Notes under the pieces: generated by a model | Told to the model about the DNA's origin: nothing | Databases searched by the model: none | What the model saw: only the letters and a program-made list of their open reading frames with translations | Made by a program: the position numbers and the translations under genes | Part shown: piece after piece, positions 1-64,000 of the stretch | Numbering within the stretch: the first letter of the stretch is position 1 | Layout: every line of letters begins with the position of its first letter | From: a virus | Taxonomy: Duplodnaviria; Heunggongvirae; Uroviricota; Caudoviricetes | Length of the DNA stretch: 64,000 nt | Virus record (IMG/VR): IMGVR_UViG_2974569193_000001 | Coordinates: 108,702-172,701 of that record | Strand: one strand, 5' to 3'

Positions 1-151
1 TGAGCGAGTGCCAGCCCTTGCCGTTGCCTTCGCCCTGCTGGTCGGCGATGTAGAACTGCATCGCCAGCGTCTCGATCGCGGCCTGCTCTTGGAGGGTGAA
101 TGTCTCGCCCGGCAGGAGGGGGATGCGCGTGGCGTTCTGGAGTGCGGTCAT
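1..151 (-). CDS. hypothetical protein, 5' part only (gene runs off the left edge)
   Basis: Open minus-strand frame from ATG at 151..149 (MTALQNATRIPLLPGETFTLQEQAAIETLAMQFYIADQQGEGNGKGWHSL...) with no stop before the window edge. Its ATG overlaps the TGA of the upstream gene as ATGA. Not in the ORF track because it is truncated. Confidence 0.4.
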   Translation of the reverse strand, partial: MTALQNATRIPLLPGETFTLQEQAAIETLAMQFYIADQQGEGNGKGWHSL

Positions 152-720
152 GCGGCTTCCTTGATTTCCCGAGCGCGCTCGGTCCAGATCATCAGGTCGT
201 AGTCGGCCGGGCTCATCCCGGCGGCGTCGGCAAGGCCCAGGAAGGCCTCCTCCAGGCGGCGATAGACCTTCGGGTTGCCCGGCGTCACCTTGGGCGCTTC
301 CACCCCGTTCTGGGCCAGATGCGCGAGGATGTGGGTGTCCAGGGCCGACAGGCGTTGGTCGGCGCGCGAGTGCAGCAGGAAGAACCGGGCGGTCTTGGGG
401 CCAACCCCGTGGATGGCCTCGAACTTCTCGACCGGGTCGTGACGCAGGTCCAGGCCCCAGGCGCTCTGGGCGAAGCAGGCTTCCAGCCGGGCGTATTGGC
501 CGATGCCGAACATCTCCATGTAGGCGCGCAGCTTGTTCTCGAAGATCGCGCAGCGCAGCTTGTCGAACGGCGTGGTCCCGACCATGGCGTGGAGCATCTG
601 GTCGAGCTTGCGGGCCTGGATGTCGGCGGTCTTGCCCGCGACGATGCAGCAGAACAGCCACCACTCTTCCAGTTCCGCGTCGGTGCGGTCGAACTTGGTC
701 ACGTCACGCGGGTCGATCAT
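148..720 (-). CDS. HhH-GPD superfamily DNA glycosylase-like base-excision repair protein
   Basis: 190 aa. Helix-hairpin-helix motif HGVGPKTARFFLLHS with a downstream Asp, typical of endonuclease III / OGG-type glycosylases. The antisense ORF 100..1017 is a GC artefact. Confidence 0.55.
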   Translation of the reverse strand: MIDPRDVTKFDRTDAELEEWWLFCCIVAGKTADIQARKLDQMLHAMVGTTPFDKLRCAIFENKLRAYMEMFGIGQYARLEACFAQSAWGLDLRHDPVEKFEAIHGVGPKTARFFLLHSRADQRLSALDTHILAHLAQNGVEAPKVTPGNPKVYRRLEEAFLGLADAAGMSPADYDLMIWTERAREIKEAA

Positions 721-723
721 GGG

Positions 724-1179
724 TCACTTCTTGTACTTTTTGGCGTGCTGGCGGCCTTTCCAGGACACCTTATAGCCGCCGATCTTGCGCCAGCCGCCGC
801 AACAGGGCGAGCCGCAGTCGCAACGTTCGTGCGCCTCCTCGACCAAGCCGCGCTGGTGGAGGTTGTGCATGTGCGAGCCCTTGAACGGCGTGGGCGCTGG
901 CCTGACCTTGTCGTCCGCCGCCATCTCGATCAGCAGCCACTTTGGACCGTCGATCTCGCACTGGCGACAGATGTGCTCGTCCTCGGCGGCGAACATCGCT
1001 TCGGTCTCGGCCTGTGAGCGCACGAGAGCGGAGAACTGCTCGTCCGTGTACGCGCCACTGATGTAGCGCTCGACGACGACCTCCCGCTTCAGCGTCCGGC
1101 CGCAGGTCTTGCAGGCGCAGGTGTAGCCCACCTTGGCCGTGAAGCGATCGACGTCGTCGTGGACAGCGTAACCGGCCAT
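724..1179 (-). CDS. Cys/His-rich zinc-ribbon protein
   Basis: Real start is at residue 157 of ORF 724..1647 (MAGYAVHDD...), immediately after the TAG of the upstream gene. CxxC...CxxC clusters and an HMHNLHQRG...HERCDCGSPCCGG stretch. The R/P-rich N-terminal 156 aa of the tracked ORF overlap gene 1182..1631 in another frame and are rejected. Confidence 0.5.
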   Translation of the reverse strand: MAGYAVHDDVDRFTAKVGYTCACKTCGRTLKREVVVERYISGAYTDEQFSALVRSQAETEAMFAAEDEHICRQCEIDGPKWLLIEMAADDKVRPAPTPFKGSHMHNLHQRGLVEEAHERCDCGSPCCGGWRKIGGYKVSWKGRQHAKKYKK

Positions 1180-1181
1180 GG

Positions 1182-1631
1182 CTAGAGGTGGGGCGCCAGT
1201 TCGCGTTCCAGGCGGTCGAGTTCGCCGCGCTTGTGGAGTTCGGAGACGCGATGCAGGGCGATGATCTTCTGCTCGATGTAGGTCATGGTCGCCGGCGCCC
1301 GCGTGGGCAGTTCCGACAGGCCCGTGCCGATCCCGTCGGACGGGTAGACCACGATGCCGCCCTTCTTGACGTGCTCGAACAACGGACGGAAATCCTCGTC
1401 GATCGTCCGGCACTGGGCGTCGGTGGCGATCGGATCGTCGCCGAAGAAGTCGGTGGCGTGCATGCCCGGCGTGCGCTTGGTCGCCACGCCGATGGCGTTT
1501 GGCTCGCCACGCATGTGGCCGGCCTGCCCGCCCATCCCCTGGCGGATCATGTTGTCGCCGAAGACGTAGAGGACGTCGGGGTTGCGGCGCAGGTCTTCGC
1601 GGAAAATGCGGTGCTGGTAGATGACGGGCAT
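1182..1631 (-). CDS. conserved hypothetical Rossmann-like protein (VYVFGDN / GMGGQAG glycine loop)
   Basis: 149 aa, clean ORF tightly coupled to 724..1179. Glycine-rich loop after a hydrophobic strand suggests a nucleotide-binding SLOG/Rossmann-like fold. Family not confidently recognised. Confidence 0.55.
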   Translation of the reverse strand: MPVIYQHRIFREDLRRNPDVLYVFGDNMIRQGMGGQAGHMRGEPNAIGVATKRTPGMHATDFFGDDPIATDAQCRTIDEDFRPLFEHVKKGGIVVYPSDGIGTGLSELPTRAPATMTYIEQKIIALHRVSELHKRGELDRLERELAPHL

Positions 1632-1692
1632 GGAAGCGATCCTTCAAGGTGGAAGAGGGGCCGGCGGGCCGGCCCTCGGGTTGCAGGGTGGA

Positions 1693-3252
1693 CTAGGCGC
1701 CGTGGGTGGCGACGTAGGCCTTGGCGTAGGCTTCGCGGTAGACGTCCTCGTAGGTGACGCCGGCGTCGTTCTCGCCCAGGTCCTCGAACGTCTCGAAGGC
1801 GCCGCCGCGCGAGGGCACGAGATTGAAGCCGTCGGTGTCGCCCTGGGCGTCCTGGCGGCCGTCATAGTCGCCGGCCAGCTTGGCGAAGGTGGTGTGATTG
1901 GCGTTCACCACCGCATCGAAGGCGTCGTCGTAGATCGTCGTGAAGTCGCCCGACGCGTCGATCTCCGATTCGTCGATCACGTCGCGGCGCTCGCCGTCGG
2001 TCGAGTTGTCGATCAGATCGATGATCGCATCGATCTTCTTGTCCTCGTCGCTGTTGGCGAGGATGTCGGCGATGAACTTCTCGGCGTCCTCCGTGCCCCA
2101 GGACTTGGCCATGGTCTCGGCCAGATCACGATCGTTGGCGGCGAAGCCGTTGGCGTCGTAGACCGGGCTCTCGGCGGTCGTGTCGTCCTTGGCGTCGTCT
2201 TCAGCGGCGGCCGAGAAACCCACGCCATAGCCGGACACATAGCCCTCCGAGTACGCCTGCCGGGCCGAGTCGGGGCCGTCGGTGAGTTCGCCCGGCAGAT
2301 CGAAAGACGCGTCGTACTCGTAGCCGTTGTCGAGGTCGGCCGCGCCCGCCTTCAGGCCGGCGTCGTGACCGATCTTGGCCCAGTCGACCACCGCTTCGGG
2401 AGCCTCGGTGGTGATCACGCCGTCCGCCGCCGTGGCGTCGGTCTCGATCTCGGGGTCCTGCTCAGGCGGGGTGTTGGCCTTCTCTTCGGCGTAGCGGCGC
2501 TCGACCGCCGACTGGAAGTAGTTGACCGCGTCGGCCTCGGGGATTTCGCCCAGGACCTTCATCTCGCAGCAGCGCAGCTTGGTGAGGTTGTAGTCGGTCG
2601 GGATCGCCGTGACGTCCTTGGGGTTGATCTCGACGATGATGATCTTGCCCCGGCCGCCGTGGAACGACTGGAGATAGTCGAACGAGCAGGCGTGCAGACC
2701 GCGCGAGCAGGTCTGGTTGCGATTGGGATCGCACTTGTCGCGGTCCATCGAGACCGTGCTGCCGATCTTGTACTCGACGGTGTGCGAGTGCAGGTCGAAG
2801 TAGTCTTCGCCCACGCGCTTGAAGGCGTGGAACATGCCGTCCGGGGTCAGCGGGTTGCGGCCCTTCTCCAGGAAGGCGTAGAGATCGGCGGCGATCGACT
2901 TGTCGGGGTTGAGGTCGACGTTGGCGATGAAGTTGGTCAGCGGCTCCATGTCGAAGCCTTCCGCCAGCACGCGCTTGAAGGTGCCGGCCGCCACGTAGTC
3001 GACGACCTTGCCGTCCAGGCGCAGGCGGTCGCGGTCGTCCAGGATGACGCGGCCGAACGAGTGGGCCGCCACATAGGCCGCCACGTCGGCGATCAGCCGG
3101 ATTTCGTCGATGTCCTGCGGGACCTTCTTGACGGCTTCCTCCAGCTTCTTGCCCTGCGACGAGCCGCGCGGGAAGGAGCGGTAGCGCCCGTCCAGGGTAA
3201 TCGAGATCGCGTCGACGGTGATCGTCACGGCGACCTTCGCTTGGGTAGTCAT
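1693..3252 (-). CDS. rIIB: rIIB-like protein (assigned by position)
   Basis: 519 aa directly downstream of rIIA on the same strand, the canonical rIIA-rIIB arrangement. Acidic D/E-rich C-terminal half. Assignment is positional, not motif-based. Confidence 0.45.
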   Translation of the reverse strand: MTTQAKVAVTITVDAISITLDGRYRSFPRGSSQGKKLEEAVKKVPQDIDEIRLIADVAAYVAAHSFGRVILDDRDRLRLDGKVVDYVAAGTFKRVLAEGFDMEPLTNFIANVDLNPDKSIAADLYAFLEKGRNPLTPDGMFHAFKRVGEDYFDLHSHTVEYKIGSTVSMDRDKCDPNRNQTCSRGLHACSFDYLQSFHGGRGKIIIVEINPKDVTAIPTDYNLTKLRCCEMKVLGEIPEADAVNYFQSAVERRYAEEKANTPPEQDPEIETDATAADGVITTEAPEAVVDWAKIGHDAGLKAGAADLDNGYEYDASFDLPGELTDGPDSARQAYSEGYVSGYGVGFSAAAEDDAKDDTTAESPVYDANGFAANDRDLAETMAKSWGTEDAEKFIADILANSDEDKKIDAIIDLIDNSTDGERRDVIDESEIDASGDFTTIYDDAFDAVVNANHTTFAKLAGDYDGRQDAQGDTDGFNLVPSRGGAFETFEDLGENDAGVTYEDVYREAYAKAYVATHGA

Positions 3253-3273
3253 GGGAGACTCCTTGCTCGCGGC

Positions 3274-5403
3274 TTAGTAGCTGCCGAACTTCAGGTTGAG
3301 AGGGATGGTGCGGATCAGGGCTTCCAGGGCCTTGGTGCAGGCGGTCACCTGCTCGGTCGAGGTCGCATGATTCATGGTGTCGAGGAACTTGCGGATCGGG
3401 TGGTTGGTGTTGGCGTTCAGCTTGGTGTGCCCGTCCTCGAACGTCTTGGTCAGTTCCGAGCGCGGCGGTGCCTTGAACTGGCCCTCCACCTCGTAGAGCG
3501 CCTTGATGAAGGAGCGCTCGCGCTCGGTCCACTCGACGAGACCGGCGTCCAGCAGCGGCTTGAGCGCGCCGAAGTAGGCCGCGACCGGCGACTTCATCCG
3601 CGTCAGGCGGTCGAAGTCGGCCGGGCACTTGCTGATCGCCCGGCTGTAGAAGCTGTAGGACGTCGACGAGGTCGAGAGCTTCTGGACGGCCACGACGCAG
3701 TCATCCAGACCGATGTTGTGCTTGGCCTTGACCGCCGCGTCGATCGCCTCGCGCATGGTCGGGACCTTGGCGTCCTCGACGTGCTTCTGAGCGGTGGGCG
3801 AGGCGATGTAGATGTTCTTGATGCCGTACTTGTTGGCGACGACGAAGACGTCCTCGGCCTTCTTGCGGTACAGGTCCGACGACACCCAGGCCACCGTGCC
3901 GGCAGGGAAGGTGTCGACGCCGGTCACCGCCATCTGCTCGCCCGCGCGCTTGGCCAGGGCCAGACCCCGGATCGGCGGCACGTAGGCGGGCGCGTCCTTG
4001 CTGACCTTGTCGCGGCGCGGGACCTCGCCCTTCAGAGTGGCCACGTCGATGTCCTCGAACTTGGCGGTCGGCAGGGCGCAGTTCCAGAAGGCCTTGTCCT
4101 TGTCGAAGCCCAGCATGAACACGCCGTCTTTCAGGCTCTTGCTCTCCAGGTAGAGGCGCAGGATGCGCGCAAGGCGCCGCGTCTCGCTCTGGGAGAATTC
4201 GCGCTTGGTTGTATCGTCGCGCGACGGGTCAAGCAGGTCGGAGATGTCGCGCAGGACAAGGAAGTGAGTGTCGGTCTTCTGGTTCAGGTCGAGCGTGTTC
4301 TCGATCCGGTAGCCCCAGCGCTCGCGGTGCTGGTCGAACGAGGCCTTGTAGAGGCAGGCCACGCCGGGGAAGGAGATCGTCGTGCCGTCCAGGCCCGTCG
4401 CCGGGTGCTTGGGACGGCTGTTGATGAACGGCGGGCGCAGCTTGTTGTGGGTCGTGAAGAACTCGGTGACCGACTCGATGTCCTTGATCTTGACCCAGAT
4501 CGCCGCCTCGACCTCCTGGCTGATGGACTCGATCGTGTCTTGCAGGACCTTGACCGCCTCGGGCTTGTACTGGATTTCTTCGCGCGACGGAATGGGCTCG
4601 ACCGTGCCCATCGGGACGGTGATCAGCCACTTGCGGCCGTTGTCGTGCGGCAGGTTCAGGCCACCTTTGGCGGCCAGCGGGTAGATGGCGCAGCCCTGGC
4701 GCACGTTCCAGGTCGCCGGCAGTGCCGAGTCCGCATAGGCGGCCCAGACGCCGTTGGCGGCTTCGAACTGCGTCGTGCCCAGCGGGGTCCCCAGGTCGAT
4801 GTTGCTGTCGTACATGGGGATGAAGCCCATGGCGACGTTCTTGACGGCGCGCTCGAAGGCGGCGAAGTCCTTGCTGTCGACCGCGACGGTGACCCGCACG
4901 CCGGCCGGCTCCGAACAGTCCTCGGTGCCCTGAAGCATGACGCGCGGCACACCGCCCTTGCCGATCGCGGCGGTGTAATGGCGCACGACGTCGCCGTCGT
5001 AGCAGGACAGGGCGAATTGGCTGGTGTAGGCGAAGGGGCTCTTGGAGCCCAGGCCGAAGGCGCCGGTGAGATCGTCGGTCTCGTCCTTGTCCGACTCGAA
5101 CAGGGTCGAGTAGAGGTGCATGACCTTGCCGTGGTCCATGCCGGGGCCGTAGTCGCGCACGTAGAATTCGGGGCGCATCTCGTTGGGGACGTGGACGAAG
5201 AAGCTGCCGGGGTAGCCGGCGACGATATGGGCGTCCTGGGCGTTCGAGCAGATTTCGCGGACCAGCGAGCCGATCTTGTCCGAATAGAGCCCGTCGATCA
5301 GCATCTTGAACGCTTTGCCGGAGGCCTTGATCCGGAACTCCTGCTCCTCCTCAACGCCAATGGTTTCGAGGAAGACCGGTTCGGTGGCAAGACGCATAGT
5401 CAA
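3274..5403 (-). CDS. rIIA: rIIA-like protector from prophage-induced early lysis
   Basis: 709 aa. N-terminal GHKL/Bergerat ATPase N-box LVREICSNAQDA as in T4 rIIA; size matches (T4 rIIA about 725 aa). Promoter and SD upstream at 5404..5467. Confidence 0.75.
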   Translation of the reverse strand: MTMRLATEPVFLETIGVEEEQEFRIKASGKAFKMLIDGLYSDKIGSLVREICSNAQDAHIVAGYPGSFFVHVPNEMRPEFYVRDYGPGMDHGKVMHLYSTLFESDKDETDDLTGAFGLGSKSPFAYTSQFALSCYDGDVVRHYTAAIGKGGVPRVMLQGTEDCSEPAGVRVTVAVDSKDFAAFERAVKNVAMGFIPMYDSNIDLGTPLGTTQFEAANGVWAAYADSALPATWNVRQGCAIYPLAAKGGLNLPHDNGRKWLITVPMGTVEPIPSREEIQYKPEAVKVLQDTIESISQEVEAAIWVKIKDIESVTEFFTTHNKLRPPFINSRPKHPATGLDGTTISFPGVACLYKASFDQHRERWGYRIENTLDLNQKTDTHFLVLRDISDLLDPSRDDTTKREFSQSETRRLARILRLYLESKSLKDGVFMLGFDKDKAFWNCALPTAKFEDIDVATLKGEVPRRDKVSKDAPAYVPPIRGLALAKRAGEQMAVTGVDTFPAGTVAWVSSDLYRKKAEDVFVVANKYGIKNIYIASPTAQKHVEDAKVPTMREAIDAAVKAKHNIGLDDCVVAVQKLSTSSTSYSFYSRAISKCPADFDRLTRMKSPVAAYFGALKPLLDAGLVEWTERERSFIKALYEVEGQFKAPPRSELTKTFEDGHTKLNANTNHPIRKFLDTMNHATSTEQVTACTKALEALIRTIPLNLKFGSY

Positions 5404-5467
5404 CTCCAGGGGTTGGGATCAGTGATGTCGCCGATCCTTCTAGCTACCGCCTCCGGTTCTGTCAACA
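5404..5467 (-). promoter_or_regulatory. cassette-type promoter and leader for rIIA
   Basis: Minus strand: GTGTTGACAG, 17 bp, TAGAAG, then a leader ending GGAGTTGACT-ATG. Confidence 0.5.
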
Positions 5468-5719
5468 CACTCGATCCGGCTTTTTGGTCGTGAATCTTGA
5501 CGTTCGCGCGCGGGTCAGGCACAATTTTCGCATGTGGTCAATCCGCAACATCACGTCCGAAGCCTCCCACTCGATTCGCACCTGCACCTCCAAGGACTAC
5601 CCGTGGCCTGAGCGGGGGTCGGAGGGCTGCATTTGCCGCGAACCGGGCGCGCGCCGCGACCGGGACTTCATGTTGCTGGTCGATCGCCATGGCGAGATTC
5701 AATGGTACGCGAGGACGAC

Positions 5720-6127
5720 ATGCCCGATCCACGGCCCGAAGATCACGACGGTGGACGTCGCAACAAAATCCACGACCTGATCGTCGGTGACCCGCGCGAG
5801 GACCCGCGCTACAACCGCAAGCTCAGCAACCGCGACAAGACCGCCTTCCTCTGCGGGGTCCTGCGCCATCCGCCCCAGGCGTTCGACCTGGACCTGCCGT
5901 TCCCGGTCGAGGACTGGGTTGCCTCGGACGACAACTCCCTGATCGTGGCCGGCCTCTACCTGTCGGACCTGCGGCTCCAGTTCTACGACGCCCTGGAAGT
6001 CAAGCCCGAGGACGAGCACGGCTTCGTGCGCCAGGGCGAGGCCGAGTTCTGGCACCATGCCTTCAACGTCATGGTCGAGCGCCGCAGCCACGGCGTGCTG
6101 GTCTCCGACGGGCGCGTGCTCAATTGA
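5720..6127 (+). CDS. hypothetical protein
   Basis: ORF 5633..6127 trimmed to the ATG at 5720 (MPDPRPEDHDGG...). The R/P-rich upstream 29 aa are unlikely to be coding. Start is uncertain (alternatives at 5633 and 5702). Confidence 0.45.
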   Translation: MPDPRPEDHDGGRRNKIHDLIVGDPREDPRYNRKLSNRDKTAFLCGVLRHPPQAFDLDLPFPVEDWVASDDNSLIVAGLYLSDLRLQFYDALEVKPEDEHGFVRQGEAEFWHHAFNVMVERRSHGVLVSDGRVLN

Positions 6128-6495
6128 CCCTGCTCTATGACGGCGCCCTGGAAGGCAACTGCGTCGGCCGCTTCGTGCGCGCCGGCCAGACCTTCGACGT
6201 CATTCGCCCCGGCTACGACGCCCAGGGCGTCAAGCGCCAGACCTGGACCCAGATCATCCATGAGGGTGTGCCGGTCTTCGAGGTCAAGGTCCGCACCGAC
6301 CTCGACAACGTGATCGACCGCTTCGACACGCTCTGGGAGCGCCACATCGGCGATGACGCCGACTTCCTGGCCCGCGCCCTGGCCTCGGTCAAGCGCGAGC
6401 GGACCTCCAAGTTCCGCGACGGCAAGTCCGGCGTCGCCCCGGCCCCGACCCTGGTCCACGACGATCATCCCTACCCGCCGCACTATGTCGCATAA
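6124..6495 (+). CDS. hypothetical protein
   Basis: 123 aa. TTG start overlaps the upstream TGA as TTGA, implying translational coupling. Confidence 0.5.
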   Translation: MTLLYDGALEGNCVGRFVRAGQTFDVIRPGYDAQGVKRQTWTQIIHEGVPVFEVKVRTDLDNVIDRFDTLWERHIGDDADFLARALASVKRERTSKFRDGKSGVAPAPTLVHDDHPYPPHYVA

Positions 6496-6509
6496 TGTTG
6501 GCGCGAGAC

Positions 6510-6569
6510 TGTTGACACCTCTGATTTTGTGACATAGAAGCCTCCTCGACGACAACGAAGGAGGCTTTC
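6510..6569 (+). promoter_or_regulatory. canonical cassette promoter and leader for the recombinase gene
   Basis: CTGTTGACAC (6512-6517), 17 bp, TAGAAG (6535-6540), CCTCCT-CGACGACAAC-GA-AGGAGG, then CTTTC-ATG. Confidence 0.6.
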
Positions 6570-7196
6570 ATGCCCAAGCGGATCAAAGGCAAGCGCATCG
6601 CCCTGCACCAAGCCAAGGTGCTGGACGCCCAAGAGTTCCAGATGGTTCTCGACCGCGCCGAGCAGGGGGACAACCCGCTGCGCGACCGCGTGCTCTTCAA
6701 GCTCTCTTTCTATTGCGGCATGCGTGTCGCCGAGATCGCCGGCATGGAGTGGCGCAAGCACCTCCTCGACGCCAGCGGCCGGCTGCGTCCCGCCCTCCAC
6801 GTCACCCACGACATCGGCAAGAACGCCGTCGCCCGCCACGTCCCGATCGAGGCGTCGCTGGCGGCTGACCTGCGCGCCCTGCGCAAGGAACGCCCCAACG
6901 ACCGCTTCGTTATCTACCCGCTGCGCGCCTCGATGCGCGGTGGTCCCGAGAAGACCGACGCCAACACCCTGGCCCAGTATATGCGCCGCCTCTATCGTGA
7001 GGTCGGCCTGGACGGGGCCTCGTCGCACTCGGGTCGCCGCACCTTCATCACCGATCTGGCGCGCAAGGCGAACATGGCCGATTGCTCGCTCCGGGACATC
7101 CAGGAGATGGTTGGTCACCGGCGGATCGAAACGACCGGGACCTATATCGAGACGAGCCCCCGCCAGGACCGGCTCGTCAACATGGTCCTGCGATAG
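6570..7196 (+). CDS. tyrosine recombinase, phage-integrase family, catalytic domain only
   Basis: 208 aa. [14 protein letters not shown] ... [14 protein letters not shown] carries the R..HxxR..H..Y catalytic signature. There is no N-terminal arm-binding or core-binding domain. Preceded by a canonical cassette promoter, with SD AGGAGG. Confidence 0.8.
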
Positions 7197-7205
7197 GGGG
7201 CGGCG

Positions 7206-7613
7206 ATGACCTTCATCTGCACCGAACTGGACAACGCCACCCCCGTCGATCTGGACGCGGCCGAAGCCCTGCTCGCGCCGCGCGCCCGGCCCAACTTCGC
7301 CAAGGCCAAGGGCATCTGCCGTGAGTGCGGCGCGCCCAAGAACGAGCGCCGCCTGGGCGCAGACTTCTGCTCGGCCCGCTGCCGCTCGGACTTCCACAAC
7401 CGGGCCAAGATGGAGGGCGCCTCGATCGTCCACATCATCAAGCGCTGGCGCCGTTACCGCCGGCCCGGCGACTTCGCCCTGATGACCAAGATGGCCGACG
7501 ACCTGATCCGCATGGACAAGGCGCTCAACCGCAATTTCTACCCCGATCCGCCGACCACCGCCCACGCCAAGGTCGTCGCCACCAACATCGCCGGCCGCCG
7601 CCGGCGCGCCTGA
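7206..7613 (+). CDS. hypothetical protein (CxxC motif)
   Basis: 135 aa; SD AGGGGG upstream; CRECGAP...CSARCRSDFH Cys cluster. Confidence 0.5.
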   Translation: MTFICTELDNATPVDLDAAEALLAPRARPNFAKAKGICRECGAPKNERRLGADFCSARCRSDFHNRAKMEGASIVHIIKRWRRYRRPGDFALMTKMADDLIRMDKALNRNFYPDPPTTAHAKVVATNIAGRRRRA

Positions 7614-7627
7614 AGAAGGAGTACAGC

Positions 7628-7882
7628 TTGAACCCACCCACCGAAAAGCCCGTCTACGCCATCGAGAGCGGGGGCTATCTGTTCGAGGTCCATCGGGCGC
7701 CGGACGATCACCCCCGCGCCTATCTGGGCTACTGCGACGGCGAACTGAGCGCCAGCGGCGACAGCGTCGGCGTGCTGCTGCGCGTCCTGGCCCGCAAGCA
7801 CGCGGCGCCCAAGCGCACGGCTCAGGTCATCGATTTCACCGCCGAAAAGCTCAAGCGCCTGCGCGCGGTGGTGGCGGCCTGA
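7628..7882 (+). CDS. hypothetical protein
   Basis: C-terminal 84 aa of ORF 7325..7882, which look protein-like, read from a TTG start preceded by GAAGGAG. The P/R/L-rich upstream part is rejected. Confidence 0.4.
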   Translation: MNPPTEKPVYAIESGGYLFEVHRAPDDHPRAYLGYCDGELSASGDSVGVLLRVLARKHAAPKRTAQVIDFTAEKLKRLRAVVAA

Positions 7883-8238
7883 TGGCGTCCGAAATAGAAG
7901 AGCGCCTGGACCCGAAACTGCTGGCTCCGCTGATCTACCGCTACTTCTACAATGGCCCCGTCGGCGGTGCGGCCCAACGGCTGGCGCGGATCATCCGCAA
8001 CCATGCCATGGGCTTGCCGATCATGACCTTCGACGAGGTGTTCGCCGAGTATCTCGCCGACCGCTTTGGCCTCGACGAGGACGCCATCGCCGCCGAGCGC
8101 GCCGTCTTCTGGAAGGCGATGAACGGCATGGGCGAGCCGGACCCGATCGACCGCTTTTACCGCTACGCCCAGGCCAAGGAACTCCTCGACTGCGTCAAGG
8201 TGACCCTCGAAAAACGTCGTCCGCAACAACTGTCATGA
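7882..8238 (+). CDS. hypothetical protein
   Basis: 118 aa; ATG overlaps the upstream TGA as ATGA. Confidence 0.55.
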   Translation: MASEIEERLDPKLLAPLIYRYFYNGPVGGAAQRLARIIRNHAMGLPIMTFDEVFAEYLADRFGLDEDAIAAERAVFWKAMNGMGEPDPIDRFYRYAQAKELLDCVKVTLEKRRPQQLS

Positions 8239-8239
8239 A

Positions 8240-8305
8240 TCTTGACACCTGTCGGGAAAGGAGGCTAGATGACCCCCGCCTTTCACCCCCGTCCCGACAG
8301 GCTTC
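8240..8305 (+). promoter_or_regulatory. promoter region for the replicase gene, with a 10-bp inverted repeat and an SD-led mini-ORF
   Basis: TTGACA at about 8242, 17 bp, CTAGAT. Perfect inverted repeat CCTGTCGGGA (8248-8257) / TCCCGACAGG (8292-8301). AAAGGAGG-CTAG-ATG (8269) opens a 17-codon ORF overlapping the replicase ATG at 8306. Confidence 0.45.
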
Positions 8306-11300
8306 ATGTCCGACCCCTTTGATTTCCTCGCCGCGCTGTTCGCGGCGCATGAAGGCCCGATCGCCTTCGAACACGACAACAAGACCGTCAAGACCCGCGA
8401 GCCTGAGTTCGTCGAGGATCATGCCGGCGCTCTGTATGTCTCGCCGTCCACGCCGGACGGCCGCGTCGCCTTCGTGTTCGGCTCTGACCAGGATGTCGAC
8501 CGCGACGCCTGGGAGTCGTTCCGTCTCAAGCCGACCGTGGTCCTCTACAAGGAGAAGACCGGCGACATGATCGTCGCCTGGGCCTTCGACGAGACCCAGG
8601 AACCCGACGATGTCCGCCGGCTGGCCGATGCCCTGGGCATGGCTGACCTGGAGGAGCCGATCCCGCTGCCGGGGACCAACGGCTGGGCCTTGGTCCACGC
8701 CGAGGAGAGCGACTACTACACGCTCGACGAGGTCGAACGCGTGTACGCGCCGGCCAAGAAGGTCGGCTACGACGATCCGCCCAAGAATCGGCAAAAAGAT
8801 CGGCAATTTTCTGACGCGCCTGCCGAGCAAGCCTCGGAAAAGTCTAAGAAAAAGGCTGCTTCTGACACCGGCAAGAAAACCGGCGCGGACGACCCGCCCT
8901 GGGACGAGGACCTGGGGACCTATGCCGACGCTCAGGTCAAGACGCCCTATGACGAGCGCGACCCGGCCCTGAGCCGTGAGATCATCGTCTCGGTCGGCGG
9001 CAACAGCAAGTCGATGAACTGGCAACCCAAGGCCATGCCGCTGGGCGCGTTCGTCGCCCAGTTCTGCCAGCACCGCGAGGGCGCCAAGGATGGCGTCTCC
9101 TTCGTCATGGGCGACATGGTCCCCGGCCAGCGCAAGAAGACGGCGGTCAAGGCCCTCTACGCGGTGGGCCTGGACGTCGACGTCGGCATGTCCTCGGCGG
9201 CGATCGACGCGGCGTTGAAGAAGTTCGGGCGCATGGCCGTGCGCTACACCACCCACTCGCACCTGAAGTCGGTCACGGACGTCAAGAAGGACGTCTTGAT
9301 CAAGTGGTGCGAGCAGGAAGCCGACGGCGCTGACTACGAGGAGGACGAGGTCCTCCAGCGCTACTTCCTGGCCAAGGACCTGATGACGCCGGAGATCGCC
9401 AAGACGGTCGAGTTCAACGGCACCGAGCACAAGGACGGCGGCATCATGGTGAGCGTCAAGCACGCTCCCATCGCCAAGCACCGGATCATCGTGCCGCTCG
9501 CCGAGGCGTTCGACATCTCCAAGGTCGCCCCGACCCAGAAGGAGGCGATGGAAAAGTGGGCCAAGGTTCCGACCGCGCTGGCGGCGGAACTGGGCGTGCC
9601 GCTCGACAAGTCGTGCCTGGACCCCTCGCGCCTCTTCTATCTGCCGCGTCACGCCAAGGGCAAGCCGTTCGAGGTCAGCCTGTTTGGTGGCGACCTCTTC
9701 GACTGGAAGAGCCTGACGCTCGACGACCCGTTCGAGGCCGAGATCGCCAAGCTCTCCAAGGGCACCAGCAAGTCCAAGACCGCCGCTGGCCGCGACCTCG
9801 GCCGCTGGTCGATGAAGGCCGCCCACGGCTTCCAGGTCGTGCAGGTGATGGAGGAGCACTGCCCCGACAAGCTGCGCCATCAAGTCTCGACCGGCTACGA
9901 GATCGAGTGCCCGTTTGACGACCTGCACTCCAATGCCGGCGACACCGAAGACCGCGCCTGTCTGGCGGTCAACGCCGGCGATGGCCCCAGCGAGTGGTTC
10001 ACCGTCCGCTGCCAACACGAGTCCTGCCGCGAGTTCACCAACCTCGACATGCTGGGCAAGATGGTCGAGGACGGCTGGTTCGACCGCGCCTGCCTGGACG
10101 ACGAGGACTACAACATCGTCGAGGCCGAGAACGCGCCCAACCCGGTCGCGGCCAAGCGCATCGAGACCGAGGACAAGGCCAAGGAAGCCTACATGCAGGC
10201 GATCTTCGACCTGCCTCAGATCGACTTCACCGACGACGACGTCGACAAGGTGGTGCGCATCTGTTGCGAGGCCGCCCTGGGGACCCTGGCCGAGAACAAG
10301 GCCAAGGACGCCCTCAAGGCGCGCCTGGGCGTCAACGGCACGGTCATCAACAAGATGTTCAAGGACATGAAGGCGAGCCTCGCCCGTGAACAGAACGTCG
10401 AGGGCACGGTCAAGGACCCCCTGGGCCGCAGCATCTTCTCCTATGCCGGCGAGTTCAACTTCGACGAGGCGTTCTCCTGCTGCTTCCGGGCGCTGCTGAA
10501 CACCAACCGCGAGAAGGACCAGCCGATCTTCTCCTGCTTGCAGGACAAGCCGGTCCGGATGGCGACGGATGTCGATGGGCGCCTGAAGTTCACCGAGATC
10601 GGGGCCTCGGCCGCGATGAACGCCGAACTGAACGAGCTTGTCACCTTCGTGCGCAAGAACGATCAGGGCACGGGCGCTCGCGGCCGGGTGCCCGACGACG
10701 TCGCCCGCCACGTCTACGAGAAGTGCTATACCCGCCTGCCTCGGACGCCCGAGATCATGTACACCCCGATCTACACGGCCGACGGTGACCTGATCCGCAA
10801 GCCGGGCTGGTATCAGAACCTGGACATCATGATGGCCGACATCGGCTTCCAGGTGCCCAAGGTCTATAGCGACCCGACGCCCGAGGAGGTCCAAGAGGCC
10901 GTGCGCCTGCTGACCGACGACGTGCTGATCGACTTCCCGTTCCTGGACTACGACACCCAGGGCAACGAGCGTCGTGAGCCGTCGCTGGCCAACGCCCTGG
11001 CGATGCTGATCACCCCGTTCATGCGCCGCATGATCGATAGCTGCACGCCGGTGTTCTTCGTCTCCAAGCCCACGCCCGGCACGGGTGGGACATTCCTGGG
11101 CATGGTGCCGATCATCCTCTTCGACGGGGAAGAGCCGGCCCCGATCCGCTATACTCAGAACGAAGAAGAGATGCAGAAAGCTCTTCTGGCTTCGCTGATG
11201 AATTCGAAGGCCTACTTGTTCTTCGATGACGTCAAGGAGTTTAACAATCGGGTGCTCCTGATGGCGATTACTTCCCGCTATATTGGCGGGCGGGTGCTGG

Positions 11301-11962
11301 GTTCCTCGAAGAACATCGAGATGCCTAACAACTCGATCTGGATCGCCACCGGCAACAACCCCTTGATCTCCTCGGAAATGGCGCGGCGGGTGGTCGACAT
11401 CCGCCTGAACGCCAAGACCTCGGACATCCAGAAGCGGACCTACCGCCACCCCGACTACGTCCAGTGGCTCAAGGCCAACCGGGGCGAGATCGTCCATGCG
11501 ATCCTGACCCTGATCGCCCACTGGATCAACTGCGGGATGCCCAAGTTCACGGCGCGCAAGCGCGCCTCGTTCGAGGACTGGTCCGAGAAGGTCGGCGGCG
11601 TGCTGATGTGCGCCAACATCGACGGCTTCCTGGACAACCGCCGCTCGGTGGCCGCCGACATGGATGAGGCCGCCATCAAGCAGTTCGTCCGCGACTGGCT
11701 GCTGAAGTGGGGCGAGAAGGCTCCGGTCAAGATTTCCGACCTGTGGAGCTACGCGTTCGACATGGAACTCGACATCGTGTCGGGCGCCAACGACGACCAG
11801 AAGAAGGCCCGCTTCATGCGCATCCTTCCGACCCTGGACGGCCGGACGTTCAAGATGCCGCGCGGCGACTGCATGGTCCGCGCCGGCTCCGACATCGACG
11901 GCAACGTCACCTATCATCTGGAGCGCTTGAGCGCGCCGGAGGAGGTCCTGGAGACTGCCTGA
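8306..11962 (+). CDS. large replication-associated multidomain protein, putative primase-helicase-like
   Basis: 1218 aa. Cys/His cluster CPFDDLHSN...CLAVN...RCQHESCREF, and a C-terminal NTPase-like region (SKPTPGTGGTFLGMV ... YLFFDDV) resembling D5/P4-type replicative proteins but with an atypical lysine-less loop. No polymerase motifs were seen. The antisense 1240-aa ORF 8195..11917 is a GC artefact. Confidence 0.6.
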   Translation: MSDPFDFLAALFAAHEGPIAFEHDNKTVKTREPEFVEDHAGALYVSPSTPDGRVAFVFGSDQDVDRDAWESFRLKPTVVLYKEKTGDMIVAWAFDETQEPDDVRRLADALGMADLEEPIPLPGTNGWALVHAEESDYYTLDEVERVYAPAKKVGYDDPPKNRQKDRQFSDAPAEQASEKSKKKAASDTGKKTGADDPPWDEDLGTYADAQVKTPYDERDPALSREIIVSVGGNSKSMNWQPKAMPLGAFVAQFCQHREGAKDGVSFVMGDMVPGQRKKTAVKALYAVGLDVDVGMSSAAIDAALKKFGRMAVRYTTHSHLKSVTDVKKDVLIKWCEQEADGADYEEDEVLQRYFLAKDLMTPEIAKTVEFNGTEHKDGGIMVSVKHAPIAKHRIIVPLAEAFDISKVAPTQKEAMEKWAKVPTALAAELGVPLDKSCLDPSRLFYLPRHAKGKPFEVSLFGGDLFDWKSLTLDDPFEAEIAKLSKGTSKSKTAAGRDLGRWSMKAAHGFQVVQVMEEHCPDKLRHQVSTGYEIECPFDDLHSNAGDTEDRACLAVNAGDGPSEWFTVRCQHESCREFTNLDMLGKMVEDGWFDRACLDDEDYNIVEAENAPNPVAAKRIETEDKAKEAYMQAIFDLPQIDFTDDDVDKVVRICCEAALGTLAENKAKDALKARLGVNGTVINKMFKDMKASLAREQNVEGTVKDPLGRSIFSYAGEFNFDEAFSCCFRALLNTNREKDQPIFSCLQDKPVRMATDVDGRLKFTEIGASAAMNAELNELVTFVRKNDQGTGARGRVPDDVARHVYEKCYTRLPRTPEIMYTPIYTADGDLIRKPGWYQNLDIMMADIGFQVPKVYSDPTPEEVQEAVRLLTDDVLIDFPFLDYDTQGNERREPSLANALAMLITPFMRRMIDSCTPVFFVSKPTPGTGGTFLGMVPIILFDGEEPAPIRYTQNEEEMQKALLASLMNSKAYLFFDDVKEFNNRVLLMAITSRYIGGRVLGSSKNIEMPNNSIWIATGNNPLISSEMARRVVDIRLNAKTSDIQKRTYRHPDYVQWLKANRGEIVHAILTLIAHWINCGMPKFTARKRASFEDWSEKVGGVLMCANIDGFLDNRRSVAADMDEAAIKQFVRDWLLKWGEKAPVKISDLWSYAFDMELDIVSGANDDQKKARFMRILPTLDGRTFKMPRGDCMVRAGSDIDGNVTYHLERLSAPEEVLETA

Positions 11963-11985
11963 CGGGGGTGAGTGCTCCAGGACTA

Positions 11986-12021
11986 CGAAAAAGGCCCCAG
12001 GAGCGATCCTGGGGCCTTTTG
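11986..12021. terminator. bidirectional rho-independent terminator
   Basis: AAAAA-GGCCCCAGG-agcgat-CCTGGGGCC-TTTT between the convergent genes 8306..11962 and 12032..12421. Perfect 9-bp GC stem flanked by A and T runs. Confidence 0.7.
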
Positions 12022-12031
12022 AGTAGGCGGC

Positions 12032-12421
12032 TTAGAGCCAGACCACCCGAGGCGGCTTGCCGCGCTCCCGGACGATCCTGACATCGCCGGAGGCGACGAG
12101 CTTGGCGAACATCTTGTCGAGCGACGAGGTCTTGGTCTTGCCCTTCTGGGCGGCCTGGGCGCGCCGGCGCTGGCGGCGGTTCATCTGCCCTTCATCCGCG
12201 AAGGCGTTATTGGTGCTGTCGGCCTCGGTCCCCCGACCGTAGCTCATCTCGAACGCGCCCGATTGGAGGTCCTGGCGGCTCAGACTGCCGCTGGAGATCG
12301 CTTGGTCCAGGACGGCGATCGCGTCGGGCGGGTACTTGTCGCGGACGGCCTCCAGATAGGCCGCCTTCTCCTCAGGAGAGATGGCCTCGGCCGGATCAAG
12401 GGTGGAGGGGTGGGGCGTCAT
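12032..12421 (-). CDS. hypothetical protein
   Basis: 129 aa; basic K/R-rich C-terminus; SD GGAG upstream; convergent with the replicase gene at a bidirectional terminator. Confidence 0.5.
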   Translation of the reverse strand: MTPHPSTLDPAEAISPEEKAAYLEAVRDKYPPDAIAVLDQAISSGSLSRQDLQSGAFEMSYGRGTEADSTNNAFADEGQMNRRQRRRAQAAQKGKTKTSSLDKMFAKLVASGDVRIVRERGKPPRVVWL

Positions 12422-12479
12422 GAAAATCTCCAGAGGCGGGAATGTCGCCCTTCATGACACGCCCCGCAGTAGACGTAAA

Positions 12480-12536
12480 GTGTTGACAGACGACACTCGA
12501 TCCCGGTATGTGATCCTTGTACGGTAAGGGAAACCG
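12480..12536 (+). promoter_or_regulatory. cassette-type promoter
   Basis: GTGTTGACAG (12480-12489), 17 bp, GTATGT, then a leader ending GGTAAGGGAAACCG-ATG. Confidence 0.5.
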
Positions 12537-13136
12537 ATGAACGACGACGATTTGGACTGGCAGGATGGCGAGCTTTCGCCGCCCCGCGCTCCGGTCACGA
12601 CCAAGGACATCGCCGATGTCGCCCAGGCTCCGGCTGGCGGGCGGATGGCGGCGATGCGCGAGGCGGGGGATGCGCATCGGCGCGACTTCCTGCTTCTGCG
12701 TGGTCCGCTGGGCGTTGTCCGTCTGTCGCTCGCGCACATCCCAGCGCTGCACGCTCTTTGGCGGGTCTGGACGCGCAAGCGCACGGCCCAGGCCGCCGAC
12801 CCTGGCGCCAGTCTTGCAGAGATCGGCGAGGAGATGAATTTGCCGGCGGCCTCGGTGCGTCCGATGGTCGTCAGCCTGCTCAAGAACCGACTCATCCGGA
12901 CGCGGCGCAGCCACCACGGATGGCAAGGGGTGCGGGCGACCTACTACCCGTCGGCGATCGCCGTCCAGGCCCTGGCCTTGGCGGAGGTCCTCGGTCCGGG
13001 GCATGCGGTTCAGGTGGGGCGTAACGCCTCGGCCTGGGCCAACCGCAGCCTGACCGAACCCGGCAATTTGTTCCAACACGCCGCCTTGTTGCGCGGCGGG
13101 GCTCCCCTCGGGGCCTCCGAGACGGAGTATTCATGA
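12537..13136 (+). CDS. hypothetical protein, possible winged-helix regulator
   Basis: 199 aa. ASLAEIGEEMNLPAASVRPMVVSLLKNRLIRTRRS resembles a MarR/wHTH recognition helix. Cassette-type promoter upstream. Confidence 0.5.
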   Translation: MNDDDLDWQDGELSPPRAPVTTKDIADVAQAPAGGRMAAMREAGDAHRRDFLLLRGPLGVVRLSLAHIPALHALWRVWTRKRTAQAADPGASLAEIGEEMNLPAASVRPMVVSLLKNRLIRTRRSHHGWQGVRATYYPSAIAVQALALAEVLGPGHAVQVGRNASAWANRSLTEPGNLFQHAALLRGGAPLGASETEYS

Positions 13137-13137
13137 G

Positions 13138-13554
13138 ATGCCGCAACGCCAAAAAGACGACCAAGCCCAAGCCGCCAAGCCCCCTGGGGTTAAGGGAGGC
13201 TCGCAGCCTGGAAGTCCTCAAGGCGAGGCCACCCAGGGCGCGGTGCTTCTGAGCCCCGAGGCGATCGGTCAGATCGGCGAGGCGCTCGGTGGTCGGACCC
13301 ACTGGCAGGCCTCGATCGCGCGCCGCGTCGGCGTCTCCAAGTCGCAGATCACCCGCTACCTCAACGGGGATCGCACGCCCAACACCGCGCTGGGCGACAG
13401 CTATCTCGAACTGATGGTCGACAACATCGAGGAGCTTTCGGAGCTTCTGGCGACGCCGGGCTTGCCCCAGGCCGATAGTCCTGAGGTCAGCGAGGCCCGC
13501 CGCCACATCGAGCAAGCCGTGCGCCTCCTGCGCGAAAAAGTTCTCTACATCTGA
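13138..13554 (+). CDS. XRE-family HTH transcriptional regulator
   Basis: 138 aa. QASIARRVGVSKSQITRYLNGDRTP is a Cro/C1-type helix-turn-helix. Confidence 0.6.
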   Translation: MPQRQKDDQAQAAKPPGVKGGSQPGSPQGEATQGAVLLSPEAIGQIGEALGGRTHWQASIARRVGVSKSQITRYLNGDRTPNTALGDSYLELMVDNIEELSELLATPGLPQADSPEVSEARRHIEQAVRLLREKVLYI

Positions 13555-13562
13555 AGGACCCC

Positions 13563-14024
13563 ATGACCACCCTGATCGAACAACTCCGCAACGACGCCCT
13601 GGCCGCGCGCAAGGCCGCCGTCAAGAAGGAAGCCGGCGGCGAGCACGCCGCGCTCCTGGCCTCGGTCGCGTCCGACGCCACCATGATCGGCAAGAACGAC
13701 CGGGCCGCGCCCGGCCGCGAGCCGACCGATGACGAAACCGCCAAGGTCGTGAAGAAGTACATCGCCGGCCTGGAGACCTCGATCGAGGCGGCCCGCAGCG
13801 AGGAGGAGCGTTCGCGCTTCATCGTCGAGAAGCGGCGCCTGGAGGGCTTCCTGCCGCAGATGCTCGATGGCGGTCATCTGACCGATGCGATCCACGTCAC
13901 CCTGGCCAAGCTGGGCGTCGAGCGCGACGTCAAGAGCACCAAGGCGGTGGTCGCCGATCTGCAAGAGACCTATCCCGGTCAGATTGACCCGGCGGCCGTC
14001 TCGCGCTACCTTCGCAACGTCTGA
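13563..14024 (+). CDS. GatB/YqeY domain-containing protein
   Basis: 153 aa. Pattern DEETAKVVKKYIAGLETSIEAAR...EKRRLEGFLPQMLDG...KSTKAVVADLQETYPGQIDPAAVSRYLRN matches the YqeY fold. Confidence 0.6.
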   Translation: MTTLIEQLRNDALAARKAAVKKEAGGEHAALLASVASDATMIGKNDRAAPGREPTDDETAKVVKKYIAGLETSIEAARSEEERSRFIVEKRRLEGFLPQMLDGGHLTDAIHVTLAKLGVERDVKSTKAVVADLQETYPGQIDPAAVSRYLRNV

Positions 14025-14043
14025 TCCCAGACGAAATCCCAAC

Positions 14044-14076
14044 CAGAACTCAAAAGGCCCCGGAGCGATCCGAGGC
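14044..14076. terminator. bidirectional rho-independent terminator
   Basis: CAAAA-GGCCCCGGA-gcga-TCCGAGGCC-TTTTC (8 of 9 bp paired) between the convergent genes 13563..14024 and 14094..14402. Confidence 0.65.
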
Positions 14077-14093
14077 CTTTTCTTCGTCCAGGT

Positions 14094-14402
14094 CTATGCT
14101 GGCGGATCGCCGTAGATGACGGGGTAGCGTGCCCGGACGTCCGGCGCGGTGAAGTCGCCGCCATCCTTGAGGCACTCCCGCGCCCGCATGACGGTGTGGT
14201 CGTAGAGTGTCAGAAGCTCCTCGCGCGTCAGCGCCATCAGGGCGTTGGTGAACCAGACCCGCTGGGAGCCGTGGACCTCGGTCCGATCAAACTCCAGCGG
14301 CGCGGTCAAGAAGACCTGATGGGCGCGATCGTCGCGCCAGTTGGCGGTCTTGAGCGCCCGCTGGAGCAGGTCCATGGGGTTGACGGGATCAAGCGGCGTC
14401 AT
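14094..14402 (-). CDS. hypothetical protein
   Basis: ORF 14094..14543 trimmed to the ATG at 14402 (MTPLDPVNPMDLL...), which has SD GAGGCGG and overlaps the ligase stop by 14 nt. The upstream part of the ORF lies inside the ligase gene. Confidence 0.45.
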   Translation of the reverse strand: MTPLDPVNPMDLLQRALKTANWRDDRAHQVFLTAPLEFDRTEVHGSQRVWFTNALMALTREELLTLYDHTVMRARECLKDGGDFTAPDVRARYPVIYGDPPA

Positions 14403-15462
14403 CGTCGGCCGCCTCCTGCTGGGCCAGCCAATCGGCGTAGAGCGCTTGAAGGACCTTGACGCGGGCGCCGTCCATGTCGGACGGATCACGCAGGCCCTCG
14501 AACACCCCGTGGCGCGGCAGGTCGTAGTCGCCGGCCAGGGCATAGCTCATCTTGACGAACTGGCCCAGCGGTGGATTGGCGTAGAACTCGGCCTTGTTCT
14601 TGTCGTTCAGCCCCGAAGCGACGCGCGCGACCTCGCCCGGCCATTCGGGGAAGATCACCAGGAGCTTGCCGGCGCGACCCTTGGCGGCCTTGTTCGCCTT
14701 GTGGGTCGAGCGCTTGGTGTAGCCGCGCTCATCGAGCGTCGCCTCGTTGTTGTTGGCGAACTCCTCCTCGACGCCGACGCAGACGCCCTCCAGGTCGGCC
14801 TTGTCCTTGGCCTTGACGTTGTAGCCCTCCAGGACCGTCGAGCGGCCCGGCTTGTAGGGGCCGTCGAGCGCGCAGAAGATCAGGCCCTCGTCGTCGTTCT
14901 CCAGCGCCTCGCGGTACATCGCCAGCGCCTCCTCGGCGTTGCGAAGCAGGCGCTGCTCCAGGACCACCACCCACGACGGCAGGGAGAGTTCCAGGGCCTT
15001 GAGAGCGTTCAGACGCTCGGTCTTGCCGCCCGGCGTCAGGAAGTGCTCGAAGACGTAATAGCGGATGTCCGGCTCGCCAGCCTGGGTCATCACCGCCGAG
15101 GTCGACCCCCGGAAGTTCAGCTTGCCGTCGACCAGGATGCCGATCTCGCCGTCCAGGCCGTGCGGCAGCGTCGACAGCAGCTTGCGCACATGCAGGTTGG
15201 GGATGTATTTCAGTGAGCGGGTGATGCCATGGCCGATCACGTCGCGCTCGCTGGTCACCCAGCCGGTCTCGGTATGGGTGATCACGTCCGCGATCTTGTC
15301 GGGATGCACCGGCGAGACGCTGGCGCGAACCCCATCCTTCTTGAAGGACCCGTAGCACGGGAACTGGATGCGTGTTTCGAATTCGCTCGGCTTGACCGAG
15401 TCGGTGTCGGCCAGGGCGATCCGGAAGCGCCCGTAGAGCTTGGGCTTCTTGGTCTTGCTCAT
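14389..15462 (-). CDS. lig: ATP-dependent DNA ligase (T7-like)
   Basis: Start moved to MSKTKKPK (SD GAGGGGA). Motif I KKDGVRA (adenylated Lys), III DGEIGIL, IV EGLIFCALDGPYKPGRS, V NVKAKD. About 357 aa, similar to T7 ligase. Confidence 0.8.
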   Translation of the reverse strand: MSKTKKPKLYGRFRIALADTDSVKPSEFETRIQFPCYGSFKKDGVRASVSPVHPDKIADVITHTETGWVTSERDVIGHGITRSLKYIPNLHVRKLLSTLPHGLDGEIGILVDGKLNFRGSTSAVMTQAGEPDIRYYVFEHFLTPGGKTERLNALKALELSLPSWVVVLEQRLLRNAEEALAMYREALENDDEGLIFCALDGPYKPGRSTVLEGYNVKAKDKADLEGVCVGVEEEFANNNEATLDERGYTKRSTHKANKAAKGRAGKLLVIFPEWPGEVARVASGLNDKNKAEFYANPPLGQFVKMSYALAGDYDLPRHGVFEGLRDPSDMDGARVKVLQALYADWLAQQEAADDDAA

Positions 15463-15920
15463 CTCAATTTCCCCTCGATCAACTTGAGGCCGGGTTGGTC
15501 CCGGTCCATCTGGTAGACGGTGTAGCGATCGCCGTCGAACTCGACGCTGTAGACCCGGATGCCGGCGTTGAGGCACTGCATCCACATGTCCCGCGTGCCC
15601 GGCCCGCCGGGGAACGCCACGCAGACGTCGGGCTGGCTGGTCTCACGCATGCGGGTGTTGCGGCGCTTGGGCGCATCGTCGCCCTCGCCGTCCAGCGCGG
15701 GGTCGACCTTGTAGACCTCGGTGGCGAACCCCCACTTCTTGGCCCAGGCCCGGCAGAGCCGGTCATAGCCCACTGCATCACCGTCGACCCAGATCATGTC
15801 GCGCGGCCAGCGCAGCGCCGAGACCAGGGCCGACAGCACCAGGGTGGGCGCGACCTCGACGACGCCGACCCGGCCGCCGCAGACCACCGCCACGAACGGG
15901 CGTTCAGCTTCAGGCGTCAT
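15459..15920 (-). CDS. SLOG/DUF2493-like Rossmann-fold protein
   Basis: Start at MTPEAERPFVAVVCGGR. The loop VAFPGGPGTRDMW matches the LOG/SLOG PGGxGT motif. ATGA overlap with the ligase gene. Confidence 0.55.
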   Translation of the reverse strand: MTPEAERPFVAVVCGGRVGVVEVAPTLVLSALVSALRWPRDMIWVDGDAVGYDRLCRAWAKKWGFATEVYKVDPALDGEGDDAPKRRNTRMRETSQPDVCVAFPGGPGTRDMWMQCLNAGIRVYSVEFDGDRYTVYQMDRDQPGLKLIEGKLR

Positions 15921-17817
15921 CGAAGATATCCGGGTTGAGGATTTCGGGTTCCATGTCGATGAACGAGCCGTCGAGCTTGCCGGCGCGGCCAATGCCCGGC
16001 ACCTGCGCGTGGTACGACATCAGGTCCATCTCGACACGGTGGCGTTGATAGTCAGCGTTCGCGTTGTAGCTGTATTTGTTGTGATACACCTTGACAGCAT
16101 GCTCAATGGTGTCCGAAGGCGGCGCGTAGCTGACCCCCCGCCCACCGCTGCCGAGATAGTCGTAGCGCGGGCTATGGCGGTGCCGCCCGAACTCGCGCTC
16201 GGACATCACTGCTTGTTGCTGCATCTGGTCGCGGAACTTGGTGTAGCGCGTCGACAGGGCGACGTGATAGGCGCTGACATCGGCCAGGAGCTTGATCAGG
16301 GGCTTGAACGATTTCTGCCCGTCCGAAAACTCGGTCACCGCGTCGACGAAGGCCTCCGCCGCCGCGACCGAACGTGGCGCGCCGCCCAGCCAGGACAGAA
16401 GCTGCCCAGGCTTGACGTCGTAGCAGGAGCCGTCGATCGCCCATCCCCGTTCCTGTTCGTCCCAGGTCCACTGGGCATTGTTCATCAGCGCCAGGACCCC
16501 GAACGGGTCGTAGCGATCCTTGCCGTCGCGCAGCACACCGAACCCGAACTTGGTCTTGGCCATCAGCGCCGTCCACTCGGCCATGATGCCCGCGTCGGCG
16601 TTCATCTGGCTGAGAAGCTGCTGGAGCCGCCGCACGTTCGCCGGGACGTCGGTGCTGACGCTGTCGCGCACGACCGACCCTTGGAACGTCGTCCAGGATT
16701 CGAGGGTGCAGAACCGCTGGTGCAGGGGCTGACGGTCGTATTCCATGCGCACGTCGTCCAGGGCCGCGAACTGACCGGCGGAGCCGGGGAAGCCATAGCG
16801 ATCCCGGCGGCGATAGTACATCCCGCCGCCGACCTTCATGATCGGCATGTCGTGGTAGGCTTCGAAGATGCTGCCCAGGTCGTGGTAGCCGTCGTAGTCC
16901 CGGCTCTTCTCCAGTTCGGCATCGGGGATCGCCCACAGACCCGTCCATTCGCCGTCCGGACCCCAGAGGAAGAGGTTGGCCATCGGCCCCATCTCATTCA
17001 CCGACGGCGTGCGATCCGGCAGGTAGGGCGCGAAGTGGTGAGCGTTCTTGTGGATGAAGTCGCGCACGTGAACTTCATAGCGATCGCGGGCGCGCCTTTC
17101 GCTGCGGTCGTACATCGAGTGATGAATGGAAGACATCTTGGTGTCCATGTACTTGAGGGGCGAGGCGGTCAGCCACCGCATCATGTCGCGTTGGTAGGGG
17201 CGGAGCGAAAGGCTCTGGTCCATGATCAGGTGGTCGCGCATGACCTGATCGGCGGTGCGCCCCTGGGCCTTGTGCGCGGTGATCACGAGGGTCCTCGCCA
17301 TCTCCTGAAGCCGGGACTTGCCGTGCTGGCGCGGCGCGATGTGAACCGTTCGGCAGAGGTTGTCGAGCTTGCCGCCCAGAGGGTCGGGCCACGGAGCATC
17401 GAACTCGGTGACGTCCTGCATCATGGTCGCCTCATCGATGAGCCACGTGTTGTTCTGGGTGTCATGCCCGAAGAACTGGTGGACCGTGCCGCCGGACTTG
17501 CCGGCCGGGTCGATGCCGTAGTGGACCTTGAACGGCCCCAGGACGGCGTCGTCGACCTTGCGCTGCATCTCCTTGATGCGCTCCTCGATAGAGGGCAGGG
17601 TCGAAGCCTGCTCCAGGACCTCCATCGACAGCGGGAAGACGCTCGTCTTCCAGTCGGCCTTGACCTGGGAGGCCTTCATCACCGCGATCTGATCAGACAG
17701 CTTCTGGATCGACTTGGCCGCCTTGCCGGTCGGCGCCGGCATGACGAAGCTGGGGGCCGCAGCCGGCTCCTTGAACAGGCTGAAGACGTCGGCCGGCGGA
17801 GCGCTGACCTGCTTCAT
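15910..17817 (-). CDS. large hypothetical protein with a Walker-A-like APRQHGKS motif
   Basis: Start at MKQVSAPP, 11 nt after the upstream stop. The A/S/P-rich N-terminal 80 aa of the tracked ORF are rejected. LIDEAT (Walker-B-like) and HIAPRQHGKS (Walker-A-like) are present in unusual order. Confidence 0.55.
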   Translation of the reverse strand: MKQVSAPPADVFSLFKEPAAAPSFVMPAPTGKAAKSIQKLSDQIAVMKASQVKADWKTSVFPLSMEVLEQASTLPSIEERIKEMQRKVDDAVLGPFKVHYGIDPAGKSGGTVHQFFGHDTQNNTWLIDEATMMQDVTEFDAPWPDPLGGKLDNLCRTVHIAPRQHGKSRLQEMARTLVITAHKAQGRTADQVMRDHLIMDQSLSLRPYQRDMMRWLTASPLKYMDTKMSSIHHSMYDRSERRARDRYEVHVRDFIHKNAHHFAPYLPDRTPSVNEMGPMANLFLWGPDGEWTGLWAIPDAELEKSRDYDGYHDLGSIFEAYHDMPIMKVGGGMYYRRRDRYGFPGSAGQFAALDDVRMEYDRQPLHQRFCTLESWTTFQGSVVRDSVSTDVPANVRRLQQLLSQMNADAGIMAEWTALMAKTKFGFGVLRDGKDRYDPFGVLALMNNAQWTWDEQERGWAIDGSCYDVKPGQLLSWLGGAPRSVAAAEAFVDAVTEFSDGQKSFKPLIKLLADVSAYHVALSTRYTKFRDQMQQQAVMSEREFGRHRHSPRYDYLGSGGRGVSYAPPSDTIEHAVKVYHNKYSYNANADYQRHRVEMDLMSYHAQVPGIGRAGKLDGSFIDMEPEILNPDIFDDA

Positions 17818-17827
17818 CAGGGCCGCG

Positions 17828-18469
17828 CTAGGCGCTCCTAAGAGGCTCGAAAGGCTGGTCGCCGGCGATGTAGAGGGGGTGGCGGGGATGGCCGTCTTTG
17901 GACTTGCCAAGGCACTTGACTTCGACCCCGGTGATTTCGGCTTGCTGGACCGCGCCATAGTCTTGATCCTTGAACTCCCCATGGACACCCCAGCCGGCGA
18001 TGACATCGGCCTTGGCGGTGACAGCGTACTCGAAAGCGTGTTGCAGGAACCGGGCATTGAGCGGCCCGATCGGATCAGGCGCCGCCTTCATGATCGCCGG
18101 CGATTTGGACCGGAAGGCGAAGAGGTTGACGACGATGATCCCACCATAGTCGTCGCGGCGCGCAAAGCCCATGCACCGGCGGATGGTGTTGTCGTCCAGG
18201 CGCGCGGTGGCGGTGGACGGGTTGAGCATCATGAAGATCAGGAGCGGCTTGCTCGGGTCCCAGACCCGCATGAGCATGTAGCGAAAGGTCTCGCACTGCG
18301 AGAGGATCGCGGCCTTGATCACGTCGTTCTCGATCACCACGTCGCCATAGACGCCGGTGATCTCCGGATCGTCGATCGACAGTTCAGCGGTCCCGTCCTC
18401 CAGGACCCGCAGGAAGTCGCCCCAGGAGGGCGCGTTCAGTTGTGCGGTGATCGTCGTCATTCCTGACAT
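17828..18469 (-). CDS. DUF1643 family protein
   Basis: LIFMMLNPSTA signature of DUF1643. Start placed at MSGMTTITAQL, directly downstream of an AAGCGTTGACAAAGCC promoter, possibly leaderless. Confidence 0.65.
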   Translation of the reverse strand: MSGMTTITAQLNAPSWGDFLRVLEDGTAELSIDDPEITGVYGDVVIENDVIKAAILSQCETFRYMLMRVWDPSKPLLIFMMLNPSTATARLDDNTIRRCMGFARRDDYGGIIVVNLFAFRSKSPAIMKAAPDPIGPLNARFLQHAFEYAVTAKADVIAGWGVHGEFKDQDYGAVQQAEITGVEVKCLGKSKDGHPRHPLYIAGDQPFEPLRSA

Positions 18470-18500
18470 TTGCCCCGAGAAGGTTGGCTTTGTCAACGCT
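18470..18500 (-). promoter_or_regulatory. second-class promoter AAGCGTTGACAAAGCC, possibly leaderless, for the DUF1643 gene
   Basis: Minus strand: AAGCGTTGACAAAGCC, 17 bp, then GCAAAT followed directly by ATG-TCA-GGA-ATG. Confidence 0.45.
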
Positions 18501-18508
18501 TGGAATCA

Positions 18509-18540
18509 AAAGGGCCGCCCCGCAGGACGGCCCTTTCTCG
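18509..18540 (-). terminator. rho-independent terminator (minus strand)
   Basis: Plus strand reads AAAAGGGCCG-ccccgcagga-CGGCCCTTTCTCG. On the minus strand the 8-bp stem is followed by TTTTGATT. Lies after gene 18756..19013. Confidence 0.55.
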
Positions 18541-18755
18541 ACCTTACCAGACTTCGCCGAACTTGCACGTCCTAGGACGTCGACCGCCTCGGAGTCTGGT
18601 CTTGTAGCGCCTCAAACGCTTGCCCCGCGCGCCGCTCTAAGGAGACTAGGAGATCGTTGCGCTGGTCTAATGGGCGGCAGGTGATCGCTGGCGGTCTTTC
18701 CGTGTAGGGCCTCCTACCTCTTGCGGTTCTGTTCTAGGATCGCCGGCCTAGGCCG

Positions 18756-19013
18756 TCAATCCTCAAGCAGGGCCTTTTGAGCCAGGGCGCGATTGTACTC
18801 CAGGAGCTTGCGAAGAGCCTTGCGGTCGCCGTCAGCCATGGCGTAGAGCCGCACCACGTCATCGTAGTCGAATTCGTTGACGAGGTCGCGCAGGTCCTGG
18901 TCCATCTTGTCGATGGTCCGAAACAGGCGCTCGCGATATTGGCGCTGCTCCTGCCGGCGGCGACGGCCGGCGAGAACACCGATCCGCTGCCGCACGCGGC
19001 GATGACGCAGCAT
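18756..19013 (-). CDS. hypothetical small protein
   Basis: C-terminal 85 aa of ORF 18756..19232 (MLRHRRVRQRIGVL...EYNRALAQKALLED). Start overlaps the upstream TGA as TGATG. The R/G-rich upstream part is rejected. Confidence 0.35.
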   Translation of the reverse strand: MLRHRRVRQRIGVLAGRRRRQEQRQYRERLFRTIDKMDQDLRDLVNEFDYDDVVRLYAMADGDRKALRKLLEYNRALAQKALLED

Positions 19014-19525
19014 CAGAGCGTCTTGGGCGCGTGCCAGTCCTCGCGGTCGTCGGCATAGAGCACCGACGCCAGCGGACCGGTCCCGATGTCGCACTTGGCG
19101 GCGATCTCCACCGCCTGGGCGGCCGTGGCGCCCATGTGCAGCGCCCCCAGAGCCGACCACGTGCCCGAGCCGAAGGCGTAGAAGGGCGCACGCATCACAT
19201 AGGCCGGCGCGCCGCTCTCGAACCGCAGGCATGTGCCATCCGGGAGGATGACATAGCCGTTGGTCTCCTTGTCGGGCTTCTCAGGGCGGCCCATGTCGCA
19301 GTACGCGCCCTTGCCGCCGTCCGCCAGCCACTCGTCGAATTGCTCGGACTTGACCCAGTCGAGGAAGATTTGGACGTAGGACGACTCGCCCGCCGCGCCG
19401 AAGAGCAGCGTGCCGCCCGGTCCGGTGCGCTTGCCGATCTTGGGGACGTCCCCGCAGGGGGTCCACAGGTCCAGAACCCGCGCGTCGGCGGCCAGGGCGC
19501 CGTCTCGATAGACGATACACGTCAT
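19013..19525 (-). CDS. HslV / 20S proteasome beta-subunit-like Ntn-hydrolase peptidase
   Basis: 170 aa. Thr at position 2 (MTCIVYRDGALAAD) would become an N-terminal nucleophile after Met removal. FGSGTWSALGA...AVEIAAKCDIGTG resembles the HslV GSGG..A.GAA..AL and D..G segments. SD AGGAG. Confidence 0.6.
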   Translation of the reverse strand: MTCIVYRDGALAADARVLDLWTPCGDVPKIGKRTGPGGTLLFGAAGESSYVQIFLDWVKSEQFDEWLADGGKGAYCDMGRPEKPDKETNGYVILPDGTCLRFESGAPAYVMRAPFYAFGSGTWSALGALHMGATAAQAVEIAAKCDIGTGPLASVLYADDREDWHAPKTL

Positions 19526-19556
19526 ACGTCCAAACTCCTACTGATATCTTCTAGGT

Positions 19557-20246
19557 TTAGCGCGGAGCGCGGGGCAGACGCGCGGCGGCCGGGTTCTTCA
19601 GCGAGCCGGTAGTCGGCCCGGCTTGGCGTGCGCCGGCCTCCGGCTTGAAGCCCTCGGGGAGCAGCGGCGTGCGGGACTTGCCCGAGGCGGCCGACCGTTC
19701 CTTGACGAGATCGTCGCCGCCTTCGCTTTGGACCTTGGCGTCCGAGATCAACTTGTCCTTGCGCTTGGAGGGCGCGACGTTGTTGGACTGGAGGGTGCCG
19801 TCCGACCCGGCCGCGATCTGCCGCGTCGTCAGATCAACGACAGCGTTGACCAGCGCGGACAGCATCGCCTTCTCGGCGCTGACGGAGGCGGTGGTCGAGG
19901 CACCCGTGAAGCCGGTCCCGTCGCCTTTGGCCTTGCCGCTGACGCGCACGGTGATCAGCTTGCTCTTCTTGTTCTTCAGGAAGCCCGAGGCCTCTTCGCG
20001 CGACGAGACGTCGACCCGTGCGCCCGGCGCGATTTGCTCCAGCAGCCCCAGGGCCGCGTGGTAGCTGCTGGTGAAGTTGAGCGCGCCCTTGTAGCCGCTC
20101 GGGGCGGAGATTGTCTTATCGATCGTCTGATCGATGACCGTGGTGGCCAGATAGGTGGGCTCAGGGTCGCGCAGGTAGACGTCGACCTGCTCCTTGACGG
20201 CCCGCAGGCGGTTGATGTCGAGAGTGAGGGCGCGCGTGGCGACCAT
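19557..20246 (-). CDS. hypothetical protein
   Basis: 229 aa; S/T/G-rich central region. The antisense ORF 19623..20852 is an artefact. Confidence 0.5.
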   Translation of the reverse strand: MVATRALTLDINRLRAVKEQVDVYLRDPEPTYLATTVIDQTIDKTISAPSGYKGALNFTSSYHAALGLLEQIAPGARVDVSSREEASGFLKNKKSKLITVRVSGKAKGDGTGFTGASTTASVSAEKAMLSALVNAVVDLTTRQIAAGSDGTLQSNNVAPSKRKDKLISDAKVQSEGGDDLVKERSAASGKSRTPLLPEGFKPEAGARQAGPTTGSLKNPAAARLPRAPR

Positions 20247-20255
20247 GGTGTGCTC

Positions 20256-20807
20256 CTATTGCTGCTCGTCGATCGCCTGGGCGACCTGGGTGTTGCCGTA
20301 GCGGTAGTTGTTCCAATGGTCGCTCGTGGCGTAGCGACCCTTGCGCTTGAGGCTGACCTCGACTTCCGGCGAGACCAAGCCCATCTTCTCTCCGGCCGCG
20401 ATGAGGTCGAAGAACGCCTGCTGCCAGGGCGGCGGCATTTCCTGGATGGACATGCGAGGCAGGGTAAACCACGCCGCACGCCCCAGCCCGAAGAAACTAT
20501 CGACCGGCGCGTAGGGCATGGTCATCTCCCCGGCATAGTGGACGACCCGCCCGTCGCTCTCCTTGACCGAGTGCGTGTACGCGGCAATCCTGGCGCGCTC
20601 GTAGGCCTCGTCGTCCGCCTGCCGGATAAGCAGGGCGCGGATGTCCTCGGGACAGCCGTGGAAGAACGCCTCGTCCTTGGGCGTCAGGCAGTCGGCCAGG
20701 GCCGCCTTGAGCGCGCTGCGCATCTCGTCGAGCGCCTGGGCCGCGTCCTCATCCCGGTCGGGATGGAAGTCGTCGGCGATCTCAGCGATGCGGTCACGCA
20801 GGTTCAT
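20256..20807 (-). CDS. hypothetical protein
   Basis: 183 aa, clean ORF. Confidence 0.5.
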   Translation of the reverse strand: MNLRDRIAEIADDFHPDRDEDAAQALDEMRSALKAALADCLTPKDEAFFHGCPEDIRALLIRQADDEAYERARIAAYTHSVKESDGRVVHYAGEMTMPYAPVDSFFGLGRAAWFTLPRMSIQEMPPPWQQAFFDLIAAGEKMGLVSPEVEVSLKRKGRYATSDHWNNYRYGNTQVAQAIDEQQ

Positions 20808-21265
20808 TGGCAGACCTTCACGGGGTCGACGGCCGCGACCGGCGACATGTAGGTGTCGGGGTCCCAGGCGCCAGGAACGTTACCGCCCGAGATGTACTGG
20901 TAGTCCGGCGAGGGCGGGGTCATCGAGCCGCCATTGCTGGCGACCTTGCCCGGATTGGGGTAGAGCGACAGCCACAGGCGCCCGTCGGCCCCACGCAGGA
21001 CATATTGCCCGCTCTGGCGGCAGACCTTGGCGATCTGCATCCGCCACGCGTAGTTGAGCTTCTTCTTGCGCGCGGCCTCGTCGCGCAGCCACTGCTCATG
21101 ACCCATCCGCGCCCAGCGGGCCTTCTTGGCGACGAGTTCCTTGTGCTCCGGCGACCAGCGGAGGTGATCCTCCTCGTCGAGCGACACCACGGCCGCCGTC
21201 ATCCCAAGGATGACGACGACCGCTATGGTCGTGAGCCAGAACAGCGGATCGGTCAGGCGCTTCAT
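20804..21265 (-). CDS. membrane-anchored hypothetical protein
   Basis: Start at MKRLTDPLFWLTTIAVVVILGMTAAVV (N-terminal transmembrane segment). ATGA overlap with the upstream gene. Confidence 0.5.
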   Translation of the reverse strand: MKRLTDPLFWLTTIAVVVILGMTAAVVSLDEEDHLRWSPEHKELVAKKARWARMGHEQWLRDEAARKKKLNYAWRMQIAKVCRQSGQYVLRGADGRLWLSLYPNPGKVASNGGSMTPPSPDYQYISGGNVPGAWDPDTYMSPVAAVDPVKVCQ

Positions 21266-21507
21266 CAGGCGACGATGTCCTTGAAGGTGTCGCGGGCGTG
21301 GTCGGTGACCAACCAGACGCCCTCCTGGGTGTGGATCGGCATCAGCCAACCGGCGCGTTCGGCGAAGTCCAGGTTGCCGCAGAGTTGCCAGCCGCCGCCA
21401 GTATGGGCGTAGGTCGTCTGACCCTCGCCCACAAGGCCCTTGACGAGTTCGAAAGCGTGGGCGGCGTCATCGGCCACCAGGGCGGTGGCGGGGCGTTGAT
21501 AGCTCAT
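21265..21507 (-). CDS. hypothetical protein
   Basis: 80 aa; strong SD GAAGGAG. Confidence 0.5.
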   Translation of the reverse strand: MSYQRPATALVADDAAHAFELVKGLVGEGQTTYAHTGGGWQLCGNLDFAERAGWLMPIHTQEGVWLVTDHARDTFKDIVA

Positions 21508-21518
21508 GATCTTCTCCT

Positions 21519-22949
21519 TCAGGCGATCTCATAGCCAGCGGCGACGCGCTCGCGGATTTGGTCCAGCGTCGTCGGCTCCAGCACCTTGCCGGTGTTGAAG
21601 ACCTCGTCCAGCAGATCGTGCTCGACGACGTCGCCCTCGTGGACCGTGATGGTCTCGAAGCCGCCGGCCTCGTTGGTCACCAGGGCCAGCTTGCCCTTCT
21701 TGGAGACCTTGCCCGGATCGGTGATGGGGTCCTTGAAGATGTCGACCCACTCGCCGTTGATCTCTTGGGCCGACGACTTCATCGCCCACTTGTTGGTGTC
21801 GCGGTCCAGGTCGCCCGTCGCCAGACCACCGCCGGCCGCCGTCATGATGCTGTCGGGCGCGATGCCCAGGTCGCGACCCAGATAGAACGGGTCCATGTGG
21901 GTGTGCTCGTTCATGCCGTCGCCCTGGAGGACCTTGGCGTTCAGGTTGAGCACGTCCAGACCCTTGCTGTTGCGTTGGGTCCCGAAGCCGTCGGCCATGA
22001 TCTTGAGCACCGGCGGGATGACCTCGCCCAGCTTGCCGCTATCGGGACGGCAGACGATCGTGATGTTCTTGTTGGCGATCAGGTCCTTGAACTTCACCAG
22101 CTTGCGGGTGAACTCGAAGATGTTCCAGGTGTCGCCGACCAGCGAGACGATCGAACCAGCCGGCGCCCGGTTCAGGCAGTGCTCGATGTATTCGTCGTCG
22201 TTGTCGCGCCCGAACGAGCAGGAGATCGAGTGCTCGGTGGCCAGCACCGAGTAGGCCGACATCTCGCTGAAGTAGTTGATGTTCGCCGCGCGCACGGCCG
22301 GGACGTTGTCCGAGCCCTGGAAGTGGTAGAGGTGCGCGATGCCGGCCAGGACCGAGTGATCATAGCCCATGGTGCCGCGCGAGGAGAAGTCCAGGAAAGC
22401 GAACGGCGACATCGGCGTGTCGCTGGTGAGGTCCCAGAAGCTCTTGATCCGCGACGCGATGTTGTTGACGCGCGCGGCGATCGTCGAGGCCGTCCAGACG
22501 TCGCGCAGGATCATGGTCTCGAAGTACGAGGTCAGCCAGGGCAGGCGCGGGTCGAGGTTCTCGACGCTGATCAGGGCGTTCTTGACCGGGATCATCATGC
22601 CCTCGGGCACGGCCTTGATGCGCAGCGGCAGGTAGCCGCCGTACTCGTTCAGGATGATCTCCCAGCCGTCGCGGTTGAACGGCAGGCCGTGGGCCGGCAC
22701 GAACACGGCCATCTCGTCGATGTCGGCGCGGGTGATCGGCTTGCAGAGCTTCTGGAAGAGCAGGCGCTGGAACGCGGCCAGCATCACCTTGGGGTAACGC
22801 CCGCCCCGGCTCTCGATGTAGCTGTAGACGGTGGTGCAGCCGTCGCGATAGAGCACCCAGTGCCCCAGCTTGTAGCTGTCGGTGTCGGCGATCAGGTTGT
22901 AGGTCTCGACGGGAGCGACCCCGTCCCATTTGGCGATGTCGAAGGCCAT
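21519..22949 (-). CDS. nadV: nicotinamide phosphoribosyltransferase (NAMPT/NadV)
   Basis: 476 aa. N-terminal DTDSYKLGHW (NAPRTase-family DSYK..H signature) and overall NAMPT-like length. Antisense ORFs 21558..22970 are artefacts. Confidence 0.85.
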   Translation of the reverse strand: MAFDIAKWDGVAPVETYNLIADTDSYKLGHWVLYRDGCTTVYSYIESRGGRYPKVMLAAFQRLLFQKLCKPITRADIDEMAVFVPAHGLPFNRDGWEIILNEYGGYLPLRIKAVPEGMMIPVKNALISVENLDPRLPWLTSYFETMILRDVWTASTIAARVNNIASRIKSFWDLTSDTPMSPFAFLDFSSRGTMGYDHSVLAGIAHLYHFQGSDNVPAVRAANINYFSEMSAYSVLATEHSISCSFGRDNDDEYIEHCLNRAPAGSIVSLVGDTWNIFEFTRKLVKFKDLIANKNITIVCRPDSGKLGEVIPPVLKIMADGFGTQRNSKGLDVLNLNAKVLQGDGMNEHTHMDPFYLGRDLGIAPDSIMTAAGGGLATGDLDRDTNKWAMKSSAQEINGEWVDIFKDPITDPGKVSKKGKLALVTNEAGGFETITVHEGDVVEHDLLDEVFNTGKVLEPTTLDQIRERVAAGYEIA

Positions 22950-22959
22950 GATGTCCCCT

Positions 22960-24183
22960 TTATGCGTTGAGGCTGAGCATGCGGTCCACGATGAAGGCGT
23001 GGTCCTCGAAGGTGTTGGACGGGTCGATCTCGGAGATCGGGTCCCAGTCGGCGGCGGCGGCGTCGTCGTGCCCCTTGACCACCGGCAGGCTCAGGCCCAG
23101 CGCCGGCGGCGGGATGAGGAAGTGGAAAGCGGTCGAGATGATGTGGGCGCGCCGCGAGCGGTGCGGATCGTCAAAGACCTGGGGCTCGCCGACCAGGAAG
23201 CGGCGAAGCTCCTCCATGGCCTTGACCACGTAGCCCGGCGCGGCCGGCGGGCGCAGGCCCAGCTTCTCGGCCTGCTTGCAGGCGGCGAGCCAGTGGACGA
23301 AGTTGGGATAGTCCCGCTCGGAAATGAACAGCGCGGTCTCTTCGATGATCTCGCGCAGGCAGTTGGCCAGCAGCGAGGAGCCGGCGTTGACGAAGCCGCC
23401 GGGCAGGGCCTTCATGCCCAGCCCCTCGGCGCCGCCGCGCTCGATCCGCAGAACGTGACCGGCGCACTCGACCACGCCGTCGACGGCCAGGAACGGACCC
23501 GGCCCCCAGCGTTCGCGGTAGGCGTCCTCGGCCTTCTTCTGGTCGAGCAGGTAGGCGTAGACCTTCTTGTCGCGGAACCGCTCCAGGAAGTCGATGGTGC
23601 TCGGATAGAGCAGATCGGTCCAGGCATGGCCCCGGTCGCTCCAGGCGGTGTCGCGGAAGTTGACCCCGCCGGCGAAGTAGGCTTGACGCAGAGCCGTGGC
23701 GTTGACGCCGTTGTCCTCGACCGGGGTATAGGGCCATTGCGGGAACCAAGTCAGGTATTCGCTGGTGGCGTCGCGGACGTTGCCGATCAGGGTGACGCGC
23801 GGGCGCAGCACCTTGGTGGCGTTCTTGACGTGCTGCTGGACCTGGGCGATCCACTCGTTCTTGCCATAGGGGCCGGTGTCGTTGAGCGCGATCACCTCGG
23901 TGTTCGACAGGTGATGCAGGATGCGCTCGCCGGTGATCTCGACATCGCTATCTTCGACCTCCTCGCGGGCCAGATCGCTGAGCCCGTTGAGGATCATCTC
24001 CTTGCGTTCCTCGAACACGAAGGGATTGCGCGTGTCGCGGGCGAGGTTGGCCGAGCCGATGAACCAGAGGACCTTGCGGGCCTTCTTGCGCGCCGCCTGA
24101 TACAGGCGGAAGTGGCCGAGCTTGGTCGGCATTTGCGCCCGCGTGATCAGCACCGCGATGTCGTACTCGAAATCCACCATCAC
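22960..24183 (-). CDS. natV: bifunctional NMN adenylyltransferase / Nudix ADP-ribose pyrophosphatase (NatV/NadM-like)
   Basis: 407 aa. N-terminal nucleotidyltransferase region (VLITRAQMPTKLGHFRLYQ). C-terminal Nudix box GGFVNAGSSLLANCLREIIEETAL. Confidence 0.8.
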   Translation of the reverse strand: MMVDFEYDIAVLITRAQMPTKLGHFRLYQAARKKARKVLWFIGSANLARDTRNPFVFEERKEMILNGLSDLAREEVEDSDVEITGERILHHLSNTEVIALNDTGPYGKNEWIAQVQQHVKNATKVLRPRVTLIGNVRDATSEYLTWFPQWPYTPVEDNGVNATALRQAYFAGGVNFRDTAWSDRGHAWTDLLYPSTIDFLERFRDKKVYAYLLDQKKAEDAYRERWGPGPFLAVDGVVECAGHVLRIERGGAEGLGMKALPGGFVNAGSSLLANCLREIIEETALFISERDYPNFVHWLAACKQAEKLGLRPPAAPGYVVKAMEELRRFLVGEPQVFDDPHRSRRAHIISTAFHFLIPPPALGLSLPVVKGHDDAAAADWDPISEIDPSNTFEDHAFIVDRMLSLNA

Positions 24184-24635
24184 CTCCTAAAGGCCGGGCG
24201 GATGCGCCGGGCCGGCTTGTTCTCGGTCAATTCCCGCCCGCTGAAGGGCGGGAAGGAAAGCTCGCTGATGCCGTTCTGCCGGATGGCGAACTGGCGCTTC
24301 TTGGTGTCGATCCCGTCGAGGTGCGTGCTGCGCCGCCGCTCGATGAGTTCGAGGTCGACGACGTCACCAAACACCTTGCCGTGGAAAATCTGCCGCCGCG
24401 CCCAGGTGATGGCCGAACCCAGGTGCTCGAAGGTCCTGGTCTTCTCGGCCTCCAGGAGGCTGGCGCCGTCATGGAAGGACGGGTCCACCCACGACAGCTT
24501 GATTTCCCGCGCCGGGAGAGACTTGACCAGGACGTTGATGGGCTCGTAGCCGAAACGCTGGGCAAAGTCGCCCACGTCGTAGCTCTCGATGTCCAGCACC
24601 ACCATGGTGATCGGCTTGGTCGTTACGGACGACAC
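24180..24635 (-). CDS. hypothetical protein
   Basis: 151 aa; GTG start directly after an AAGCGTTGACAAAGCC promoter, possibly leaderless. Confidence 0.5.
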   Translation of the reverse strand: MSSVTTKPITMVVLDIESYDVGDFAQRFGYEPINVLVKSLPAREIKLSWVDPSFHDGASLLEAEKTRTFEHLGSAITWARRQIFHGKVFGDVVDLELIERRRSTHLDGIDTKKRQFAIRQNGISELSFPPFSGRELTENKPARRIRPAFRR

Positions 24636-24665
24636 TATCGATTTCCCTCCGGCTTTGTCAACGCT
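24636..24665 (-). promoter_or_regulatory. second-class promoter AAGCGTTGACAAAGCC, possibly leaderless
   Basis: An identical 16-mer AAGCGTTGACAAAGCC, 17 bp, then ATAGTG, where the GTG is the start codon of gene 24180..24635. Confidence 0.45.
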
Positions 24666-25142
24666 TTAACGCAGGAGCTTGAGCGAGGCCGGCGCGTGGT
24701 ACTTGAACGACGACTCGGTGATCGGTCCAATTCCGACGAAGGTCACGGTGGGCTTGTCGAAAACGGTCCGGCCGGCGTCCACGACCAGGGTCGCGCCAGA
24801 GTAATCGCGGAACCGCTCGTAGAGGGCTTCCAGTTCTTCGTTGGTGCCGGTGTGGAGCGCGATCTTCGCCGCCGACTGCGAGTAGCGGTACTGGCGCGCG
24901 GTCTTCGGAAATCGCTCCATGGCGTCCCACCACGCATGCAGATAGGCGTGTCCAGCCTGGGCGGAGAGCTTGCCGATGTTAAGGGACTTGTCCTCCGGCT
25001 TGCGGCTGCGCTTGGCCACGGTCATCGCGTCGAGCGCTTCCTGGCTGACGATGGCGTAGAGTCGCAGTTCCGCCTTGGGCTTGCCGGCGAAGCAGGCCAT
25101 CAGAAGGTCCCAGGCGTGCAGCCAGTTGTCGATGAATTTCAT
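24666..25142 (-). CDS. pth2: peptidyl-tRNA hydrolase, PTH2 family
   Basis: 158 aa. GKLSAQAGHA (Pth2 GKxAAQxxHA) and C-terminal TLVVDAGRTVF...TFVGIGP...LKLL match Pth2. Confidence 0.7.
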   Translation of the reverse strand: MKFIDNWLHAWDLLMACFAGKPKAELRLYAIVSQEALDAMTVAKRSRKPEDKSLNIGKLSAQAGHAYLHAWWDAMERFPKTARQYRYSQSAAKIALHTGTNEELEALYERFRDYSGATLVVDAGRTVFDKPTVTFVGIGPITESSFKYHAPASLKLLR

Positions 25143-25582
25143 GCCCGCAAGGCCCTTTCATAGTGATCCTCCAGCGCGATGGCCGCGTCGAAGGCGATGT
25201 CGATGAGGTCCTCGTTGATGATGACCTCGCAGGAGCGATGGAGGCTGACCATCGCCAGGGATTCGTAGGCCTTGTTGAGGGCGCTCAGCGTCTTGAGGTT
25301 CAGGGCCAGACGATCCAGCAGCTTGACGCCATAGACCTCAGGGCCGAATGGTCCCTTGTGGGTGTAGAGCCGTTTCTTGACCTTCGGGAAGGTCTCCCAG
25401 TCCTTGACGTGCAGGTCGGCCATCAGGTCGGCGGTCTGCTCGATCAGCACCACATAGCGCATCAGCTTGCGCAAGCGCGCCTGGATGTCGTCGGACTTGG
25501 CCGTCGGCGGAGGATCGCGACAATCCTCCGCCTCATAGGCCGCCAGCATCCGCGCTCGATACAGAACGTCGGCGATCGCCAC
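25139..25582 (-). CDS. hypothetical protein
   Basis: 147 aa; ATGA overlap with pth2. Confidence 0.5.
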   Translation of the reverse strand: MAIADVLYRARMLAAYEAEDCRDPPPTAKSDDIQARLRKLMRYVVLIEQTADLMADLHVKDWETFPKVKKRLYTHKGPFGPEVYGVKLLDRLALNLKTLSALNKAYESLAMVSLHRSCEVIINEDLIDIAFDAAIALEDHYERALRA

Positions 25583-25585
25583 CGA

Positions 25586-26017
25586 TTAGGCCTCGGGGGT
25601 CGGGGCTTCGGTTTCCGGCTCGGCGGTGGTCTTGGCCTTACCCTTGGCGCCCGTCGTCGGCGAAGCCTGCGGCTCGTCAACCATCGGCGCGGCCGGCGTC
25701 TCGACCTGCACCGGCTCGACGTCGGCCGGGACGTCGACCGCCGCGTAGTCGGCCTCGAACGCGGCCGGCTTCAGGATCAGCATCTCGTAGTCGTTCTCGC
25801 CGCGCGGGATGCGCACGATGTAGTCGTCCTGGGTCGCCGAGGCGATCTGGCCGTTGATCGGCACCAGCAGCTTGCCGACCGCATCCTTGCCGACGCTCAT
25901 GGTGCCCATGGCGGTGTAGGCGGAGTGCTTGGTCAGCCATTCCGGCAGGTCTTCCAGGCGCTGGAAGGTGTATTGGACCGCGTCGACGGTCACGGGCAGG
26001 CGGGTGTACTTGCTCAA
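25586..26017 (-). CDS. hypothetical protein
   Basis: 143 aa; TTG start with SD AGGAG; acidic P/E/T-rich tail. Confidence 0.5.
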   Translation of the reverse strand: MSKYTRLPVTVDAVQYTFQRLEDLPEWLTKHSAYTAMGTMSVGKDAVGKLLVPINGQIASATQDDYIVRIPRGENDYEMLILKPAAFEADYAAVDVPADVEPVQVETPAAPMVDEPQASPTTGAKGKAKTTAEPETEAPTPEA

Positions 26018-26026
26018 GGATAGCTC

Positions 26027-26611
26027 CTACTGGGGTTGGGCCGGCGCCGGGATGGCGAAGGCAAGGGATTGTTCGACCAGGGCCAAGAGGTCGGTTACCA
26101 GCTTGGGATTGAGGTCGTCCTCGGTCAGGGCGGCGGCGACGGCGTTGATCCGCGACCACGTGAAGTCCTCGGTCAGGCCAAGGTTGTGGAGGCGCAGCAG
26201 GGTCTCGCCGTGGATCGCCACGACGCCGGAAAGGTCACGCAGGTTGCGCAAGGTCAGCAGCCGCTCGGAAAGCATCTTGATCGCGCTGCCCGAGGGCGCC
26301 AGGAGCAGGCGCATCCAGTCGCCGCCGGGGTCGTCGCCCCGGCGCAGGTCCGGATGGTCCAGGGTCGCGCCCCAGATCACCGCGTGGGCTTTGGCGGCCA
26401 GCGACTGCCGGCGCTTGGCGATGGCCTCGGCTTCCTTGGCTTCGCGCTGGGCGGTCAGGAAGGTGGCGATGATCGCCGAGGGAAAGATCGCCACGAGGAA
26501 GAAGGCGAGGCGGTCGGTCCAGACCGCGTGCGGCGTGATCACGTTCATGGCCGTGCCGATCAGCACCGTGGGATAGATCAGGCCGCCGTGGCGGTGGATG
26601 AACTTGATCAT
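26027..26611 (-). CDS. membrane protein
   Basis: 194 aa with two N-terminal transmembrane segments. Preceded by a cassette promoter; a GGCCTCCG/CGGAGGCC hairpin in the leader contains the SD. Confidence 0.55.
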   Translation of the reverse strand: MIKFIHRHGGLIYPTVLIGTAMNVITPHAVWTDRLAFFLVAIFPSAIIATFLTAQREAKEAEAIAKRRQSLAAKAHAVIWGATLDHPDLRRGDDPGGDWMRLLLAPSGSAIKMLSERLLTLRNLRDLSGVVAIHGETLLRLHNLGLTEDFTWSRINAVAAALTEDDLNPKLVTDLLALVEQSLAFAIPAPAQPQ

Positions 26612-26674
26612 GAAAAGGGCCTCCGGCGTTGTCGTCGGAGGCCCTTCTAGCGAGTCGGTGTCAGGCTGTCAACA
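26612..26674 (-). promoter_or_regulatory. cassette promoter with a hairpin leader
   Basis: GTGTTGACAG, 17 bp, TAGAAG, then GGCCTCCG-ACGACAACG-CCGGAGGCC (an 8-bp stem that sequesters the SD), then CTTTTC-ATG. Confidence 0.55.
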
Positions 26675-26678
26675 CATG

Positions 26679-27293
26679 TCAGCCAGCCGCAGCCACCAAC
26701 TTCTCGATGCGGTTGAAGCCCAGTTCGAGCCGGCCCCAGAAGGCGCTCGGCACGTGCGGCTTGACGACCTCGGTGAAGCGCGCGCGCTCCTTGAGGTACA
26801 TCTTGGCCATGCCCAGGTGAGGCGCCTGGGTCGCCGGGTCCTTGATCGACGCCTCGACGTTGGCGATCCGGTCGGCCAGCTTCAGGATGCAGGCCTCGGG
26901 GTTCTCGCCGAGCTTGCGATAGATGTCCTCGTTGCGGGACTTGCGGTTGGGACCGATGCCCGAGACCGCCCAGACCAGCGCCGCGACGCGGTCGCCGAAC
27001 TTGTCCTCGATCATCTGACGGCGGGCCTCGGGCGTCATGTCGAGGTGGGTGTCCTCGATCACGTCGTGCAGCTTGGCCGCCGCCGTCCAGGTGAAGCCGG
27101 CATAGCCGAAATCGTCCAGGATGCGCTCGACCTTCTGGAGGTGGTAGAGGTAGGGCTGGCCGGCGTACTGCTGATCGCCGTGCGCGGCGATGGCGAACTT
27201 CGTCGGGTCCTCCTGGTGGAAGCCGCCGGGCGCGCCGACGTCCGCCATCAGGTTGGCCAGTTGGTCGGGATCGGACAGGGGCGTGTCGGTCAT
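26679..27293 (-). CDS. HD-domain small alarmone hydrolase ((p)ppGpp hydrolase, SpoT/Mesh1-like)
   Basis: 204 aa. AAHGDQQYAGQPYLYHLQKV ... LHDVIEDT matches the RelA/SpoT hydrolase HD motif (H..GQ.R..G.PY..H ... LHD..EDT). Confidence 0.75.
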   Translation of the reverse strand: MTDTPLSDPDQLANLMADVGAPGGFHQEDPTKFAIAAHGDQQYAGQPYLYHLQKVERILDDFGYAGFTWTAAAKLHDVIEDTHLDMTPEARRQMIEDKFGDRVAALVWAVSGIGPNRKSRNEDIYRKLGENPEACILKLADRIANVEASIKDPATQAPHLGMAKMYLKERARFTEVVKPHVPSAFWGRLELGFNRIEKLVAAAG

Positions 27294-27697
27294 GACGTTT
27301 TCTCGGGGATCAGGGTGAAGACTTCCACGCCCTCGTCGATGCGCATGTGGTGCGTCGGCGGGTGGGCGGGGTTGTAGCGGATGTAGCCGGCGAGGCCGCC
27401 GTCGATCATCGCGCCGCCGCGCTCCTGGTAGTCGTGGCGGAAGCGCGAGACCAGGAACGAGCCATCGGCGAGCTTGATGGCCGAGAACACCGCCTCGCGG
27501 ATCGAGGCCGCCGAGGTAATGTAGACGCCCTCTTTGAGGGGATGGACGAACAACCCGAAGTAGTTGTCGTGGCCCTGCGACCGATCCGGCGTCTCGGTGT
27601 AGAAGACGTAGAACGGACCCTCCCGATCGGGGAGGTCATAGTAGCCCACGTACTTGGCGTTGTAGCGCTCTTCGGCGACTTTGACGTTGATGCCCAT
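27290..27697 (-). CDS. hypothetical protein
   Basis: 135 aa; ATGA overlap with the SAH gene. Confidence 0.5.
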   Translation of the reverse strand: MGINVKVAEERYNAKYVGYYDLPDREGPFYVFYTETPDRSQGHDNYFGLFVHPLKEGVYITSAASIREAVFSAIKLADGSFLVSRFRHDYQERGGAMIDGGLAGYIRYNPAHPPTHHMRIDEGVEVFTLIPEKTS

Positions 27698-28197
27698 CAG
27701 GCGACCCTCAGGAATTCACCCCACGCGGGGGCGGCGTATTTCAGATAGGCCTCGTGCGCGGCCTCCGGCGTACTATAGCGTCCCAGGAAGCGATAGACAC
27801 CATGAATGGTGATCTGGGCCTGGAACGGCTTGCTCTTGCATCGGCACTTGGTCACGCCCTTGGGCAGGGCGCCGATCGGGCGGCGGTTGACGAGGTTCTG
27901 CGACCGCGTGGCCTTCCGGAGGTTCTTGATCCGGTTGTTGCGGCGGTTGCAGTCCTCGTGGTCGACGTCATGGTCGGGGACGACCCCGTGGTGGAGCGCC
28001 CAGGCCAGCTTGTGGGCGGCGATCTGGATGCGGCGGCCCTCGTAGGGGACCTTGATCACCCGGTAGCCGTCCTGGTTGACCGTGCCCAGGCGCTTGCGGG
28101 TCTTGGAACCCCGCAGATAGATGGCGCCGGACGAGGCCTCATAGCGGTAGCGCGCCTTGAGGTACTCGACCGGGATGACGTACTCTGCCCCCGACAT
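27697..28197 (-). CDS. HNH homing endonuclease with C-terminal AP2 DNA-binding domain
   Basis: Start at MSGAEYVIPVEY (SD AAGGA). HNH motif AHKLAWALHHG...HEDCNRRNNRIKNL; AP2-like KCRCKSKPFQAQITIHGVYRFLGRYSTPEAAHEAYLKYA. Confidence 0.75.
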   Translation of the reverse strand: MSGAEYVIPVEYLKARYRYEASSGAIYLRGSKTRKRLGTVNQDGYRVIKVPYEGRRIQIAAHKLAWALHHGVVPDHDVDHEDCNRRNNRIKNLRKATRSQNLVNRRPIGALPKGVTKCRCKSKPFQAQITIHGVYRFLGRYSTPEAAHEAYLKYAAPAWGEFLRVA

Positions 28198-28201
28198 GGG
28201 A

Positions 28202-28441
28202 TCAATCCTTCTTGGCGTACCGCTTGAAGAGGAGATAGAAGCCATAGGCGACCAGCGCCCCGAGCCAGCAGAACCACAGGATCGCCGCCTGCCCCAGGGT
28301 CATGAAGAAGAACCCGATCTTCCAGTCGTCGTTGAACCGGTTCTCCCGGTTCTCCCGGACCTGGGGGTAGTCGATGGCGTAGCGGTAGCCGATCCTGGCC
28401 AAAGCGATCAGGCCGCCCAGGATGAAATAGATGTCCTGCAT
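28202..28441 (-). CDS. small membrane protein
   Basis: 79 aa, two predicted transmembrane helices. Confidence 0.5.
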   Translation of the reverse strand: MQDIYFILGGLIALARIGYRYAIDYPQVRENRENRFNDDWKIGFFFMTLGQAAILWFCWLGALVAYGFYLLFKRYAKKD

Positions 28442-28448
28442 GGCGGAC

Positions 28449-28724
28449 CTACTTCGTCGAGGCGTTGTCGAGGGCGTCGACGCCCTTTTCAGCCAGGGCG
28501 CCCAGCTTCTTGCGCACGAAGAAGAACACGCCGGCCCAGAAGCCCAGGAACAGCGCCAGCGGCCAGATCAGGCCGATGATGATCCCGGCGATGCCGAAGA
28601 AGAAGCAGTAGACGCCGATGCCTTCGTAGTCGGTGATCCCCAGCTTGCGGAACACCGCCGGGAAGACGGTCGCGGCGGCGGCCCAGACGCCGGCGCAGAT
28701 GAAGAGCGCGGTGAGGAAATACAT
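28449..28724 (-). CDS. small membrane protein
   Basis: 91 aa, two or three transmembrane helices, FFF/GIAG-rich. Confidence 0.5.
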   Translation of the reverse strand: MYFLTALFICAGVWAAAATVFPAVFRKLGITDYEGIGVYCFFFGIAGIIIGLIWPLALFLGFWAGVFFFVRKKLGALAEKGVDALDNASTK

Positions 28725-29026
28725 CAGGTCGGTTCCTTTTCGAGCCCGTGATCGGGGTCGTACTTGACGAGGATGCCGTCTTCGTTCCGGTGCTCCATCA
28801 GGGGCAGGCCGGAGACGAACTGCGGCACGAAGAGGTCGCGGCGCGGCTGCTGGAGCCAGATGAGGCCGGTCTCGGCCACCTGCGCGCGCTCGGCCGGCGA
28901 AAGCTCCCAGCAGGAGATCACACCCTCGGGGCCGGTGTAGGTGTGCAGCGGGATGACCGAGTCCTCGTTGCCCGGCGCCGGGTTCCAGACCTTGTTGGAG
29001 CCGGCGAAGTTACGCGGCGTGGCCAT
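28724..29026 (-). CDS. hypothetical protein
   Basis: 100 aa soluble protein in the membrane-gene cluster. Confidence 0.5.
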   Translation of the reverse strand: MATPRNFAGSNKVWNPAPGNEDSVIPLHTYTGPEGVISCWELSPAERAQVAETGLIWLQQPRRDLFVPQFVSGLPLMEHRNEDGILVKYDPDHGLEKEPT

Positions 29027-29258
29027 GTTTGGACCCCTTGTTGACGAAGAACCAGATCGCCAGCGCGATCAGGAAGCCGGGCACGGCCAGGGGCCACGCG
29101 AAGGTGACTCCCAGGAAGACGAAGACGCCCAAGAAGACCGCACCGACCGCGTCGGAGAGCTTGAGCACCCCGTCCTTGGTCTCGTGCTTGATCGCCCAAA
29201 AGAGCGCGCCCAGGCCGGCAATCACGCCGACGACGAGAGAGAAGAGGATGTACTTCAA
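29010..29258 (-). CDS. small membrane protein
   Basis: 82 aa, two or three transmembrane helices. Confidence 0.5.
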   Translation of the reverse strand: MKYILFSLVVGVIAGLGALFWAIKHETKDGVLKLSDAVGAVFLGVFVFLGVTFAWPLAVPGFLIALAIWFFVNKGSKHGHAA

Positions 29259-29638
29259 AGCAGCCCCGCCGCCTGCTTGGCGGCCTCCTTAGCTTGAACC
29301 TTCTCGTGGGAGAGGGTCTTGACGCGGTTGATCTCGTCGGCTTCGCAGCCGTCGGCGCTGATCCCGAGGTTCTCGCAAAGCGTGTAGAGTGACAGCAGCA
29401 GCCCGCCGACCTCCTCCTTGACCTCGCCGACCGGGCGGCTGAAGGTCCATTCGGCTTGGCGGATCACATCTTCCTTCGTCAGGCCCTGGGTCTGGACGAG
29501 TTCCATGCACTCCTCCAGCGTCCGGAAAGCCTGGATGCGGCGGTTGAAGACGCGGCCCGTCAGGACCTCCTCAACCCACTTCCAGCACCACGTCTGACGC
29601 TTGGCCCGGTGCTCGTGGCACGCGTCCACCTCGGTCAT
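29255..29638 (-). CDS. mazG: MazG-like nucleoside triphosphate pyrophosphohydrolase
   Basis: Genuine C-terminal 127 aa of the chimeric 601-aa ORF 29255..31060. EEVGGLLLSLYTLCENLGISADGCEADEINRV matches the all-alpha NTP-PPase EE.GDLL ... D.E motif. Start at MTEVDACHEH overlaps the TGA of a small upstream ORF as TGATG. Confidence 0.6.
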   Translation of the reverse strand: MTEVDACHEHRAKRQTWCWKWVEEVLTGRVFNRRIQAFRTLEECMELVQTQGLTKEDVIRQAEWTFSRPVGEVKEEVGGLLLSLYTLCENLGISADGCEADEINRVKTLSHEKVQAKEAAKQAAGLL

Positions 29639-29781
29639 CACTTGCCCCATCCGAAAGCCTTCCACAGAGATTGGCCGGTGTCGCGCGAGCAGCGCCACGG
29701 GCGGATGACGAGGACCGAGGCGATGACGGCGACGATCATGTAGATCGCCGCCGCCCGCCCGAGGATGTCGAGCAACGCCAT
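29638..29781 (-). CDS. small hydrophobic peptide (47 aa), not in the ORF track
   Basis: MALLDILGRAAAIYMIVAVIASVLVIRPWRCSRDTGQSLWKAFGWGK. ATG lies 3 nt after the rtcB stop and its stop overlaps the mazG start. One transmembrane helix. Confidence 0.35.
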   Translation of the reverse strand: MALLDILGRAAAIYMIVAVIASVLVIRPWRCSRDTGQSLWKAFGWGK

Positions 29782-29784
29782 CGA

Positions 29785-31017
29785 CTAGCCCTTCACGCAG
29801 AGGACTTGCTTCAGGGTGTGGACGATGTCCACGAGGTCCTTCTGCGCCTCCATGACCGCGTCGATGTCCTTGTAGGCCATCGGGATTTCGTCGATCACGC
29901 CGATGTCCTTGCGGCACTCGACGCCTTCGGTCGCCTTGATCTGGTCTTCCAGCGTGAAGGCCGCCTTGGCGGCGGTGCGCGACATGGTCCGGCCCGCGCC
30001 GTGCGAGCACGAGCAGAACGAGTCGGCGTTGCCCTTGCCGCGCACGATGTAGGACTTGGCCCCCATCGAGCCGGGGATGATGCCGAACTGGTCCTTCTGA
30101 GCCGACACCGCGCCCTTGCGGGTCACGAAGACCCACTCGTCGAAGTGGAACTCCTTCTGGACGTAGTTGTGGTGGCAGTTCACCGCTTCCTTGTCCGTCT
30201 TGAAGGGCGGCAGGCCCGAGGCGCGCATGGCGTCCAGGACCCGGATCATCATCATCTCGCGGTTGATCCGCGCGAAGTCCTGGCCCCAGGCGACGGCTTC
30301 CACGTAGTCGTAGAATTCCGGCTCGCCTTCCGACAGCCACGCGAGGTCCTTGTCGAGCGGCTTCTGGCCGTCCCGACGCAGCATCATCTCCTTGGCCTTC
30401 TCGATGAAGATACGACCGATGGTGTTGCCGACGCCGCGCGAGCCCGAGTGGAGCATCACCCAGACGCGCTGGTCCTCGTCGAGGCAGACCTCGATGAAGT
30501 GGTTGCCGCCGCCCAGCGTGCCCAGTTGGACGACGCTGTTGGCGTTCTTGAGGGCCTTGTACTTGTCGCAGAGCTTCTCGAACCGAGCCTCCAGGCCCGA
30601 GTCGACCCACTTGCGCATGATCGAGTTCGGGATGCCGCTGCGCCCGTTCCAGCCGCCCGACGGACCCGGCCCGCCGTGCGGGACGGCGTGCTCGATCAGC
30701 GAGCGCAGCTTGGCGAGGCTGTCGGGCAGGTCCGAGGCCGTCAGCGAGGTGCGCACGGCCATCATGCCGCAGCCGATGTCCACGCCCACGGCCGCCGGGA
30801 TGATGGCGCCCTTGGTCGGGATCACCGAGCCCACGGTCGAGCCGATGCCCATGTGGACGTCCGGCATCAGGGCCACGTGCGAATGGATGAACGGCAGGGC
30901 GGCGAGGTTGTGCGCCTGCACCTGGGCGGGTTGTTCGAAGGTCACGCCCCGGACCCAGGCCTTGATCACCCCGCCGTTCCAGCCGGTGATCTCTTCGTAT
31001 TGGGTCTCGGCGGTCAT
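29785..31017 (-). CDS. rtcB: RNA-splicing ligase RtcB
   Basis: 410 aa. RtcB hallmarks: HSHVALMPDVHMGIGSTVGSVIP, GGGNHFIE, HSGSRG, NCHHNYV, SCSHGAGR. Cassette promoter upstream. Confidence 0.9.
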   Translation of the reverse strand: MTAETQYEEITGWNGGVIKAWVRGVTFEQPAQVQAHNLAALPFIHSHVALMPDVHMGIGSTVGSVIPTKGAIIPAAVGVDIGCGMMAVRTSLTASDLPDSLAKLRSLIEHAVPHGGPGPSGGWNGRSGIPNSIMRKWVDSGLEARFEKLCDKYKALKNANSVVQLGTLGGGNHFIEVCLDEDQRVWVMLHSGSRGVGNTIGRIFIEKAKEMMLRRDGQKPLDKDLAWLSEGEPEFYDYVEAVAWGQDFARINREMMMIRVLDAMRASGLPPFKTDKEAVNCHHNYVQKEFHFDEWVFVTRKGAVSAQKDQFGIIPGSMGAKSYIVRGKGNADSFCSCSHGAGRTMSRTAAKAAFTLEDQIKATEGVECRKDIGVIDEIPMAYKDIDAVMEAQKDLVDIVHTLKQVLCVKG

Positions 31018-31081
31018 GTGCTCCTCGCTGCCGTTGTCGTGATTTACGACTTTTGACCACGCCCTTCGTCGTCTGTCAACA
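31018..31081 (-). promoter_or_regulatory. cassette-type promoter for rtcB
   Basis: Minus strand GTGTTGACAG with TTGACA at about 31074-31079. Confidence 0.45.
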
Positions 31082-31364
31082 CACCTTCGACCGCTTCGAT
31101 CTGGATTTGCAGCGTCGTCCTGGCGATGCTCAGCGGCGGGAGTTGCTCACCGACAAGCTTCATGTCCCCCAGGGCGTAGAGCAGGGTGTCGTAGAACTCG
31201 GCCTCCGAGCCCCCGACGTTGAGCCGCTCCTGGATATGGGTGATCCGGGCCTGGAGGACGCGGGCGCGATCATCGTTGGGCAGGAGCGAGGCCTCGACCT
31301 GGGCGATCGCCTCGACGGTGTCTCGCAGCATGCTGCGGTAGGTGTTCTGACGCGGGGTACTCAT
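31044..31364 (-). CDS. hypothetical protein
   Basis: Trimmed to MSTPRQNTYRS... (107 aa). The R/G/P-rich N-terminus of ORF 31044..31613 is rejected. Start overlaps the TGA of the small ORF upstream as ATGA. Confidence 0.5.
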   Translation of the reverse strand: MSTPRQNTYRSMLRDTVEAIAQVEASLLPNDDRARVLQARITHIQERLNVGGSEAEFYDTLLYALGDMKLVGEQLPPLSIARTTLQIQIEAVEGVLTDDEGRGQKS

Positions 31365-31465
31365 GGGATCGCCTTCAGCAGTTGGAGAATGGCCGCCCAG
31401 AGCGCCAGATCGGCGAGCACGGCCAGGAAGAGTTCGTAGTTCAGACGGTAGCCCTTGTGGGTCAT
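31361..31465 (-). CDS. small hydrophobic peptide (34 aa), not in the ORF track
   Basis: MTHKGYRLNYELFLAVLADLALWAAILQLLKAIP. Lies just downstream of a minus-strand terminator and is coupled (ATGA) to the next gene. Confidence 0.3.
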   Translation of the reverse strand: MTHKGYRLNYELFLAVLADLALWAAILQLLKAIP

Positions 31466-31485
31466 CGTTGCCTCCCTGAAACGAA

Positions 31486-31522
31486 AAACGCCGGCGAGAG
31501 GGTCCCGCCGGCGTTTCCTTAG
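31486..31522 (-). terminator. rho-independent terminator (minus strand)
   Basis: Minus strand ACGCCGGCG-ggaccctct-CGCCGGCGT followed by TTTTTCGTTTC; lies after the SPFH gene. Confidence 0.6.
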
Positions 31523-31552
31523 TCCACAGTCGTGCGGCTGGGCCGCGCCGAC

Positions 31553-32383
31553 TTACTTCACGTTGACGAAGGGAACCGCGCCGCCGGTCGTGGTCGGCAG
31601 ACGACCGTCCCACTTCTCGATCGCCTTCAGTTCGACGATCTGCGGGCTGGCCGCGATCGACGCCGCCAGCAGACGGTTCGATTCGGCTTGACCACGGGCT
31701 TCTTCGATCGCCGCGTTGGCGCGCGCCTTGGCGACTTCGACCTGGGCCGTGGCGGACACGGTGTCGGCGTCAGCCTTGGTCTTGGCCTGGATCGAGTCGA
31801 GGATCACCTGCGGGTAGCGGATGTTGCCGATCCAGTCGAGTTGGCTGATCGTCACGCCTTCCTTCGCCCACTTGTGCTGGACGCTGGCGAGGGCCTTCTG
31901 GATCACCTGCTGCCGGCCGCCCTTGTACAGGAACTCGACCGACACCAGTTCGGTCTCGCGGGCGATGGCCGAGCGCACGTCGTTGCGGATCGGACCTTCG
32001 AACAGTTGGTCGAACGACAGCCGGTACTTCTTGTAGAGCGCCGGCGCCGCCGCCGAGTCGACGCGCATGACGAGTTGGACGTCGGCGGTCATCGGCAGAG
32101 CGTTGTTGTCCGAGAACGTGACTTCTTCGTTCTCGGCGCCGCGCTCGTCGGAGTCCTTGGTGTAGGTGTAGGTGCGTTGGATCGCCGGGTAGTCGACGAT
32201 CTTCTCGCCGAAGCTGTTGAAGTGCATGCCCGAGGACAGCGGCGCCGGATCGACGCCTTGGCCGCCGACGGTGCGGATTTTCACGCCGACATTGCCGGGC
32301 TCGACCGTATGCCAGCCGCAGGCCGAGAGGGAAGCGCCTAGGCCCATCAGGGCCACGGCGGTCAGAATTGCCTTAATTTTCAA
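31553..32383 (-). CDS. SPFH/band-7 (prohibitin/HflKC-like) lipoprotein
   Basis: 276 aa. Signal peptide with lipobox LSAC; SPFH-like core. TTG start with SD AAGGAG. Followed by a hairpin terminator. Confidence 0.7.
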   Translation of the reverse strand: MKIKAILTAVALMGLGASLSACGWHTVEPGNVGVKIRTVGGQGVDPAPLSSGMHFNSFGEKIVDYPAIQRTYTYTKDSDERGAENEEVTFSDNNALPMTADVQLVMRVDSAAAPALYKKYRLSFDQLFEGPIRNDVRSAIARETELVSVEFLYKGGRQQVIQKALASVQHKWAKEGVTISQLDWIGNIRYPQVILDSIQAKTKADADTVSATAQVEVAKARANAAIEEARGQAESNRLLAASIAASPQIVELKAIEKWDGRLPTTTGGAVPFVNVK

Positions 32384-32723
32384 CGGATTGCTCCTTAGGT
32401 TGTTTCGGGGACTTGTGGAACGCTTTGGCGATGTCGCCCAGAAGCTTCATCGCGAACAACAGGACGGTCGGCATGCCGAGGACCAGGACGAGAAACGCCA
32501 CGATGGTCGAGCCGACGAAGTGGGCCTCGGTGAGGGTCCAGGCGAAGCCCATGTAGACCAGGACGCCGGCGATGATCACCAGAGTCGGGTAGAGGCTCAG
32601 CCGGTAGAAGAGGCCGGGCAGACGCTTGTCCCGCAGCGCCGCGCTGGGGCCGCCCAGGGCCGAGACCAGGAAGGCGACCATCAGGATCAGGTAGAGCGGG
32701 AAGAGGGGAAGGAAGAGCCTCAC
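32373..32723 (-). CDS. membrane protein
   Basis: C-terminal 116 aa of ORF 32373..33182 from a GTG start overlapping the upstream TGA as GTGA (VRLFLPLFPLYLILMVAFLV...). Three predicted transmembrane helices. Confidence 0.45.
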   Translation of the reverse strand: MRLFLPLFPLYLILMVAFLVSALGGPSAALRDKRLPGLFYRLSLYPTLVIIAGVLVYMGFAWTLTEAHFVGSTIVAFLVLVLGMPTVLLFAMKLLGDIAKAFHKSPKQPKEQSVEN

Positions 32724-33421
32724 GGGGTGGGACCTTTCAGAATGGTGTCGATCCGTGCGAGGAGGTCCCCGCAATCGACGCCGCCAACTTTGAAAGCCGA
32801 GGCCACCTCCGCCAGCAGGGCCGTCTTCTTGGCCGTGGCGATGGCAACCTGTTCCTCGATCGCCTCGACGATCGCAGCCACGAGGACCTCCTGGCGCACG
32901 CGCCAGCAGCCATCGGAGCCGGCATAGAACCACGTCGAGATGATGTTGTCGGCGCGGCCATTGTCGGCGATCTTGCGCGCGGCGTGGTAGGGACCTTCGT
33001 CGCGCCCGATGACGGAGCCGGCGGACAACGCCGCCTCGATGTCCTTGAACCGGCCGGCGACCATCGGGAACCACGACTCGCGGTCCTTGAAGTCGTCGCG
33101 GGCGTTCTGGATGATCTGGAGGATCAGGGTCACGCGCTTGTCGGAGATCGGGCGGTCCTCGACCAGCCGGCGGGCGGCCCACTTGACGCGCTCGATCGGC
33201 ATGACCGCGACCGGCGCGCCGGCGTCGACCAGCAGTTTAGCGACCTCGTTCTCGTAGGCCTCGTCCTGACGGACGCGCGCTTCCAGGCGGCGGATCGTCT
33301 CCAGGTCAGTCTTCTTCTCCTGGGCGTAGGCGTCCAGGGCCTCGTGGGCTTCCTTCAGCCGAAGCTCCAAGGCCGCAATCTGCTCGGCGTCCGCGAAGGA
33401 GGCGATCATATGCTCCGCCAT
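32720..33421 (-). CDS. hypothetical protein (coiled-coil N-terminus)
   Basis: 233 aa, clean ORF. Confidence 0.5.
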   Translation of the reverse strand: MAEHMIASFADAEQIAALELRLKEAHEALDAYAQEKKTDLETIRRLEARVRQDEAYENEVAKLLVDAGAPVAVMPIERVKWAARRLVEDRPISDKRVTLILQIIQNARDDFKDRESWFPMVAGRFKDIEAALSAGSVIGRDEGPYHAARKIADNGRADNIISTWFYAGSDGCWRVRQEVLVAAIVEAIEEQVAIATAKKTALLAEVASAFKVGGVDCGDLLARIDTILKGPTP

Positions 33422-33705
33422 CAGGAAGCGAGCCCGCGCTGCTTCAAGGCGACGATCTGCTCGATCTCCTTGAGGATGTGCTCAGACAGGCGGTCGGTGC
33501 GCTCCTTGATGCCGGCGGGGACGCCGATCTTGCATTGGCCGATCTCGTGCAGGCGATCGGAGACCGCCTTCAGATCGATCAGGGTGTCGCGGATCAGCAC
33601 GTCGGCGAGGCTCAGGGCCTCGGACTGGAGCGCGGCGATGCGCTGGGCGGTGGTGATCTCGTCGCCCGTCGTCACAACGGCGAGCTTGGTCTGGGCAGCG
33701 GTCAA
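33421..33705 (-). CDS. hypothetical protein
   Basis: 94 aa; TTG start after a cassette promoter and leader. Confidence 0.5.
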   Translation of the reverse strand: MTAAQTKLAVVTTGDEITTAQRIAALQSEALSLADVLIRDTLIDLKAVSDRLHEIGQCKIGVPAGIKERTDRLSEHILKEIEQIVALKQRGLAS

Positions 33706-33766
33706 ATCGGGTCTCCTTGTTGTCGTCGGGCGTGACTTCTAGCCGGCGTCCGTGGGGCTGTCAACA
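33706..33766 (-). promoter_or_regulatory. cassette promoter and leader
   Basis: GTGTTGACAG, 17 bp, CTAGAAG, then CGCC-CGACGACAAC-AAGGAGACC, then CGAT-TTG start. Confidence 0.55.
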
Positions 33767-34296
33767 CTTTCGCTCACGGGCACGGCACCATAGTGCGCGA
33801 CCAGCACGAGCCGCGCGCCGCAGGCCACGAGCGAGCCCTGGGCGTTGTAGATGAGCCGCCCGGCTTCCTGGCCGTTGGCGTCGAGGATCGCGGCGGCATG
33901 CGCGTAGGTCGGCTTGCCGCCCTTGCCCTTCTGGATGCGGATCGGCGGAGCGTTGGTCTGGTGCTTGGTGTTGCGGTCGATGACCTGCCGGTTGACGTTG
34001 AGCACGATCATGCCGCGCTCGATCTTCGGCAGCGGCGCGGGCTCCTCGGGTGGAAGCGGCATCCAGCCAATGACGTCGTCAATGGTGTAGGCGTCGCGCC
34101 CAGCCATTTTCCAGCAGATGTAAGGATCGTCGTCCTCGTCGATCTGCCAGTCGACCAGTTGTGCCGTGTACATGCGTCCGTGCTGGGTCTTCACCAGCAC
34201 CCAGTCGGAGGCCTTGGCTCCCCAGGGGTCCTCTTGCTTGATCTCGGGCGGATCAGCATGCGGGTGACGCCACAGGGGCCAGGACGGATTGTTCAT
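33739..34296 (-). CDS. hypothetical protein
   Basis: Start at MNNPSWPLW with SD AGGAGG. The upstream R/G-rich part of ORF 33739..34383 is rejected. Confidence 0.55.
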   Translation of the reverse strand: MNNPSWPLWRHPHADPPEIKQEDPWGAKASDWVLVKTQHGRMYTAQLVDWQIDEDDDPYICWKMAGRDAYTIDDVIGWMPLPPEEPAPLPKIERGMIVLNVNRQVIDRNTKHQTNAPPIRIQKGKGGKPTYAHAAAILDANGQEAGRLIYNAQGSLVACGARLVLVAHYGAVPVSESVDSPTDAG

Positions 34297-34304
34297 GAGA
34301 CCTC

Positions 34305-35204
34305 CTACCAGCCAAACTTGGTGGCGCAGACCGGGCCGATGCCGGCATCGATCGAAGCGTGATTGGTCAGTTCCCGGCCGCAACAGGCGCAGGAGCCGGT
34401 GCGCTGACCGTAAGCGATGGCGGCGGCGTGGGGATCGGCCGCCAGGGCGAGGATTTCGGCTTCCTGCTCGGTGGTGCAGTCGCGCACCTTGAGGAACTTG
34501 CCGTTCATTACCTTGCCCATGTACACGCCCTCCACGGTGCGCACGTAGATGGCGCCGGCGTTGGTGCTGTCCATGGCGGCGGGCTTGAACTTGTAGCCGG
34601 CCAGTCGCAGGGTGATGTTCTTCAGGCCCGAACCCTTGGCGTGGAAGAAGGCTTCTTCCAGCTTGGCGAGCGAGATCACCGGCGCGGCGGCTTCGCGGGC
34701 GACCCGCTCGGCTTCGCGCTGGATCGCGCGCTTCTTGTCCTCGGCCGCGAGCCGTTCGACGGTCGCCAGTTGCTTCTCGGTCAGGTGACCGAACCGTTCC
34801 ACGGCCTGAAGCATCTGATTGGCGAAGTCGAAACGCGGCGCGCGCTCGACCATCCAGGCCGTCGCCTCGGGGTGCGCCAGCTTCCAGGCGGCGCGTTGCT
34901 GCTGGAGATCGAACTGGACCTGGGCCTTTTTCTTGTCGGCGTTGGCGCGGCGGCGGGCGCGTTCCTCGGGCGAGGTCTTGCGCACGAACTTGCCCTTGCC
35001 CTTACAGACGAAGCACTGGCGGCCGTACTGCGACATGCCGCGATAGGTGCCCGTGCCCCGGCATTTGGGGCAAAGCTCGATCCACTCGGCCGGCGGCGGG
35101 GTCTCGTCGACGAAATCGACGCCCGCCTCCATGGGCTCACCCGGTTGGGTTTCCCGGACCACCGGCTCGGTGATCAGTTCATCCATGTCAGCGAAAAGGT
35201 CCAC
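34305..35204 (-). CDS. zinc-ribbon protein with DUF6011-like C-terminus
   Basis: 299 aa. N-terminal CPKCRGTG...CFVCKGKG; C-terminal CACCGRELTNHASIDAGIGPVCATKFGW. GTG start with SD GGAG. Confidence 0.55.
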   Translation of the reverse strand: MDLFADMDELITEPVVRETQPGEPMEAGVDFVDETPPPAEWIELCPKCRGTGTYRGMSQYGRQCFVCKGKGKFVRKTSPEERARRRANADKKKAQVQFDLQQQRAAWKLAHPEATAWMVERAPRFDFANQMLQAVERFGHLTEKQLATVERLAAEDKKRAIQREAERVAREAAAPVISLAKLEEAFFHAKGSGLKNITLRLAGYKFKPAAMDSTNAGAIYVRTVEGVYMGKVMNGKFLKVRDCTTEQEAEILALAADPHAAAIAYGQRTGSCACCGRELTNHASIDAGIGPVCATKFGW

Positions 35205-35265
35205 GGCGGGTCTCCATCAGCAGGTGATGGAGCCCTTCTAGGCCTCTCGACCTAGCGTGTCAACA
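35205..35265 (-). promoter_or_regulatory. cassette-type promoter
   Basis: GTGTTGACAC, 17 bp, TAGAAG, then a leader ending GGAGACCCGCC-GTG. Confidence 0.5.
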
Positions 35266-35288
35266 CTCTCGCGCCAACAAAATGTCGG

Positions 35289-35612
35289 CTAATAGGTTTC
35301 GAGTTTCGGAGCCTCTTCCAGGACCAGGGTGTACATGTCGCGGGGATCACCGCACGGGATGATGTCCACGATCACGCAGGTCCGGATGCGCTCGCTTTGG
35401 GTCAGGTAGATGACGAAGTCACCCAGGCGCGGTCCTTGGCAGTGGACCATCACGCTGATGCGCTCGATCTTCAGCGGCTTCCTGAACCAGCCGCGCTTGA
35501 CCAAGCGCGGCTGCTCGATCTTGAACGTGCTGGAGTGCATGGCGTGACCCCAGCCTTGCTTGCCGGGGCGGAAGTCGAAGGTCCGAGGACCGTTGTTAAG
35601 ACGCAGGAGCAT
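35289..35612 (-). CDS. hypothetical protein
   Basis: 107 aa. Confidence 0.5.
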   Translation of the reverse strand: MLLRLNNGPRTFDFRPGKQGWGHAMHSSTFKIEQPRLVKRGWFRKPLKIERISVMVHCQGPRLGDFVIYLTQSERIRTCVIVDIIPCGDPRDMYTLVLEEAPKLETY

Positions 35613-35826
35613 GGCGATCCTTTTCGGCTAGGACGCGGCGCTCCAGACGGCCGTGTCCGATAAAGGTGATGATGTCCTTGCCCCGGACGCGTTTGGGCAT
35701 GTAGCCGCCAAAGCGCCGCTGGAGCGGGATGCGCCGGTACTTGGGATCGAACAGCCCGACCCAGCGGCGCGCCCTGGGGTTCTCGCGCGGCAGGATCACC
35801 GACAGGACATAGGGTGAGAAGTTCAT
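35596..35826 (-). CDS. hypothetical small protein
   Basis: C-terminal 76 aa of ORF 35596..36219 (MNFSPYVLSV...), with ATGA overlap to the upstream gene. Confidence 0.4.
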   Translation of the reverse strand: MNFSPYVLSVILPRENPRARRWVGLFDPKYRRIPLQRRFGGYMPKRVRGKDIITFIGHGRLERRVLAEKDRHAPAS

Positions 35827-36065
35827 GTCGTGAACGTCGAGAGGACGTAGGTCGCCTCGGCCCGGCCGTAGTCGTCGGGGCCGATCAGCGCCAGTTGCGA
35901 CGGCTGGTCGAGATCGACATCGCGCCAGACCACCTTGCCCTTGCGGCCGGTGATCGACGGGTCGTGCGGCAGGTCGGCGATCAGCCGCAGGGCGCCGGTG
36001 GCAATCTGGTGGGCCTCGTAGGAGCCCGGCTCGATATGGTCGGCGAGGGTGAGCTTGACGAGCAT
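35823..36065 (-). CDS. hypothetical protein
   Basis: 80 aa. Confidence 0.45.
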   Translation of the reverse strand: MLVKLTLADHIEPGSYEAHQIATGALRLIADLPHDPSITGRKGKVVWRDVDLDQPSQLALIGPDDYGRAEATYVLSTFTT

Positions 36066-36097
36066 CTGGGCTCCTTTCTATCCGTGAAGAGAGGTCT

Positions 36098-36589
36098 TCA
36101 GGTGGGCGCGGCCCTGGTGATACATCCGCACCGCTTGCTTCTCGGTCTTGCAGGGACCAAACCAGAGCAGGTCCCCGGCCGCCGGGCGGCGAACCCGTAT
36201 TGGCGCATGGGCTCTTCAACGTAGTCGACCCCGGCCAAAATGCTGATCACCTCGTAGGGGCTTTCGCCCGCTTCGATCTGCGCGTCGTCCACGCCGACGT
36301 AAAACGAGACATCCTTGCCGAACATCCCGCCGGTGACCCTGGCGTGCCGCCAGGACGACCAGAACCATCCGCGTCGTAGTTCCAAGCCGCCACGCCGTCC
36401 CAGGAACGCTTCCATCGGCTCACCGTCGGGCCAGGACCCGAGCACCGACGCCTGGAAGACCGAGTCAGCAGGAGACTCCGCCTTGACGAGACCGGTGGCG
36501 ATCCGCTTGGCGTCGTCCTCGTCGACCGCCGTGACCTCGACCTCGGTGACGAGGGCCTGGGTGACCTTGATCAGGAAGGTTTCAGTCAC
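36098..36589 (-). CDS. hypothetical protein, possibly frameshifted at its 3' end
   Basis: N-terminal 130 aa look native. The last 35 aa are R/P-rich, while the -1 frame gives a better C-terminus (...PIRVRRPAAGDLLWFGPCKTEKQAVRMYHQGRAHLKTSLHG) ending near 36076. Confidence 0.45.
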   Translation of the reverse strand: MTETFLIKVTQALVTEVEVTAVDEDDAKRIATGLVKAESPADSVFQASVLGSWPDGEPMEAFLGRRGGLELRRGWFWSSWRHARVTGGMFGKDVSFYVGVDDAQIEAGESPYEVISILAGVDYVEEPMRQYGFAARRPGTCSGLVPARPRSKRCGCITRAAPT

Positions 36590-37268
36590 GCAGGTGCGCC
36601 AATTGAAAGGCCGTGGCGCCGACCGCCGCCGCCAGTTCCGACTTGATCTGGTCGACGTCGGCCTTCAACTCCTTGAAGTAGGGCGTGTCGGCGAGCAGGT
36701 CCTGCATCTTCCACAGGCCCATATAGGCGCGCAGCACGTAGCCGGTCGGGTCATCCTCGACCAGCGGCACGACCTCGGTGGTCTTGACCTCGAACGTGCC
36801 CATCGGCCCGACCAGGAACACCACGTCGTGGGGCTCGATGATCCGCACGCCGCCCGAGGCGAGGTTCTTGACCACGCGCTCGCGGTGCTCGCAGTGGCTG
36901 ACCAGGGCGATAGACGCGCTTTCGGCATGCGGCGGATTGTTGGTCACCACCACCACGCGGTCGCCCGGCTGGAGCGCCCAGCGGACCTCGGGATCGTTCA
37001 GGTGGTCATCAACCATCTTGCGGATCGTCGCCAGCGAGCGATGACCATAGCAGTCGCCGTTGACGACGTACTGGATGATCTTCCACTCCTTGTCGGTCGG
37101 CGAGGGGATTTCCTTGCCATCGCCGTCGCGGCCGTGGAAGTAGGCCACCGACTCCAGGCGCTGGATGGCCTCAATGTCGTTGTCGGTGTCGGTCTCGATC
37201 GTGTCGAGCAGGTTGATCATCCGCACGAGACTGTAGGTGATCGGACGGGTGTAGGGGCGCTTGATCAC
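36582..37268 (-). CDS. hypothetical protein
   Basis: 228 aa. Confidence 0.55.
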   Translation of the reverse strand: MIKRPYTRPITYSLVRMINLLDTIETDTDNDIEAIQRLESVAYFHGRDGDGKEIPSPTDKEWKIIQYVVNGDCYGHRSLATIRKMVDDHLNDPEVRWALQPGDRVVVVTNNPPHAESASIALVSHCEHRERVVKNLASGGVRIIEPHDVVFLVGPMGTFEVKTTEVVPLVEDDPTGYVLRAYMGLWKMQDLLADTPYFKELKADVDQIKSELAAAVGATAFQLAHLRD

Positions 37269-38161
37269 AGGTGCTTCTCCAGGCCCAGGTCGTCGATCAC
37301 CGCCTGGGCGATGGCTTCGAGGTTGAAGTGGCCGTCGAGGATCGCATCACGCATGTCGTCGGCGTCGACCCAGTTGGAGGCGCCCTGATAGGCGGTGTTC
37401 TCGGCGGCCTCGATCGCGCGCTTGAGCGCGTCGGCCAGGATCACCGCCGGGGTGCGCTTGACCTTGGCCTTCTTGACCTTCCAGTGGAGGTCCTGGATGC
37501 GCACGACGCGGCGGGCGCCGTCGTCGATGTCCTTGAACGCGCCGGCCTCGACCAGCCGCTCGACGGTGGCGTCGCTGAAATGCGGATTGGCGTCGTCGAC
37601 CGGGAAGGTCGTCCAGCAGTCGGTGCCCAGTTGAGTCAGGGTGCCCGACGGCGTGGCGCGCGCGGCGTGGATGGCGTGGTATTCGTCGGCGAGCATGAAC
37701 TGCTCGTAGCCGGGGCCGCTCTCCTCGCCCTTGTCGTCGATGACGCGGACGTAGCAGTTCTCGCCGTTCCACGAGTCGGAGACGTAGCACTCGACCAGGA
37801 TATAGGTCTTGCCGACGGTGAAGCGTTCGCTGCTGCCCACGTAGACCGCCTTGGCGTTCTGAGGGAAGGGCCAGCGATAGTGCTCATGGTCCGGATCGAA
37901 CTTCGCCAAGACGGCGAGGATCGAGTCCAGGCTGACATCCTCAGGCGAGAAGCGCTTGTACTTGCCGGTCTCGTCGCGGCCATGGAAGAGGTCCTGACAC
38001 TCGCGCACGATGTCGTACTCGTCGGGCCAGATCGCGCCGCCGCGATACTCGGACAGCACCTTGTCGAACTCGGCGACCGAAGCGGTGTCGTGCGCCAGAC
38101 GGAGTAGGGTCTGGAGAATCTCGGCCGGCTGGCGGGCATAGGCGTGGGGTTGGCGGACCAT
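37265..38161 (-). CDS. hypothetical protein
   Basis: 298 aa; ATGA overlap with the downstream gene. Confidence 0.55.
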   Translation of the reverse strand: MVRQPHAYARQPAEILQTLLRLAHDTASVAEFDKVLSEYRGGAIWPDEYDIVRECQDLFHGRDETGKYKRFSPEDVSLDSILAVLAKFDPDHEHYRWPFPQNAKAVYVGSSERFTVGKTYILVECYVSDSWNGENCYVRVIDDKGEESGPGYEQFMLADEYHAIHAARATPSGTLTQLGTDCWTTFPVDDANPHFSDATVERLVEAGAFKDIDDGARRVVRIQDLHWKVKKAKVKRTPAVILADALKRAIEAAENTAYQGASNWVDADDMRDAILDGHFNLEAIAQAVIDDLGLEKHL

Positions 38162-38526
38162 CAGGCCGACACCTTGCCCAGTTGCTTTTCCAGTTCGGCG
38201 CGCAGTTCGGCGTCGGTCAGGCCCAGGCGTTCCTTCATGAACGTCAGGGCGTCGGCCGCGTTATCGAAGGAGCGGGTCTCCCGATCGGTACTGTCGCGCA
38301 GGCCCCGGATTTCGGTCACGCCCCAGAAGGTCGCCCAGAGGGCCACGACCAGGGCCGCCAGCGCCGCGAAGAACGAGCCACCGAACTGGTGCGCATCGAC
38401 GCGCTCGACGAGATCGGCTGCGGCCCAGGTCGCGGCGAGCACCGCCACGGTGCCCAGATGCAGCAGGGCGGTCTTGCGGGTGTAGGTCGGGGTCACCGCC
38501 AGGGTGAACTTGTCGCTGGTCTCCAA
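38161..38526 (-). CDS. membrane protein
   Basis: 121 aa, two transmembrane helices; TTG start after a cassette promoter and leader. Confidence 0.5.
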   Translation of the reverse strand: METSDKFTLAVTPTYTRKTALLHLGTVAVLAATWAAADLVERVDAHQFGGSFFAALAALVVALWATFWGVTEIRGLRDSTDRETRSFDNAADALTFMKERLGLTDAELRAELEKQLGKVSA

Positions 38527-38590
38527 GAGAGGTCTCCTCTGTCGTTGTCGTCGAGGTGCTTATAGGCGGTGGTCAACCGGCTGTCAACAC
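38527..38590 (-). promoter_or_regulatory. cassette promoter and leader
   Basis: GTGTTGACAG, 17 bp, TATAAG, then CACCT-CGACGACAAC-GACAGAGGAGACC, then TCTC-TTG. Confidence 0.55.
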
Positions 38591-38592
38591 TC

Positions 38593-40011
38593 TCACGCCA
38601 GCTTTACGCCGACCGTGCCCGCGACCTTGGCTAGGGCCTCGCGCTGCGCCTTGATGCGCTTGTCGAAGGCGTCGAGCGAGGCCATCATGTCGCTCTCCAG
38701 CTTGTCCAGCGCCGCCCATTGCTCGACGACCGCCTTGGCGGCCTTGTCCTGGGCTTCGTTGCGCTCGGGACCATAGACCCGCTCACGCAGTTCAGCGACC
38801 CAGGCGCGGGGCAAGCCCAGTTCCTTGGAGACCTTCTCGTCGGTCATGTCGCCGCCATAGCACTGGCGGTTGGTGTCGTAGTGGATATCCAGAGCTTCGA
38901 GGATGCGGCGGTTTTCGGCTGGCGTCGCCGCGCGCGGCGGCTCGGCGGTCTGGACCGGGGGCGAGGTCTTGGTGGCGGTTGCGGGCATGGCGATCTCCGG
39001 AATAGGGGTTTCGATATGGGCTTCGATGGTGGTCGGATTGTTCTTCTTGGCCAGCCGCGTCTTGGCGGCGGCCTTTTGGCGCTCGGAGCGCTCTTCCTTG
39101 GTCATGGCGGCCCAGTAGGCGCGCGGACCCGCACCGCGCTTCTCGCGCTGCTCAGCGATCTTGGCCTGCTTCTTGGCCTTGCGGGTGGCGTGGCCCTTCT
39201 TGGCGAGTTCCGACTTCTGCTCGGGCGTCAGCGACTCGTGATGGGCGCGCAGATGGGCGCCGTCGAAAAGCTTGCGCAGGTCGACCTTGCCGTCGGCTTC
39301 CTGTTCCTTGCGCACGATGGCGTTGGCCTCCTCGATAATGGCGTTGAGGAACTTGTCGGACACGTAGTGCTCGATCTCCTCGGCCAGCACGTCGGGCTCG
39401 GTCTTCAACTGCTTGAGCATCCGGCGCACGGACTCCAGGAGGGGAGCCGGCGGGGCGTCGACACCGCACTCGCGGAAGAACTTGCCCGCGTACACCGTCA
39501 GGATGCCCTTGATCCGGTTCTCGCGGGGATAGCCCCCGGTGGTTTTGCGGATGGCGCCGCGCACGATCTTGTCGGCCGTGTCGGGATCGATCTCCGCCAC
39601 ATTGGCCAGCATCTTGCCCACGGCCTCATCTTCGAGGACGAAATCGCCAGCCTTGCCCGGCTCGACGAGTTCCAGAGGCTTGATCGCGTTGGCCACCATC
39701 TGGATCGCCGTGTCGATGGCGATGTCGTCGCGTTCGGCGGCGGGGGCGGAGTGTACCTTGGCGTTGCCGTGGCAGGAGGGGCAGACGTCCTTGTTGCGAT
39801 TGGCACCGATCGCCCAGCCGCGCTTGCGGAATATCTTGGAGGCCAGTTCCGCCGGGATGTGCGGGCTGCGCGTCGTCACCGGGACGGCGTCATCGCGCTC
39901 GCATTTGCGGCAGACGGCCACGACATGGTTCTGGCGTTTGTTGGGGTCGGACACCAAGGGTCGCATCTCGACCCGGAACGACTCCCGCGTGGCGAGTTTG
40001 GTCGTGCTCAT
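38593..40011 (-). CDS. hypothetical protein with N-terminal zinc-ribbon (CRKCERDD...CPSCHGN)
   Basis: 472 aa; K/E/R-rich central region. The antisense ORF 38719..40095 is an artefact. Confidence 0.55.
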   Translation of the reverse strand: MSTTKLATRESFRVEMRPLVSDPNKRQNHVVAVCRKCERDDAVPVTTRSPHIPAELASKIFRKRGWAIGANRNKDVCPSCHGNAKVHSAPAAERDDIAIDTAIQMVANAIKPLELVEPGKAGDFVLEDEAVGKMLANVAEIDPDTADKIVRGAIRKTTGGYPRENRIKGILTVYAGKFFRECGVDAPPAPLLESVRRMLKQLKTEPDVLAEEIEHYVSDKFLNAIIEEANAIVRKEQEADGKVDLRKLFDGAHLRAHHESLTPEQKSELAKKGHATRKAKKQAKIAEQREKRGAGPRAYWAAMTKEERSERQKAAAKTRLAKKNNPTTIEAHIETPIPEIAMPATATKTSPPVQTAEPPRAATPAENRRILEALDIHYDTNRQCYGGDMTDEKVSKELGLPRAWVAELRERVYGPERNEAQDKAAKAVVEQWAALDKLESDMMASLDAFDKRIKAQREALAKVAGTVGVKLA

Positions 40012-40340
40012 TTCTTGCCTCTCGGACGGTTGGCCTCAAACCACGCATGCCACTCGGCCTTGGTCATCCAAGGCTGGGTGCGGCGGGCGTTGTAGAGGGC
40101 GAGGCCCTCCTCGGTCACGGTGTAGAATTTCGAGCCGCGCTCCATGTGCGGCATGCGCTGCTCGGACTTGGCGAGCCCGCGCTTTTCGAGCTTGGCCAGG
40201 GTCGCCGAATGGTGCGAGCCATTCGAGCCGCCGACATCCATGGTGCGGTGCCGGCGGATCGGTTCATCTCGGAAGGATGGGATCAGGCACCCCAGGACCT
40301 CCCAGTCGCGGTCGGTCAGCGGGGACAGGCGTCGGGTCAT
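40008..40340 (-). CDS. winged-helix DNA-binding protein
   Basis: Start at MTRRLSPLTDRDWEVLG. HSATLAKLEKRGLAKSEQ...SKFYTVTEEGLALY is PadR/MarR-like. Cassette promoter upstream. Confidence 0.5.
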   Translation of the reverse strand: MTRRLSPLTDRDWEVLGCLIPSFRDEPIRRHRTMDVGGSNGSHHSATLAKLEKRGLAKSEQRMPHMERGSKFYTVTEEGLALYNARRTQPWMTKAEWHAWFEANRPRGKK

Positions 40341-40400
40341 CGCGGTCTCCAGGTTGTCGTCAATCCGACATCTAGGAGGCTTTTCCGAACCTGTCAACAC
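40341..40400 (-). promoter_or_regulatory. cassette-type promoter for the winged-helix regulator gene
   Basis: Minus strand GTGTTGACAG with TTGACA at about 40393-40398. Confidence 0.45.
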
Positions 40401-40402
40401 AA

Positions 40403-40618
40403 TCACGCCAGCGAGGAGGTAAACACCACGGCGCCGACGATCAGGCAGTAGAGGCCGCCGACGATCGAGGCGCCGCGCAGCCAGCCACGCGCCTGGGTAT
40501 AGAAGGTCCGATCATTTCCGGACGCGCGGGCGATCACCTGGGGCAGGATGTCGTCTGCCAGATAGAGGCCCAGGGCGCTGACCAGCATCACCGTGATCAT
40601 GATACCCGAGAGGTTCAT
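40403..40618 (-). CDS. small membrane protein
   Basis: C-terminal 71 aa of ORF 40403..40807 (MNLSGIMITVMLVSALGLYL...), with ATGA overlap. Confidence 0.45.
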   Translation of the reverse strand: MNLSGIMITVMLVSALGLYLADDILPQVIARASGNDRTFYTQARGWLRGASIVGGLYCLIVGAVVFTSSLA

Positions 40619-40959
40619 CGGTCTTCTCCTTGTTCGGCCTCGGCGAGGCGTTGGATGTAGTCGCGCATGCCTGCGCTCGACGCATAGCGCCACGTCCAGG
40701 GGACTTGTTCGGGCCGGGCGCCGTTGAAGCGGCAGAGCCAGAGGAAGGCCTCCTCGGTGTGCGGGTAGTTCTCGGCGTCGGCCGAGAAGCCCGTCATGCG
40801 AAAGCATGCCGCGACCTGGGCCGGCGTGAGGTTCGGATCGCGCACGGCCTTGAGCTTGACCTTCACCTCCTCGGGAGGTGGCGGTGGTGGAGGCTCGACC
40901 TCGTAGCCGGCCGCGCGTAGGAGCTTGATCGCCGCAACGATCTCAGGAGACGGCTTCAT
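40615..40959 (-). CDS. hypothetical protein (poly-Pro linker)
   Basis: Start at MKPSPEIV; contains EPPPPPPPE; ATGA overlap with the upstream gene. Confidence 0.5.
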   Translation of the reverse strand: MKPSPEIVAAIKLLRAAGYEVEPPPPPPPEEVKVKLKAVRDPNLTPAQVAACFRMTGFSADAENYPHTEEAFLWLCRFNGARPEQVPWTWRYASSAGMRDYIQRLAEAEQGEDR

Positions 40960-41195
40960 GGGCGCGCCTTCCATTCCCCGCACCACGCGTTCACGTGGGT
41001 CTGGGGGAACTTTGCCCAGCCGATCTGATCAGGCGCGCGGTCGCCTTGGAAGCTTCCGCCCGAGCGCGCAGCATGATAGCGCGACGGATCGGTCGGGATC
41101 GAGGGTGGAAAACGCCGGCATTGCCCGTGCATCCGAACTTCCTGGGTGTCCCGGAAGAACTTGCAGTTGGCGCAGCTTTCCTCGGCCTCGCTCAT
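40956..41195 (-). CDS. hypothetical Cys-rich small protein
   Basis: C-terminal 79 aa of ORF 40956..41474 (MSEAEESCANCKFF...HGQCRRFPP...), with ATGA overlap. Confidence 0.45.
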   Translation of the reverse strand: MSEAEESCANCKFFRDTQEVRMHGQCRRFPPSIPTDPSRYHAARSGGSFQGDRAPDQIGWAKFPQTHVNAWCGEWKARP

Positions 41196-41719
41196 AGGAC
41201 GTAAGTCCCACCGTCGGCGCTCTCGCAGCGCTGGTCGTGGAACGCATCCATGCCAATGCGGTAGACCTCGCAGATCGTGGGGCGTGAGTGCGGCTCGTCC
41301 CAGGGACGCATCAGGCCGTTCAGGGCTAGTTCGAAGCCCTGGACCTGACCGTAGTGGGTGAAGACCGCGCCGAAGGGTACGTTCAGCGGGCGCACCAGGA
41401 TCGCCTTGACCCGCTCGTAGGTTTGGATGTCCTCGGGCATGTAGCCGTCCTGGCAAAGCACCGCCAGTTCGCAAGCGACGCGCGTGCGCCGGCCGTAGAC
41501 GTTGTCGATCTCCTCACCGGTCAGGAACCGATCGTCGAAGATCGGCGTCGTTCGGTCTGTCTTCTCCAGGAAGGCCAGTTGCTTTTCCGCCCACTGCCCC
41601 GCGCTCATGTAGGGCTGGTATAGGCAGGTCGCGACGATGCCGTCCTTGACGCTCTTGTCGTAGAGCGTGTAGCGGCGGCCGGCGTGGTCGCGCTCGATCC
41701 AGATGGCCGGGCGCTTCAT
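41192..41719 (-). CDS. hypothetical protein
   Basis: 175 aa. Confidence 0.55.
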   Translation of the reverse strand: MKRPAIWIERDHAGRRYTLYDKSVKDGIVATCLYQPYMSAGQWAEKQLAFLEKTDRTTPIFDDRFLTGEEIDNVYGRRTRVACELAVLCQDGYMPEDIQTYERVKAILVRPLNVPFGAVFTHYGQVQGFELALNGLMRPWDEPHSRPTICEVYRIGMDAFHDQRCESADGGTYVL

Positions 41720-42024
41720 TGACGGATCACCTCGATGGTTTGGATCGAGAATTCGACGTGGCCGTGATCGCAGTCACCCGCACCCAGCAAGATGGCCTCC
41801 AGCGCCTCACGGGTCCCTCGCTCCCAGGCGTCGCGCGCGGCGCGGGCTTCCGAGGGGGTGGCGGTGGGGTTTCGATCGGGCATCTTGAAGCGGCGGGAGA
41901 TCACGCTGTTCAGCTTGGCGGAGGTCTCCTCGGCGTGGGCCGAGTCGGCGAACGCGGCGAGGTTGGTGATGCTCCCGGCATCGTAGTCGCGGTCATCCAT
42001 GACCAGGATGTAGACGGTGTCCAC
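41716..42024 (-). CDS. hypothetical protein
   Basis: 102 aa; GTG start after a cassette promoter and leader. Confidence 0.5.
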   Translation of the reverse strand: MDTVYILVMDDRDYDAGSITNLAAFADSAHAEETSAKLNSVISRRFKMPDRNPTATPSEARAARDAWERGTREALEAILLGAGDCDHGHVEFSIQTIEVIRQ

Positions 42025-42084
42025 GGTGGGCCTCCTTCGTTGTCGTCGGAGCCTACCTAGACTGGCGCGAGTGTGTTGTCAAGC
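42025..42084 (-). promoter_or_regulatory. cassette promoter and leader
   Basis: GCTTGACAAC, 17 bp, TAGGTA, then GGCTC-CGACGACAAC-GA-AGGAGG, then CCCACC-GTG. Confidence 0.55.
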
Positions 42085-42222
42085 GGGCGTGCAGCGCATG
42101 AGGAGCACGGCCACGAGGAGCAACACGGCGCTCACGCCAAACAGGCGAAAGCTCGGCACGGCGATCGAGAACAACAGCCCTAGGAGGCCCAGAAGCAGTA
42201 GGATGAGAATCAGGACGGCCAT
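42076..42222 (-). CDS. small membrane peptide (48 aa), not in the ORF track
   Basis: MAVLILILLLLGLLGLLFSIAVPSFRLFGVSAVLLLVAVLLMRCTPA. ATG lies 2 nt after the upstream stop; its 3' end overlaps the promoter of the next gene. Confidence 0.3.
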
Positions 42223-42224
42223 GA

Positions 42225-42485
42225 TCAAGCCGCCGCGACCGCTGCCATGATGACCAGGATCACCAGCCCCACCGTCACTACCGCGACCGCCGGGCAGAGG
42301 AGCAGCGACAGAAGGAAGGTCAGGGTCGGATGGTCGAGGAAGAAGTAGTCGAGATAGGCCGGCGGATGCGGCTGGTCATAGAGATAGCCGGCGACGAAGC
42401 CCAGGATCACGACGCCGCAGGCGTAGGCTGCGATGTACCAGAGCGTGTATTTGACCGCGTTGGGCATCAGAGCCTCCGCTTGCAC
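42225..42485 (-). CDS. membrane protein
   Basis: 86 aa, three transmembrane helices. Confidence 0.5.
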   Translation of the reverse strand: MQAEALMPNAVKYTLWYIAAYACGVVILGFVAGYLYDQPHPPAYLDYFFLDHPTLTFLLSLLLCPAVAVVTVGLVILVIMAAVAAA

Positions 42486-42664
42486 GAGAACTCGCCGGTC
42501 AGGGCGCCCCAGGTTGCGCGCACGCCCACGCCAATGTAGTAGCAGGCGAGGATGCCGACCTGCCCCGGCGGAGCGATGTTTGCTGACGTCATGATCACGA
42601 GAGCAAGGATAGGGGCCAGCAGGAGCAGGAGCGCCAACAGGCTGATCGAGAGCAGGAATTTCAT
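42467..42664 (-). CDS. small membrane protein
   Basis: 65 aa, with a signal-peptide-like poly-Leu N-terminus. Confidence 0.4.
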   Translation of the reverse strand: MKFLLSISLLALLLLLAPILALVIMTSANIAPPGQVGILACYYIGVGVRATWGALTGEFSCKRRL

Positions 42665-42987
42665 CAGTTCCCCCTTTGGCTTTCCAGATAGCTGATGCGT
42701 CCGCGCAGCGACGAGATCGTGTCCTTCAGGCCCTCGATCTCCTTGGCGTGGCGCTTGTCGGTTTCTTCGCTCTCTCGGCGGTGGCGATCGCGCGTCTGAC
42801 GCAACTCGGTGTCCAGCGGGTTGGGGATCACGTCGTGACCCATCGCCTGACCGTAGTTCTCGGCCGAGGTCTCGATCCCCTGGGCGATGCCGTTGCGTTG
42901 CTCTTCGGTCAGACTGCTCCAGACAGCCCAGAGGTCCAGGCCGTCGAACGCGTAATCCAGGCTGTCGCGCCAGTAGCTATTCGACAT
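42664..42987 (-). CDS. hypothetical protein
   Basis: Start at MSNSYWRDSL; coiled-coil C-terminus. Confidence 0.5.
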   Translation of the reverse strand: MSNSYWRDSLDYAFDGLDLWAVWSSLTEEQRNGIAQGIETSAENYGQAMGHDVIPNPLDTELRQTRDRHRRESEETDKRHAKEIEGLKDTISSLRGRISYLESQRGN

Positions 42988-43357
42988 CGACGTCGATATC
43001 CCGCTTGATCGCCCTGGCGAAACCCACGGGCTTGTCGGCGGACCCATCGTGATGAAGGTCGCCCGATTGGATCAGCATGTTGACCGTGGCCTCGCCGATC
43101 CGCACGGTGCGGTGACCGATCGGGTACCAGTCGCCGTCGTGGTCCTTGAGGAGACCATGGTCGCGCACCGCCCAGGACAGCGCCTGGGCCGCGCGCTGGG
43201 CGGCGGCCGTGGCGCCCTCGGCCATCTGCCGCAGGTCCTCGGGCGAGAAGCAGTTCAACAGCTTCTCGCGCATCCCTTCACGATCTTCGGCCGGCGGCTT
43301 GATGAAGAATTCCAGCAGCAGGTCGACGTGGTGCTCAGGCGAGTTGGTCTCGGTCAT
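42977..43357 (-). CDS. hypothetical protein
   Basis: 126 aa. Confidence 0.5.
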   Translation of the reverse strand: MTETNSPEHHVDLLLEFFIKPPAEDREGMREKLLNCFSPEDLRQMAEGATAAAQRAAQALSWAVRDHGLLKDHDGDWYPIGHRTVRIGEATVNMLIQSGDLHHDGSADKPVGFARAIKRDIDVDVE

Positions 43358-43626
43358 CTCTGCTTTTCCAGCGCGGCCCAGGTGACGTCGATCGTCACGC
43401 CCAGCGTGGTGTGCTCATCGGGGAAGCCCTCGGGCAGGTCGATCCCAAACTCCTCCTCCAGCGACATCGCCAGATCGACGAGGTCAAGGCTGTCGAAGCG
43501 CAGGTCTTCCATGAGACGAAGCCCCTTGTGGTAGTCATCCAACGCAATATGCGACTCGCTCATCATGTGCGCGAACTCGTAGACCGCGATCTGGACTTCA
43601 GACCATGTGGTGCTCGTATCGACCAA
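43354..43626 (-). CDS. acpP: acyl carrier protein
   Basis: 90 aa. DSLDLVDLAMSLEEEFGIDLPE holds the phosphopantetheine-attachment Ser in a DSL motif. TTG start with SD AAGGGG after a cassette promoter. Confidence 0.65.
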   Translation of the reverse strand: MVDTSTTWSEVQIAVYEFAHMMSESHIALDDYHKGLRLMEDLRFDSLDLVDLAMSLEEEFGIDLPEGFPDEHTTLGVTIDVTWAALEKQR

Positions 43627-43685
43627 GGACTTCCCCTTCTGCTGCTGCCGGGCGGTTCTAGCTAAGCTTCACTATGGTGTCAACG
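43627..43685 (-). promoter_or_regulatory. cassette promoter with a variant leader, for the acyl carrier protein gene
   Basis: GTTGACAC, 17 bp, TAGAAC, then CGCC-CGGCAGCAGC-AG-AAGGGG, then AAGTCC-TTG. Confidence 0.5.
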
Positions 43686-43687
43686 TA

Positions 43688-44353
43688 CTAACGCCAGACC
43701 CAACTCAAGCTGAGCACGATGTCGTGGTCCTCGTAGGCGGCGCTGCGGCCGGTGATCAGCTTGATTCCGCGCAGAGGACCCAGGCGCCACAGTTGCACCT
43801 CGCGCCGCTCATGGCGACCAGGGACGTGCTCCAGCAGTTCGCGGCGCTTGATCGCCACGTGCTTTTGCTCCCGGTGGACGACCAGGGCGATCTTGTGGGT
43901 CGGGCTTGCGCCGAACCACCGCCGCCAGTAGCCCGGCGTATCGATGTCGTCGAACAGGCGCTCGACGCGCTTGCTGACCGGACGCAGCCCCGACATGCTT
44001 CGCCGCACGCTCAGCGGCGGGAAGGTGCAGGACGGCCAGACATCGAGCAGGCCCTGACGCAGCCGGCGAAATTCCTCCGCCGGCATGGCGTTGTCCTTGG
44101 TGTTGTTGCACGCCACGCAGGCCGCCGCGACATTGCTGTCGTGGTTGGAGCCGCCCTCGGCCTTGGCTTCCAGGTGTTCGATCGTGACCTCGTCCGGTTC
44201 CAGATTGCCGGCCTTCTTGCCGACGCGCTGGCGGTATTTCATCTGCCCCGTGCAGTAGGTGCAGAGCCCACCCGATTCCAGGAAGAGCCGGCGCCGGCGG
44301 TTTGGAGCCGCCGGCGGGAGAGGATCGTAGACGATGACGTCAGAGGACGACAT
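43688..44353 (-). CDS. HNH endonuclease
   Basis: Start at MSSSDVIVYD. CTYCTGQM...TIEHLEAKAEGGSNHDSNVAAACVACNNTK is an HNH motif. The upstream R/S-rich 52 aa are rejected. Confidence 0.7.
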   Translation of the reverse strand: MSSSDVIVYDPLPPAAPNRRRRLFLESGGLCTYCTGQMKYRQRVGKKAGNLEPDEVTIEHLEAKAEGGSNHDSNVAAACVACNNTKDNAMPAEEFRRLRQGLLDVWPSCTFPPLSVRRSMSGLRPVSKRVERLFDDIDTPGYWRRWFGASPTHKIALVVHREQKHVAIKRRELLEHVPGRHERREVQLWRLGPLRGIKLITGRSAAYEDHDIVLSLSWVWR

Positions 44354-44780
44354 AGCTGTCCTCGCCGGTCTCGAACGCGAGATCAGCGAAACGCAGGTTT
44401 TCCAGGGCGGTGTTGAACGCCTCCTCCGAGCCGCCGACCTTGGCCCAGATCGACCGGCGGGGGACCACCGTGGCGAAGAGGTTGGGCGAACGCCCCTGGC
44501 GGACTTCATCGGCGGCGAGATCGACGAGCACGCGATAGGCCGCGCCCGACACCGTCTGGCGGCTGCGGACGTCGACGAGGCTCAGACCCCGCAGGGTGTC
44601 CAGATAGGCGCTCAGGTCCTTGATCTCGACGCCGGCCGTCATGGCGAAGGTCGTCGGATTGGTGTCGAGCACCTTCAGCGACTCGGCGCGCCGCAGGACG
44701 ACCTCCTCGCGGGCCTCGATCTCCAGTTGCTCGTCCGACTTCTTCTCGGCTTGCTTGATCTTGCGCAGGGGCTTCAGCAT
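44340..44780 (-). CDS. hypothetical protein
   Basis: Start at MLKPLRKIKQ with SD AGGAG, 9 nt after the upstream TAG. Confidence 0.5.
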   Translation of the reverse strand: MLKPLRKIKQAEKKSDEQLEIEAREEVVLRRAESLKVLDTNPTTFAMTAGVEIKDLSAYLDTLRGLSLVDVRSRQTVSGAAYRVLVDLAADEVRQGRSPNLFATVVPRRSIWAKVGGSEEAFNTALENLRFADLAFETGEDSYVVL

Positions 44781-44788
44781 GGGGTCTC

Positions 44789-45181
44789 CTAGTAGAGGAC
44801 GCTCCAAGACTTCTGGGTCTTGGCGTAAGCGGATGGGACGATGTAGCCGCGATCGTTCAGATCGGCGAGCAGGGTTTCGGTGGTCGGCAGGAACGCCTCT
44901 TCGCTCGCGGGCTCCTGGCCCGGCTCGCAGTGGTTCCGAGCCCACCAGTAGAGGCGGTGGTTCAGGCGCAGCGTCGTGCGCTCGAACGCCCGGCGCGGAT
45001 TGATCTCGTTGGCCAGGATGTGCATGAGCCAGCCCGCCAGCGTGTAGCGCGAGGAGTTGCCGACCGGGTCCCGGTAGAACCCGGCCTGCTTCAGGCGCTC
45101 GAACTCGGCCTGGAACTCTGGCAGGAAGCGCACGAGGCGTCCGAACGGCTCATGGAAGACGACGATCTGCCGATCATTCAT
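44789..45181 (-). CDS. hypothetical protein
   Basis: 130 aa. Confidence 0.5.
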   Translation of the reverse strand: MNDRQIVVFHEPFGRLVRFLPEFQAEFERLKQAGFYRDPVGNSSRYTLAGWLMHILANEINPRRAFERTTLRLNHRLYWWARNHCEPGQEPASEEAFLPTTETLLADLNDRGYIVPSAYAKTQKSWSVLY

Positions 45182-45539
45182 CGGCTTGATAGCCCAGATG
45201 CGGCCTCAAGTTGACGAGATCGTCTTCTTCCAGACGGATCGCGGTCAGCTTCGAGCACCGGGCGCTGTCGGCCATCTTGGTGTAGCGCTTGGCGAGTTTC
45301 CAGTAGGTTTGGGCGTGATCCCACCAGCGGTAGCTCGCGCTCTGGATTTCCTCGGCCTCCTCGCGGGTCACCGGCCGGCGCTGGAAGAGCCACCACGGCG
45401 AGACCGTCACCCGCTCCTGGCGCATGATCTTGGCGATCGTCTCCTCGCGGATGGCGTCGCCCTGGGCCTCGAAGTCCTCGGCGCCTTTGGTGGCGGCCTC
45501 GATCAGGACGAGACGGTCGATTTCGGCGCTCATGGTCAC
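45174..45539 (-). CDS. hypothetical protein
   Basis: 121 aa. Confidence 0.5.
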   Translation of the reverse strand: MTMSAEIDRLVLIEAATKGAEDFEAQGDAIREETIAKIMRQERVTVSPWWLFQRRPVTREEAEEIQSASYRWWDHAQTYWKLAKRYTKMADSARCSKLTAIRLEEDDLVNLRPHLGYQADE

Positions 45540-45805
45540 TTCAGCTTCTCCCCGACATAGACCTCCAGGAAACGCGCCTGCGTGTCCGGGTCCTGGAACA
45601 TCCAGATGGCGTACTTGGTGCGCGGGAACGGCTGACGGAAGAACTCGGCACCGCCCAGCGTCTGCTTGGCGATGGGCGGGGTCGGCGCGGTCAACGGCGT
45701 CTTGACCACGAACGGGTAGGCCGTCAGGTGCTTGATCACCGCCAGCGAGCAGTCGCGCTCACGCGAGGTCTTCTCCGGCAGGTCGCGGGTCCAGGTCGTC
45801 GTCAA
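45536..45805 (-). CDS. hypothetical protein
   Basis: 89 aa; TTG start overlapping the upstream TGA as TTGA. Confidence 0.45.
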   Translation of the reverse strand: MTTTWTRDLPEKTSRERDCSLAVIKHLTAYPFVVKTPLTAPTPPIAKQTLGGAEFFRQPFPRTKYAIWMFQDPDTQARFLEVYVGEKLK

Positions 45806-45957
45806 AAGGGCTTCTCCGAAGCGCGGGCGATGATCGCCACCAAGAGGATGGAAAAGAGAGCGGCCGTGATCATCGGCGGCTGGCGGTGGTAGCCGTCGAC
45901 GAAGCCTTGGATCACACCGACCAGCATGGCGGCGCCGTAAGCGGACCAGAACTTCAA
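45802..45957 (-). CDS. small membrane peptide (51 aa), not in the ORF track
   Basis: (M)KFWSAYGAAMLVGVIQGFVDGYHRQPPMITAALFSILLVAIIARASEKPF. TTG start and TGA stop both form TTGA overlaps with the neighbouring genes; SD GAGGAG upstream. Confidence 0.3.
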   Translation of the reverse strand: MKFWSAYGAAMLVGVIQGFVDGYHRQPPMITAALFSILLVAIIARASEKPF

Positions 45958-46526
45958 GCCTTGATCTCCTCGAAGCGGCCGTCCATGAACTCGGCCTCGC
46001 GCCGGCCCCAGACCTGTCCGCTGCCGTCGATATAGGTCAGCAGGATTTCGTCATCCTGGATCGGGGTCTCGCATTGGATGCGGACGATCCCCACCAGGGC
46101 ATAGTCGGTCCCGCGCTTCTTGTGCCGGAACCGCCGCATGCCGCGCGGAAGTTCGGCCAGGAACGCTTTCATGGCGTCGGCTATCTTGGTGAAGCCGTGC
46201 GGGAAGTGCGAGCCGGGGTTGCGCATCCAGGCATAGACCGTGGCCAGGGCGAACCGCCCGGCCGCGATCTCGCCGGTGGGGTCCTTGCGCAGGACGTCCG
46301 GGGCGTGCTCTTCCAGATAGTTGGTGCCGACGAGCGCCAGCATCCGGGCCTCGTCGACGCTCGTCGGCAGGTTGATGTGTCCCACCGGGGTCGACGTTTC
46401 CAGGCGCTTGATCATGTCGTCGATCAGCTTGGCGCTGTCCTGGTGAAAGCGCTTGAGGTCGCCGCCATAAATGGAGGCGCTGCTGAGATGCCAGTCCCGG
46501 AGAAGGATGAGAGGGTCTTGAGTCAT
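45954..46526 (-). CDS. hypothetical protein
   Basis: Start at MTQDPLILLRDW, set by the promoter and leader (ATG 8 nt after AAAGG). Confidence 0.55.
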   Translation of the reverse strand: MTQDPLILLRDWHLSSASIYGGDLKRFHQDSAKLIDDMIKRLETSTPVGHINLPTSVDEARMLALVGTNYLEEHAPDVLRKDPTGEIAAGRFALATVYAWMRNPGSHFPHGFTKIADAMKAFLAELPRGMRRFRHKKRGTDYALVGIVRIQCETPIQDDEILLTYIDGSGQVWGRREAEFMDGRFEEIKA

Positions 46527-46584
46527 TGGAGCCTTTCGTGTCGTCACCCGCGACACTAGCTGGTCGCGGGTGAAGCTGTCAACA
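46527..46584 (-). promoter_or_regulatory. cassette promoter with a 10-bp inverted repeat straddling the -10
   Basis: GTGTTGACAG, then CTT-CACCCGCGAC-CAG-CTAGTG-TC-GTCGCGGGTG-ACGACACGAAAGG, then CTCCA-ATG. Confidence 0.55.
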
Positions 46585-46586
46585 CA

Positions 46587-47111
46587 TCACGCCAGGGCGT
46601 CGAGGCCGCGATGATAGAAGAGGCGGCGGCCGTTGAAGAACAGCCGAACGCGGAACTTCTCGCCCAGCACGCCCATATCGAGAGAGAACCCCAGCAGGCC
46701 CAGGCTCACATAGGCATGCTTTCCGCGCATGCCGCCGGCCATGGGGAGGTCGTTCATCCCGCCGATCACGATCCGCGCCAGCCAGAGCCAGCCCAGGTCG
46801 AAGCGCTTGAAGCCCTGCCAGGAGATCGAGCGCCAGGAGAAGCCGCCATCCAGGATGCGCAGGTCCGCGTCGAGGTTCCAGCCGCCGGCCAGGGGGTCGC
46901 CCCGGCGATGGTAGCGCAGGCGGCAGAGCACGGTCTGGTAATCGAACTGCGGCAGGCGTCCGAGAAGGGCGAACCAGAGCCGCGCGACGACGTAGAAGAA
47001 GGGATGGATCAGGACCGCGTACAGCAACACGGCCAGGAAGACCCAGGCGTGGTAGTAATTGATCCAGAAGAGGCCCAGGAAAAGCCCGAGCTTGGGTTGG
47101 TCGTTGGTCAA
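46587..47111 (-). CDS. membrane protein
   Basis: 174 aa, several transmembrane helices; TTG start overlapping the upstream TGA. Confidence 0.55.
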   Translation of the reverse strand: MTNDQPKLGLFLGLFWINYYHAWVFLAVLLYAVLIHPFFYVVARLWFALLGRLPQFDYQTVLCRLRYHRRGDPLAGGWNLDADLRILDGGFSWRSISWQGFKRFDLGWLWLARIVIGGMNDLPMAGGMRGKHAYVSLGLLGFSLDMGVLGEKFRVRLFFNGRRLFYHRGLDALA

Positions 47112-47740
47112 GGCAGGTCCCCCTTGGCGAAGTCACCGGCGCGGCCGATGATCGGATAGAACGCGTACACGTCGCCCGGACGGTTCCAGGCGTCGCGGCT
47201 GATCACCGGCAGGTCCGGGGCGTAGCGGGAAAACCACGCGGCCTTACGCGCCGCCCAGGCTTGCGGGTCCTCGTCATGGTCCCAGCCGAACACCCCGCGC
47301 CCGTTGTCCTTGCCCTTGCGGATCGAGGACAGCATCTGGTTGGTGCCGATGTAGCGGCAGTAGGACTCCGGCGCCGAGCCTTGCTGCGTCGGACGCGGGC
47401 CATCGAAGGCCAGATCGTTCTTGGAGAGGTCCTGCTCGATCCAGCCGCGCCCGTCCTTGACGAACGGGTCGACGAGCTTGGTGATCTCGCGGTAGACGTC
47501 CCAGCCGACGAAGGCGCTGTAGCCCTTGGACAGGTCCAGGTTTTGATCCGTCCCGTCACGAATGGCGATCAGGGCGGCGCAGCCCTCGGCGATGGTCTTG
47601 CCTTCAAGGCGCTCGGCGAACTTCATGCAGGTGTCGCCCCAGGCCTTGGCGGACATCACGTCCCAGGCGGTGCGCTGCAAGACGTCGCGGCGGTAGTAGA
47701 CCTGGGCGGCTTCGCGCAGGTGATCGGAGAAGGTCTGCAT
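47108..47740 (-). CDS. hypothetical protein
   Basis: 210 aa. Confidence 0.55.
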   Translation of the reverse strand: MQTFSDHLREAAQVYYRRDVLQRTAWDVMSAKAWGDTCMKFAERLEGKTIAEGCAALIAIRDGTDQNLDLSKGYSAFVGWDVYREITKLVDPFVKDGRGWIEQDLSKNDLAFDGPRPTQQGSAPESYCRYIGTNQMLSSIRKGKDNGRGVFGWDHDEDPQAWAARKAAWFSRYAPDLPVISRDAWNRPGDVYAFYPIIGRAGDFAKGDLP

Positions 47741-48033
47741 CAGGCGTCCTTCGTCGAGCGCTTGAAGCGGCCGTTCTCGTCGTAGTGGTCGATGCTGGCG
47801 CCGGGCGCGTGGAAGCCGGCGATCGAGCCGAACTCCATGGCGGCGCGCTGCTGCTTGGTCACGCCCATGCGCTCGTTCAGAGAGTCGACGACGTCCTGGC
47901 CCTGGACGCCATAGCCCGTCGGGTAGTAGCCGGTCTCGTCCTTCTTCAGGACGACCGTCGTACCGTCCGCCGGGCTGACCGCATAGCAGAGGTCGGGAAG
48001 GGCGGCGAGATTGATCTGGCGAAGCGTCATCAT
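47740..48033 (-). CDS. hypothetical protein
   Basis: 97 aa; cassette promoter and leader with SD AAGGAGG. Confidence 0.5.
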   Translation of the reverse strand: MMTLRQINLAALPDLCYAVSPADGTTVVLKKDETGYYPTGYGVQGQDVVDSLNERMGVTKQQRAAMEFGSIAGFHAPGASIDHYDENGRFKRSTKDA

Positions 48034-48094
48034 GGGGGCCTCCTTGGTTGTCGTCGACGATCCCTATAGACCTGCCTTGTCAGGCTGTCAACAC
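48034..48094 (-). promoter_or_regulatory. cassette promoter and leader
   Basis: GTGTTGACAG, 17 bp, TATAGG, then GAT-CGTCGACGACAAC-CA-AGGAGG, then CCCCC-ATG. Confidence 0.55.
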
Positions 48095-48405
48095 TCGACA
48101 GCCAAGTAACGATTCCGCCTGGGTTCATAGGGGAGATCGTTGGCGACCGCCATCAGCCAGCCGGCGTGACAGCGCTTTGGGGCGCAATGGCAGACGAGGT
48201 GGAAGCCCTTGAGATTGGCCTTGACCCAGGCGATGAACTCCGGATCGAGTTCGCGCACGGCGATGTAGTGGTCGATCACCTGATCGCGGGTCCCGTCCAC
48301 GCCGATGAGAAAAGGGTTGCCCGCCGGCGTCCCCCGGCCGACGTACTTGGACATCGGCGGGAGGTGGCCTGGGAAATCGCTTCGGCTCAGGACTTGGAGG
48401 ATCAC
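48088..48405 (-). CDS. DUF4326 domain protein
   Basis: 105 aa. KYVGRGTPAGNPF ... HLVCHCAPKRCH is the DUF4326 signature. GTG start overlapping the upstream TGA. Confidence 0.7.
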   Translation of the reverse strand: MILQVLSRSDFPGHLPPMSKYVGRGTPAGNPFLIGVDGTRDQVIDHYIAVRELDPEFIAWVKANLKGFHLVCHCAPKRCHAGWLMAVANDLPYEPRRNRYLAVEC

Positions 48406-49097
48406 GCCGCCTTGCTCTCCACGTATTCGGCCAGCCGCGCGATCGTGTCCTCCGCCGAGGTGTGGTAGATCGCGAAACCCCCGGCGTCGATCCAGGCGTT
48501 GCAGTTGGCCGTGCGGTCGTCGATCAGGACTTGGTGGTCCGAGTGCTTGCGGTGCATGAAGGTCTGCTTCAGCGCCGACGTCGTGCAGATGAACCGATGG
48601 TCCGGCAGGCGGACGCGGCGGCTGAACGGCGGGTCCTTCTCGAACACGATCTCGGTGATCCGGGCGACGGCCTCTTCCTCGCTGATCTCGCTGGGAATGG
48701 CGCGCGCAAGGTCGCCGTAGAGGTTGGCGGCGGGGATGAAGCGCTCTTCGACCCAGCGCCGCTTGCTATAGGCCGCGCCCAGCCAATAGGGATGGGTCAG
48801 ATAGGTGTCATCCGTGGCGCCGAACTTCGGAGCCGCCGTCAGGATGATGGGCTCAGCCGGGGCCAGGGTGTGGAGCAGCTTCAGGGCGCCCGGCATGAAC
48901 GGCAGGGTCTCGAAGAAGTCCGTGCCTTGGATCGACCGGTACATCCCCTGCTTCCAGAGGTTGGCCTCGTCATCCATGGTGTGGCTCGACTGGTTGTAGG
49001 TCGGGTCGGGGTTGAAGCCCAGCCGGCGGATGCCTTCGTCGAAGTCGGCGCCGACCCCGTCGAGGTCGAGATAGATGGCGTAGTTCTTCAGGTCCAT
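48402..49097 (-). CDS. HAD-superfamily 5'(3')-deoxyribonucleotidase-like hydrolase
   Basis: Start at MDLKNYAIYLDLDGVGADF (HAD motif I DxDGV with ADF, as in NT5C-type nucleotidases). The R/P-rich N-terminus of ORF 48402..49178 is rejected. Confidence 0.6.
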   Translation of the reverse strand: MDLKNYAIYLDLDGVGADFDEGIRRLGFNPDPTYNQSSHTMDDEANLWKQGMYRSIQGTDFFETLPFMPGALKLLHTLAPAEPIILTAAPKFGATDDTYLTHPYWLGAAYSKRRWVEERFIPAANLYGDLARAIPSEISEEEAVARITEIVFEKDPPFSRRVRLPDHRFICTTSALKQTFMHRKHSDHQVLIDDRTANCNAWIDAGGFAIYHTSAEDTIARLAEYVESKAA

Positions 49098-49099
49098 GA

Positions 49100-49465
49100 T
49101 CAATTGCACTCCCGCAGGTCGCCCAGGCCGCCGATCTGGACGTCGCACTCGGCCAGGGCCTGCTCGCGCCGCTCGCACATCCCGATCAGGTCCTCGATGC
49201 AGTCGACCAGCATGCCGACCCCGTCGTAGAGGTCGATCTCCTGGTCCTCGGTCAGCGTGCCGCCCACCTCGGCGATGTCGGCGATCTGACGGAACTTGGC
49301 CAGCTTGCCGCCCGGCTCCAGGAGTTTCTTGAACGCTGCGAGGTTGGGGCTGGGCACCTGGGCGCCCGCCGTGACGAAGCCCGACAGGCGCGGCGCGACG
49401 CGCGCCATGGACTCTTCCCGAAGGTCCCCGACCGGACCCTTCAGGCTCATATTGACGACTTCCAT
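49100..49465 (-). CDS. hypothetical protein
   Basis: Start at MEVVNMSLKGPVG, 2 nt after the upstream TAG. Confidence 0.5.
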   Translation of the reverse strand: MEVVNMSLKGPVGDLREESMARVAPRLSGFVTAGAQVPSPNLAAFKKLLEPGGKLAKFRQIADIAEVGGTLTEDQEIDLYDGVGMLVDCIEDLIGMCERREQALAECDVQIGGLGDLRECN

Positions 49466-49467
49466 GT

Positions 49468-49665
49468 CTACTCCGGAAATTTGTTGTGCAGGTCGATCGC
49501 GATGCGGGCCAACTCGTAGTTGGTCTTGACGGTCAACTTCGCCGTCGGGACCCGCTCGATTTTCAGTTGGTCGCACATCATATGGATGGCGTGGATGATG
49601 TCGCTCTTGCGCTTCTTCTCATAATAGCGGTGCGACACCGTGGCGCGGATTTCGACGATCGCCAT
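49468..49665 (-). CDS. hypothetical protein
   Basis: 65 aa, basic. Confidence 0.45.
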   Translation of the reverse strand: MAIVEIRATVSHRYYEKKRKSDIIHAIHMMCDQLKIERVPTAKLTVKTNYELARIAIDLHNKFPE

Positions 49666-50003
49666 CAGAGGGCGCCCGCGCAGGCCAGGGCCATTATCCA
49701 GCCCCGCTCGGTGGGCTCGAAGCGCGCCACCGGCGAGATCACCTTGCGATCGTCGGTGAAGTGGGGGTCGAGCCAGCCCTTGTTGGCTTTGACGATCTGG
49801 TCGATCCCGCTGGCCTGGAACACCAGGACCTTGCGGCCCTCATAGTTGAGGCAATCAGGGTAGCAAATTTCCGCCACAAAGCCGCGACCGACCTTCTCGC
49901 CCCGGATCAGAGTCCACTTAGCGGGGTTGGGATCGCCGGGCGCCAGGGTGAGAGGCGATTGCCCCTCAACCTTGACGGCGACACCTGATGAGAATGGGCG
50001 CAT
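49665..50003 (-). CDS. hypothetical protein
   Basis: Trimmed to MRPFSSGVAVKVEG; start uncertain (the tracked ORF extends to 50105 with an R/S/P-rich N-terminus). Confidence 0.4.
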   Translation of the reverse strand: MRPFSSGVAVKVEGQSPLTLAPGDPNPAKWTLIRGEKVGRGFVAEICYPDCLNYEGRKVLVFQASGIDQIVKANKGWLDPHFTDDRKVISPVARFEPTERGWIMALACAGAL

Positions 50004-50105
50004 GCCGACGTCCTCGCGTTCGAGGGTTCGGCTGGTCGACAGCGGACGGATTCCGCTAGGCTGGCGCGGCGAGCGCCCGGCCGAGAAATGACGCATGACC
50101 CCCAT

Positions 50106-50492
50106 CTAGTCCCCCAGGCCTTGCATGGCGTTGTCGCGGCTGTCCTCGGCGTCGGGCCGGACCGCCAGTTCCGCCAGGAGGTCGACGTCCAGGTGGCGGT
50201 TGTAGATCGCCGCGCCCCTGTACTTGAAGAGTTCGCTGGCCTCGTGCAGCAGCGCCCGCTCCACCGCCGCCCAGGCCGTCTGCACGATCTCGGTGTCGGT
50301 GGCGTAGTAGGAGAGCTTCCACTTGCGGCCCTTCCAGGCCTCGGGCTCGCCCGTGACGGTGTTGACGCCGTCCTTGCAGGACACCTGGAGCCAGACTTCC
50401 GCATGGCTCGTGCTGAGCAGGAACTCAAAGCCCGGATAGCTGACTCGATCGACGACGTCGCGGATGGACTGGGGCGTGCGCATCTCTGCCAT
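50106..50492 (-). CDS. hypothetical protein
   Basis: 128 aa. Confidence 0.5.
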   Translation of the reverse strand: MAEMRTPQSIRDVVDRVSYPGFEFLLSTSHAEVWLQVSCKDGVNTVTGEPEAWKGRKWKLSYYATDTEIVQTAWAAVERALLHEASELFKYRGAAIYNRHLDVDLLAELAVRPDAEDSRDNAMQGLGD

Positions 50493-50493
50493 G

Positions 50494-50958
50494 TCAGGGC
50501 CTCGACTTGATCAGCCGGCGCGGCTTGCGCCGGGGCGACTTGAAGGACATCAGCGGGTAGCCGCTACCCGCGTACACGGGTTCCGGCGGCGGATCGGGGA
50601 GGTCGGCCGGGCGCTCCAGGCTGAAGCCACCCATGTCGAGGTCGTAGATCGACAGGCGCTCGCTGTAGCCGTAGCGGTTGTTGGCGAAGGTGATCCCGAC
50701 ATCGCCCATCGACGAGACCATGATCACCCGGCAGGCCTTCCCGCCCTTGCGCCCGTAGAGCGCCGGCATGAAGCCCGCCTCCTCGATCGCCAGGGTCTCG
50801 GTGGCGTTGCCGGCGTTGAGCGCCAGGAAGCCCCGGACGATGGCCGGCAGCTTGTAGTCGCAGATCGCCCGGCTGTTGCTGGCCTCGTAGGGCATGCCGA
50901 TCTTGCCCTCGATCACCGCGCCCAGGATTTCGGCGTCCGACATCGTCTCAGCGGTCAT
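50494..50958 (-). CDS. hypothetical protein
   Basis: 154 aa. Confidence 0.5.
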   Translation of the reverse strand: MTAETMSDAEILGAVIEGKIGMPYEASNSRAICDYKLPAIVRGFLALNAGNATETLAIEEAGFMPALYGRKGGKACRVIMVSSMGDVGITFANNRYGYSERLSIYDLDMGGFSLERPADLPDPPPEPVYAGSGYPLMSFKSPRRKPRRLIKSRP

Positions 50959-51205
50959 AGGTGATCCTGTAGGGCAGACCGCCGACGCAAATCTTGCCCC
51001 GACGCCCGCTGGCGGTGGTGAAGGAAAAGCCCTGGCGGCCTTTGGTCCCGGCGCAAGCGAACCAGCGCCGGTGGAAGCTCACGATCGTCGAGCCCGTGTC
51101 GCGCTCGACGAGCCGCCGGGCATGGTTGCCCTCCCAGCCCAGGGCATAGAGCCCGATCGCCGTGAAGATCAGGCCCAGGGCGAAAGTCGCGGCGATCGAC
51201 CTCAC
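50948..51205 (-). CDS. hypothetical protein (N-terminal transmembrane helix)
   Basis: 85 aa. Confidence 0.45.
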   Translation of the reverse strand: MRSIAATFALGLIFTAIGLYALGWEGNHARRLVERDTGSTIVSFHRRWFACAGTKGRQGFSFTTASGRRGKICVGGLPYRITYDR

Positions 51206-51582
51206 GCGGCGGCCAGCCCGCCGATGACGTCGGTGACGATCCGGCGCTTTTCAGCCGACATGCCGGCCAGGGCCAGGATCGTGCCCGCGCCGATCTCGGC
51301 GACGGCGTTGTCCACGGCGGCGCGGCCGTCGGTCATGTAGGCGGGATCATCGACCGGCGGGTAGAAGCTCTCGATCGGCTGCTTCAGGAAGCGCGCGGCC
51401 TCGTAGAGCTTCGAGGACGAGATGCGGTTGGAGCCGCGCTCGTACTTCTGCACCTGCTGGAAGGTCAGGCCCAGAGCAGCGGCGAGGTCGCCCTGGGAGG
51501 CACCTTGCTCCTTGCGGGCTTGACGCAGGCGCTGGCCGACGAACAGGTCGACGGGGTGAGGGGTCTTGTCTTCGTCAGCCAT
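51202..51582 (-). CDS. XRE-family HTH transcriptional regulator
   Basis: Start at MADEDKTPHPVDLFVGQRLRQARKEQGASQGDLAAALGLTFQQVQKYERGSNRISSSKLYEAARFL, a Cro/CI-type helix-turn-helix. Confidence 0.65.
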   Translation of the reverse strand: MADEDKTPHPVDLFVGQRLRQARKEQGASQGDLAAALGLTFQQVQKYERGSNRISSSKLYEAARFLKQPIESFYPPVDDPAYMTDGRAAVDNAVAEIGAGTILALAGMSAEKRRIVTDVIGGLAAA

Positions 51583-52558
51583 TGACGGCTTCCTCCTTCT
51601 TTTGTTGGCGGGCCTTGCGGCGGTGCGTGTACGCCGCGCGCAGGGCCTGGGTGGTGTCGTCGTGCGTGCCCAGGTCAATCCCATCGGGCGCGACGACGCT
51701 GTTCTTCAGGCCGAACCGGTAGCCCTCGGCCTCCAGTTCGTAGATCGCCTGCTCCTCGTGCATCTGGGCGAGGTGGCGGTAGTATTCCGCCAGGGCCAGT
51801 TCGTAGTCGCCCAGGAAGACGCGCGCGCTGCGCTCGGTCCCGGCGACCTCGGCGTGGAAGGTCAGCAGGAACCGGCCAGGGCCGACATGCGTCAGCTTGT
51901 AGCCGGTCTCGGCCAGGACCTCCTCGACGGTCTTGACGACCTCGTAGATGTGGAAGGTCCACACCGACTCGATGTGGGTGTCGTGGTAGAGGTACTCGTG
52001 CTCGGGCTTCTGCTCGCCGATGTAGGGACCCCACTTGTGATAGCGCCAGCCGCCGCTTTCGGGCTGATGCTCGCGGCGCACCTCGACCATCGAGATGAAG
52101 TAGTTGGTGTCCGGATCGTCGATCAGGTCCGGGATCAGCGCCAGCAGTTGCTCGGGGCCGTCGCAGACGCCGTAGCTGTCGATGGGTTCGGCGATGCGCT
52201 TGTAGCCGTCGGCCACCGGCGGCAGGTCCTCGTTGTCCAGGTCGCCCACGACCTCGATCTTGTACTTGTCGTAGAGGAGCTTGATGCGCGCCTCGCGGCG
52301 CTCGCCATCGGCCTTGATCCAGGCGCGGAACGCAGCGGTGCGCTCATCCTCGGTCTGGCCGGCCTTGTACTCAGGCCCCCAGCGGCCCCACTTGTCCTCG
52401 ATCTTCTCGACGATCTCGTACTCGGGGTTCCAGGAGCCCAGCGCGAAGACGCCCTGGGCCAGCCGCTTGGGAAAGCCCGAGCGCTTGCTGCTCTCGGCGA
52501 TCATGCGAGCGATGGGATCGACGGCCGAGGCCGGGCGCGGGGTGATGTCGTAGAGCAT
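51575..52558 (-). CDS. hypothetical protein
   Basis: 327 aa. Confidence 0.55.
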   Translation of the reverse strand: MLYDITPRPASAVDPIARMIAESSKRSGFPKRLAQGVFALGSWNPEYEIVEKIEDKWGRWGPEYKAGQTEDERTAAFRAWIKADGERREARIKLLYDKYKIEVVGDLDNEDLPPVADGYKRIAEPIDSYGVCDGPEQLLALIPDLIDDPDTNYFISMVEVRREHQPESGGWRYHKWGPYIGEQKPEHEYLYHDTHIESVWTFHIYEVVKTVEEVLAETGYKLTHVGPGRFLLTFHAEVAGTERSARVFLGDYELALAEYYRHLAQMHEEQAIYELEAEGYRFGLKNSVVAPDGIDLGTHDDTTQALRAAYTHRRKARQQKKEEAVNG

Positions 52559-52857
52559 CAGGCGGCGCCCTGGGCGATTTCGTAGACGATCTTGGAGATG
52601 CCGCCGAGGTCCACGGTGAAGCGGTCCTCCGAGCCATCGAAGATGTACTGCCCGACGCAGCCGATCGGCAGCATCTTGCCGTTATCCAGGTAGATGGCGT
52701 GCGGGGTGGCCTCGACCACGCCCCGGATCGCGCCTTGCTCTTCAGTCGGCGCCATGTCCACGAAGGTGTCCTTGGCGCTCTTGATCCGAACCACCGCCAC
52801 GCGAAGACGCGCGCCCGGCTGGTTGAGTTTGGCAATCAGGTCGGCGGTGGTTTGCAC
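52558..52857 (-). CDS. hypothetical protein
   Basis: 99 aa; GTG start after a cassette promoter and leader. Confidence 0.5.
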   Translation of the reverse strand: MQTTADLIAKLNQPGARLRVAVVRIKSAKDTFVDMAPTEEQGAIRGVVEATPHAIYLDNGKMLPIGCVGQYIFDGSEDRFTVDLGGISKIVYEIAQGAA

Positions 52858-52918
52858 GCGGGTCTCCTCTATGTCGTCGTCCCGACCCTCTTAGGTGGAG
52901 TTTCCACTTCTGTCAACA
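52858..52918 (-). promoter_or_regulatory. cassette promoter and leader
   Basis: GTGTGTTGACAG, 17 bp, TAAGAG, then GGTCGGGACGACGACATAGAGGAGACC, then CGC-GTG. Confidence 0.55.
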
Positions 52919-52935
52919 CACAACCGCCAGCAGGC

Positions 52936-52972
52936 AAAAAGAAACCGCCGACCCGAGGGCCGGCGGTTTTGG
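52936..52972. terminator. bidirectional rho-independent terminator
   Basis: CAAAAAGA-AACCGCCG-acccgagggc-CGGCGGTT-TTGGG, with T-rich tracts on both strands; lies after gene 52990..54852. Confidence 0.6.
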
Positions 52973-52989
52973 GAGGTGTGGGCTCGCGA

Positions 52990-54852
52990 CTAGACGTCGA
53001 GGATGAAGTAGCGCTCGCTGGACGGGCCGTCGACTTCAACGACAAAGCCCGCCGCCTTCAGGGCCTCGATTGCCTTGGCGGTGTGGTAGAGCGACAGCGA
53101 GGACGCTTCGCTGATCCGGGACAGCGAGAAGCCATGCTCGGCGATCTTGAGGTCTTGCAGCGACAGTTCGTTCAGGGTGGTGATCACCACGCCGGCCGGG
53201 GCCAGTTCGTAGGCGCCCTCGAAATCGCGATCCTCCGAGAGGCGCACAAGGCCCTCCTGCTCGATGTTGTCCATCAGCGCGGCCAGGAACTCCGGATCGA
53301 CGTACCCGACGTGGCTGCGGATTTCGCTCAGATAGGCCGGGCCGTCGATGTCGACGGCATTGAGCACCGCCAGCAGGGCGATGCCCGGCATGACCGCGAC
53401 GACTTGCTCGGCCTTCTCCTCCTCGGACAGTTCGACCGGGATGCCGGCGCCGCGCGACAGCGGGATCACGGCCTCGTCCGGGTGCGTCTCGATATAGGCC
53501 TTGATCGCCCGCAGCGCGGACAGGAAGTGCGCCTGGGGGATTTCGTCCAGCTTGAACGTGATGCAGTCATCGTCGGTCAGGGGGTAGTGGGCGCGCAGGT
53601 TGGCGACGATGTCTTCGGGCCAAGCCTCCAGCACCGCGTCCCACAAAGCCTTGGGCATGTGGAAGGCGCCGAAGGACAGGGACTGCTCGGGCGTGGCGCT
53701 TTCGACGGCGGCGATGGACTCGTCGATGCTGGCGGCGCTGTAGCCGCCGACATAGCCGTTTTGCGACGCGTGGAGGACCTCGGCGGCCTCCTCGGCGCTC
53801 AGCCCCGTGATGGTCTTCTCCACGGCGTCCTCGGGCTCCTGGAGCGGCTCCAGGGTCTTCAGCCGATCGCTCAGGCCCTGGATGGACTCGTAGGCTTCGG
53901 CCGCGTCAACGTCGAGCTTCAGCGTCAAGCGCTCCGGCCGGGCGCTGAACTCCTCGCCCGTGATGGTGTAGGCGCCGTCGCGCTCCAGGATTTCCAGGTT
54001 CAGGAAACGCCCAGTGTCGTTGAGGGCGCGGAAGCGCGCATAGAGCGCGTCCTGCTCGATCAGATCGGTGAAGATGCCCTTGTCGAGCGCGAACAGCAGG
54101 TCACCGTAGGACCGCAACGCCTCGCCTTCGACGAAGGGCGCGCTCTCCTCGGGCTGCTCCCGCGTGAAGCGTAGGCCCGGCCCGGTGGTTTCGGTCTCTT
54201 GCGGCTTGATGAGGGGTTCTTCGATCACGGGGGCTTTCTCCTTGAAGATGATGGAGGTCAGTTCGTTCAGCGAAACCGACCAGTTGGTGTCGACCTGGGC
54301 GGCATAGCGGCCGGAAAGGTCGTTCCATTCGACCTTGCCGATCTCACCGCTGAGCATCTTGCTGTCCCAGGCCGAAGGGAACGTGACGTCGGCGCCGCCG
54401 AAGAAGTCGGTCAGGTGCCCCGCGAAGGCCTCGATGTCCTCGCGGGTCGCCGGGCGCACTTCACGCAGCGGGTAGGAGTGATGGACGCCGGGCCGCGCGT
54501 CTTCGATCTCGACGAAGATCGGCCCGTGCTCGGTGTGGAAGCGCTGGGTGTAGCCGATCATCTCGCCTTGGGGGGTCATGACCATCACCGGTAGGGCCGA
54601 GAACTTGTGGTTCAGCCGATCCACATAGTCGCTCGGATAGGCGGTGGTCGTGTAGATCAGGTTGTCGCCGCGCCGCACGCCGCTGTAGTCGATCACGCAG
54701 AGGGGCACGGCGGTGCCCGGCGGCAGGCGCGGGCGGTCGACGAAGACCTGACCATCGGCCACCGGCGGGGACGATCCATGGATATAGGGGAGCACCTCGC
54801 TGAAGGTGGCGGTCCAGGCGGGCTTGACCCGGTCGAGGAAAGTTTCGGTCAA
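52990..54852 (-). CDS. large hypothetical protein
   Basis: 620 aa, clean ORF; ends at a hairpin terminator. Confidence 0.6.
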   Translation of the reverse strand: MTETFLDRVKPAWTATFSEVLPYIHGSSPPVADGQVFVDRPRLPPGTAVPLCVIDYSGVRRGDNLIYTTTAYPSDYVDRLNHKFSALPVMVMTPQGEMIGYTQRFHTEHGPIFVEIEDARPGVHHSYPLREVRPATREDIEAFAGHLTDFFGGADVTFPSAWDSKMLSGEIGKVEWNDLSGRYAAQVDTNWSVSLNELTSIIFKEKAPVIEEPLIKPQETETTGPGLRFTREQPEESAPFVEGEALRSYGDLLFALDKGIFTDLIEQDALYARFRALNDTGRFLNLEILERDGAYTITGEEFSARPERLTLKLDVDAAEAYESIQGLSDRLKTLEPLQEPEDAVEKTITGLSAEEAAEVLHASQNGYVGGYSAASIDESIAAVESATPEQSLSFGAFHMPKALWDAVLEAWPEDIVANLRAHYPLTDDDCITFKLDEIPQAHFLSALRAIKAYIETHPDEAVIPLSRGAGIPVELSEEEKAEQVVAVMPGIALLAVLNAVDIDGPAYLSEIRSHVGYVDPEFLAALMDNIEQEGLVRLSEDRDFEGAYELAPAGVVITTLNELSLQDLKIAEHGFSLSRISEASSLSLYHTAKAIEALKAAGFVVEVDGPSSERYFILDV

Positions 54853-54861
54853 GGTGGTCCC

Positions 54862-55326
54862 CTATTCGCTCGGAATGACGGACGCCGGGGCGTCCAGGTC
54901 GAAGGTCTCGCCCTCATCGGTGAGGGCGAAGGTGGCGTAGCCGTCAGGGCTCTTGACCATGGACAGCATCTTGATCAGGCCGTGCTTCTCCAGCGCCTGG
55001 GCGGCGGGATAGTCGGCGTGCTGGTAGAAGACGTTGAGCCGCCCGCCGTTACCCAGGATGCGCACGCTGCGCAGCAACATGGCCTCTTGCTCGCTCAAGC
55101 CCAGCGTACCCTTGATCCGCACGCGGGCCAGATGCACGTCGATCACATGCGTTTGGCCCTCATGCTCGAACTCGATGATCGCCAGCGGCCCGAACGAGCC
55201 GTTGGTCACCGCCAGGATCACGCCCTCGAACTCGGTCGTCTTGCGGGCGGTGATCGGGACGTAGTAGTCGAAGAACACGGTCTTGCCCTTCATCACGTGG
55301 TGGGCCTGGGGCGCGACAGTGCTCAT
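54862..55326 (-). CDS. hypothetical protein
   Basis: 154 aa. Confidence 0.5.
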   Translation of the reverse strand: MSTVAPQAHHVMKGKTVFFDYYVPITARKTTEFEGVILAVTNGSFGPLAIIEFEHEGQTHVIDVHLARVRIKGTLGLSEQEAMLLRSVRILGNGGRLNVFYQHADYPAAQALEKHGLIKMLSMVKSPDGYATFALTDEGETFDLDAPASVIPSE

Positions 55327-55574
55327 GTTGTGGAGTCCTTCTTGCGGGCGGTGTAGTGGAACTCGTCGTGCATGCGCCCGTCCAAGGTGATCTCGTAGCC
55401 GGGACCCAGTTCAGCCAGGATGCGCGCCTCGATCTCGGCGAAGTCGATGTTGGCCATCGCACGCTCGGCCGCCGCCGCCTGCTCCAGAAAGCTGCTCCTG
55501 ATCTTGGCGCCGGCCTCGGTACGGATCGGGATGTTCTGGATGGGTGGCTCGGACTTGGACAGGCGCTCGGTCAT
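55323..55574 (-). CDS. hypothetical protein
   Basis: C-terminal 83 aa of ORF 55323..55739 (MTERLSKSEPPIQN...), start overlapping the gcrA stop as TGATG. Confidence 0.45.
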   Translation of the reverse strand: MTERLSKSEPPIQNIPIRTEAGAKIRSSFLEQAAAAERAMANIDFAEIEARILAELGPGYEITLDGRMHDEFHYTARKKDSTT

Positions 55575-56119
55575 CAAGCCCTCTTTTTCTTGCCGACGTG
55601 CGAGGGGCGCGTGGCGGCCTTGTAGACGAATGGGCGATAGGCCATGCGGTGGTGGTCGATGCAGTAGACGCCCTGCGCGGTGCGGCACCCGCAATGGCCG
55701 AAGTTCTGGTCGGTCGGGTCGCCGTAGGGCCAGCGGCACATCCCGCGCCCCAGGCTCAGGGTGGGGACGACAGTCTCGGGACGCACCGGGATCGGCGCCT
55801 GCCCCTCGGGGACCAGTTCGATCTTGGGCTTCGAAGGCGTTTCGGCCTTGGGCTTGGCGGCTTTCTTGGGCTTGGCGACCTTGACCTTCTTGATCTGGAT
55901 GCCGTAGCCGCGCGTTTTCTTGCGGCGCTCCTGGAGCGGCAAGACCTTGTCGCCCAGTTCGCCCTTCTGGCGCAGGCGATCGCCCATGCCGCAGACGGCG
56001 CTCTTGCTGCGCGGCTCGCGTAGCATTTCCCCGATCTGCTTGGTCCCGACAGGCTCGGCCCAGAGCTTCTTGAGCAGGGCGATGTCCTCGGCCAGCCAGT
56101 CCGACTTACGCTTCTTCAC
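55574..56119 (-). CDS. gcrA: GcrA-family cell-cycle regulator homologue
   Basis: 181 aa. N-terminal W..E....LKKLWAEPVGTKQIGEMLR and C-terminal CRWPYGDP...FGHCGC...GVYCIDHHRMAY follow the GcrA pattern (N-terminal DNA-binding helix, C-terminal Cys/His cluster). Confidence 0.8.
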   Translation of the reverse strand: MKKRKSDWLAEDIALLKKLWAEPVGTKQIGEMLREPRSKSAVCGMGDRLRQKGELGDKVLPLQERRKKTRGYGIQIKKVKVAKPKKAAKPKAETPSKPKIELVPEGQAPIPVRPETVVPTLSLGRGMCRWPYGDPTDQNFGHCGCRTAQGVYCIDHHRMAYRPFVYKAATRPSHVGKKKRA

Positions 56120-56127
56120 CTTGAACG

Positions 56128-56316
56128 CTACTCCTGTTTTGCCTTGGCGGGGCGCCGGCGGCTCGTGGGATGGGGGACGAACACCAGGGCGACGGTCGAG
56201 CCGCCGGTGTAAAAGGTCCGGCGGCTATAGAGCCAACCGCCCTCGACTTCCAGGCGATCGGTGACTTGCCCGTCCGCTTCGTCGACTTTTTCCCATTTCG
56301 TCTTCTTGGCCATGTG
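56128..56316 (-). CDS. hypothetical small protein
   Basis: Start at MAKKTKWEKV with SD GAGGGG. Confidence 0.4.
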   Translation of the reverse strand, partial: HMAKKTKWEKVDEADGQVTDRLEVEGGWLYSRRTFYTGGSTVALVFVPHPTSRRRPAKAKQE

Positions 56317-56449
56317 CCCCTCGAAATTCGCCGGCACCCTAGAGACGCGCCGATGTGTTGACAAGCGCAAAATAGCTCTGGCTGGCGAGTGTTGACAAGG
56401 AGGCGGTGGTCCCTTAGAAGGGCGGCGACGACAACGAAAGGAGGCGCCG
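56317..56449. promoter_or_regulatory. divergent control region with tandem GTGTTGACAAG boxes
   Basis: Plus strand: GTGTTGACAAG at 56356-56366 and again at 56390-56400; the second is followed after 17 bp by TAGAAG and GG-CGGCGACGACAAC-GA-AAGGAGG, then CGCCG-ATG (56450). The same boxes read TTGTCAACAC on the minus strand upstream of the 56316 gene and gcrA. Confidence 0.55.
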
Positions 56450-56749
56450 ATGCGCTACGTTCTGGAGTACATGGACTGCGACGACCAGATCGTCCAGGTC
56501 GACTTCGAGGCCGCCACCCGCGCCTCGGCGATCGCCAAGGCCAAGCGCCTCTTCGTGAAGGCGGTCGAGGCCAGCGGTCGGTCGATCTTCACCGGCTATA
56601 TGTTCGAGGACCACTCGATCACCATGAAGGTGAAGCTGGTCCCGTTCGGCACCCTGAGCCGCTACCTGGGTCTGGGCAAGGTCACCGTCGCCAACATCGC
56701 GTTCGACGACCGCGACGCCAAGATCGCCCGCCAGGACATGGCCGCATGA
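56450..56749 (+). CDS. hypothetical protein
   Basis: 99 aa; first gene after the tandem cassette promoters. Confidence 0.5.
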   Translation: MRYVLEYMDCDDQIVQVDFEAATRASAIAKAKRLFVKAVEASGRSIFTGYMFEDHSITMKVKLVPFGTLSRYLGLGKVTVANIAFDDRDAKIARQDMAA

Positions 56750-56958
56750 TCAGGGTCGAGGACGTCAAGCCCGGCTTCATCTATCGCGGCGGCAAGGGCG
56801 GCGCCCTGCGCCAAGTGGTCAGCTACGGCGCCCACGAGGGCTTTGTCTGCTGGGCCAACCCGCACGATCGCCTGCCCTATGGCGGGTTCCTCACCACCAC
56901 CTGCACCAGCCGGGCGTCGTTCGCCCGCTGGGCCGACAAGATCGAGGAAGAGGTTTGA
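56746..56958 (+). CDS. hypothetical protein
   Basis: MIRVEDVKPGF... (70 aa), the in-frame C-terminal part of ORF 56389..56958, with ATGA overlap to the upstream gene. Confidence 0.45.
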   Translation: MIRVEDVKPGFIYRGGKGGALRQVVSYGAHEGFVCWANPHDRLPYGGFLTTTCTSRASFARWADKIEEEV

Positions 56959-57245
56959 TCACCACCTTCCTACGCTGCACCCACCGCGACGCCGAGGGGC
57001 GTCGGTACCTGGAGTTCCGCGAGCCAGACCTCGTCCAGCGTCTCTATGTGCGCAAGCCGGCCGACGATTGGACCCAGGGCTACCCTATCGTCCTGGAGGA
57101 CTTCTACAGTGGCTCGCCCGGCGGCAAGACCCTCTTCCAGGCCGGCAAGCGCCGGGGCTGCGGCATCGGAGCGTTCTTTCGCGCCTACCCCGAGGTCTAC
57201 AGCCTCATCGTTTTGCGCCAGGAGGCACTCGATGCCCAGGTCTAA
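56955..57245 (+). CDS. hypothetical protein
   Basis: 96 aa; TTG start overlapping the upstream TGA. Confidence 0.5.
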   Translation: MITTFLRCTHRDAEGRRYLEFREPDLVQRLYVRKPADDWTQGYPIVLEDFYSGSPGGKTLFQAGKRRGCGIGAFFRAYPEVYSLIVLRQEALDAQV

Positions 57246-57495
57246 GCGCCCCAACCTGCCGATCACCGTCGCCGACCTCAAGGCGTTCCTGGAGAAGTTC
57301 CCGGACGACATGAAGGTCGGCATCCGCGCCGGCGGCGGACGCTTCACTGGCTTCACCGAGGTCGAGGTCAAGAACCTCACCTCCTACGGCGCCGAGAAGG
57401 ATCGCCTGACCATGGAGACCTCTCGCGGGGCCAACATCTTCAAAGGCTACAAGGGCAAGATTTCCGAGCCCTTCGACGCCCTGATCTTCGACTAG
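57232..57495 (+). CDS. hypothetical protein
   Basis: MPRSKRPNLPITVADLKAF... (87 aa), the in-frame part of ORF 57046..57495, with SD GGAGG. Confidence 0.45.
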   Translation: MPRSKRPNLPITVADLKAFLEKFPDDMKVGIRAGGGRFTGFTEVEVKNLTSYGAEKDRLTMETSRGANIFKGYKGKISEPFDALIFD

Positions 57496-57503
57496 GAGGG
57501 ACC

Positions 57504-57758
57504 ATGAGCAATCGCGTTTGGATCGAACTCGAAAAGCCAAAGACGGCCGAGGAAGGCAAGGCGCGCGCCGCGCTTCTCTGCAAGATGCTCGGCCGGCTGG
57601 GCGTCGAGTTCGGCCGCTATCCCGCCGTGTTCTGGAGTGAGCGCGACGGCAACTACGCCTTCACCCTCGATGGCGGTGGCAGCTACGCCGTCTGCGAGGG
57701 CGCTGATCCTGGCCACTGGTACAACCTGGACTACATAGTGGAGGGGCTCGAAGCGTGA
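57504..57758 (+). CDS. hypothetical protein
   Basis: 84 aa; SD AGGAGGG. Confidence 0.5.
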   Translation: MSNRVWIELEKPKTAEEGKARAALLCKMLGRLGVEFGRYPAVFWSERDGNYAFTLDGGGSYAVCEGADPGHWYNLDYIVEGLEA

Positions 57759-58153
57759 CCCAGGACACCTTCCCGCCGATCCGTTCCCGCGAAGCCAGGG
57801 ACGAGGAAATCCATGGCTTCGTCGTCCGCTACGGCTGGTTCTGGAACGTGGTGATGCTGAACGGCGACATCCTGGCGTTCGACCCCGACGACGTCGATCC
57901 GTGCCGCTACGGCGTGACCGACAAGGACGCCTTCCGCAACCTCGCCGGCCCGGTCGAGACGATCGTCTCCTACGAGTGCGTCCAGGGCTGGCACGCCAAG
58001 GCCAAGCACCTGTCGGGCTGGACCGAGCGCCACGACGACCGCCTCGAAGCCCTGCGCACGGCCTATCGCCGGCTGGAGGCGCAGCGCGAGCGCAACTCCA
58101 AGGCTCTGGAGGAGCACGGCGGCATCTTCAAATTCCTGGAGAAGCAGGACTGA
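57755..58153 (+). CDS. hypothetical protein
   Basis: 132 aa; GTG start overlapping the upstream TGA. Confidence 0.5.
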   Translation: MTQDTFPPIRSREARDEEIHGFVVRYGWFWNVVMLNGDILAFDPDDVDPCRYGVTDKDAFRNLAGPVETIVSYECVQGWHAKAKHLSGWTERHDDRLEALRTAYRRLEAQRERNSKALEEHGGIFKFLEKQD

Positions 58154-58154
58154 C

Positions 58155-58346
58155 GTGCTGACCAACGAGGAGATCACCTTCGCGGGCCTGATCCGGGCCA
58201 TGGAGGACGCCCGCCGCGAAGCCCGCGCGGTGGGCGATCTCCTCAAGTCCGCCGAGATCGACGGCTGGTTCAAGGAGCACGCGCCGATCATCCGGGCGAT
58301 CCGCGACAAGGCCGAAGCCGACGAATTCGACAATCCGTTGGCGTGA
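58155..58346 (+). CDS. hypothetical protein
   Basis: 63 aa; GTG start. Confidence 0.4.
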   Translation: MLTNEEITFAGLIRAMEDARREARAVGDLLKSAEIDGWFKEHAPIIRAIRDKAEADEFDNPLA

Positions 58347-58349
58347 GAG

Positions 58350-58410
58350 TGTTGACAGCCTCGCCGCGCCCGGTTAAAAGCCTCCTCGACGACAACGCAA
58401 GGAGCCTGTC
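58350..58410 (+). promoter_or_regulatory. canonical cassette promoter and leader
   Basis: GTGTTGACAG (58350-58359), 16-17 bp, TTAAAAG, then CCTCCT-CGACGACAAC-GC-AAGGAGC, then CTGTC-TTG. Confidence 0.6.
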
Positions 58411-59574
58411 TTGACCGATTTCCCGATCATCCGCGCCGCCATCGAAGGCCGCCGCGCCGCCGCGTTCGACACGATGCTGGCCAATGCCGACGCCTTCGCC
58501 GCCGAGGGCGTGCTGATCAAGGCCGAGTTCGAGGACATCAAGGGCGTCTTCACCCGCTGCATCGACGCGGCCTGGGAGGTCGTGCGCAAACGCTACTTCT
58601 TCATCGACCACGCCCTGCGCACCAAGGAAGTCGAGGACCTCTTCTGGAGCTTCTCGATCCCCTACCCGCACGTCCTGCCGGGCTACCTGAAGAAGACCCT
58701 GGCGGCCAAGAACATCCCGTCCAACGTCCGCGAGGACCTCGTGGCCCTGTTCAACGAGGGCATCGCCCTCAACGACAAGCTGGTGGCGCTCAAGCCCCTG
58801 ATCGGCAAGCGCGCGCCCAAGAAGACCAAGGTCGAGATCGAGCGCGAGGGCAAGGAGCGCACCTGCCAAATCTGCGGTCGCGGCATCCTGGCCGAGGGCG
58901 GCACCATCGCCCACCACGGCTATACCCGTCCCGGCTACGGCTGGCAGACCGCCTCCTGCTCAGGCGCCCGCGAGGTCCCGTTCGAGATCAGCCGCGACGA
59001 ACTGCGCAAGGAGATCGAGGCCCTCAAGGCGTGGCGCGTGCGCAAACTCGCCGAGCGCGCCCGGATCGAGGCCGAGGAAGTCAAGCTGGTGCTGAAGTAT
59101 CAGGTCTCCGAGCAGGACCCGCGCCGCGCGCAGGGCTTCAAGCTGACCGTCGATCGCCAGATCGAAGTCACCCGCGACACCTTCGAGGCCCTGAAGGTCT
59201 CCACGCCCGAGGCCTTCTCGGGCAAGTACAACCCCCGCAAGGAGGGCAAGTACACCTACGAGGCCCTGACCTTCGATGGTCTCAAGACCCAAGCCATCGG
59301 CATGGTCGACATCGAGATCGGCCGCCTGGACACTGACATCCTCCGCCAGCAGGCCCGCTATGACGGCTGGACCCAGAAGGCGATCTTTGGCGCCGGCCGC
59401 TATTGGTTCATCGGCGAGACGGTCCGCGTCCCCGGCGGCGACACCGGCAAGATCAAGGGCTTCTACCAGCACGTCCCGCCGCAGCCCGGCGACATCGCCG
59501 GCGGCCTCTACCTGGAGCAGGAAGCCGGCGGCCACAAGTCCTGGAACGTGGCCGAACTGGAAGCGGTGGGCTGA
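58411..59574 (+). CDS. hypothetical protein (CxxC zinc-ribbon centre)
   Basis: 387 aa; TTG start after a cassette promoter and leader; CQICGRG...HHGYTRPGYGWQTASC. Confidence 0.55.
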   Translation: MTDFPIIRAAIEGRRAAAFDTMLANADAFAAEGVLIKAEFEDIKGVFTRCIDAAWEVVRKRYFFIDHALRTKEVEDLFWSFSIPYPHVLPGYLKKTLAAKNIPSNVREDLVALFNEGIALNDKLVALKPLIGKRAPKKTKVEIEREGKERTCQICGRGILAEGGTIAHHGYTRPGYGWQTASCSGAREVPFEISRDELRKEIEALKAWRVRKLAERARIEAEEVKLVLKYQVSEQDPRRAQGFKLTVDRQIEVTRDTFEALKVSTPEAFSGKYNPRKEGKYTYEALTFDGLKTQAIGMVDIEIGRLDTDILRQQARYDGWTQKAIFGAGRYWFIGETVRVPGGDTGKIKGFYQHVPPQPGDIAGGLYLEQEAGGHKSWNVAELEAVG

Positions 59575-59975
59575 TGCGCTTCGTCTCCCAGACCCAACCC
59601 TATTGCCGCTGCTGTGGCAAGCCGATCAAGAAGTTCACGACCCGCCTGACGTTCGGCAAGCGCGAGTACAAGGACCACGGCTGGTCGATCGACCGCACTG
59701 AAAAGCCGATGTCGAAGGAGGAACTCCAGCGCGCCGTCAACGGGAAGATCATCTCGTTCTCGTGGGATCACGATACGACCTATGGCGCCGACTATCAGCC
59801 CATCCGCACGAAGACCCACATTGGCGAGGCCAATGTCTGGGACGGCGAGACCTACGAGGCGGAGTTCTTCTGCACCCTGCGGTGCGCCGCCGCTTTCGGC
59901 GAGATGGCCGCCCGTGAATATCCGGGCCTCCACACCCAGACCTACGCTGACGCCATGAGAAAGAGGGAGGGCTAA
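59574..59975 (+). CDS. hypothetical Cys-rich protein
   Basis: MRFVSQTQPYCRCCGKPIKK... (133 aa); ATG overlaps the upstream TGA; C-terminal CTLRC. Confidence 0.5.
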   Translation: MRFVSQTQPYCRCCGKPIKKFTTRLTFGKREYKDHGWSIDRTEKPMSKEELQRAVNGKIISFSWDHDTTYGADYQPIRTKTHIGEANVWDGETYEAEFFCTLRCAAAFGEMAAREYPGLHTQTYADAMRKREG

Positions 59976-60697
59976 TGTCCGACGAGATCAGGAAGACCCA
60001 CGAAGCCTTCGGCGTGATCGGCTACAGCCACACCCAGGGCGACACCGATCTGGTCGGCGTCGACTACGCCCAAGGGCACTACGTGTCCCTGACGATCAAG
60101 ACGGCGATCGCCTACGAGGGCGAGACGCATGATCGCTTCCACGGCGACAAGTACATCTGCAAGGTGTCGATGAGCGAGGTCCAGTGGGCCTCCTTCATCG
60201 CCAACCCCAATCGGGGCGACGGCGTGCCCTGCACCTTGCAGTTCTACCGTGACCCGCTGACCGGCGAGGCCAAGCAGCCCAAGTACATGCGCGAGCGCCT
60301 GACCCGCATCGACCGCACCCGCGAGGCCGTCACCGCCCGCGCCAAGGCCCTGTCGACCAAGGTCAAGGAAGCGCAGGCCGAACTCCAGCGGCTGATGGAC
60401 GGCGGACCGATCAAGAAGGGCGACCTCAAAGCGCTCAAGGACCTGCTCTACTTCGCCAACCAGGACATGGACATGAACCTGGGCTACTTCGTCGAGCGGG
60501 TCGAGGAGACCATCGACAAGGCGGTGGTCGACGCCAAGGCCCAGGTCGACGCTCACGTCGATTTCGTGGTCCGGGAACTGGGCGTGCGCGCCCTGGGCTC
60601 GCGGCTGCAAGCAGCGATCGACGCAGGCCATGAGCCGGGCGCGGTCGGCCAAGCCCTGCTTGACGCGATAGCCCCGCCCCAGGAGCCGCCGACGTGA
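59975..60697 (+). CDS. hypothetical protein
   Basis: 240 aa. The antisense ORF 59972..60703 is an artefact. Confidence 0.55.
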   Translation: MSDEIRKTHEAFGVIGYSHTQGDTDLVGVDYAQGHYVSLTIKTAIAYEGETHDRFHGDKYICKVSMSEVQWASFIANPNRGDGVPCTLQFYRDPLTGEAKQPKYMRERLTRIDRTREAVTARAKALSTKVKEAQAELQRLMDGGPIKKGDLKALKDLLYFANQDMDMNLGYFVERVEETIDKAVVDAKAQVDAHVDFVVRELGVRALGSRLQAAIDAGHEPGAVGQALLDAIAPPQEPPT

Positions 60698-60936
60698 GGA
60701 CACCCCGCTTCCTGAACCGCTGGCGCGACGGCGACATCGCCGAGGAAAAGGCCTTCCAGACCAAGGGGCTGGCCTTCGCCCATGCCGCGCGCATCGCCAG
60801 CCGCCTGGGCGAGATCGTTCGTGTCGAGCACCAGGAACCCATCAGCCAAGCCTCCCCGAACTGGGCGGTGGTCGAGAAGTGGTCCTTCCACCCCGACGGC
60901 CGCATGACCCGTGACCTCAAGAAGGAAGTCCTATGA
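60694..60936 (+). CDS. hypothetical protein
   Basis: 80 aa; GTG start with GTGA overlap. Confidence 0.45.
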   Translation: MRTPRFLNRWRDGDIAEEKAFQTKGLAFAHAARIASRLGEIVRVEHQEPISQASPNWAVVEKWSFHPDGRMTRDLKKEVL

Positions 60937-61427
60937 CCCGCAGCACCGCCGAAATCATCGCCCGCATCGAGGCCCTGGAGAACGACCTCTCGGACTTCTT
61001 CGGCTTCCAGAAGGGCGATCTGATCTGCTACCTGCCGTTCGACGACGCCAAGCGCTGGCTCAACGACAAGGCCTCGGCCGACGCCTGGGAGCCGAACGTC
61101 AACACGCCCGAGGCGATCAAGTCGTCGATCTACGACTACATGTCGTTCGCCTGGGACAAGGCCAACAACTGCCGGGGGCTGTCGGCCGGTCGCTCCATCG
61201 ACCACATGAAGGCGTGGCTCTGGCTGCTGGGCGAAGACGAGGCGTGGGTCGAGGCCCTGCGGCTCGACAACTACAACATGTACGGCAAGCCCCAGCTTCG
61301 TGCGATCTGCGAGCGCTTCGGTTGGGACTGGACCAAATGGGATGACGGGTCCTGGACCAACAGCGAAGGCGAGGCCGGATACGGCCCTGATCAAGTCCCG
61401 CGCGTCGGCGTCGTCGAGCCGGCCTAA
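60933..61427 (+). CDS. hypothetical protein
   Basis: 164 aa; ATGA overlap with the upstream gene. Confidence 0.5.
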   Translation: MTRSTAEIIARIEALENDLSDFFGFQKGDLICYLPFDDAKRWLNDKASADAWEPNVNTPEAIKSSIYDYMSFAWDKANNCRGLSAGRSIDHMKAWLWLLGEDEAWVEALRLDNYNMYGKPQLRAICERFGWDWTKWDDGSWTNSEGEAGYGPDQVPRVGVVEPA

Positions 61428-61447
61428 ACACTCCGCTGGCGTTAGAG

Positions 61448-61506
61448 TGTTGACAGTCGTCGGGGCCTCCTCTATAGACACGCTCGACGACAACGAGGAG
61501 GCCCCG
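61448..61506 (+). promoter_or_regulatory. canonical cassette promoter with an 11-bp inverted repeat around the -10 and +1
   Basis: GTGTTGACAG, then TCGTC-GGGGCCTCCTC-TATAGA-CACGCT-CGACGACAAC-GAGGAGGCCCC-G-ATG. GGGGCCTCCTC (61461-61471) and GAGGAGGCCCC (61495-61505) are perfect reverse complements. Confidence 0.6.
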
Positions 61507-63288
61507 ATGACCACCGAGACCATGACCCTGAGCTTCCGGATCGAAGGCGCTGCGCTCGTTGAGCGCGCCCGCGATCGCGTCATCGAAGGCAACTGGGAGC
61601 ACGGCCTGCGCATCCTCGTCGAGGGTCTGCACGGCATGACCTATGACTACGCCATCGACATCCTCAGGGGCAAATACACGCTGGGCGGCTGGTCCTCGGA
61701 CCCCGAGGGCGTCTATCTCGCCGACCAGGACCCCGAGGACGAGACCTTCAGGCGCTACAAGGAGACCTTCGACTACCAGTTCGGCGCCGTCCTGAAGATG
61801 GACGATGGTCGCATCATGCGGCCCTACGCGGTGGTCGACAGCTACTCCAAACTCGATTTCGATTCGCGCGTGCGCCACCTGCGCCTAGCCCCCGGCTCGG
61901 ACCCGGTCCACGTCCGTCCCAAGCGGTTCCGTGACGTGCGCGCCGAACTCGATGGCGAGCAGATCGACTGGGCCTATCGCTCGCTCCACTACGCCGACAA
62001 CCCGACCCAGGACATCGCCAAGCTGGTGACGCTGGACGGATATCACCCGACCCACCGGATGGTCGTGCTGTTCGAAGAGGTCCGGGACTACCCCAAGCTC
62101 CTGAAGCCGTCGGTCGAGACCGACGCCCAGAAGGTGGTCGATCTGGCCCTAAAGTGCGGGCGCGGGCTCAACAAGCGCGGGCACATCTACGATCACGGCG
62201 AGCCGGGCGTGACGGACGAGTACATGTACGGCACGACCAAGACGGTCGACAACGTCCCCGGCGCCTGGACCCTGCGGAACCCGAACTACATCGCCCCCGC
62301 CACCGCGAGCCTGACCGAGGCTGTCGCCGGCGCCAACAAGGTCTCGGCCGTCAAGGCGATCGAAGCCGTCGGCGGCCCTATGGACGAGGTCGGAGCCATG
62401 AACCGGCTGATCAAGGATCAGGTCGACGAGGGCATGACCATCAGCGCGGCCATCGACATCGCCCGCGCCCGCATGGCTCTCATGGGCGGCATGGCCGAGG
62501 ACCCAGAGCAGCGCCTGCGGGCGATCAACGACGCCTACGCCGCCAAGTATGAGCGGGCCGAGGGCCGCAGCGTCGAGGAGTACCGCAAGGCCATCCTCGC
62601 CCAGGCCGGCGACGACTTCTTCGATCTCGCGTACACGGATGTCGACGGCAAGGACGTCGTCCTGAAGGTCCCGACCGCGCCGTTCGAGCAATGGGCTCTG
62701 TGGCGCACGGCCGGCTCCCACCTCGCCAAGCCTTGGAAGCGGGTGACCTACACCGGCTTCAAGATGTTCGGCGATGATCCCTACCACACCGACTGGGTGC
62801 TGGGCGCGGGGCTCAATCCCGAGGACTGGCCGATCGTGGAGAGCGACAACCCGCCGCTCCACAAGGCCGCCTGGGACAAGCGCTTCCAGCTTGCCGAGGA
62901 AAAGCTGGGCGGCAACATGCGCGTCCTGCTTGGCAAGGGCTTCGTGACCGGCAAGATCGTGATGCTCAAGCCGGGCGAGACCCTATCGCCGGGCGAGATC
63001 GGCGTGATCCGCAACGCCGGCCCCGACTTCGTCCAGGCCGCCCAGAGCGCGATCGAGCACAACACCGCCCTGATCTGCGAGAATGGCGGCAGCGTCGCCC
63101 ACCTCGTGGTCGAGTACCTGGACAAGCCGCTGCGCCTGACCCGGATCGAGAACGCCCGCAAGATTTTCAAGGACGGCATGACCGTCTACCTCGACTTCGA
63201 CAAGTCGACGCGCACGATCGCCAAAGGCGGCCTGGGGCCGAGCCCCGCCGACCTGGGCCTGGACTCCGAATGGGAGATTGAAGAGTGA
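61507..63288 (+). CDS. protein with C-terminal PEP-utilising-enzyme mobile (phosphohistidine) domain
   Basis: 594 aa from the ATG after a cassette promoter. GKGFVTGKIVMLKPGETLSPGEIGVIRNAGPDFVQAAQSAIEHNTALICENGGSVAHLVVEYLDKPL matches the swivelling His domain of pyruvate-phosphate dikinase / PEP synthase / rifampin phosphotransferase (GG..H). The N-terminal 450 aa are unrecognised. Confidence 0.6.
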   Translation: MTTETMTLSFRIEGAALVERARDRVIEGNWEHGLRILVEGLHGMTYDYAIDILRGKYTLGGWSSDPEGVYLADQDPEDETFRRYKETFDYQFGAVLKMDDGRIMRPYAVVDSYSKLDFDSRVRHLRLAPGSDPVHVRPKRFRDVRAELDGEQIDWAYRSLHYADNPTQDIAKLVTLDGYHPTHRMVVLFEEVRDYPKLLKPSVETDAQKVVDLALKCGRGLNKRGHIYDHGEPGVTDEYMYGTTKTVDNVPGAWTLRNPNYIAPATASLTEAVAGANKVSAVKAIEAVGGPMDEVGAMNRLIKDQVDEGMTISAAIDIARARMALMGGMAEDPEQRLRAINDAYAAKYERAEGRSVEEYRKAILAQAGDDFFDLAYTDVDGKDVVLKVPTAPFEQWALWRTAGSHLAKPWKRVTYTGFKMFGDDPYHTDWVLGAGLNPEDWPIVESDNPPLHKAAWDKRFQLAEEKLGGNMRVLLGKGFVTGKIVMLKPGETLSPGEIGVIRNAGPDFVQAAQSAIEHNTALICENGGSVAHLVVEYLDKPLRLTRIENARKIFKDGMTVYLDFDKSTRTIAKGGLGPSPADLGLDSEWEIEE

Positions 63289-63578
63289 ACGACCTGACCC
63301 TGACCCTGGTGGGCTCCGACGCCCAGGACCGTTTCGCCGTCGAGACCCGCGTGGCTGACGTGCCGGGCGGCAAGCTCTACATCACCACGGCGCATGCCGG
63401 CGAGAACTCCGAGGCCATCTCGGTCGCCCAGGCCTTCGTGCCGAACCCGCCGCCGCAATTCACCGTGCAGGTCACCGACGAGGACCTGCGCGCGCTCGCC
63501 GAGTGCAGGGACGTCGCCAGGGCGCGCAGCCTGTTCCGGGGCATCCTCAAGGCGCACGGCCTGGATATCGTGGCCTGA
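63285..63578 (+). CDS. hypothetical protein
   Basis: 97 aa; GTG start overlapping the upstream TGA. Confidence 0.45.
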   Translation: MNDLTLTLVGSDAQDRFAVETRVADVPGGKLYITTAHAGENSEAISVAQAFVPNPPPQFTVQVTDEDLRALAECRDVARARSLFRGILKAHGLDIVA

Positions 63579-63757
63579 TGCCGCTCTACAGCTTCAAGGC
63601 CACGGTCACCTATCACGACGAGGTCGTCATCGACGCCGAGGACGAAGACCACGCGCGCGAACTGGTGGCGGAGACGGGCTTCACCGGAAGCCACATCGTC
63701 AGCCACGACGCCGACCTCGACCCCGAGATCAAACTCCACCTGGACGAGGAGGACTGA
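63578..63757 (+). CDS. hypothetical small acidic protein
   Basis: MPLYSFKATVTYHDEVVIDAEDEDHARELVAETGFTGSHIVSHDADLDPEIKLHLDEED; ATG overlaps the upstream TGA. Confidence 0.4.
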   Translation: MPLYSFKATVTYHDEVVIDAEDEDHARELVAETGFTGSHIVSHDADLDPEIKLHLDEED

Positions 63758-63758
63758 C

Positions 63759-64000
63759 ATGGCCGACTTCAGCAAAGCCCGCCGCACCATGGAGGCGTCC
63801 GACATCGTCGATCGCCTGAAAGCTCTCCACGACCTGGAAGATGCGCGCGACCACCCAGACGAGGAGACCAAGACCGTCCTCAAGGAGGCGGCGATCCACA
63901 TCGGCCTGTGGCATGATCAGGCCCGGCTCAATGACGACCTCGCAAAAGCTGCGTTGGCGCACGCCAACGTCTACAAGACCATCGCCCTTACGGCTTCCCA
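63759..64000 (+). CDS. hypothetical protein, 5' part only (gene runs off the right edge)
   Basis: ATG at 63759, 2 nt after the upstream stop. MADFSKARRTMEASDIVDRLKALHDLEDARDHPDEETKTVLKEAAIHIGLWHDQ... with no stop before the window end. Confidence 0.4.
   Translation, partial: MADFSKARRTMEASDIVDRLKALHDLEDARDHPDEETKTVLKEAAIHIGLWHDQARLNDDLAKAALAHANVYKTIALTAS

What the first reader, a model, noticed from the sequence alone, without database searches (positions are those of the whole stretch)
24666..25142. Phage-encoded Pth2-type peptidyl-tRNA hydrolase
GKLSAQAGHA and the C-terminal DAGRT...IGP...LKLL match the archaeal/eukaryotic Pth2 fold rather than bacterial Pth. Together with RtcB, this suggests the phage protects the host tRNA pool and translation, for example against defences that trap peptidyl-tRNA or modify aminoacyl-tRNA. 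Pth2 is uncommon in phages.
Basis: partly seen in the sequence, partly recalled or inferred. Interest (0 to 1): 0.55.

Follow-up and report, generated by a model that had tools for sequence, protein, structure and literature searches.

The report
Known phage Pth2 peptidyl-tRNA hydrolase
This gene of Caulobacter phage CcrBL10 does encode an archaeal/eukaryotic-type (Pth2) peptidyl-tRNA hydrolase that most likely frees tRNAs stuck to aborted peptides, but the same gene is already annotated in sister phages and discussed in the literature, so it is an ordinary, correct call.

Summary
Window 24666-25142 (minus strand) is a 158-aa ORF, gp256 of Caulobacter phage CcrBL10 (a phiCbK-like 221-kb siphovirus). 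It matches Pfam PTH2 (PF01981) at 53.2 bits against a cut-off of 23. A family profile hits all solved Pth2 structures (E down to 9e-22). A confident AlphaFold model (pLDDT 92.9) superposes on archaeal and human Pth2 (target TM 0.75-0.85). The residues that align with the S. solfataricus active-site residues (Lys58, Asp122, Thr126, plus His65) are invariant across 25 homologues. dN/dS is 0.09-0.36.

It is a divergent subfamily. It falls below the NCBIfam equivalog cut-offs and carries an extra N-terminal helix and a basic insertion. The subfamily is seen mainly in phage-like contigs, with chromosomal copies in nine species genomes, mostly Caulobacterales.

The finding is not new. phiCbK orthologues have been annotated as Pth2 since 2012. 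Iyer et al. 2021 describe PTH2 across jumbo phages. A 2025 paper superposes a Caulobacter phage Pth on M. jannaschii Pth2.

The most likely role is recycling peptidyl-tRNA or N-acyl-aminoacyl-tRNA to sustain translation in a tRNA-rich phage. An anti-defence role alongside RtcB is plausible but untested, and linkage to RtcB is not consistent across genera. No phage Pth2 has been assayed in anything I found. Interest is low.

The parts
24666..25142 (-). Pth2-family peptidyl-tRNA hydrolase CDS (158 aa; CcrBL10 gp256, RefSeq 'hydrolase', GenBank 'hypothetical protein')
   Evidence: ORF. PF01981 53.2 bits against cut-off 23. PHROG 11824. AF2 model pLDDT 92.9. Foldseek top 13 PDB hits are all Pth2. 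dN/dS 0.09-0.36.
24945..24974 (-). Motif GKLSAQAGHA (residues 57-66). It contains Lys58, which aligns with S. solfataricus Pth2 Lys18, plus Gln62 and His65.
   Evidence: G57, K58, A61, Q62, G64 and H65 are invariant in 25 homologues. The alignment to 1xty places the GK of the motif on chain residues 17-18.
24765..24779 (-). Motif DAGRT (residues 122-126). Asp122 aligns with S. solfataricus Asp86 and Thr126 with Thr90.
   Evidence: D122 and T126 are invariant. Alignment to 1xty, 2zv3 and 1q7s. Codons read directly.
25086..25139 (-). Extra N-terminal helix (residues 2-19), absent from archaeal and human Pth2 cores
   Evidence: Model helix H2-19 with pLDDT 91-92. It is conserved in phiCbK, Rogue and a 54%-identical metagenomic relative, with pN below pS.
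24981..25022 (-). Lineage-specific basic insertion (residues 41-54, TVAKRSRKPEDKSL) between strand 1 and the GK motif
   Evidence: It is present in the window protein, P0002 and P0005 and absent from the other 22 sequences in alignment A1. It is present in phiCbK and Rogue but absent from the L008 relative. It is the lowest-confidence part of the model (block mean pLDDT 69, short hairpin E41-43/E52-54).
25139..25142 (-). ATGA start/stop overlap with the upstream ORF (25139-25549), suggesting translational coupling
   Evidence: Sequence read. The same ATG is conserved in phiCbK and in the L008 relative.
29785..31017 (-). RtcB RNA ligase. This is context, a possible functional partner in tRNA maintenance, not an operon partner shown here.
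   Evidence: PF01139 E 4.1e-123. Same strand, 4.6 kb upstream.

Best explanation
The gene encodes a functional, divergent member of the Pth2 family. It would hydrolyse the ester bond between the 3'-terminal adenosine of tRNA and an N-blocked aminoacyl or peptidyl group. During infection it would add to the host's single bacterial-type Pth1. It would clear peptidyl-tRNA that drops off ribosomes, and any N-acylated aminoacyl-tRNA, so that host tRNAs and the phage's own roughly 26 or more tRNAs are returned to the pool and phage translation continues. Shown here: family membership by profile, predicted fold, conservation of the residues aligned with the archaeal active site, purifying selection, and a phage-borne lineage. 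Inferred: the substrate, the catalytic activity and the benefit to the phage.
For: PF01981 at 53.2 bits against cut-off 23. The family profile hits seven PDB Pth2 sequences at E 9e-22 to 1e-13. The AF2 model has pLDDT 92.9 and pTM 0.87. Its best PDB matches are exclusively Pth2 (2zv3, 1wn2, 1q7s, 3erj, 1rlk, 1xty), with target TM 0.75-0.85 and E down to 7.5e-9. The model has the canonical core of four strands and four helices described for Pth2. K58, D122, T126, Q62 and H65 are invariant in 25 homologues of 32-82% identity, and they align with S. solfataricus K18, D86 and T90. The role of those archaeal residues comes from my knowledge of Fromant et al. 2005. dN/dS is 0.09-0.36 among Caulobacter phage orthologues. 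The phage carries tRNA genes tagged up to gt026. Pth2 sits in or near tRNA genes in other phages and in about 96% of cluster C mycobacteriophage tRNA arrays. Host Pth activity is known to be needed for lambda growth because of minigene-driven peptidyl-tRNA drop-off, as cited.
Against: No enzymatic or genetic test of any phage Pth2 turned up in the literature searches. The protein scores well below the NCBIfam equivalog cut-offs for archaeal Pth2 (48 against 126; 44.5 against 82). Its extra N-terminal helix and basic insertion could alter substrate or partner choice. The host already has Pth1, so the need for a second enzyme is not demonstrated.
Confidence: 0.8

Rival explanations
1. Same chemistry, but the selected role is counter-defence. 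The enzyme would undo or bypass tRNA-directed immunity. It could deacylate N-acetyl-aminoacyl-tRNA made by GNAT-type toxins (TacT/AtaT-like). Or it could strip peptides from tRNAs cut by anticodon nucleases so that RtcB can reseal them and stalled ribosomes can be cleared.
For: The gene lies in a block rich in putative counter-defence or takeover functions. These are NadV plus NatV (a NARP2-type NAD+ rebuilding pair), an HD_4 protein most similar to small alarmone hydrolases (toxSAS enzymes pyrophosphorylate tRNA CCA ends), and RtcB 4.6 kb away. The order HD_4...Pth2...NatV-NadV is kept in a 54%-identical relative. RtcB is 6.4 kb from Pth2 in another metagenomic contig. Bacterial Pth reverses TacT acetylation. 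Iyer et al. 2021 proposed the ribosome-rescue-after-tRNA-cleavage role for jumbo-phage PTH2.
Against: Neighbourhoods are not conserved across genera. CcrSC, Kikimora and Phosso show no annotated RtcB, NadV or HD gene within 6 kb. No defence system is known to be countered by any Pth. Caulobacterales chromosomes carry the same subfamily next to gyrB, a housekeeping context. RtcB is several times more frequent in phages than Pth2 (667 records against about 100), so most RtcB phages do without it.
Confidence: 0.15
2. The Pth2 fold has been recruited to a different ester or amide substrate, or to a non-catalytic role (binding ribosomes, tRNA or a host protein). The N-terminal helix and basic loop would supply the new specificity.
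For: The protein falls below the equivalog thresholds. It has about 40 extra residues relative to 115-120-aa archaeal enzymes. The subfamily has a distinctive invariant AQAGHA[YF]LH(A)WW motif. Human PTRH2/Bit1 has a second, non-enzymatic signalling role (my own knowledge).
Against: Every residue aligned with the archaeal catalytic site is invariant. The core superposes closely. The additions are variable or absent in close homologues: most family members are 120-130 aa without the helix or the insertion. The conserved part is therefore the canonical enzyme.
Confidence: 0.05

Closest known systems
Archaeal Pth2 (M. jannaschii MJ0051, PDB 2zv3; P. horikoshii 1wn2; S. solfataricus 1xty)
   Same: Same fold (target TM 0.80-0.85). 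Same GK...AQ..HA and DAG.T...GIGP motifs, with Lys, Asp and Thr aligned. Four strands and four helices in the core.
   Different: Only 20-24% identity. Below the NCBIfam equivalog cut-offs. About 40 residues longer: an N-terminal helix (residues 2-19) and a helix plus hairpin insertion (residues 34-54) before the GK motif. Encoded by a phage of a bacterium that has Pth1.
phiCbK gp165 / CcrRogue gp162, 'putative peptidyl-tRNA hydrolase' / 'PTH2 family protein' (GenBank JX100813, JX163858, JX100814; 2012)
   Same: Direct orthologues, 80-93% identical, at the same genomic position between the HD-domain gene and NatV/NadV.
   Different: Those records start the CDS at Met15 (143-144 aa). In CcrBL10 the GenBank record calls the gene 'hypothetical protein' and RefSeq calls it 'hydrolase'.
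PTH2 of jumbo phages and giant viruses (Iyer et al. 2021, PMC7824862; RaK2 ORF188, PMC3622015; cluster C mycobacteriophages, PMC5966550; Viral AlphaFold Database paper, PMC12487901)
   Same: Virus-encoded Pth2 in large, tRNA-bearing genomes. The proposed roles are tRNA recycling and ribosome rescue. A Caulobacter phage Pth model has already been superposed on M. jannaschii Pth2.
   Different: The Caulobacter/Brevundimonas phage clade (PHROG 11824) is a separate sequence cluster from the general phage Pth2 PHROG 1866. It has chromosomal relatives in Caulobacterales.
Bacterial Pth1 (E. coli Pth, PF01195)
   Same: Presumed same reaction and physiological role. Pth1 also detoxifies TacT-acetylated aminoacyl-tRNA.
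   Different: Unrelated fold and catalytic residues (His, Asp, Asn in Pth1). There was no Pth1 match in the Pfam, NCBIfam or PDB searches.

Membership tests
Pth2 (Pfam PF01981, peptidyl-tRNA hydrolase type 2) | Significant match to the family profile above the curated gathering score | tested here: met
   53.2 bits against cut-off 23, E 4.2e-14, covering profile positions 12-106 of 115. All 85 homologues found also carry PF01981.
Pth2 (Pfam PF01981, peptidyl-tRNA hydrolase type 2) | Pth2 alpha/beta fold (four-stranded sheet with four helices) | tested here: met
   AF2 model pLDDT 92.9. Foldseek PDB ranks 1-13 are all Pth2, target TM 0.75-0.85, probability 1.00. The next fold, Atu0240 (2gax), scores only E 0.099.
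Pth2 (Pfam PF01981, peptidyl-tRNA hydrolase type 2) | Active-site residues equivalent to S. solfataricus Lys18, Asp86 and Thr90, plus the conserved His of AQxxHA | tested here: met
   K58, D122, T126 and H65 are invariant in 25 homologues and align with those positions of 1xty (counted from the printed alignment). The catalytic role of the archaeal residues is from my knowledge of Fromant et al. 2005 and was not re-read here.
Pth2 (Pfam PF01981, peptidyl-tRNA hydrolase type 2) | Hydrolysis of peptidyl-tRNA or N-acyl-aminoacyl-tRNA | not testable with these tools
Pth2 (Pfam PF01981, peptidyl-tRNA hydrolase type 2) | Homodimeric assembly as in archaeal and human crystal structures | not tested
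   Only a monomer was modelled. PMC12487901 reports confident homodimer predictions for viral Pth homologues, including a Caulobacter phage one.
NCBIfam equivalogs of archaeal Pth2 (NF003314 / TIGR00283) | Score above the curated equivalog cut-off | tested here: not met
   48 bits against 126, and 44.5 bits against 82. It is a family member but not an 'equivalog' of the archaeal enzyme. It forms a divergent subfamily.
Bacterial Pth1 (PF01195) | Any profile or structural match | tested here: not met
   No Pth1 hit in Pfam, NCBIfam, PDB sequence search or fold search.

The most novel reading that the evidence does not exclude
The phiCbK-type Pth2 could be a dedicated counter-defence enzyme. With its extra N-terminal helix and basic loop, it would work alongside the neighbouring small-alarmone-hydrolase-like HD protein and RtcB as a tRNA-repair toolkit. 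That toolkit would reverse three kinds of immune damage to tRNA: N-acylation or trapping as peptidyl-tRNA, 3'-pyrophosphorylation, and cleavage.
Probability: 0.12. Interest if true: 0.6.

Novelty: already known. Interest (0 to 1): 0.15.

Why it matters
It matters little as a discovery. The gene family, its presence in phiCbK-like and other large phages, and its likely role have all been published or annotated since 2012-2021. The open point is experimental. No phage Pth2 appears to have been assayed, so it is unknown whether the enzyme is general translation support for a tRNA-rich phage or a counter-measure to tRNA-targeting immunity. The Caulobacter/phiCbK system is genetically tractable and would be a reasonable place to test this. 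A practical by-product is that the CcrBL10 GenBank entry ('hypothetical protein') and RefSeq entry ('hydrolase') could be upgraded to 'peptidyl-tRNA hydrolase, Pth2 family'.

Tried and rejected
(1) Operon logic with NAD+ salvage. Pth2 lies 500 bp from NatV/NadV, and this order is kept in a 54%-identical relative. It is lost in CcrSC, Kikimora and Phosso. I therefore treat it as lineage synteny, not functional coupling.

(2) Obligate pairing with RtcB. RtcB is nearby here and in one metagenomic contig. It is not annotated within 6 kb in three other genera. Those flanks are mostly 'hypothetical', and I judged them by annotation only. RtcB is found in 667 phage records against roughly 100 for Pth2.

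(3) Neighbouring small ORFs (24180-24635, 25139-25549, 25586-26017, 26027-26611, 27290-27697). They have no Pfam hits and match only PHROGs of unknown function, so they gave no clue to a partner.

(4) A purely archaeal or eukaryotic origin. The genome scan found the subfamily motif in nine proteobacterial genomes, and in Asticcacaulis it lies in a chromosomal gyrB context. Host-lineage exchange is at least as likely as an ancient archaeal link.

(5) Literature on a phage Pth acting in anti-defence. Nothing was found.

(6) Powers et al. 2005 (PMC2253226) could not be read.

(7) The first dN/dS script failed on a file path and was rerun successfully.

Full report
**Provenance and observation**

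The 7-kb stretch around the finding (window 21000-28000) is 100% identical to Caulobacter phage CcrBL10 (MH588544.1 / NC_048045.1). This is a 220,934-bp phiCbK-like siphovirus of the genus Poindextervirus. That match places the window at record positions 108702-172701. It is CcrBL10 gp256, called 'hydrolase' in RefSeq and 'hypothetical protein' in GenBank. The quoted motifs are in the translation:

- GKLSAQAGHA at residues 57-66
- DAGRT at residues 122-126
- IGP at residues 138-140
- LKLL at residues 154-157

The 280-aa ORF on the opposite strand has no support and is the kind of antisense ORF expected in GC-rich DNA.

**Identity**

- Pfam PF01981 (PTH2) matches at E 4.2e-14 and 53.2 bits, against a gathering score of 23. 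The match covers profile positions 12-106 of 115.
- PHROGs places the protein in phrog_11824 ('hydrolase', E 4.8e-90) and, more weakly, in phrog_1866.
- Against PDB sequences, the single protein finds M. jannaschii Pth2 (2zv3, E 1.9e-8), human Bit1/PTRH2 (1q7s) and P. horikoshii Pth2 (1wn2).
- A profile of 25 homologues finds seven Pth2 sequences at E 9.1e-22 to 1.2e-13.
- An AlphaFold2 model built on that alignment is confident (mean pLDDT 92.9, pTM 0.87).
- The 13 best Foldseek matches in the PDB are all Pth2 structures, with target-normalised TM 0.75-0.85.
- The model shows the four-strand, four-helix core described for Pth2.
- No search produced any match to bacterial Pth1.

**Active site and selection**

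In the alignment of 25 homologues (32-82% identical to the query), the invariant positions are G57, K58, A61, Q62, G64, H65, D122, T126, T132, T134, G137, G139 and P140. I counted along the printed alignment to S. solfataricus Pth2 (1xty). By that count K58 falls on Lys18, D122 on Asp86 and T126 on Thr90. To my recollection of Fromant et al. 2005, Lys18 and Asp86 are the residues shown by mutagenesis to be critical. I could not re-read that paper here.

Nei-Gojobori dN/dS is 0.09 between CcrBL10 and CcrRogue. It is 0.21 between CcrBL10 and phiCbK, and 0.36 between phiCbK and Rogue. The gene is therefore under purifying selection.

**How it departs from the textbook enzyme**

The protein scores far below the NCBIfam equivalog cut-offs for archaeal Pth2 (48 against 126 bits; 44.5 against 82). 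It is about 40 residues longer than the 115-120-aa archaeal proteins. There are two additions:

- **An N-terminal helix (residues 2-19).** It is modelled with pLDDT above 90.
- **A short helix plus basic hairpin (residues 34-54).** This includes TVAKRSRKPEDKSL, which is the least confident part of the model.

The basic insertion is limited to the closest relatives. In alignment A1 only the window protein, P0002 and P0005 carry it. The helix is shared with P0002 and the metagenomic relatives P0005, P0006 and P0008, which are about 54-59% identical. Most family members are 120-130 aa and have neither addition.

The ATG at 25142 overlaps the stop codon of the upstream ORF (ATGA). It is conserved in phiCbK and in the metagenomic relative, and the first 25 codons evolve with pN below pS. 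The 158-aa form is therefore probably correct. The 143-144-aa CDSs annotated in phiCbK and Rogue are probably too short.

**Distribution**

With the window protein as query, tblastn finds the gene in 41 phage records. These are all the phiCbK-like phages, the Bertelyvirus jumbo phages of Caulobacter, two Brevundimonas phages, Sinorhizobium phage Phosso and one uncultured phage.

With M. jannaschii Pth2 or the Phosso protein as query, 61 and 55 records match. They include mycobacteriophages, Klebsiella RaK2-like phages, Sinorhizobium phiM12-like phages, Agrobacterium Atu_ph07 (two copies), Xanthomonas XacN1 and Xoo-sp13, Ralstonia RsoM2USA and Salicola SCTP-2. Roughly 0.2% of the 50,697 records therefore carry a Pth2, and most of those genomes are large.

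The BFVD fold search adds giant eukaryotic viruses: Yasminevirus, Pithovirus, Klosneuvirus and Hyperionvirus.

The three metagenomic relatives I looked up lie on phage-like contigs of small unannotated ORFs.

A scan of one genome per species (185,579 species) for the subfamily motif AQAGHA[YF]LH found nine genomes. All are Proteobacteria, and five of them are Caulobacterales (three Asticcacaulis and two Hyphomonadaceae). In Asticcacaulis biprosthecium the gene lies directly downstream of gyrB and upstream of an AraC/GyrI-like regulator. That is a chromosomal context, not an obvious prophage. The subfamily is therefore shared between Caulobacterales phages and a few members of the host order.

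**Context**

All neighbours are on the minus strand:

| Feature | Window coordinates | Evidence |
|---|---|---|
| NadV (NAMPT) | 21519-22949 | |
| NatV (NMN adenylyltransferase + Nudix) | 22960-24177 | |
| Unknown ORF, 151 aa | 24180-24635 | |
| Pth2 | 24666-25142 | this finding |
| Three unknown ORFs | 25139-26611 | |
| HD_4 protein | 26679-27293 | |
| RtcB | 29785-31017 | |

The best solved relatives of the HD_4 protein are small alarmone hydrolases and Rel hydrolase domains.

The order HD_4...Pth2...NatV-NadV is retained in a 54%-identical relative. In CcrSC, Kikimora and Phosso the Pth2 gene sits in unrelated neighbourhoods, in two cases near tRNA genes. One metagenomic contig has RtcB 6.4 kb from Pth2. 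RtcB occurs in 667 phage records, several times more than Pth2.

CcrBL10 has tRNA genes tagged up to gt026, none of them in this window. In cluster C mycobacteriophages a PTH2-like gene is part of about 96% of tRNA arrays.

**Mechanism**

The best-supported reading is the plain one. This is an active Pth2-type esterase that releases tRNA from peptidyl-tRNA and other N-blocked aminoacyl-tRNAs. It would supplement host Pth1 during the burst of phage translation in a genome that brings its own large tRNA set. Family, fold, conserved catalytic positions and selection are shown here; substrate and benefit are inferred. Supporting background is that host Pth activity is required for lambda growth because minigene translation produces dropped-off peptidyl-tRNA (cited).

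The main rival keeps the same chemistry but sees the enzyme as counter-defence. It would deacylate toxin-acetylated aminoacyl-tRNA, since bacterial Pth reverses TacT. Or it would clear peptidyl fragments after anticodon-nuclease attack so that RtcB can repair the tRNA, as Iyer et al. 2021 proposed for jumbo-phage PTH2. The local company of NAD+ rebuilding genes (NARP2-type), a SAH-like hydrolase (toxSAS enzymes pyrophosphorylate tRNA) and RtcB makes this attractive. Against it, linkage is not conserved across genera, no defence system is known to be countered this way, and the chromosomal homologues sit in a housekeeping context. A change of substrate or a non-catalytic role is unlikely given the invariant active-site positions.

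**Novelty**

Orthologues in phiCbK, Rogue, Karma, Magneto and Swift have been annotated as 'putative peptidyl-tRNA hydrolase' or 'PTH2 family protein' since 2012. The published record includes:

- RaK2's Pth2 was noted in 2013.
- Iyer et al. 2021 describe PTH2 across jumbo phage groups 2 and 3, and remark that it is the archaeo-eukaryotic type.
- The 2025 Viral AlphaFold Database paper highlights viral Pths and superposes a Caulobacter phage model on M. jannaschii Pth2.

The finding is a correct re-identification of a known feature. The one thing missing from the literature I could search is any experimental test of a phage Pth2.

**Verdict**

The finding is already known, and interest is low (0.15). 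The residual novel reading is a dedicated tRNA-repair counter-defence toolkit combining the SAH-like protein, Pth2 and RtcB. I give that reading about 12% probability.

Noticed in passing
window 21519-24177 (-): NadV (NAMPT, 476 aa) and NatV (NMN adenylyltransferase + Nudix, 405 aa) lie side by side about 500 bp from Pth2. This is the two-enzyme nicotinamide-to-NAD+ route that the literature calls NARP2, a known counter to NAD+-depleting defence.
   Followed up: partly
window 26679-27293 (-): This 204-aa HD_4 protein is annotated variously as 'metal-dependent phosphohydrolase', 'GTP pyrophosphokinase' or 'SpoT/RelA'. Its best solved relatives are small alarmone hydrolases (6z3n, 6z3o) and Rel hydrolase domains. 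It has no synthetase domain, so 'GTP pyrophosphokinase' looks like a misannotation. It could degrade (p)ppGpp or (p)ppApp, or remove 3'-pyrophosphate from tRNA.
   Followed up: partly
window 25100-25142 (-); L012 3001-3474; L013 301-777: The phiCbK and CcrRogue GenBank CDSs start at Met15 (143-144 aa). The upstream ATG, overlapping the previous ORF's stop as ATGA, and the N-terminal helix it encodes are conserved even in a 54%-identical relative. The longer form is probably the real one.
   Followed up: yes
L015 3989-4384 (Asticcacaulis biprosthecium C19); L014, L016, L018-L022: The phage-type Pth2 subfamily occurs in only nine of 185,579 species genomes, mostly Caulobacterales. In A. biprosthecium it sits between gyrB and an AraC/GyrI-like regulator, a chromosomal context rather than a prophage. 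This points to gene exchange between these phages and their host order.
   Followed up: partly
Agrobacterium phage Atu_ph07 (NC_042013.1) 466381-466695 and 198555-198935: This 490-kb jumbo phage appears to carry two different Pth2 paralogues. One is closer to archaeal Pth2 and one is closer to the Phosso type.
   Followed up: no
window 13563-14024 (+): A GatB/YqeY-domain protein ('tRNA amidotransferase', PHROG 1460, E 2e-27) is another small translation-related accessory gene in the same window.
   Followed up: no
window 24180-24635, 25139-26611, 27290-27697 (-): Five conserved small ORFs flanking Pth2 have no Pfam hits and match only PHROGs of unknown function (phrog_12373, 12803, 419, 12778, 12504). 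They are mostly kept in the same order in phiCbK.
   Followed up: partly
window 8306-11962 (+): RefSeq labels this 1218-aa product 'PE-PGRS family protein'. That is a mycobacterial family name and is unlikely to be meaningful in a Caulobacter phage. It is probably a glycine-rich repetitive protein that attracted a low-complexity match.
   Followed up: no

Follow-up and report, generated by a model that had tools for sequence, protein, structure and literature searches.

Results

Genes at the locus

The window, that is, the whole stretch of 64,000 nucleotides analysed here, was found to be 100% identical to Caulobacter phage CcrBL10. The 204-aa ORF under study is gp252 of that phage (YP_009808995), which is publicly annotated as 'metal-dependent phosphohydrolase' or 'putative HD/PDEase-like protein'. 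It belongs to a long block of host-takeover genes that all point the same way, including a GcrA-like regulator, an RtcB RNA ligase and a Nampt/NMNAT pair. The features discussed below are listed in Table 1.

Table 1. Positions in the window of gp252 and of the features associated with it
Feature	Position	Strand	Basis
gp252, small alarmone hydrolase (RSH-type HD domain)	26679..27293	-	204-aa ORF, ATG to stop
Intergenic control element	26617..26672	-	directly after gp252 stop; abuts gp253 ATG
gp251, 135-aa, unknown function	27290..27697	-	ORF; PHROG 12504 (unknown function)
gp250, HNH endonuclease (HNH_3, I-HmuI-like)	27697..28197 (longest ORF to 28245)	-	Pfam, PHROG, PDB
gp249 and gp248, two small hydrophobic proteins	28202-28441; 28449-28724	-	ORFs; PHROGs 12079, 11940 (unknown function)
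gp247, small protein with ~75-aa N-domain	28724..29026	-	matches CcrColossus gp212 N-terminus
gp243, RtcB RNA ligase	29785..31017	-	Pfam RtcB E 4e-123

The first-pass annotation had proposed that this ORF encodes a stand-alone hydrolase of the RelA/SpoT type with an HD domain. This is borne out: the ORF boundaries are exact, AAHGDQQYAGQPYLYH and KLHDVIEDT are both present in the translation, and profiles and fold agree. The HD_4 domain (PF13328), which had been named as the profile to search for, matches gp252 with an E-value of 2.3e-9 and 37.6 bits, above its gathering score of 27.2. The hydrolase part of TIGR00691 (spoT_relA) and PHROG 990 ('metal-dependent phosphohydrolase') match with E-values of 1.6e-12 and 3.9e-48, respectively. 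Among PDB sequences, the small alarmone hydrolase (SAH) of P. aeruginosa (PaSAH), Rel, SpoT and MESH1 stand at the top, the closest entry being 6z3n of PaSAH (E 6e-7). The protein consists of a single domain, which in Pfam matches HD_4 and the generic HD model and nothing else; the conserved hydrolase spans residues ~26-204 and is preceded by a lineage-specific leader (residues 1-25). With a dN/dS of 0.28 against phiCbK, and of 0.28-0.41 across three orthologues, the gene is under purifying selection. Judged by its sequence, gp252 is a genuine, intact stand-alone SAH of the RelA/SpoT type.

Stand-alone phage SAHs are already known and were tested experimentally in 2020, and gp252 adds one to them. 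In the literature searched, we found no paper tying Caulobacter phages to alarmone hydrolases or discussing gp252, and the report on phiCbK genomics (PMC3556154) is silent on both the HD gene and RtcB. The defence-system profiles of PADLOC returned nothing for gp252 or five neighbours.

Active site and fold of gp252

The first-pass annotation had pointed to the metal-binding histidine and aspartate residues as decisive, and none of them was found to be missing. Residues H38, H51, H76, D77, E80, D81, D141, R142 and N145 are all invariant in an alignment of 34 homologues with identities down to 38%. By homology to RelSeq, whose metal ligands we take to be H53, H77-D78 and D144, the ligands in gp252 would be H51, H76-D77 and D141. 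The E-D pair three residues past the H-D motif and the D-R-x-x-N motif, both of which are RSH-specific, are likewise invariant. In this alignment, the active site of gp252 is intact.

The AlphaFold (AF2) model has a pLDDT of 92.6, dropping to 58-66 over the ~25 N-terminal residues, and ends in two C-terminal helices (160-180 and 183-203) with pLDDT > 95. When the model was compared with the PDB using Foldseek, ranks 1-37 were occupied only by SAHs, MESH1, the (p)ppApp hydrolase Aph1 and Rel/SpoT hydrolase domains, with TM-scores to SAHs of ~0.65-0.75.

The loose wording of the public annotation, together with a weak match to the generic HD model PF01966 that stays below its cut-off, could also suggest a generic HD phosphohydrolase (such as a dNTPase or a nucleotidase) or a remnant without activity, whose likeness to RSH enzymes exists at superfamily level only. 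We consider this extremely improbable, given that the RSH-specific E-D pair and D-R-x-x-N motif are invariant and that HD_4 exceeds its cut-off whereas PF01966 falls below its own. Moreover, non-RSH HD proteins (YpgQ, PgpH) start only at Foldseek rank 38, with E > 0.1, and purifying selection speaks against decay.

Comparison with known hydrolases

The nearest tested representatives are the SAHs of Salmonella phage SSU5 and PaSAH (both PaSpo), which are ~27-31% identical to gp252; the homology to the SSU5 enzyme is direct and distant (tblastn, 30.8% identity, E 9e-7). The SAHs of SSU5 (PaSpo) and PVP-SE1 (PbcSpo) described by Jimmy et al. 2020 (PMC7229694) are single-domain RSH hydrolases like gp252, with the same HD_4 domain and motifs, from a lytic or large phage, and with no adjacent synthetase. 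The enzyme of SSU5 neutralised all of the toxSAS toxins tested (5/5; PMC7229694). In contrast to these two SAHs, gp252 belongs to a separate clade, carries a 7-8-residue insertion after EDT and has an N-terminal domain (N-domain), either in cis or in a nearby gene, associated with it. Their activity was tested experimentally, whereas gp252 is known from sequence and model.

PaSAH (PDB 6yvc, 6z3n) is the best solved match by fold (E 1.5e-5, TM 0.64/0.74, 27% identity) as well as by sequence, and it shares the helical HD fold of gp252, C-terminal helices included. It differs in being bacterial and chromosomal, in its base contacts (T-L-S instead of Q-Y-A) and in having no associated N-domain. 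The hydrolase domains of long RSH enzymes (Rel, SpoT; PDB 1vj7, 6s2t, 7qpr) have the same metal ligands and catalytic ED pair; unlike them, gp252 has no synthetase, TGS or ACT domain and does not have the guanine-contact triad of TtRel.

The base-contacting positions of gp252 are Q42-Y43-A44. TtRel, which hydrolyses (p)ppGpp, has R-R-S at these positions, and the (p)ppApp-specific Aph1 has D-K-A (PMC10083569). As Q-Y-A is neither of the two, the base preference of gp252 cannot be read from its sequence. Aph1 (PDB 7smg; PMC10083569), from a Bacteroides prophage, is phage-associated like gp252 and shares its HD fold at superfamily level; in the Foldseek list it ranks 25th (E 3e-3, TMq 0.47). It is shorter and lacks C-terminal helix 9, whereas gp252 has two confident C-terminal helices spanning 160-203, and its D24-K25-A26 corresponds to Q-Y-A. 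An Aph1-type (p)ppApp-specific hydrolase was thus rejected as an assignment, with the D-K-A signature absent and the C-terminal helices retained.

Pfam and the annotation of the neighbours revealed no (p)ppApp synthetase toxin adjacent to gp252. With no toxic small alarmone synthetase next to it, gp252 was also rejected as a type IV antitoxin SAH (ATfaRel type) of a toxSAS operon. The neighbours gp251, gp253, gp254, gp255 and gp257 have no Pfam match, and no annotation as a synthetase is attached to any of them.

Conserved neighbourhood and candidate substrates

Directly after the gp252 stop, the promoter-like motif TTGACAG-N14-GCTAGAA (26672-26645, minus strand) is followed by a 13-bp GC-rich hairpin and UUUUC (26644-26617), for which direct folding gave -38.5 kcal/mol and a z of -4.3; the automatic terminator scan missed this hairpin, as its T-run has only four T. 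From around the gp252 stop codon up to where gp253 begins, phiCbK has exactly the same sequence, although its flanking genes are only ~77-83% identical. The motif occurs four times in the window, always on the minus strand, against 0.03 expected.

In the Dolichocephalovirinae, a conserved module comprises RtcB, the SAH, the peptidyl-tRNA hydrolase PTH2 (in the closest relatives) and then NMNAT/Nudix and Nampt. Phages phiCbK, CcrColossus, Bajun, Marchewka and Gurke and the metagenomic contigs L010 and L012 have an RtcB gene close to the SAH, and contig L013 ends in a partial RtcB match. In CcrBL10, RtcB (gp243) lies upstream in the same co-directional block and is predicted to share one transcription unit with gp252; the nearest upstream promoter-like motif is at 33764-33737. 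This arrangement is consistent with RNA, rather than a free nucleotide, as the physiological substrate. In such a case, the 3'-pyrophosphate that toxSAS defence toxins directed at translation (CapRel, FaRel2 and PhRel types) attach to the CCA ends of tRNA would be taken off by gp252, which would heal these ends within a tRNA-repair module of the phage that also includes RtcB and, in related phages, a calcineurin-like phosphoesterase. The gene for the latter adjoins or lies near the fused SAH described below in CcrColossus, Marchewka and Gurke, and one metagenomic protein (P0124) combines Metallophos, N- and HD domains in one polypeptide. PTH2 is encoded four genes downstream of gp252. Furthermore, MESH1 and ATfaRel restore aminoacylation of tRNA pyrophosphorylated by FaRel2 (bioRxiv 10.1101/2021.04.30.441581), and phage SAHs neutralise tRNA-targeting toxSASs in vivo (PMC7229694). 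Nevertheless, we identified no domain that binds RNA, the fold of the N-domain is not a recognisable one, and the promoter-like motif and hairpin stand between the SAH and PTH2. We therefore regard tRNA ends as a possible, though unlikely, substrate. Since hydrolysis of tRNA ends and of alarmones is the same chemistry, sequence cannot tell them apart.

The NAD genes of the module raise a further candidate, namely a phosphatase similar to MESH1, whose substrate would be NADP(H) or some other nucleotide phosphorylated at the 2' or 3' position and which would feed the phage NAD+ reconstitution (Nampt and NMNAT/Nudix) encoded a few genes downstream. MESH1 has been reported to be an NADPH phosphatase, and human MESH1 with NADPH or PAPS is among the best fold matches of gp252 (TM-score ~0.65-0.73). 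The order SAH ... NMNAT/Nudix-Nampt is kept in CcrBL10, phiCbK, CcrColossus, Bajun, L010, L012 and L013, and Nampt with Nmnat constitutes the NARP2 counter-defence pathway (bioRxiv 10.1101/2024.02.11.579819). However, the best matches of gp252 in both sequence and fold are bacterial SAHs rather than MESH1, the SAH is separated from NMNAT by five or six genes and by one or more promoter-like sites, and the homologues in a Nodularia phage and SSU5 have no NAD genes in the flanks examined, which makes this assignment very unlikely.

The neighbours of gp252 are RNA-repair and NAD-salvage genes, not stringent-response genes, and fit these two alternatives at least as well as alarmone hydrolysis. 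RSH hydrolases are promiscuous, acting on NADPH in the case of MESH1 and on pyrophosphorylated tRNA in the case of some SAHs.

A partner domain encoded apart

The protein encoded by gp247, the fifth gene upstream of gp252, carries the motif F..G.N...P.G.E..V..L....ISCW.L..EE...V..TG.VW...P..SG and is 48% identical (E 3e-21) to residues 1-77 of CcrColossus gp212, a 307-aa protein consisting of this N-domain and HD_4. The N-domain is fused to the hydrolase N-terminus in CcrColossus, Marchewka, Gurke and the proteins P0053, P0123 and P0125-P0128. Taken together, gp247 and gp252 tile the fused proteins end to end, the break falling in the interdomain linker. The split and fused clades are sister groups and share the insertion after EDT, which is absent from other SAHs. 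The dN/dS of gp247 is 0.18. We had also considered gp251, which overlaps the start of the SAH gene by 4 nt (ATGA) with its stop, as the counterpart of the fused partner, and this was rejected: the N-terminus of the Colossus protein matches gp247, not gp251.

No Pfam match was found for gp247, and its AF2 model, with a pLDDT of 86.7, gave no fold match. A word-indexed search with gp247 found two proteins. An exhaustive HMMER search was performed with a profile (A2) of 233 positions that includes the HD columns of one fused sequence; its 1261 matches mix N-domain and HD-only proteins, which are told apart by the profile positions matched. Against PDB sequences, the N-domain positions had no match, the weak matches of A2 falling only in hydrolase columns.

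Four genes stand between gp247 and gp252, the HNH endonuclease gp250 among them. The first-pass annotation had placed an HNH-AP2 homing endonuclease one gene away from the SAH. The HNH part stands, as gp250 is one gene upstream and matches HNH_3 (E 4.3e-14), PHROG 99 (E 7.7e-42) and I-HmuI (1u3e, E 1.6e-4), the latter being the only hit of the PDB sequence search. The AP2 part gave no Pfam match at an E-value limit of 10, at which HMMER filters drop most matches above ~0.1; by eye, the C-terminal region appears AP2-like.

The same annotation had read the endonuclease as a sign of a mobile insertion hotspot. Orthologues of gp250 occupy the same place in phiCbK, Bajun and L010, L012 and L013, and in all phiCbK-like phages examined; the gene is missing only from the sister lineages with the fused gene. 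Its dN/dS is 0.28-0.38, indicating purifying selection, and its divergence is in step with that of the SAH. The variable-hotspot reading was abandoned, as every member of the clade examined has kept the HNH gene in synteny; gp250 appears to be old and vertically inherited rather than recently mobile. The remark did fall near a real feature, as the HNH cassette sits precisely where a single ORF of the sister lineages is divided here into two coding parts.

The other cassette genes are more restricted. Lacking a Pfam match, gp251 occurs in phiCbK, Bajun and L013, and is absent from the fused lineages, L010 and L012. The products of gp249 and gp248, which we judge by eye to be membrane proteins, were detected in phiCbK-like phages only.

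Discussion

Proposed role of gp252 in infection

We propose, with a probability of roughly 0.6, that gp252 is a catalytically competent RSH-family 3'-pyrophosphohydrolase, dependent on divalent metals, that degrades host alarmones during Caulobacter infection, a substrate and role that we infer. What the analysis shows is that gp252 is a real ORF of this family and fold, with an unimpaired active site and under purifying selection, that it is related to fused forms as one part of a split pair, and that its gene neighbourhood is conserved. According to this proposal, gp252 would cleave the 3'-diphosphate off host (p)ppGpp, and possibly (p)ppApp. The resulting loss of alarmone would stop the shutdown of growth, translation and replication imposed either by the SpoT stringent response of the host or by a toxic alarmone synthetase, and gp247 would act with gp252 even though it is separately encoded. 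Alarmone degradation and the countering of toxSAS toxins are plausible roles by analogy, being those of other phage SAHs.

Should gp252 merely be a (p)ppGpp hydrolase, the finding would be an ordinary one, namely a known family rightly recognised despite a vague public annotation. Phage alarmone hydrolases nevertheless belong to a small set of candidates for a broad-spectrum counter to immunity based on alarmones or toxSAS. To our knowledge, none of them has been examined in a host in which (p)ppGpp gates the cell cycle. Caulobacter and phiCbK form a tractable model pair, and the gene is retained among the phiCbK-like, Colossus-like and Brevundimonas relatives that we examined, so that phage knock-outs offer a direct test of its role.

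Proposed fission of an ancestral gene

What is new here is the presence of the partner domain as a separate gene and of an HNH cassette between gp247 and gp252. The two are encoded apart because the cassette sits between both halves, and gp247 probably works together with gp252. The HNH gene most likely marks the point of an old gene fission, the direction of which (fission rather than fusion) we infer. In T-even phages, the nrd and topoisomerase genes are split by free-standing mob or seg homing endonuclease genes. The arrangement in CcrBL10 is similar in that an HNH gene lies between two ORFs that are a single ORF in relatives, with both halves under purifying selection. It differs in that the cassette holds three more genes and in that the HNH gene looks old and vertically inherited. 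This makes gp247/gp252 a candidate case of gene fission by an endonuclease cassette.

A bolder view combines these elements: gp247 and gp252 could be the halves of an undescribed two-component phage enzyme, in which the ~75-aa domain targets or regulates the RSH hydrolase. The pair, with RtcB and, in relatives, the calcineurin-like phosphoesterase, would carry out tRNA 3'-end repair that reverses toxSAS pyrophosphorylation, and the ancestral gene would have been divided by an HNH homing endonuclease without loss of function in either half. We hold this combined view to be doubtful and quite unlikely as a whole. The tie to gp252 offers the first functional handle on an uncharacterised family of small domains that is common in viral metagenomes, in which the ~75-aa N-domain is widespread as a small stand-alone protein.

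Family assignment and active site

Comparative analysis placed gp252 of Caulobacter phage CcrBL10 among the small alarmone hydrolases (SAHs). The 10-kb part of the window around the gene (22000-32000) is 100% identical to CcrBL10, a phiCbK-like siphovirus of about 221 kb (genus Poindextervirus, subfamily Dolichocephalovirinae). The ORF listing gave a 204-aa ORF with exactly the bounds claimed in the first-pass annotation, and its translation contains both motifs cited there, AAHGDQQYAGQPYLYH and KLHDVIEDT. The RelA/SpoT-type hydrolase domain proposed at the same time was recovered by the profile search that had been suggested: Pfam HD_4, the RSH hydrolase HD domain, scored 37.6 bits, which exceeds its gathering threshold (27.2). 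The generic Pfam HD model stayed under its cut-off, NCBIfam TIGR00691 (spoT_relA) aligned over its hydrolase region only (profile positions 4-120 of 687), and PHROG 990 matched with an E value of 3.9e-48. The closest solved structures by sequence are the P. aeruginosa SAH 6z3n (E 6e-7), then Rel, SpoT, Lmo0812 and MESH1. When an AlphaFold model of mean pLDDT 92.6, uncertain only in its first ~25 residues, was compared with the PDB by Foldseek, ranks 1-37 were exclusively SAHs, MESH1, Aph1 and Rel/SpoT hydrolase domains; unrelated HD proteins appeared from rank 38 on, with E > 0.1.

The first-pass annotation had made its reading depend on the metal-binding residues, and on this point the reading holds because all of them are invariant: H38, H51, H76, D77, E80, D81, K138, D141, R142 and N145 are unchanged across 34 aligned homologues, whose identity goes as low as 38%. 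By correspondence with RelSeq, we take the catalytic ED pair and all four metal ligands to be among these residues. Compared with three orthologues, gp252 has a dN/dS of 0.28-0.41 by the Nei-Gojobori method, a value that is only rough in this GC-rich genome. Every feature testable in silico places gp252 in the RSH hydrolase/SAH family, its activity itself being predicted. That gp252 is a generic HD protein or an inactive one is a reading we regard as highly improbable, as motifs, fold and selection all speak against it.

Earlier publications cover the enzyme family, its occurrence in phages and the counter-defence role proposed for it. SAHs are present in many phages and prophages, the SAHs of the Salmonella phages PVP-SE1 and SSU5 neutralised every one of five toxSAS toxins that were tested, and such enzymes were proposed to let incoming phages evade alarmone-mediated defence (Jimmy et al. 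2020, PMC7229694). The SSU5 SAH was found directly with gp252 as query (30.8% identity, E 9e-7). Given that stand-alone phage SAHs are established and that gp252 matches one of them, it is a further member of this kind of enzyme; our literature search found no paper discussing the phiCbK-like enzyme. In GenBank, gp252 is already annotated, if vaguely (YP_009808995; 'metal-dependent phosphohydrolase' or 'putative HD/PDEase-like protein'). Its orthologues in phiCbK-like records (KY555142-KY555147, JX163858, ON529858) are named 'GTP pyrophosphokinase' or 'SpoT/RelA family (p)ppGpp synthetase I', which is wrong because only the hydrolase domain is present. To the published picture, sequence comparison adds N-domain-SAH fusions, a probable HNH-mediated fission, a putative conserved module and a fully conserved promoter-and-hairpin element.

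Features discussed in the text. Positions are those of the window (record position minus 108701), except where a locus is named.
Feature	Position	Strand	Description
gp271	13563-14024		GatB-domain protein, annotated
gp259 (Nampt)	21519-22949	-	nicotinamide phosphoribosyltransferase, adjacent to gp258
gp258 (NMNAT/Nudix)	22960-24183	-	bifunctional NMN adenylyltransferase/Nudix protein
gp256 (PTH2)	24666-25142	-	PTH2-type peptidyl-tRNA hydrolase (PF01981, E 4e-14); annotated only 'hydrolase'
~75-nt stretch	26612-26685	-	spans the intergenic region, from shortly ahead of the gp252 stop codon up to the start of gp253
gp252	26679-27293	-	SAH
gp251			overlaps gp252 start; function unknown
gp250	27697-28197	-	HNH endonuclease (HNH_3; PHROG 99; I-HmuI-like), between gp247 and gp252
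gp248, gp249			small hydrophobic proteins, between gp247 and gp252
gp247	28724-29026	-	N-domain gene
gp217	43988-44542	-	second HNH endonuclease gene, annotated in the same leftward block
Promoter-like motif, four copies	5465-5438, 26672-26645, 33764-33737, 43683-43656	-	one just upstream of rIIA
CcrColossus gp213	L003:5156-5707		calcineurin-like metallophosphoesterase
vB_PmaS-R3 gp04	L007:3001-3306		stand-alone N-domain protein, 101 aa, between helicase and DNA polymerase processivity factor

Accessory domain and probable gene fission

In sister phages such as CcrColossus (gp212), the SAH is fused to an N-terminal domain of ~75 aa (N-domain), which CcrBL10 encodes separately as gp247. The same fusion occurs in the Brevundimonas jumbo phages Marchewka (279 aa) and Gurke (278 aa), in CcrPW and in at least nine metagenomic cluster representatives (P0123 to P0130 and P0135). 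Aligned jointly, gp247 and gp252 cover the fused proteins end to end: gp247 supplies the N-domain and the linker up to a conserved Y-x-x-D, and gp252 resumes at '(G)FHQEDPTKFA', the counterpart of '(T)HIIEDARRFA' in the Colossus protein. A short C-terminal tail of gp247 and a ~24-residue leader of gp252 are the parts that the fused proteins do not have. Stand-alone N-domain proteins of 77-115 aa, none of them annotated, are common in metagenomes, as found in an exhaustive HMMER search whose profile also contained HD columns. Repeated fusion links the N-domain to SAHs, and it would represent a new family of accessory domains.

Other architectures were also observed. The metagenomic protein P0124 (480 aa) carries a calcineurin-like phosphoesterase N-terminal to the N-domain+HD fusion, paralleling the CcrColossus gene pair gp213/gp212; a calcineurin-like metallophosphoesterase gene adjoins or is near the fused SAH gene in CcrColossus, Marchewka and Gurke. 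The metagenomic protein P0072 (307 aa) joins a pyrophosphohydrolase domain of the MazG/PRA-PH type to the HD_4 SAH domain, which is a second kind of nucleotide-pyrophosphatase fusion within this SAH family. Paracoccus phage vB_PmaS-R3 gp04 is annotated 'putative HD-domain protein' yet has no HD domain, and the name was probably transferred from fused proteins.

With regard to the cassette between gp247 and gp252, none of its four genes (gp248-gp251) could be detected in lineages with the fused gene. The N-domain gene, HNH and SAH come in this order also in phiCbK, Brevundimonas phage Bajun and two metagenomic relatives (L010, where the three genes are directly contiguous, and L013), while L012 kept HNH and SAH and lost the N-domain gene. 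Split and fused clades are sisters in a neighbour-joining tree of HD domains without support values, and they share a 7-8-residue insertion after EDT that is absent from all other stand-alone homologues. The divergence of the HNH orthologues tracks that of the SAHs (51-75% against 46-77% identity), and the HNH gene shows a dN/dS of 0.28-0.38. HNH-mediated fission in the phiCbK-like branch is the most likely history, its direction being inferred: N-domain and hydrolase would have been associated in the common ancestor, a cassette with a free-standing HNH endonuclease gene would have entered the linker-coding region and split the gene, and the cassette would have been passed on vertically since. 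We prefer this direction because such endonuclease genes are mobile and the fused form is widely distributed; the reverse event, cassette loss and then precise in-frame fusion, may have occurred instead. The first-pass annotation had suggested a mobile insertion hotspot, with an HNH-AP2 gene one gene away from the SAH. This touches a real feature, but the hotspot reading is wrong as stated because the locus does not vary among relatives, and Pfam confirmed the HNH part but gave no confirmation of the AP2 label.

Gene neighbourhood and predicted function

The GcrA-like regulator (gp193), rIIA/rIIB and all genes between them form a single long minus-strand block. The order RtcB (RNA ligase, gp243), SAH, NMNAT/Nudix-Nampt is kept in CcrBL10, phiCbK, CcrColossus, Bajun, L010, L012 and L013, and appears to constitute a conserved module, within which PTH2 is found only in CcrBL10, phiCbK and L013. 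The Nampt-NMNAT/Nudix pair was seen beside the SAH block in all Dolichocephalovirinae examined. PTH2 enzymes are typical of archaea and eukaryotes, and gp256, RtcB and gp271 form a tRNA/translation-related set.

We favour, with a probability of about 0.6, the reading that gp252 is an active RSH-type 3'-pyrophosphohydrolase that would cleave (p)ppGpp and/or (p)ppApp and so lower the alarmone during infection, probably with gp247 as its helper or regulator. Caulobacter makes (p)ppGpp with a single SpoT, and the alarmone holds back the swarmer-to-stalked transition and keeps replication from initiating. Given that phiCbK-like phages also carry a GcrA-like regulator, alarmone removal would be in keeping with a general programme of host takeover. 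The pyrophosphate that toxSASs set on tRNA CCA ends is a further target of some SAHs, which take it off (Kurata et al., bioRxiv 10.1101/2021.04.30.441581). Pyrophosphorylated tRNA could be the relevant substrate, with gp252 belonging to an RNA-repair module with RtcB; we hold this to be rather unlikely, and in its favour a calcineurin-like phosphoesterase joins the module in relatives and is even fused to the SAH in P0124. Nampt and NMNAT genes together make up the NARP2 NAD+-reconstitution counter-defence pathway (bioRxiv 10.1101/2024.02.11.579819), and a MESH1-like NADP(H) phosphatase serving this adjacent pathway is a reading to which we give little credence. All catalytic explanations of gp252 have the same chemistry in common.

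Among alarmone hydrolases, TtRel contacts the base through R43-R44-S45, and Aph1, which is specific for (p)ppApp, through D24-K25-A26 (PMC10083569). HMMER and family alignments put Q42-Y43-A44 of gp252, with an invariant Y43, at these positions, and HMMER alignment puts T-L-S there in the dual-specificity PaSAH. An Aph1-type enzyme was rejected, because the gp252 model retains the C-terminal helices that Aph1 does not possess (PMC10083569); gp252 also has Q-Y-A instead of D-K-A. Its base preference is not readable from sequence.

Promoter-like motif and hairpin

Four copies of the motif TTGACA(G/C)-N14-GCTAGAA were counted in the window where 0.03 would be expected, all of them on the minus strand and oriented along the gene block. 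The motif is similar to what we take to be the sigma-73 consensus of Caulobacter, TTGaCgS-N10-14-GCtANAWC; it probably marks a class of phage promoters from which host RNA polymerase transcribes. The copy at 26672-26645 begins 7 nt past the gp252 stop codon, and directly after its -10-like element lies a GC-rich hairpin of 13 bp (-38.5 kcal/mol, z -4.3); it carries a UUUUC tail and adjoins the start codon (ATG) of gp253. The ~75-nt stretch is 100% identical between CcrBL10 and phiCbK, whereas the flanking coding sequence is about 77-83% identical. A terminator overlapping a promoter is one possible reading of this element, and a structure in the 5'-UTR is another. Given that the closest copy upstream of gp252 is at 33764-33737 and that the hairpin follows gp252, a transcription unit is predicted to run from gp238 through RtcB, gp247, HNH and gp251 to gp252 and to end at the hairpin, and PTH2 and the NAD genes would belong to subsequent units.

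Follow-up and report, generated by a model that had tools for sequence, protein, structure and literature searches.

[quoted passage not shown] Phage copies of a master cell-cycle regulator of the host are an attractive example of host takeover. The cellular protein is a sigma-70 region-2 cofactor present at nearly all active sigma-70 promoters (Haakonsen, 2015, PMC4647560). Phage homologues were first described in 2012 in phiCbK-type phages, including gp222 of phiCbK and gp204 of CcrRogue (Gill et al., 2012, PMC3556154). The cells that these phages infect are G1 swarmer cells, where GcrA of the host is undetectable, and Gill and colleagues proposed that phage GcrA raises host replication functions in the infected swarmer cells (Gill et al., 2012, PMC3556154). 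Later papers repeat this idea as a hypothesis only (PMC4647560, PMC9437464, PMC13459779), and the literature yielded no experimental work on a phage GcrA. In non-replicating swarmer cells, a viral GcrA could shift sigma-70 transcription to a state that resembles S phase.

The window, i.e. the whole stretch of 64,000 nucleotides that was analysed, belongs to Caulobacter phage CcrBL10 (MH588544 / NC_048045), to which positions 54000-58000 are 100% identical over 4,001 bases by megablast; the first letter of the window is position 108702 of that record. CcrBL10 is a phiCbK-like phage with C. vibrioides CB15 as its recorded host, in agreement with the earlier note, which had linked the gene to phiCbK-type phages and predicted a Caulobacter-like alphaproteobacterial host. 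Two Synechococcus phages and a Brevundimonas phage also show weak matches to the GcrA sigma-interacting domain (SID) (PP438432.1, OM868079.1 and ON529858.1; 42-46% identity over approximately 49 residues, E = 9e-5 to 7e-4). Thus, phage GcrA-like modules are not confined to alphaproteobacterial hosts, and GcrA on its own can mislead as a host marker. The CcrBL10 record already names the gene product, HOT99_gp193, 'GcrA cell cycle regulator'. Phage gcrA as an entity is already known, and since it has been annotated from 2012 onwards, no new entity is added here. The gene itself is as follows.

55574..56119, minus strand: gcrA homologue (CcrBL10 HOT99_gp193), an open reading frame with a GTG start, 181 codons and a stop

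The same note had read this gene as encoding a GcrA-family protein with both domains, and the strings that it quoted are all present in the translation (DWLAEDIALLKKLWAE...IGEMLR, and CRWPYGDP...GHCGC...YCIDHHRMAY). A profile search, by which it had proposed that this reading be judged, returned a similarity far beyond chance: HOT99_gp193 matches the Pfam family GcrA (PF07750) at 73.7 bits (E = 2.7e-20) over profile positions 2-151 of 155, a full-length match above the curated gathering cut-off of 26.9 bits. By phmmer, the protein matches the solved C. crescentus GcrA chain 7ye1_G over residues 7-168 (E = 9e-18) and the C-terminal SID in 5yix_B (E = 3.3e-14), while similarity to the isolated DNA-binding domain in 5yiu_A is weak (E = 0.29). 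Alignment with C. crescentus GcrA, a further check that had been suggested, gave 36% identity, with the zinc ligands and most sigma contacts matched. On the other hand, HOT99_gp193 scored 79.7 bits against the NCBIfam equivalog model NF050816 (sig70cofacGcrA), below its cut-off of 280 bits, so functional equivalence of the phage and cellular proteins is not to be assumed. By these scores, HOT99_gp193 is a member of the GcrA family and not an equivalog of the chromosomal regulator.

HOT99_gp193 consists of a DNA-binding domain (approximately residues 7-58), a Lys/Pro-rich linker (approximately 59-115), a CCCH zinc SID (approximately 116-163) and a basic C-terminal tail. Residues were mapped in an alignment of HOT99_gp193, C. 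crescentus GcrA and further members of the family, and the alignment was read against the work of Wu and colleagues, who assigned the zinc ligands of C. crescentus GcrA (C118, C133, C143 and H146) and the roles of its sigma- and DNA-contacting residues (Wu et al., 2018, PMC5887438). Residue frequencies were taken from a sample of about 118 GcrA family representatives. The zinc ligands are found in the phage protein as C128, C143, C153 and H156, with the exact C-X14-C-X9-C-X2-H spacing, at positions that are 99-100% conserved in the sampled family. Among the sigma-70 region-2 contacts, W120, G123, D124, P125, F130, Y142, A150 and Y151 (host numbering) are identical, and K119 is replaced by the family-majority residue R; in total, nine of the 10 contacts are identical or family-majority. 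Position 129 of the SID is variable across the family. F132 is replaced by His, a residue found in 1% of the sampled family, and an F132A substitution in host GcrA abolished sigma binding (Wu et al., 2018, PMC5887438). As judged from its residues, the sigma-70-binding zinc module of phage GcrA is intact, and we infer from it that the protein binds sigma-70.

An AlphaFold2 model, built from a shallow alignment of four sequences, folds the N-terminal domain into three helices (residues 10-20, 26-32 and 39-51; pLDDT 87-93). The linker and the SID fall below pLDDT 50, and the SID has no confident model. A Foldseek search of this model against the PDB gave no match below E = 1.7 and did not recover the GcrA structures; this search is uninformative because the three-helix domain is too small and unspecific, and because the SID lies below pLDDT 50.

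Phage gcrA was found by tblastn in all 26 matching phage records. After merging of GenBank/RefSeq pairs, these records represent 18 non-redundant genomes, all of phiCbK-like Caulobacter phages. The protein encoded in the window agrees with that of CcrBL10 in 100% of its residues (99.4% by tblastn, where the GTG start goes uncounted); its identity is 93% with the Rogue group and 56-59% with the phiCbK, Karma, Magneto, Swift and BL57 groups. A word-indexed protein search gave four proteins only, and an exhaustive profile search was needed to see the GcrA family, which comprises 14,513 representatives. The phage clade makes up the top six of these and the sole ones below 1e-30; since only six representatives reach this level, phage-type GcrA forms a small, distinct clade. 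For gcrA, dN/dS amounts to 0.18 when BL10 is compared with Rogue and to 0.46-0.65 in deeper pairs, and phage gcrA is under purifying selection. A similar arrangement, with a divergent gene cluster and a small upstream gene followed by gcrA, occurs on a 2.4-kb metagenomic contig. Two further GcrA relatives from the profile search (P0005, 410 aa; P0008, 319 aa) carry three to five tandem N-terminal DNA-binding domains with a single zinc SID, a multi-head architecture that differs from cellular GcrA.

The earlier note had placed gcrA next to a divergent control region. Such a region is present, but gcrA does not adjoin it directly: a 61-aa gene lies in between, which makes gcrA the second gene of a leftward operon. 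This operon comprises five genes and runs from a predicted sigma-70-type promoter to a strong terminator, with the following parts in addition to gcrA.

56128..56313, minus strand: gp192, first gene of the operon, 61 aa; matches phrog_14288; syntenic in Rogue, phiCbK and BL57
55323..55574, minus strand: protein of 83 aa with motif A only of the DNA polymerase I palm; PF00476 at 47.1 bits, profile positions 118-171 of 381
52990..55326, minus strand: gp195 (154 aa) and gp196 (590-620 aa), the last two genes of the operon
52942..52969, minus strand: intrinsic terminator of the operon, a 12-bp stem with eight G-C pairs followed by a T run

The gene order around gcrA is the same in Rogue, phiCbK and BL57. 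The start of the 83-aa protein overlaps the gcrA stop (ATGA), and its stretch QNIPIRTEAG...DFAEIEARILA matches residues 341-394 of Pol I in 6vdc_A; this polymerase fragment of 56 residues is conserved as a free-standing protein beside gcrA in Rogue, phiCbK and BL57. At the distal end of the operon, gp196 (52990-54852, minus strand) is annotated from 54762, while its open reading frame extends upstream to a TTG at 54852, and phrog_12845 aligns to gp196 only from profile position 86; the true start may lie further upstream than annotated. Directly past the terminator lies the next promoter of the repeated cassette type described below, with GTGTTGACA at 52911-52919. Behind it, in the next transcription unit and six genes downstream of gcrA, lies gp199 (51202-51582, minus strand), an XRE-family helix-turn-helix protein in the same relative position as phiCbK gp216 (TgrL), a characterized early host-directed repressor.

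The divergent region upstream of gp192 (56314-56449) is 136 bp long and contains the following elements.

56355-56365 and 56389-56399, plus strand: two direct copies of GTGTTGACAAG, 34 bp apart, invariant in four lineages
56336..56364, minus strand: predicted leftward promoter of the gcrA operon from a pattern scan, with -35 TTGTCA, a 17-nt spacer and -10 TAGGGT
56392..56420, plus strand: predicted rightward cassette promoter, TTGACA-17-TAGAAG, which would drive gp191 and downstream genes

The first GTGTTGACAAG copy, read on the opposite strand, is the leftward -35, and the second copy is the rightward -35. In CcrBL10, Rogue, phiCbK and BL57 the leftward hexamers and their 17-nt spacing are invariant while the spacer sequence varies; conserved hexamers across a variable spacer of fixed length give this predicted site a promoter-like character. 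Past TAGGGT there follow a Shine-Dalgarno-like GAGGGG and the ATG of gp192. A generic TTGACA/TATAAT scan had offered TTGTCA-18-TATTTT as the leftward promoter; it was rejected in favour of TTGTCA-17-TAGGGT because TATTTT is not conserved in the comparative alignment. The rightward operon has its GACGACAAC leader at 56427-56435, and leader and -35 are conserved in four lineages. Unlike this cassette class, the predicted leftward promoter has TAGGGT as its -10, lacks the GACGACAAC leader and has the extended -35 motif inverted.

These features suggest, with fair probability, that phage GcrA serves host takeover in swarmer cells as a sigma-70 cofactor, by providing GcrA activity or standing in for it. 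[quoted passage not shown] It would thereby ride with host RNA polymerase, as cellular GcrA does. In an infected G1 swarmer cell it could then supply or replace GcrA activity, and sigma-70 transcription would be reprogrammed in the phage's favour. The match in family and architecture, the retained zinc ligands, the confident three-helix model of the N-terminal domain, the conservation of the gene, the promoter signals, the terminator and the swarmer-cell tropism of these phages support this proposal, whereas the F132H substitution in the SID, the low equivalog score and the lack of a confident AlphaFold2 model of the SID count against it. When the protein is made, which DNA it targets and how it affects host or phage are at this stage matters of prediction from sequence. 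In a phiCbK infection RNA-seq study (PLoS Genet, 2023), which used an asynchronous culture, the single gene read was host dnaQ, a gene upregulated by GcrA according to Gill (2012); it was unchanged. This is a weak negative for the version of the proposal in which host replication genes are induced.

What such a cofactor would recognize on DNA depends on its N-terminal domain. W3, W15, G38 and R42 (host numbering) are all kept in this domain of HOT99_gp193, with the conserved Trp preceded by a basic extension of five residues (KKRKS). The recognition helix of HOT99_gp193 has the sequence RSKSAVCGMGDRL, versus TRNAVIGKVHRL in C. crescentus GcrA. Positions R33, N34, I37, G38, K39, H41 and R42 are K, S, C, G, M, D and R in the phage protein; in other words, five of the seven residues that read methylated GANTC are changed (R33K, N34S, I37C, K39M and H41D). 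The replaced residues are those of most of the sampled family (R33 in 96%, N34 in 81%, I37 in 84%, K39 in 94% and H41 in 75%). N34S is common to all four lineages of Caulobacter phages, and K39M is restricted to the BL10/Rogue group. HOT99_gp193 thus does not carry the set of methyl-pocket and base-contact residues of a cellular m6A-GANTC reader. Because the recognition helix differs at most of these positions, the DNA preference of phage GcrA is probably not the canonical high-affinity methylated YGAKTCK site.

This bears on the suggestion of the earlier note that the repeated cassette promoters of the window are the targets. In the cassettes, TGGCTG-N5-GTGTTGACAG is separated by 17 nt from TAGAAG or TATAAG, after which come a GACGACAAC leader, a Shine-Dalgarno sequence and a start codon. 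Examples of the 15 cassette sites lie at 5460, 26667, 33759, 38582, 48086, 52911, 56389, 58349 and 61447. Some cassette leaders sit in the loop of a hairpin, which pairs CCTCC with the GGAGG Shine-Dalgarno sequence. When the whole window was scanned with Rfam, no family reached the gathering score; the conserved leader of the cassettes thus corresponds to no known RNA family. A phage GcrA that steered sigma-70 RNA polymerase to these promoters via methylated GANTC or another motif would fit several observations. The cassettes resemble sigma-70 promoters and recur many times (the window has 15 copies of GTGTTGACA versus 0.2 expected, and 12 of GACGACAAC versus 0.78 expected), and host GcrA is found at nearly all active sigma-70 promoters (PMC4647560). 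Moreover, 13 of the 65 GANTC sites of the window fall in the annotated-intergenic 6.2% of the sequence, an approximately 3-fold enrichment (p = 1.5e-4) that is slightly inflated by two sites inside a conserved open reading frame unannotated in CcrBL10.

The enrichment has to be seen against the overall count of GANTC. The 65 sites compare with 349 expected under a first-order Markov model (a 5-fold depletion) and 205 expected from base composition. Of the 16 XYNY'X' palindromes, none is as depleted as GANTC; CTNAG and CANTG are also depleted (approximately 0.34-0.35). The host genome is about 4.04 Mb in size. The C. crescentus genome holds 4,542 GANTC sites (Haakonsen, 2015, PMC4647560). The density is approximately 1.0 per kb in both window and host, so the depletion mirrors the host, and phage-specific avoidance of GANTC was rejected.

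Near the promoters themselves, GANTC is sparse. Sites lie within about 60 bp of four of the 15 cassettes, and in two of these cases they are intergenic and conserved; the other 11 cassettes have none at that distance. The 136-bp gcrA control region has no GANTC in any of the four lineages, and a single site lies between 53890 and 61860. The two conserved, promoter-embedded sites are invariant in four lineages, a point in favour of the cassettes as targets. At 26652, CGACTCG, a perfect YGAKTCK site, abuts a cassette -10. This conservation is uninformative, however, because the whole promoter block of 80 nt is invariant: the promoter and leader upstream of gp253 (26600-26700, minus strand), in which CGAGTCG touches the -10, are nearly invariant over approximately 80 nt in CcrBL10, Rogue, phiCbK and BL57, whose genomes are elsewhere about 76% identical. 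At 5492, GAATC abuts a TTGACG -35, but among the contexts ranked for host GcrA its own, AGATTCA, comes last (ranking: Haakonsen, 2015, PMC4647560). This second site belongs to a promoter-like sequence, TTGACG-17-CACAAT, upstream of the conserved open reading frame mentioned above (5532-5780, plus strand; 82 aa from an ATG at 5532), which occupies the gap between rIIA and gp282 and is annotated in Rogue and phiCbK. A perfect YGAKTCK at 5573 was not accepted as part of a promoter, since it falls within this reading frame and is not conserved in phiCbK.

Two published observations point in the same direction. In the genomes of Alphaproteobacteria phages, predicted GcrA sites showed no positional asymmetry (Mascolo et al., PMC9437464), and no DNA methyltransferase has been described in phiCbK-like phages, except for an ambiguous rRNA/DNA methyltransferase in Colossus (Gill, 2012, PMC3556154). 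Methylation-dependent activation of the cassettes is not supported, given the sparse GANTC sites, the lack of asymmetry, the lack of a described methyltransferase and the altered methyl pocket, in which N34 and I37 are substituted. The suggestion that cassette promoters are GcrA targets through GANTC is thus not supported by where the sites lie, and neither is the expected enrichment of GANTC near them, although a different DNA motif may be read. Overall, GcrA-directed activation of the phage cassettes, through methylated GANTC or another motif, is regarded as unlikely.

The combination of a conserved SID with an altered reading head could alternatively mean that phage GcrA occupies the GcrA groove of sigma-70 and blocks S-phase transcription of the host, thereby freezing the cell cycle. 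The confinement of K39M to the BL10/Rogue group is compatible with this, as is the finding that host GcrA was impaired by K39A, by N34A/I37A and by several substitutions that fill the pocket (Wu, 2018, PMC5887438). Yet the DNA-binding domain is conserved within the phage clade and under purifying selection (dN/dS of this domain alone, 0.14-0.71), and retention of W3, W15, G38 and R42 would be unexpected in a mere plug. In addition, swarmer cells lack GcrA when they are infected (PMC3556154); thus, there would be little host GcrA to compete with early in infection. Competitive inhibition of this kind is judged less likely still than cassette activation.

A more specific version of the cofactor proposal keeps the sigma-binding function and gives the altered helix a role of its own. 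Here, phage GcrA would have been retuned as a methylation-independent sigma-70 cofactor whose rewritten helix (K33, S34, C37, M39 and D41) reads a phage-specific element, the candidates being the invariant TGGCTG-N5-GTGTTGACA upstream block and the GACGACAAC cassette leader. If true, it would make phage GcrA a sigma-appropriation device derived from a host cell-cycle regulator. In this particular form it is put forward as a long shot, slightly more doubtful than inhibition of host GcrA. In general terms, an intact sigma module, an altered methyl-GANTC head and phage promoters that mostly lack GANTC give a sharper hypothesis, which points to sigma-70 binding with altered DNA specificity rather than to methylation-dependent activation of phage promoters. 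Finally, that gcrA is a captured host gene decaying as a passenger without a role in infection might be argued from its fairly fast evolution between phage lineages and from the lack of any reported phage gcrA phenotype, but this is highly improbable for a gene that is kept in 26 records, with fixed synteny and a conserved promoter in at least four lineages, an intact reading frame, all zinc ligands and a dN/dS below 1.

The favoured reading, a sigma-70 cofactor that would supply or replace GcrA activity in swarmer cells, can be set beside three groups of known systems. The closest are the GcrA-like proteins of other phiCbK-like phages, such as phiCbK gp222 and CcrRogue gp204, which represent the same gene with the same size, neighbours and divergent intergenic region; nothing substantial differs, apart from the K39M substitution specific to BL10/Rogue. 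The second is GcrA of C. crescentus (CC_2245; 5YIV, 5YIX, 7YE1), with which the phage protein shares a three-helix DNA-binding domain, a disordered basic linker, a CCCH SID and a basic tail, and with which its zinc ligands and most sigma-70 region-2 contacts are identical. Unlike the chromosomal protein, to which it is only 36% identical, it carries R33K, N34S, I37C, K39M, H41D and F132H and the KKRKS extension. Its gene, unlike the host gene, is virus-encoded and has a predicted phage promoter without the CtrA-box or GANTC features of host gcrA. The third group comprises AsiA and MotA of phage T4, which are phage factors for remodelling and appropriation of sigma-70, and the actinobacterial RbpA, which binds sigma region 2. 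AsiA binds sigma region 4, not region 2, and phage GcrA has no sequence or fold relationship to any of these proteins. By analogy, however, phage GcrA may be likened to them as a small protein that binds the housekeeping sigma factor and changes which promoters fire.
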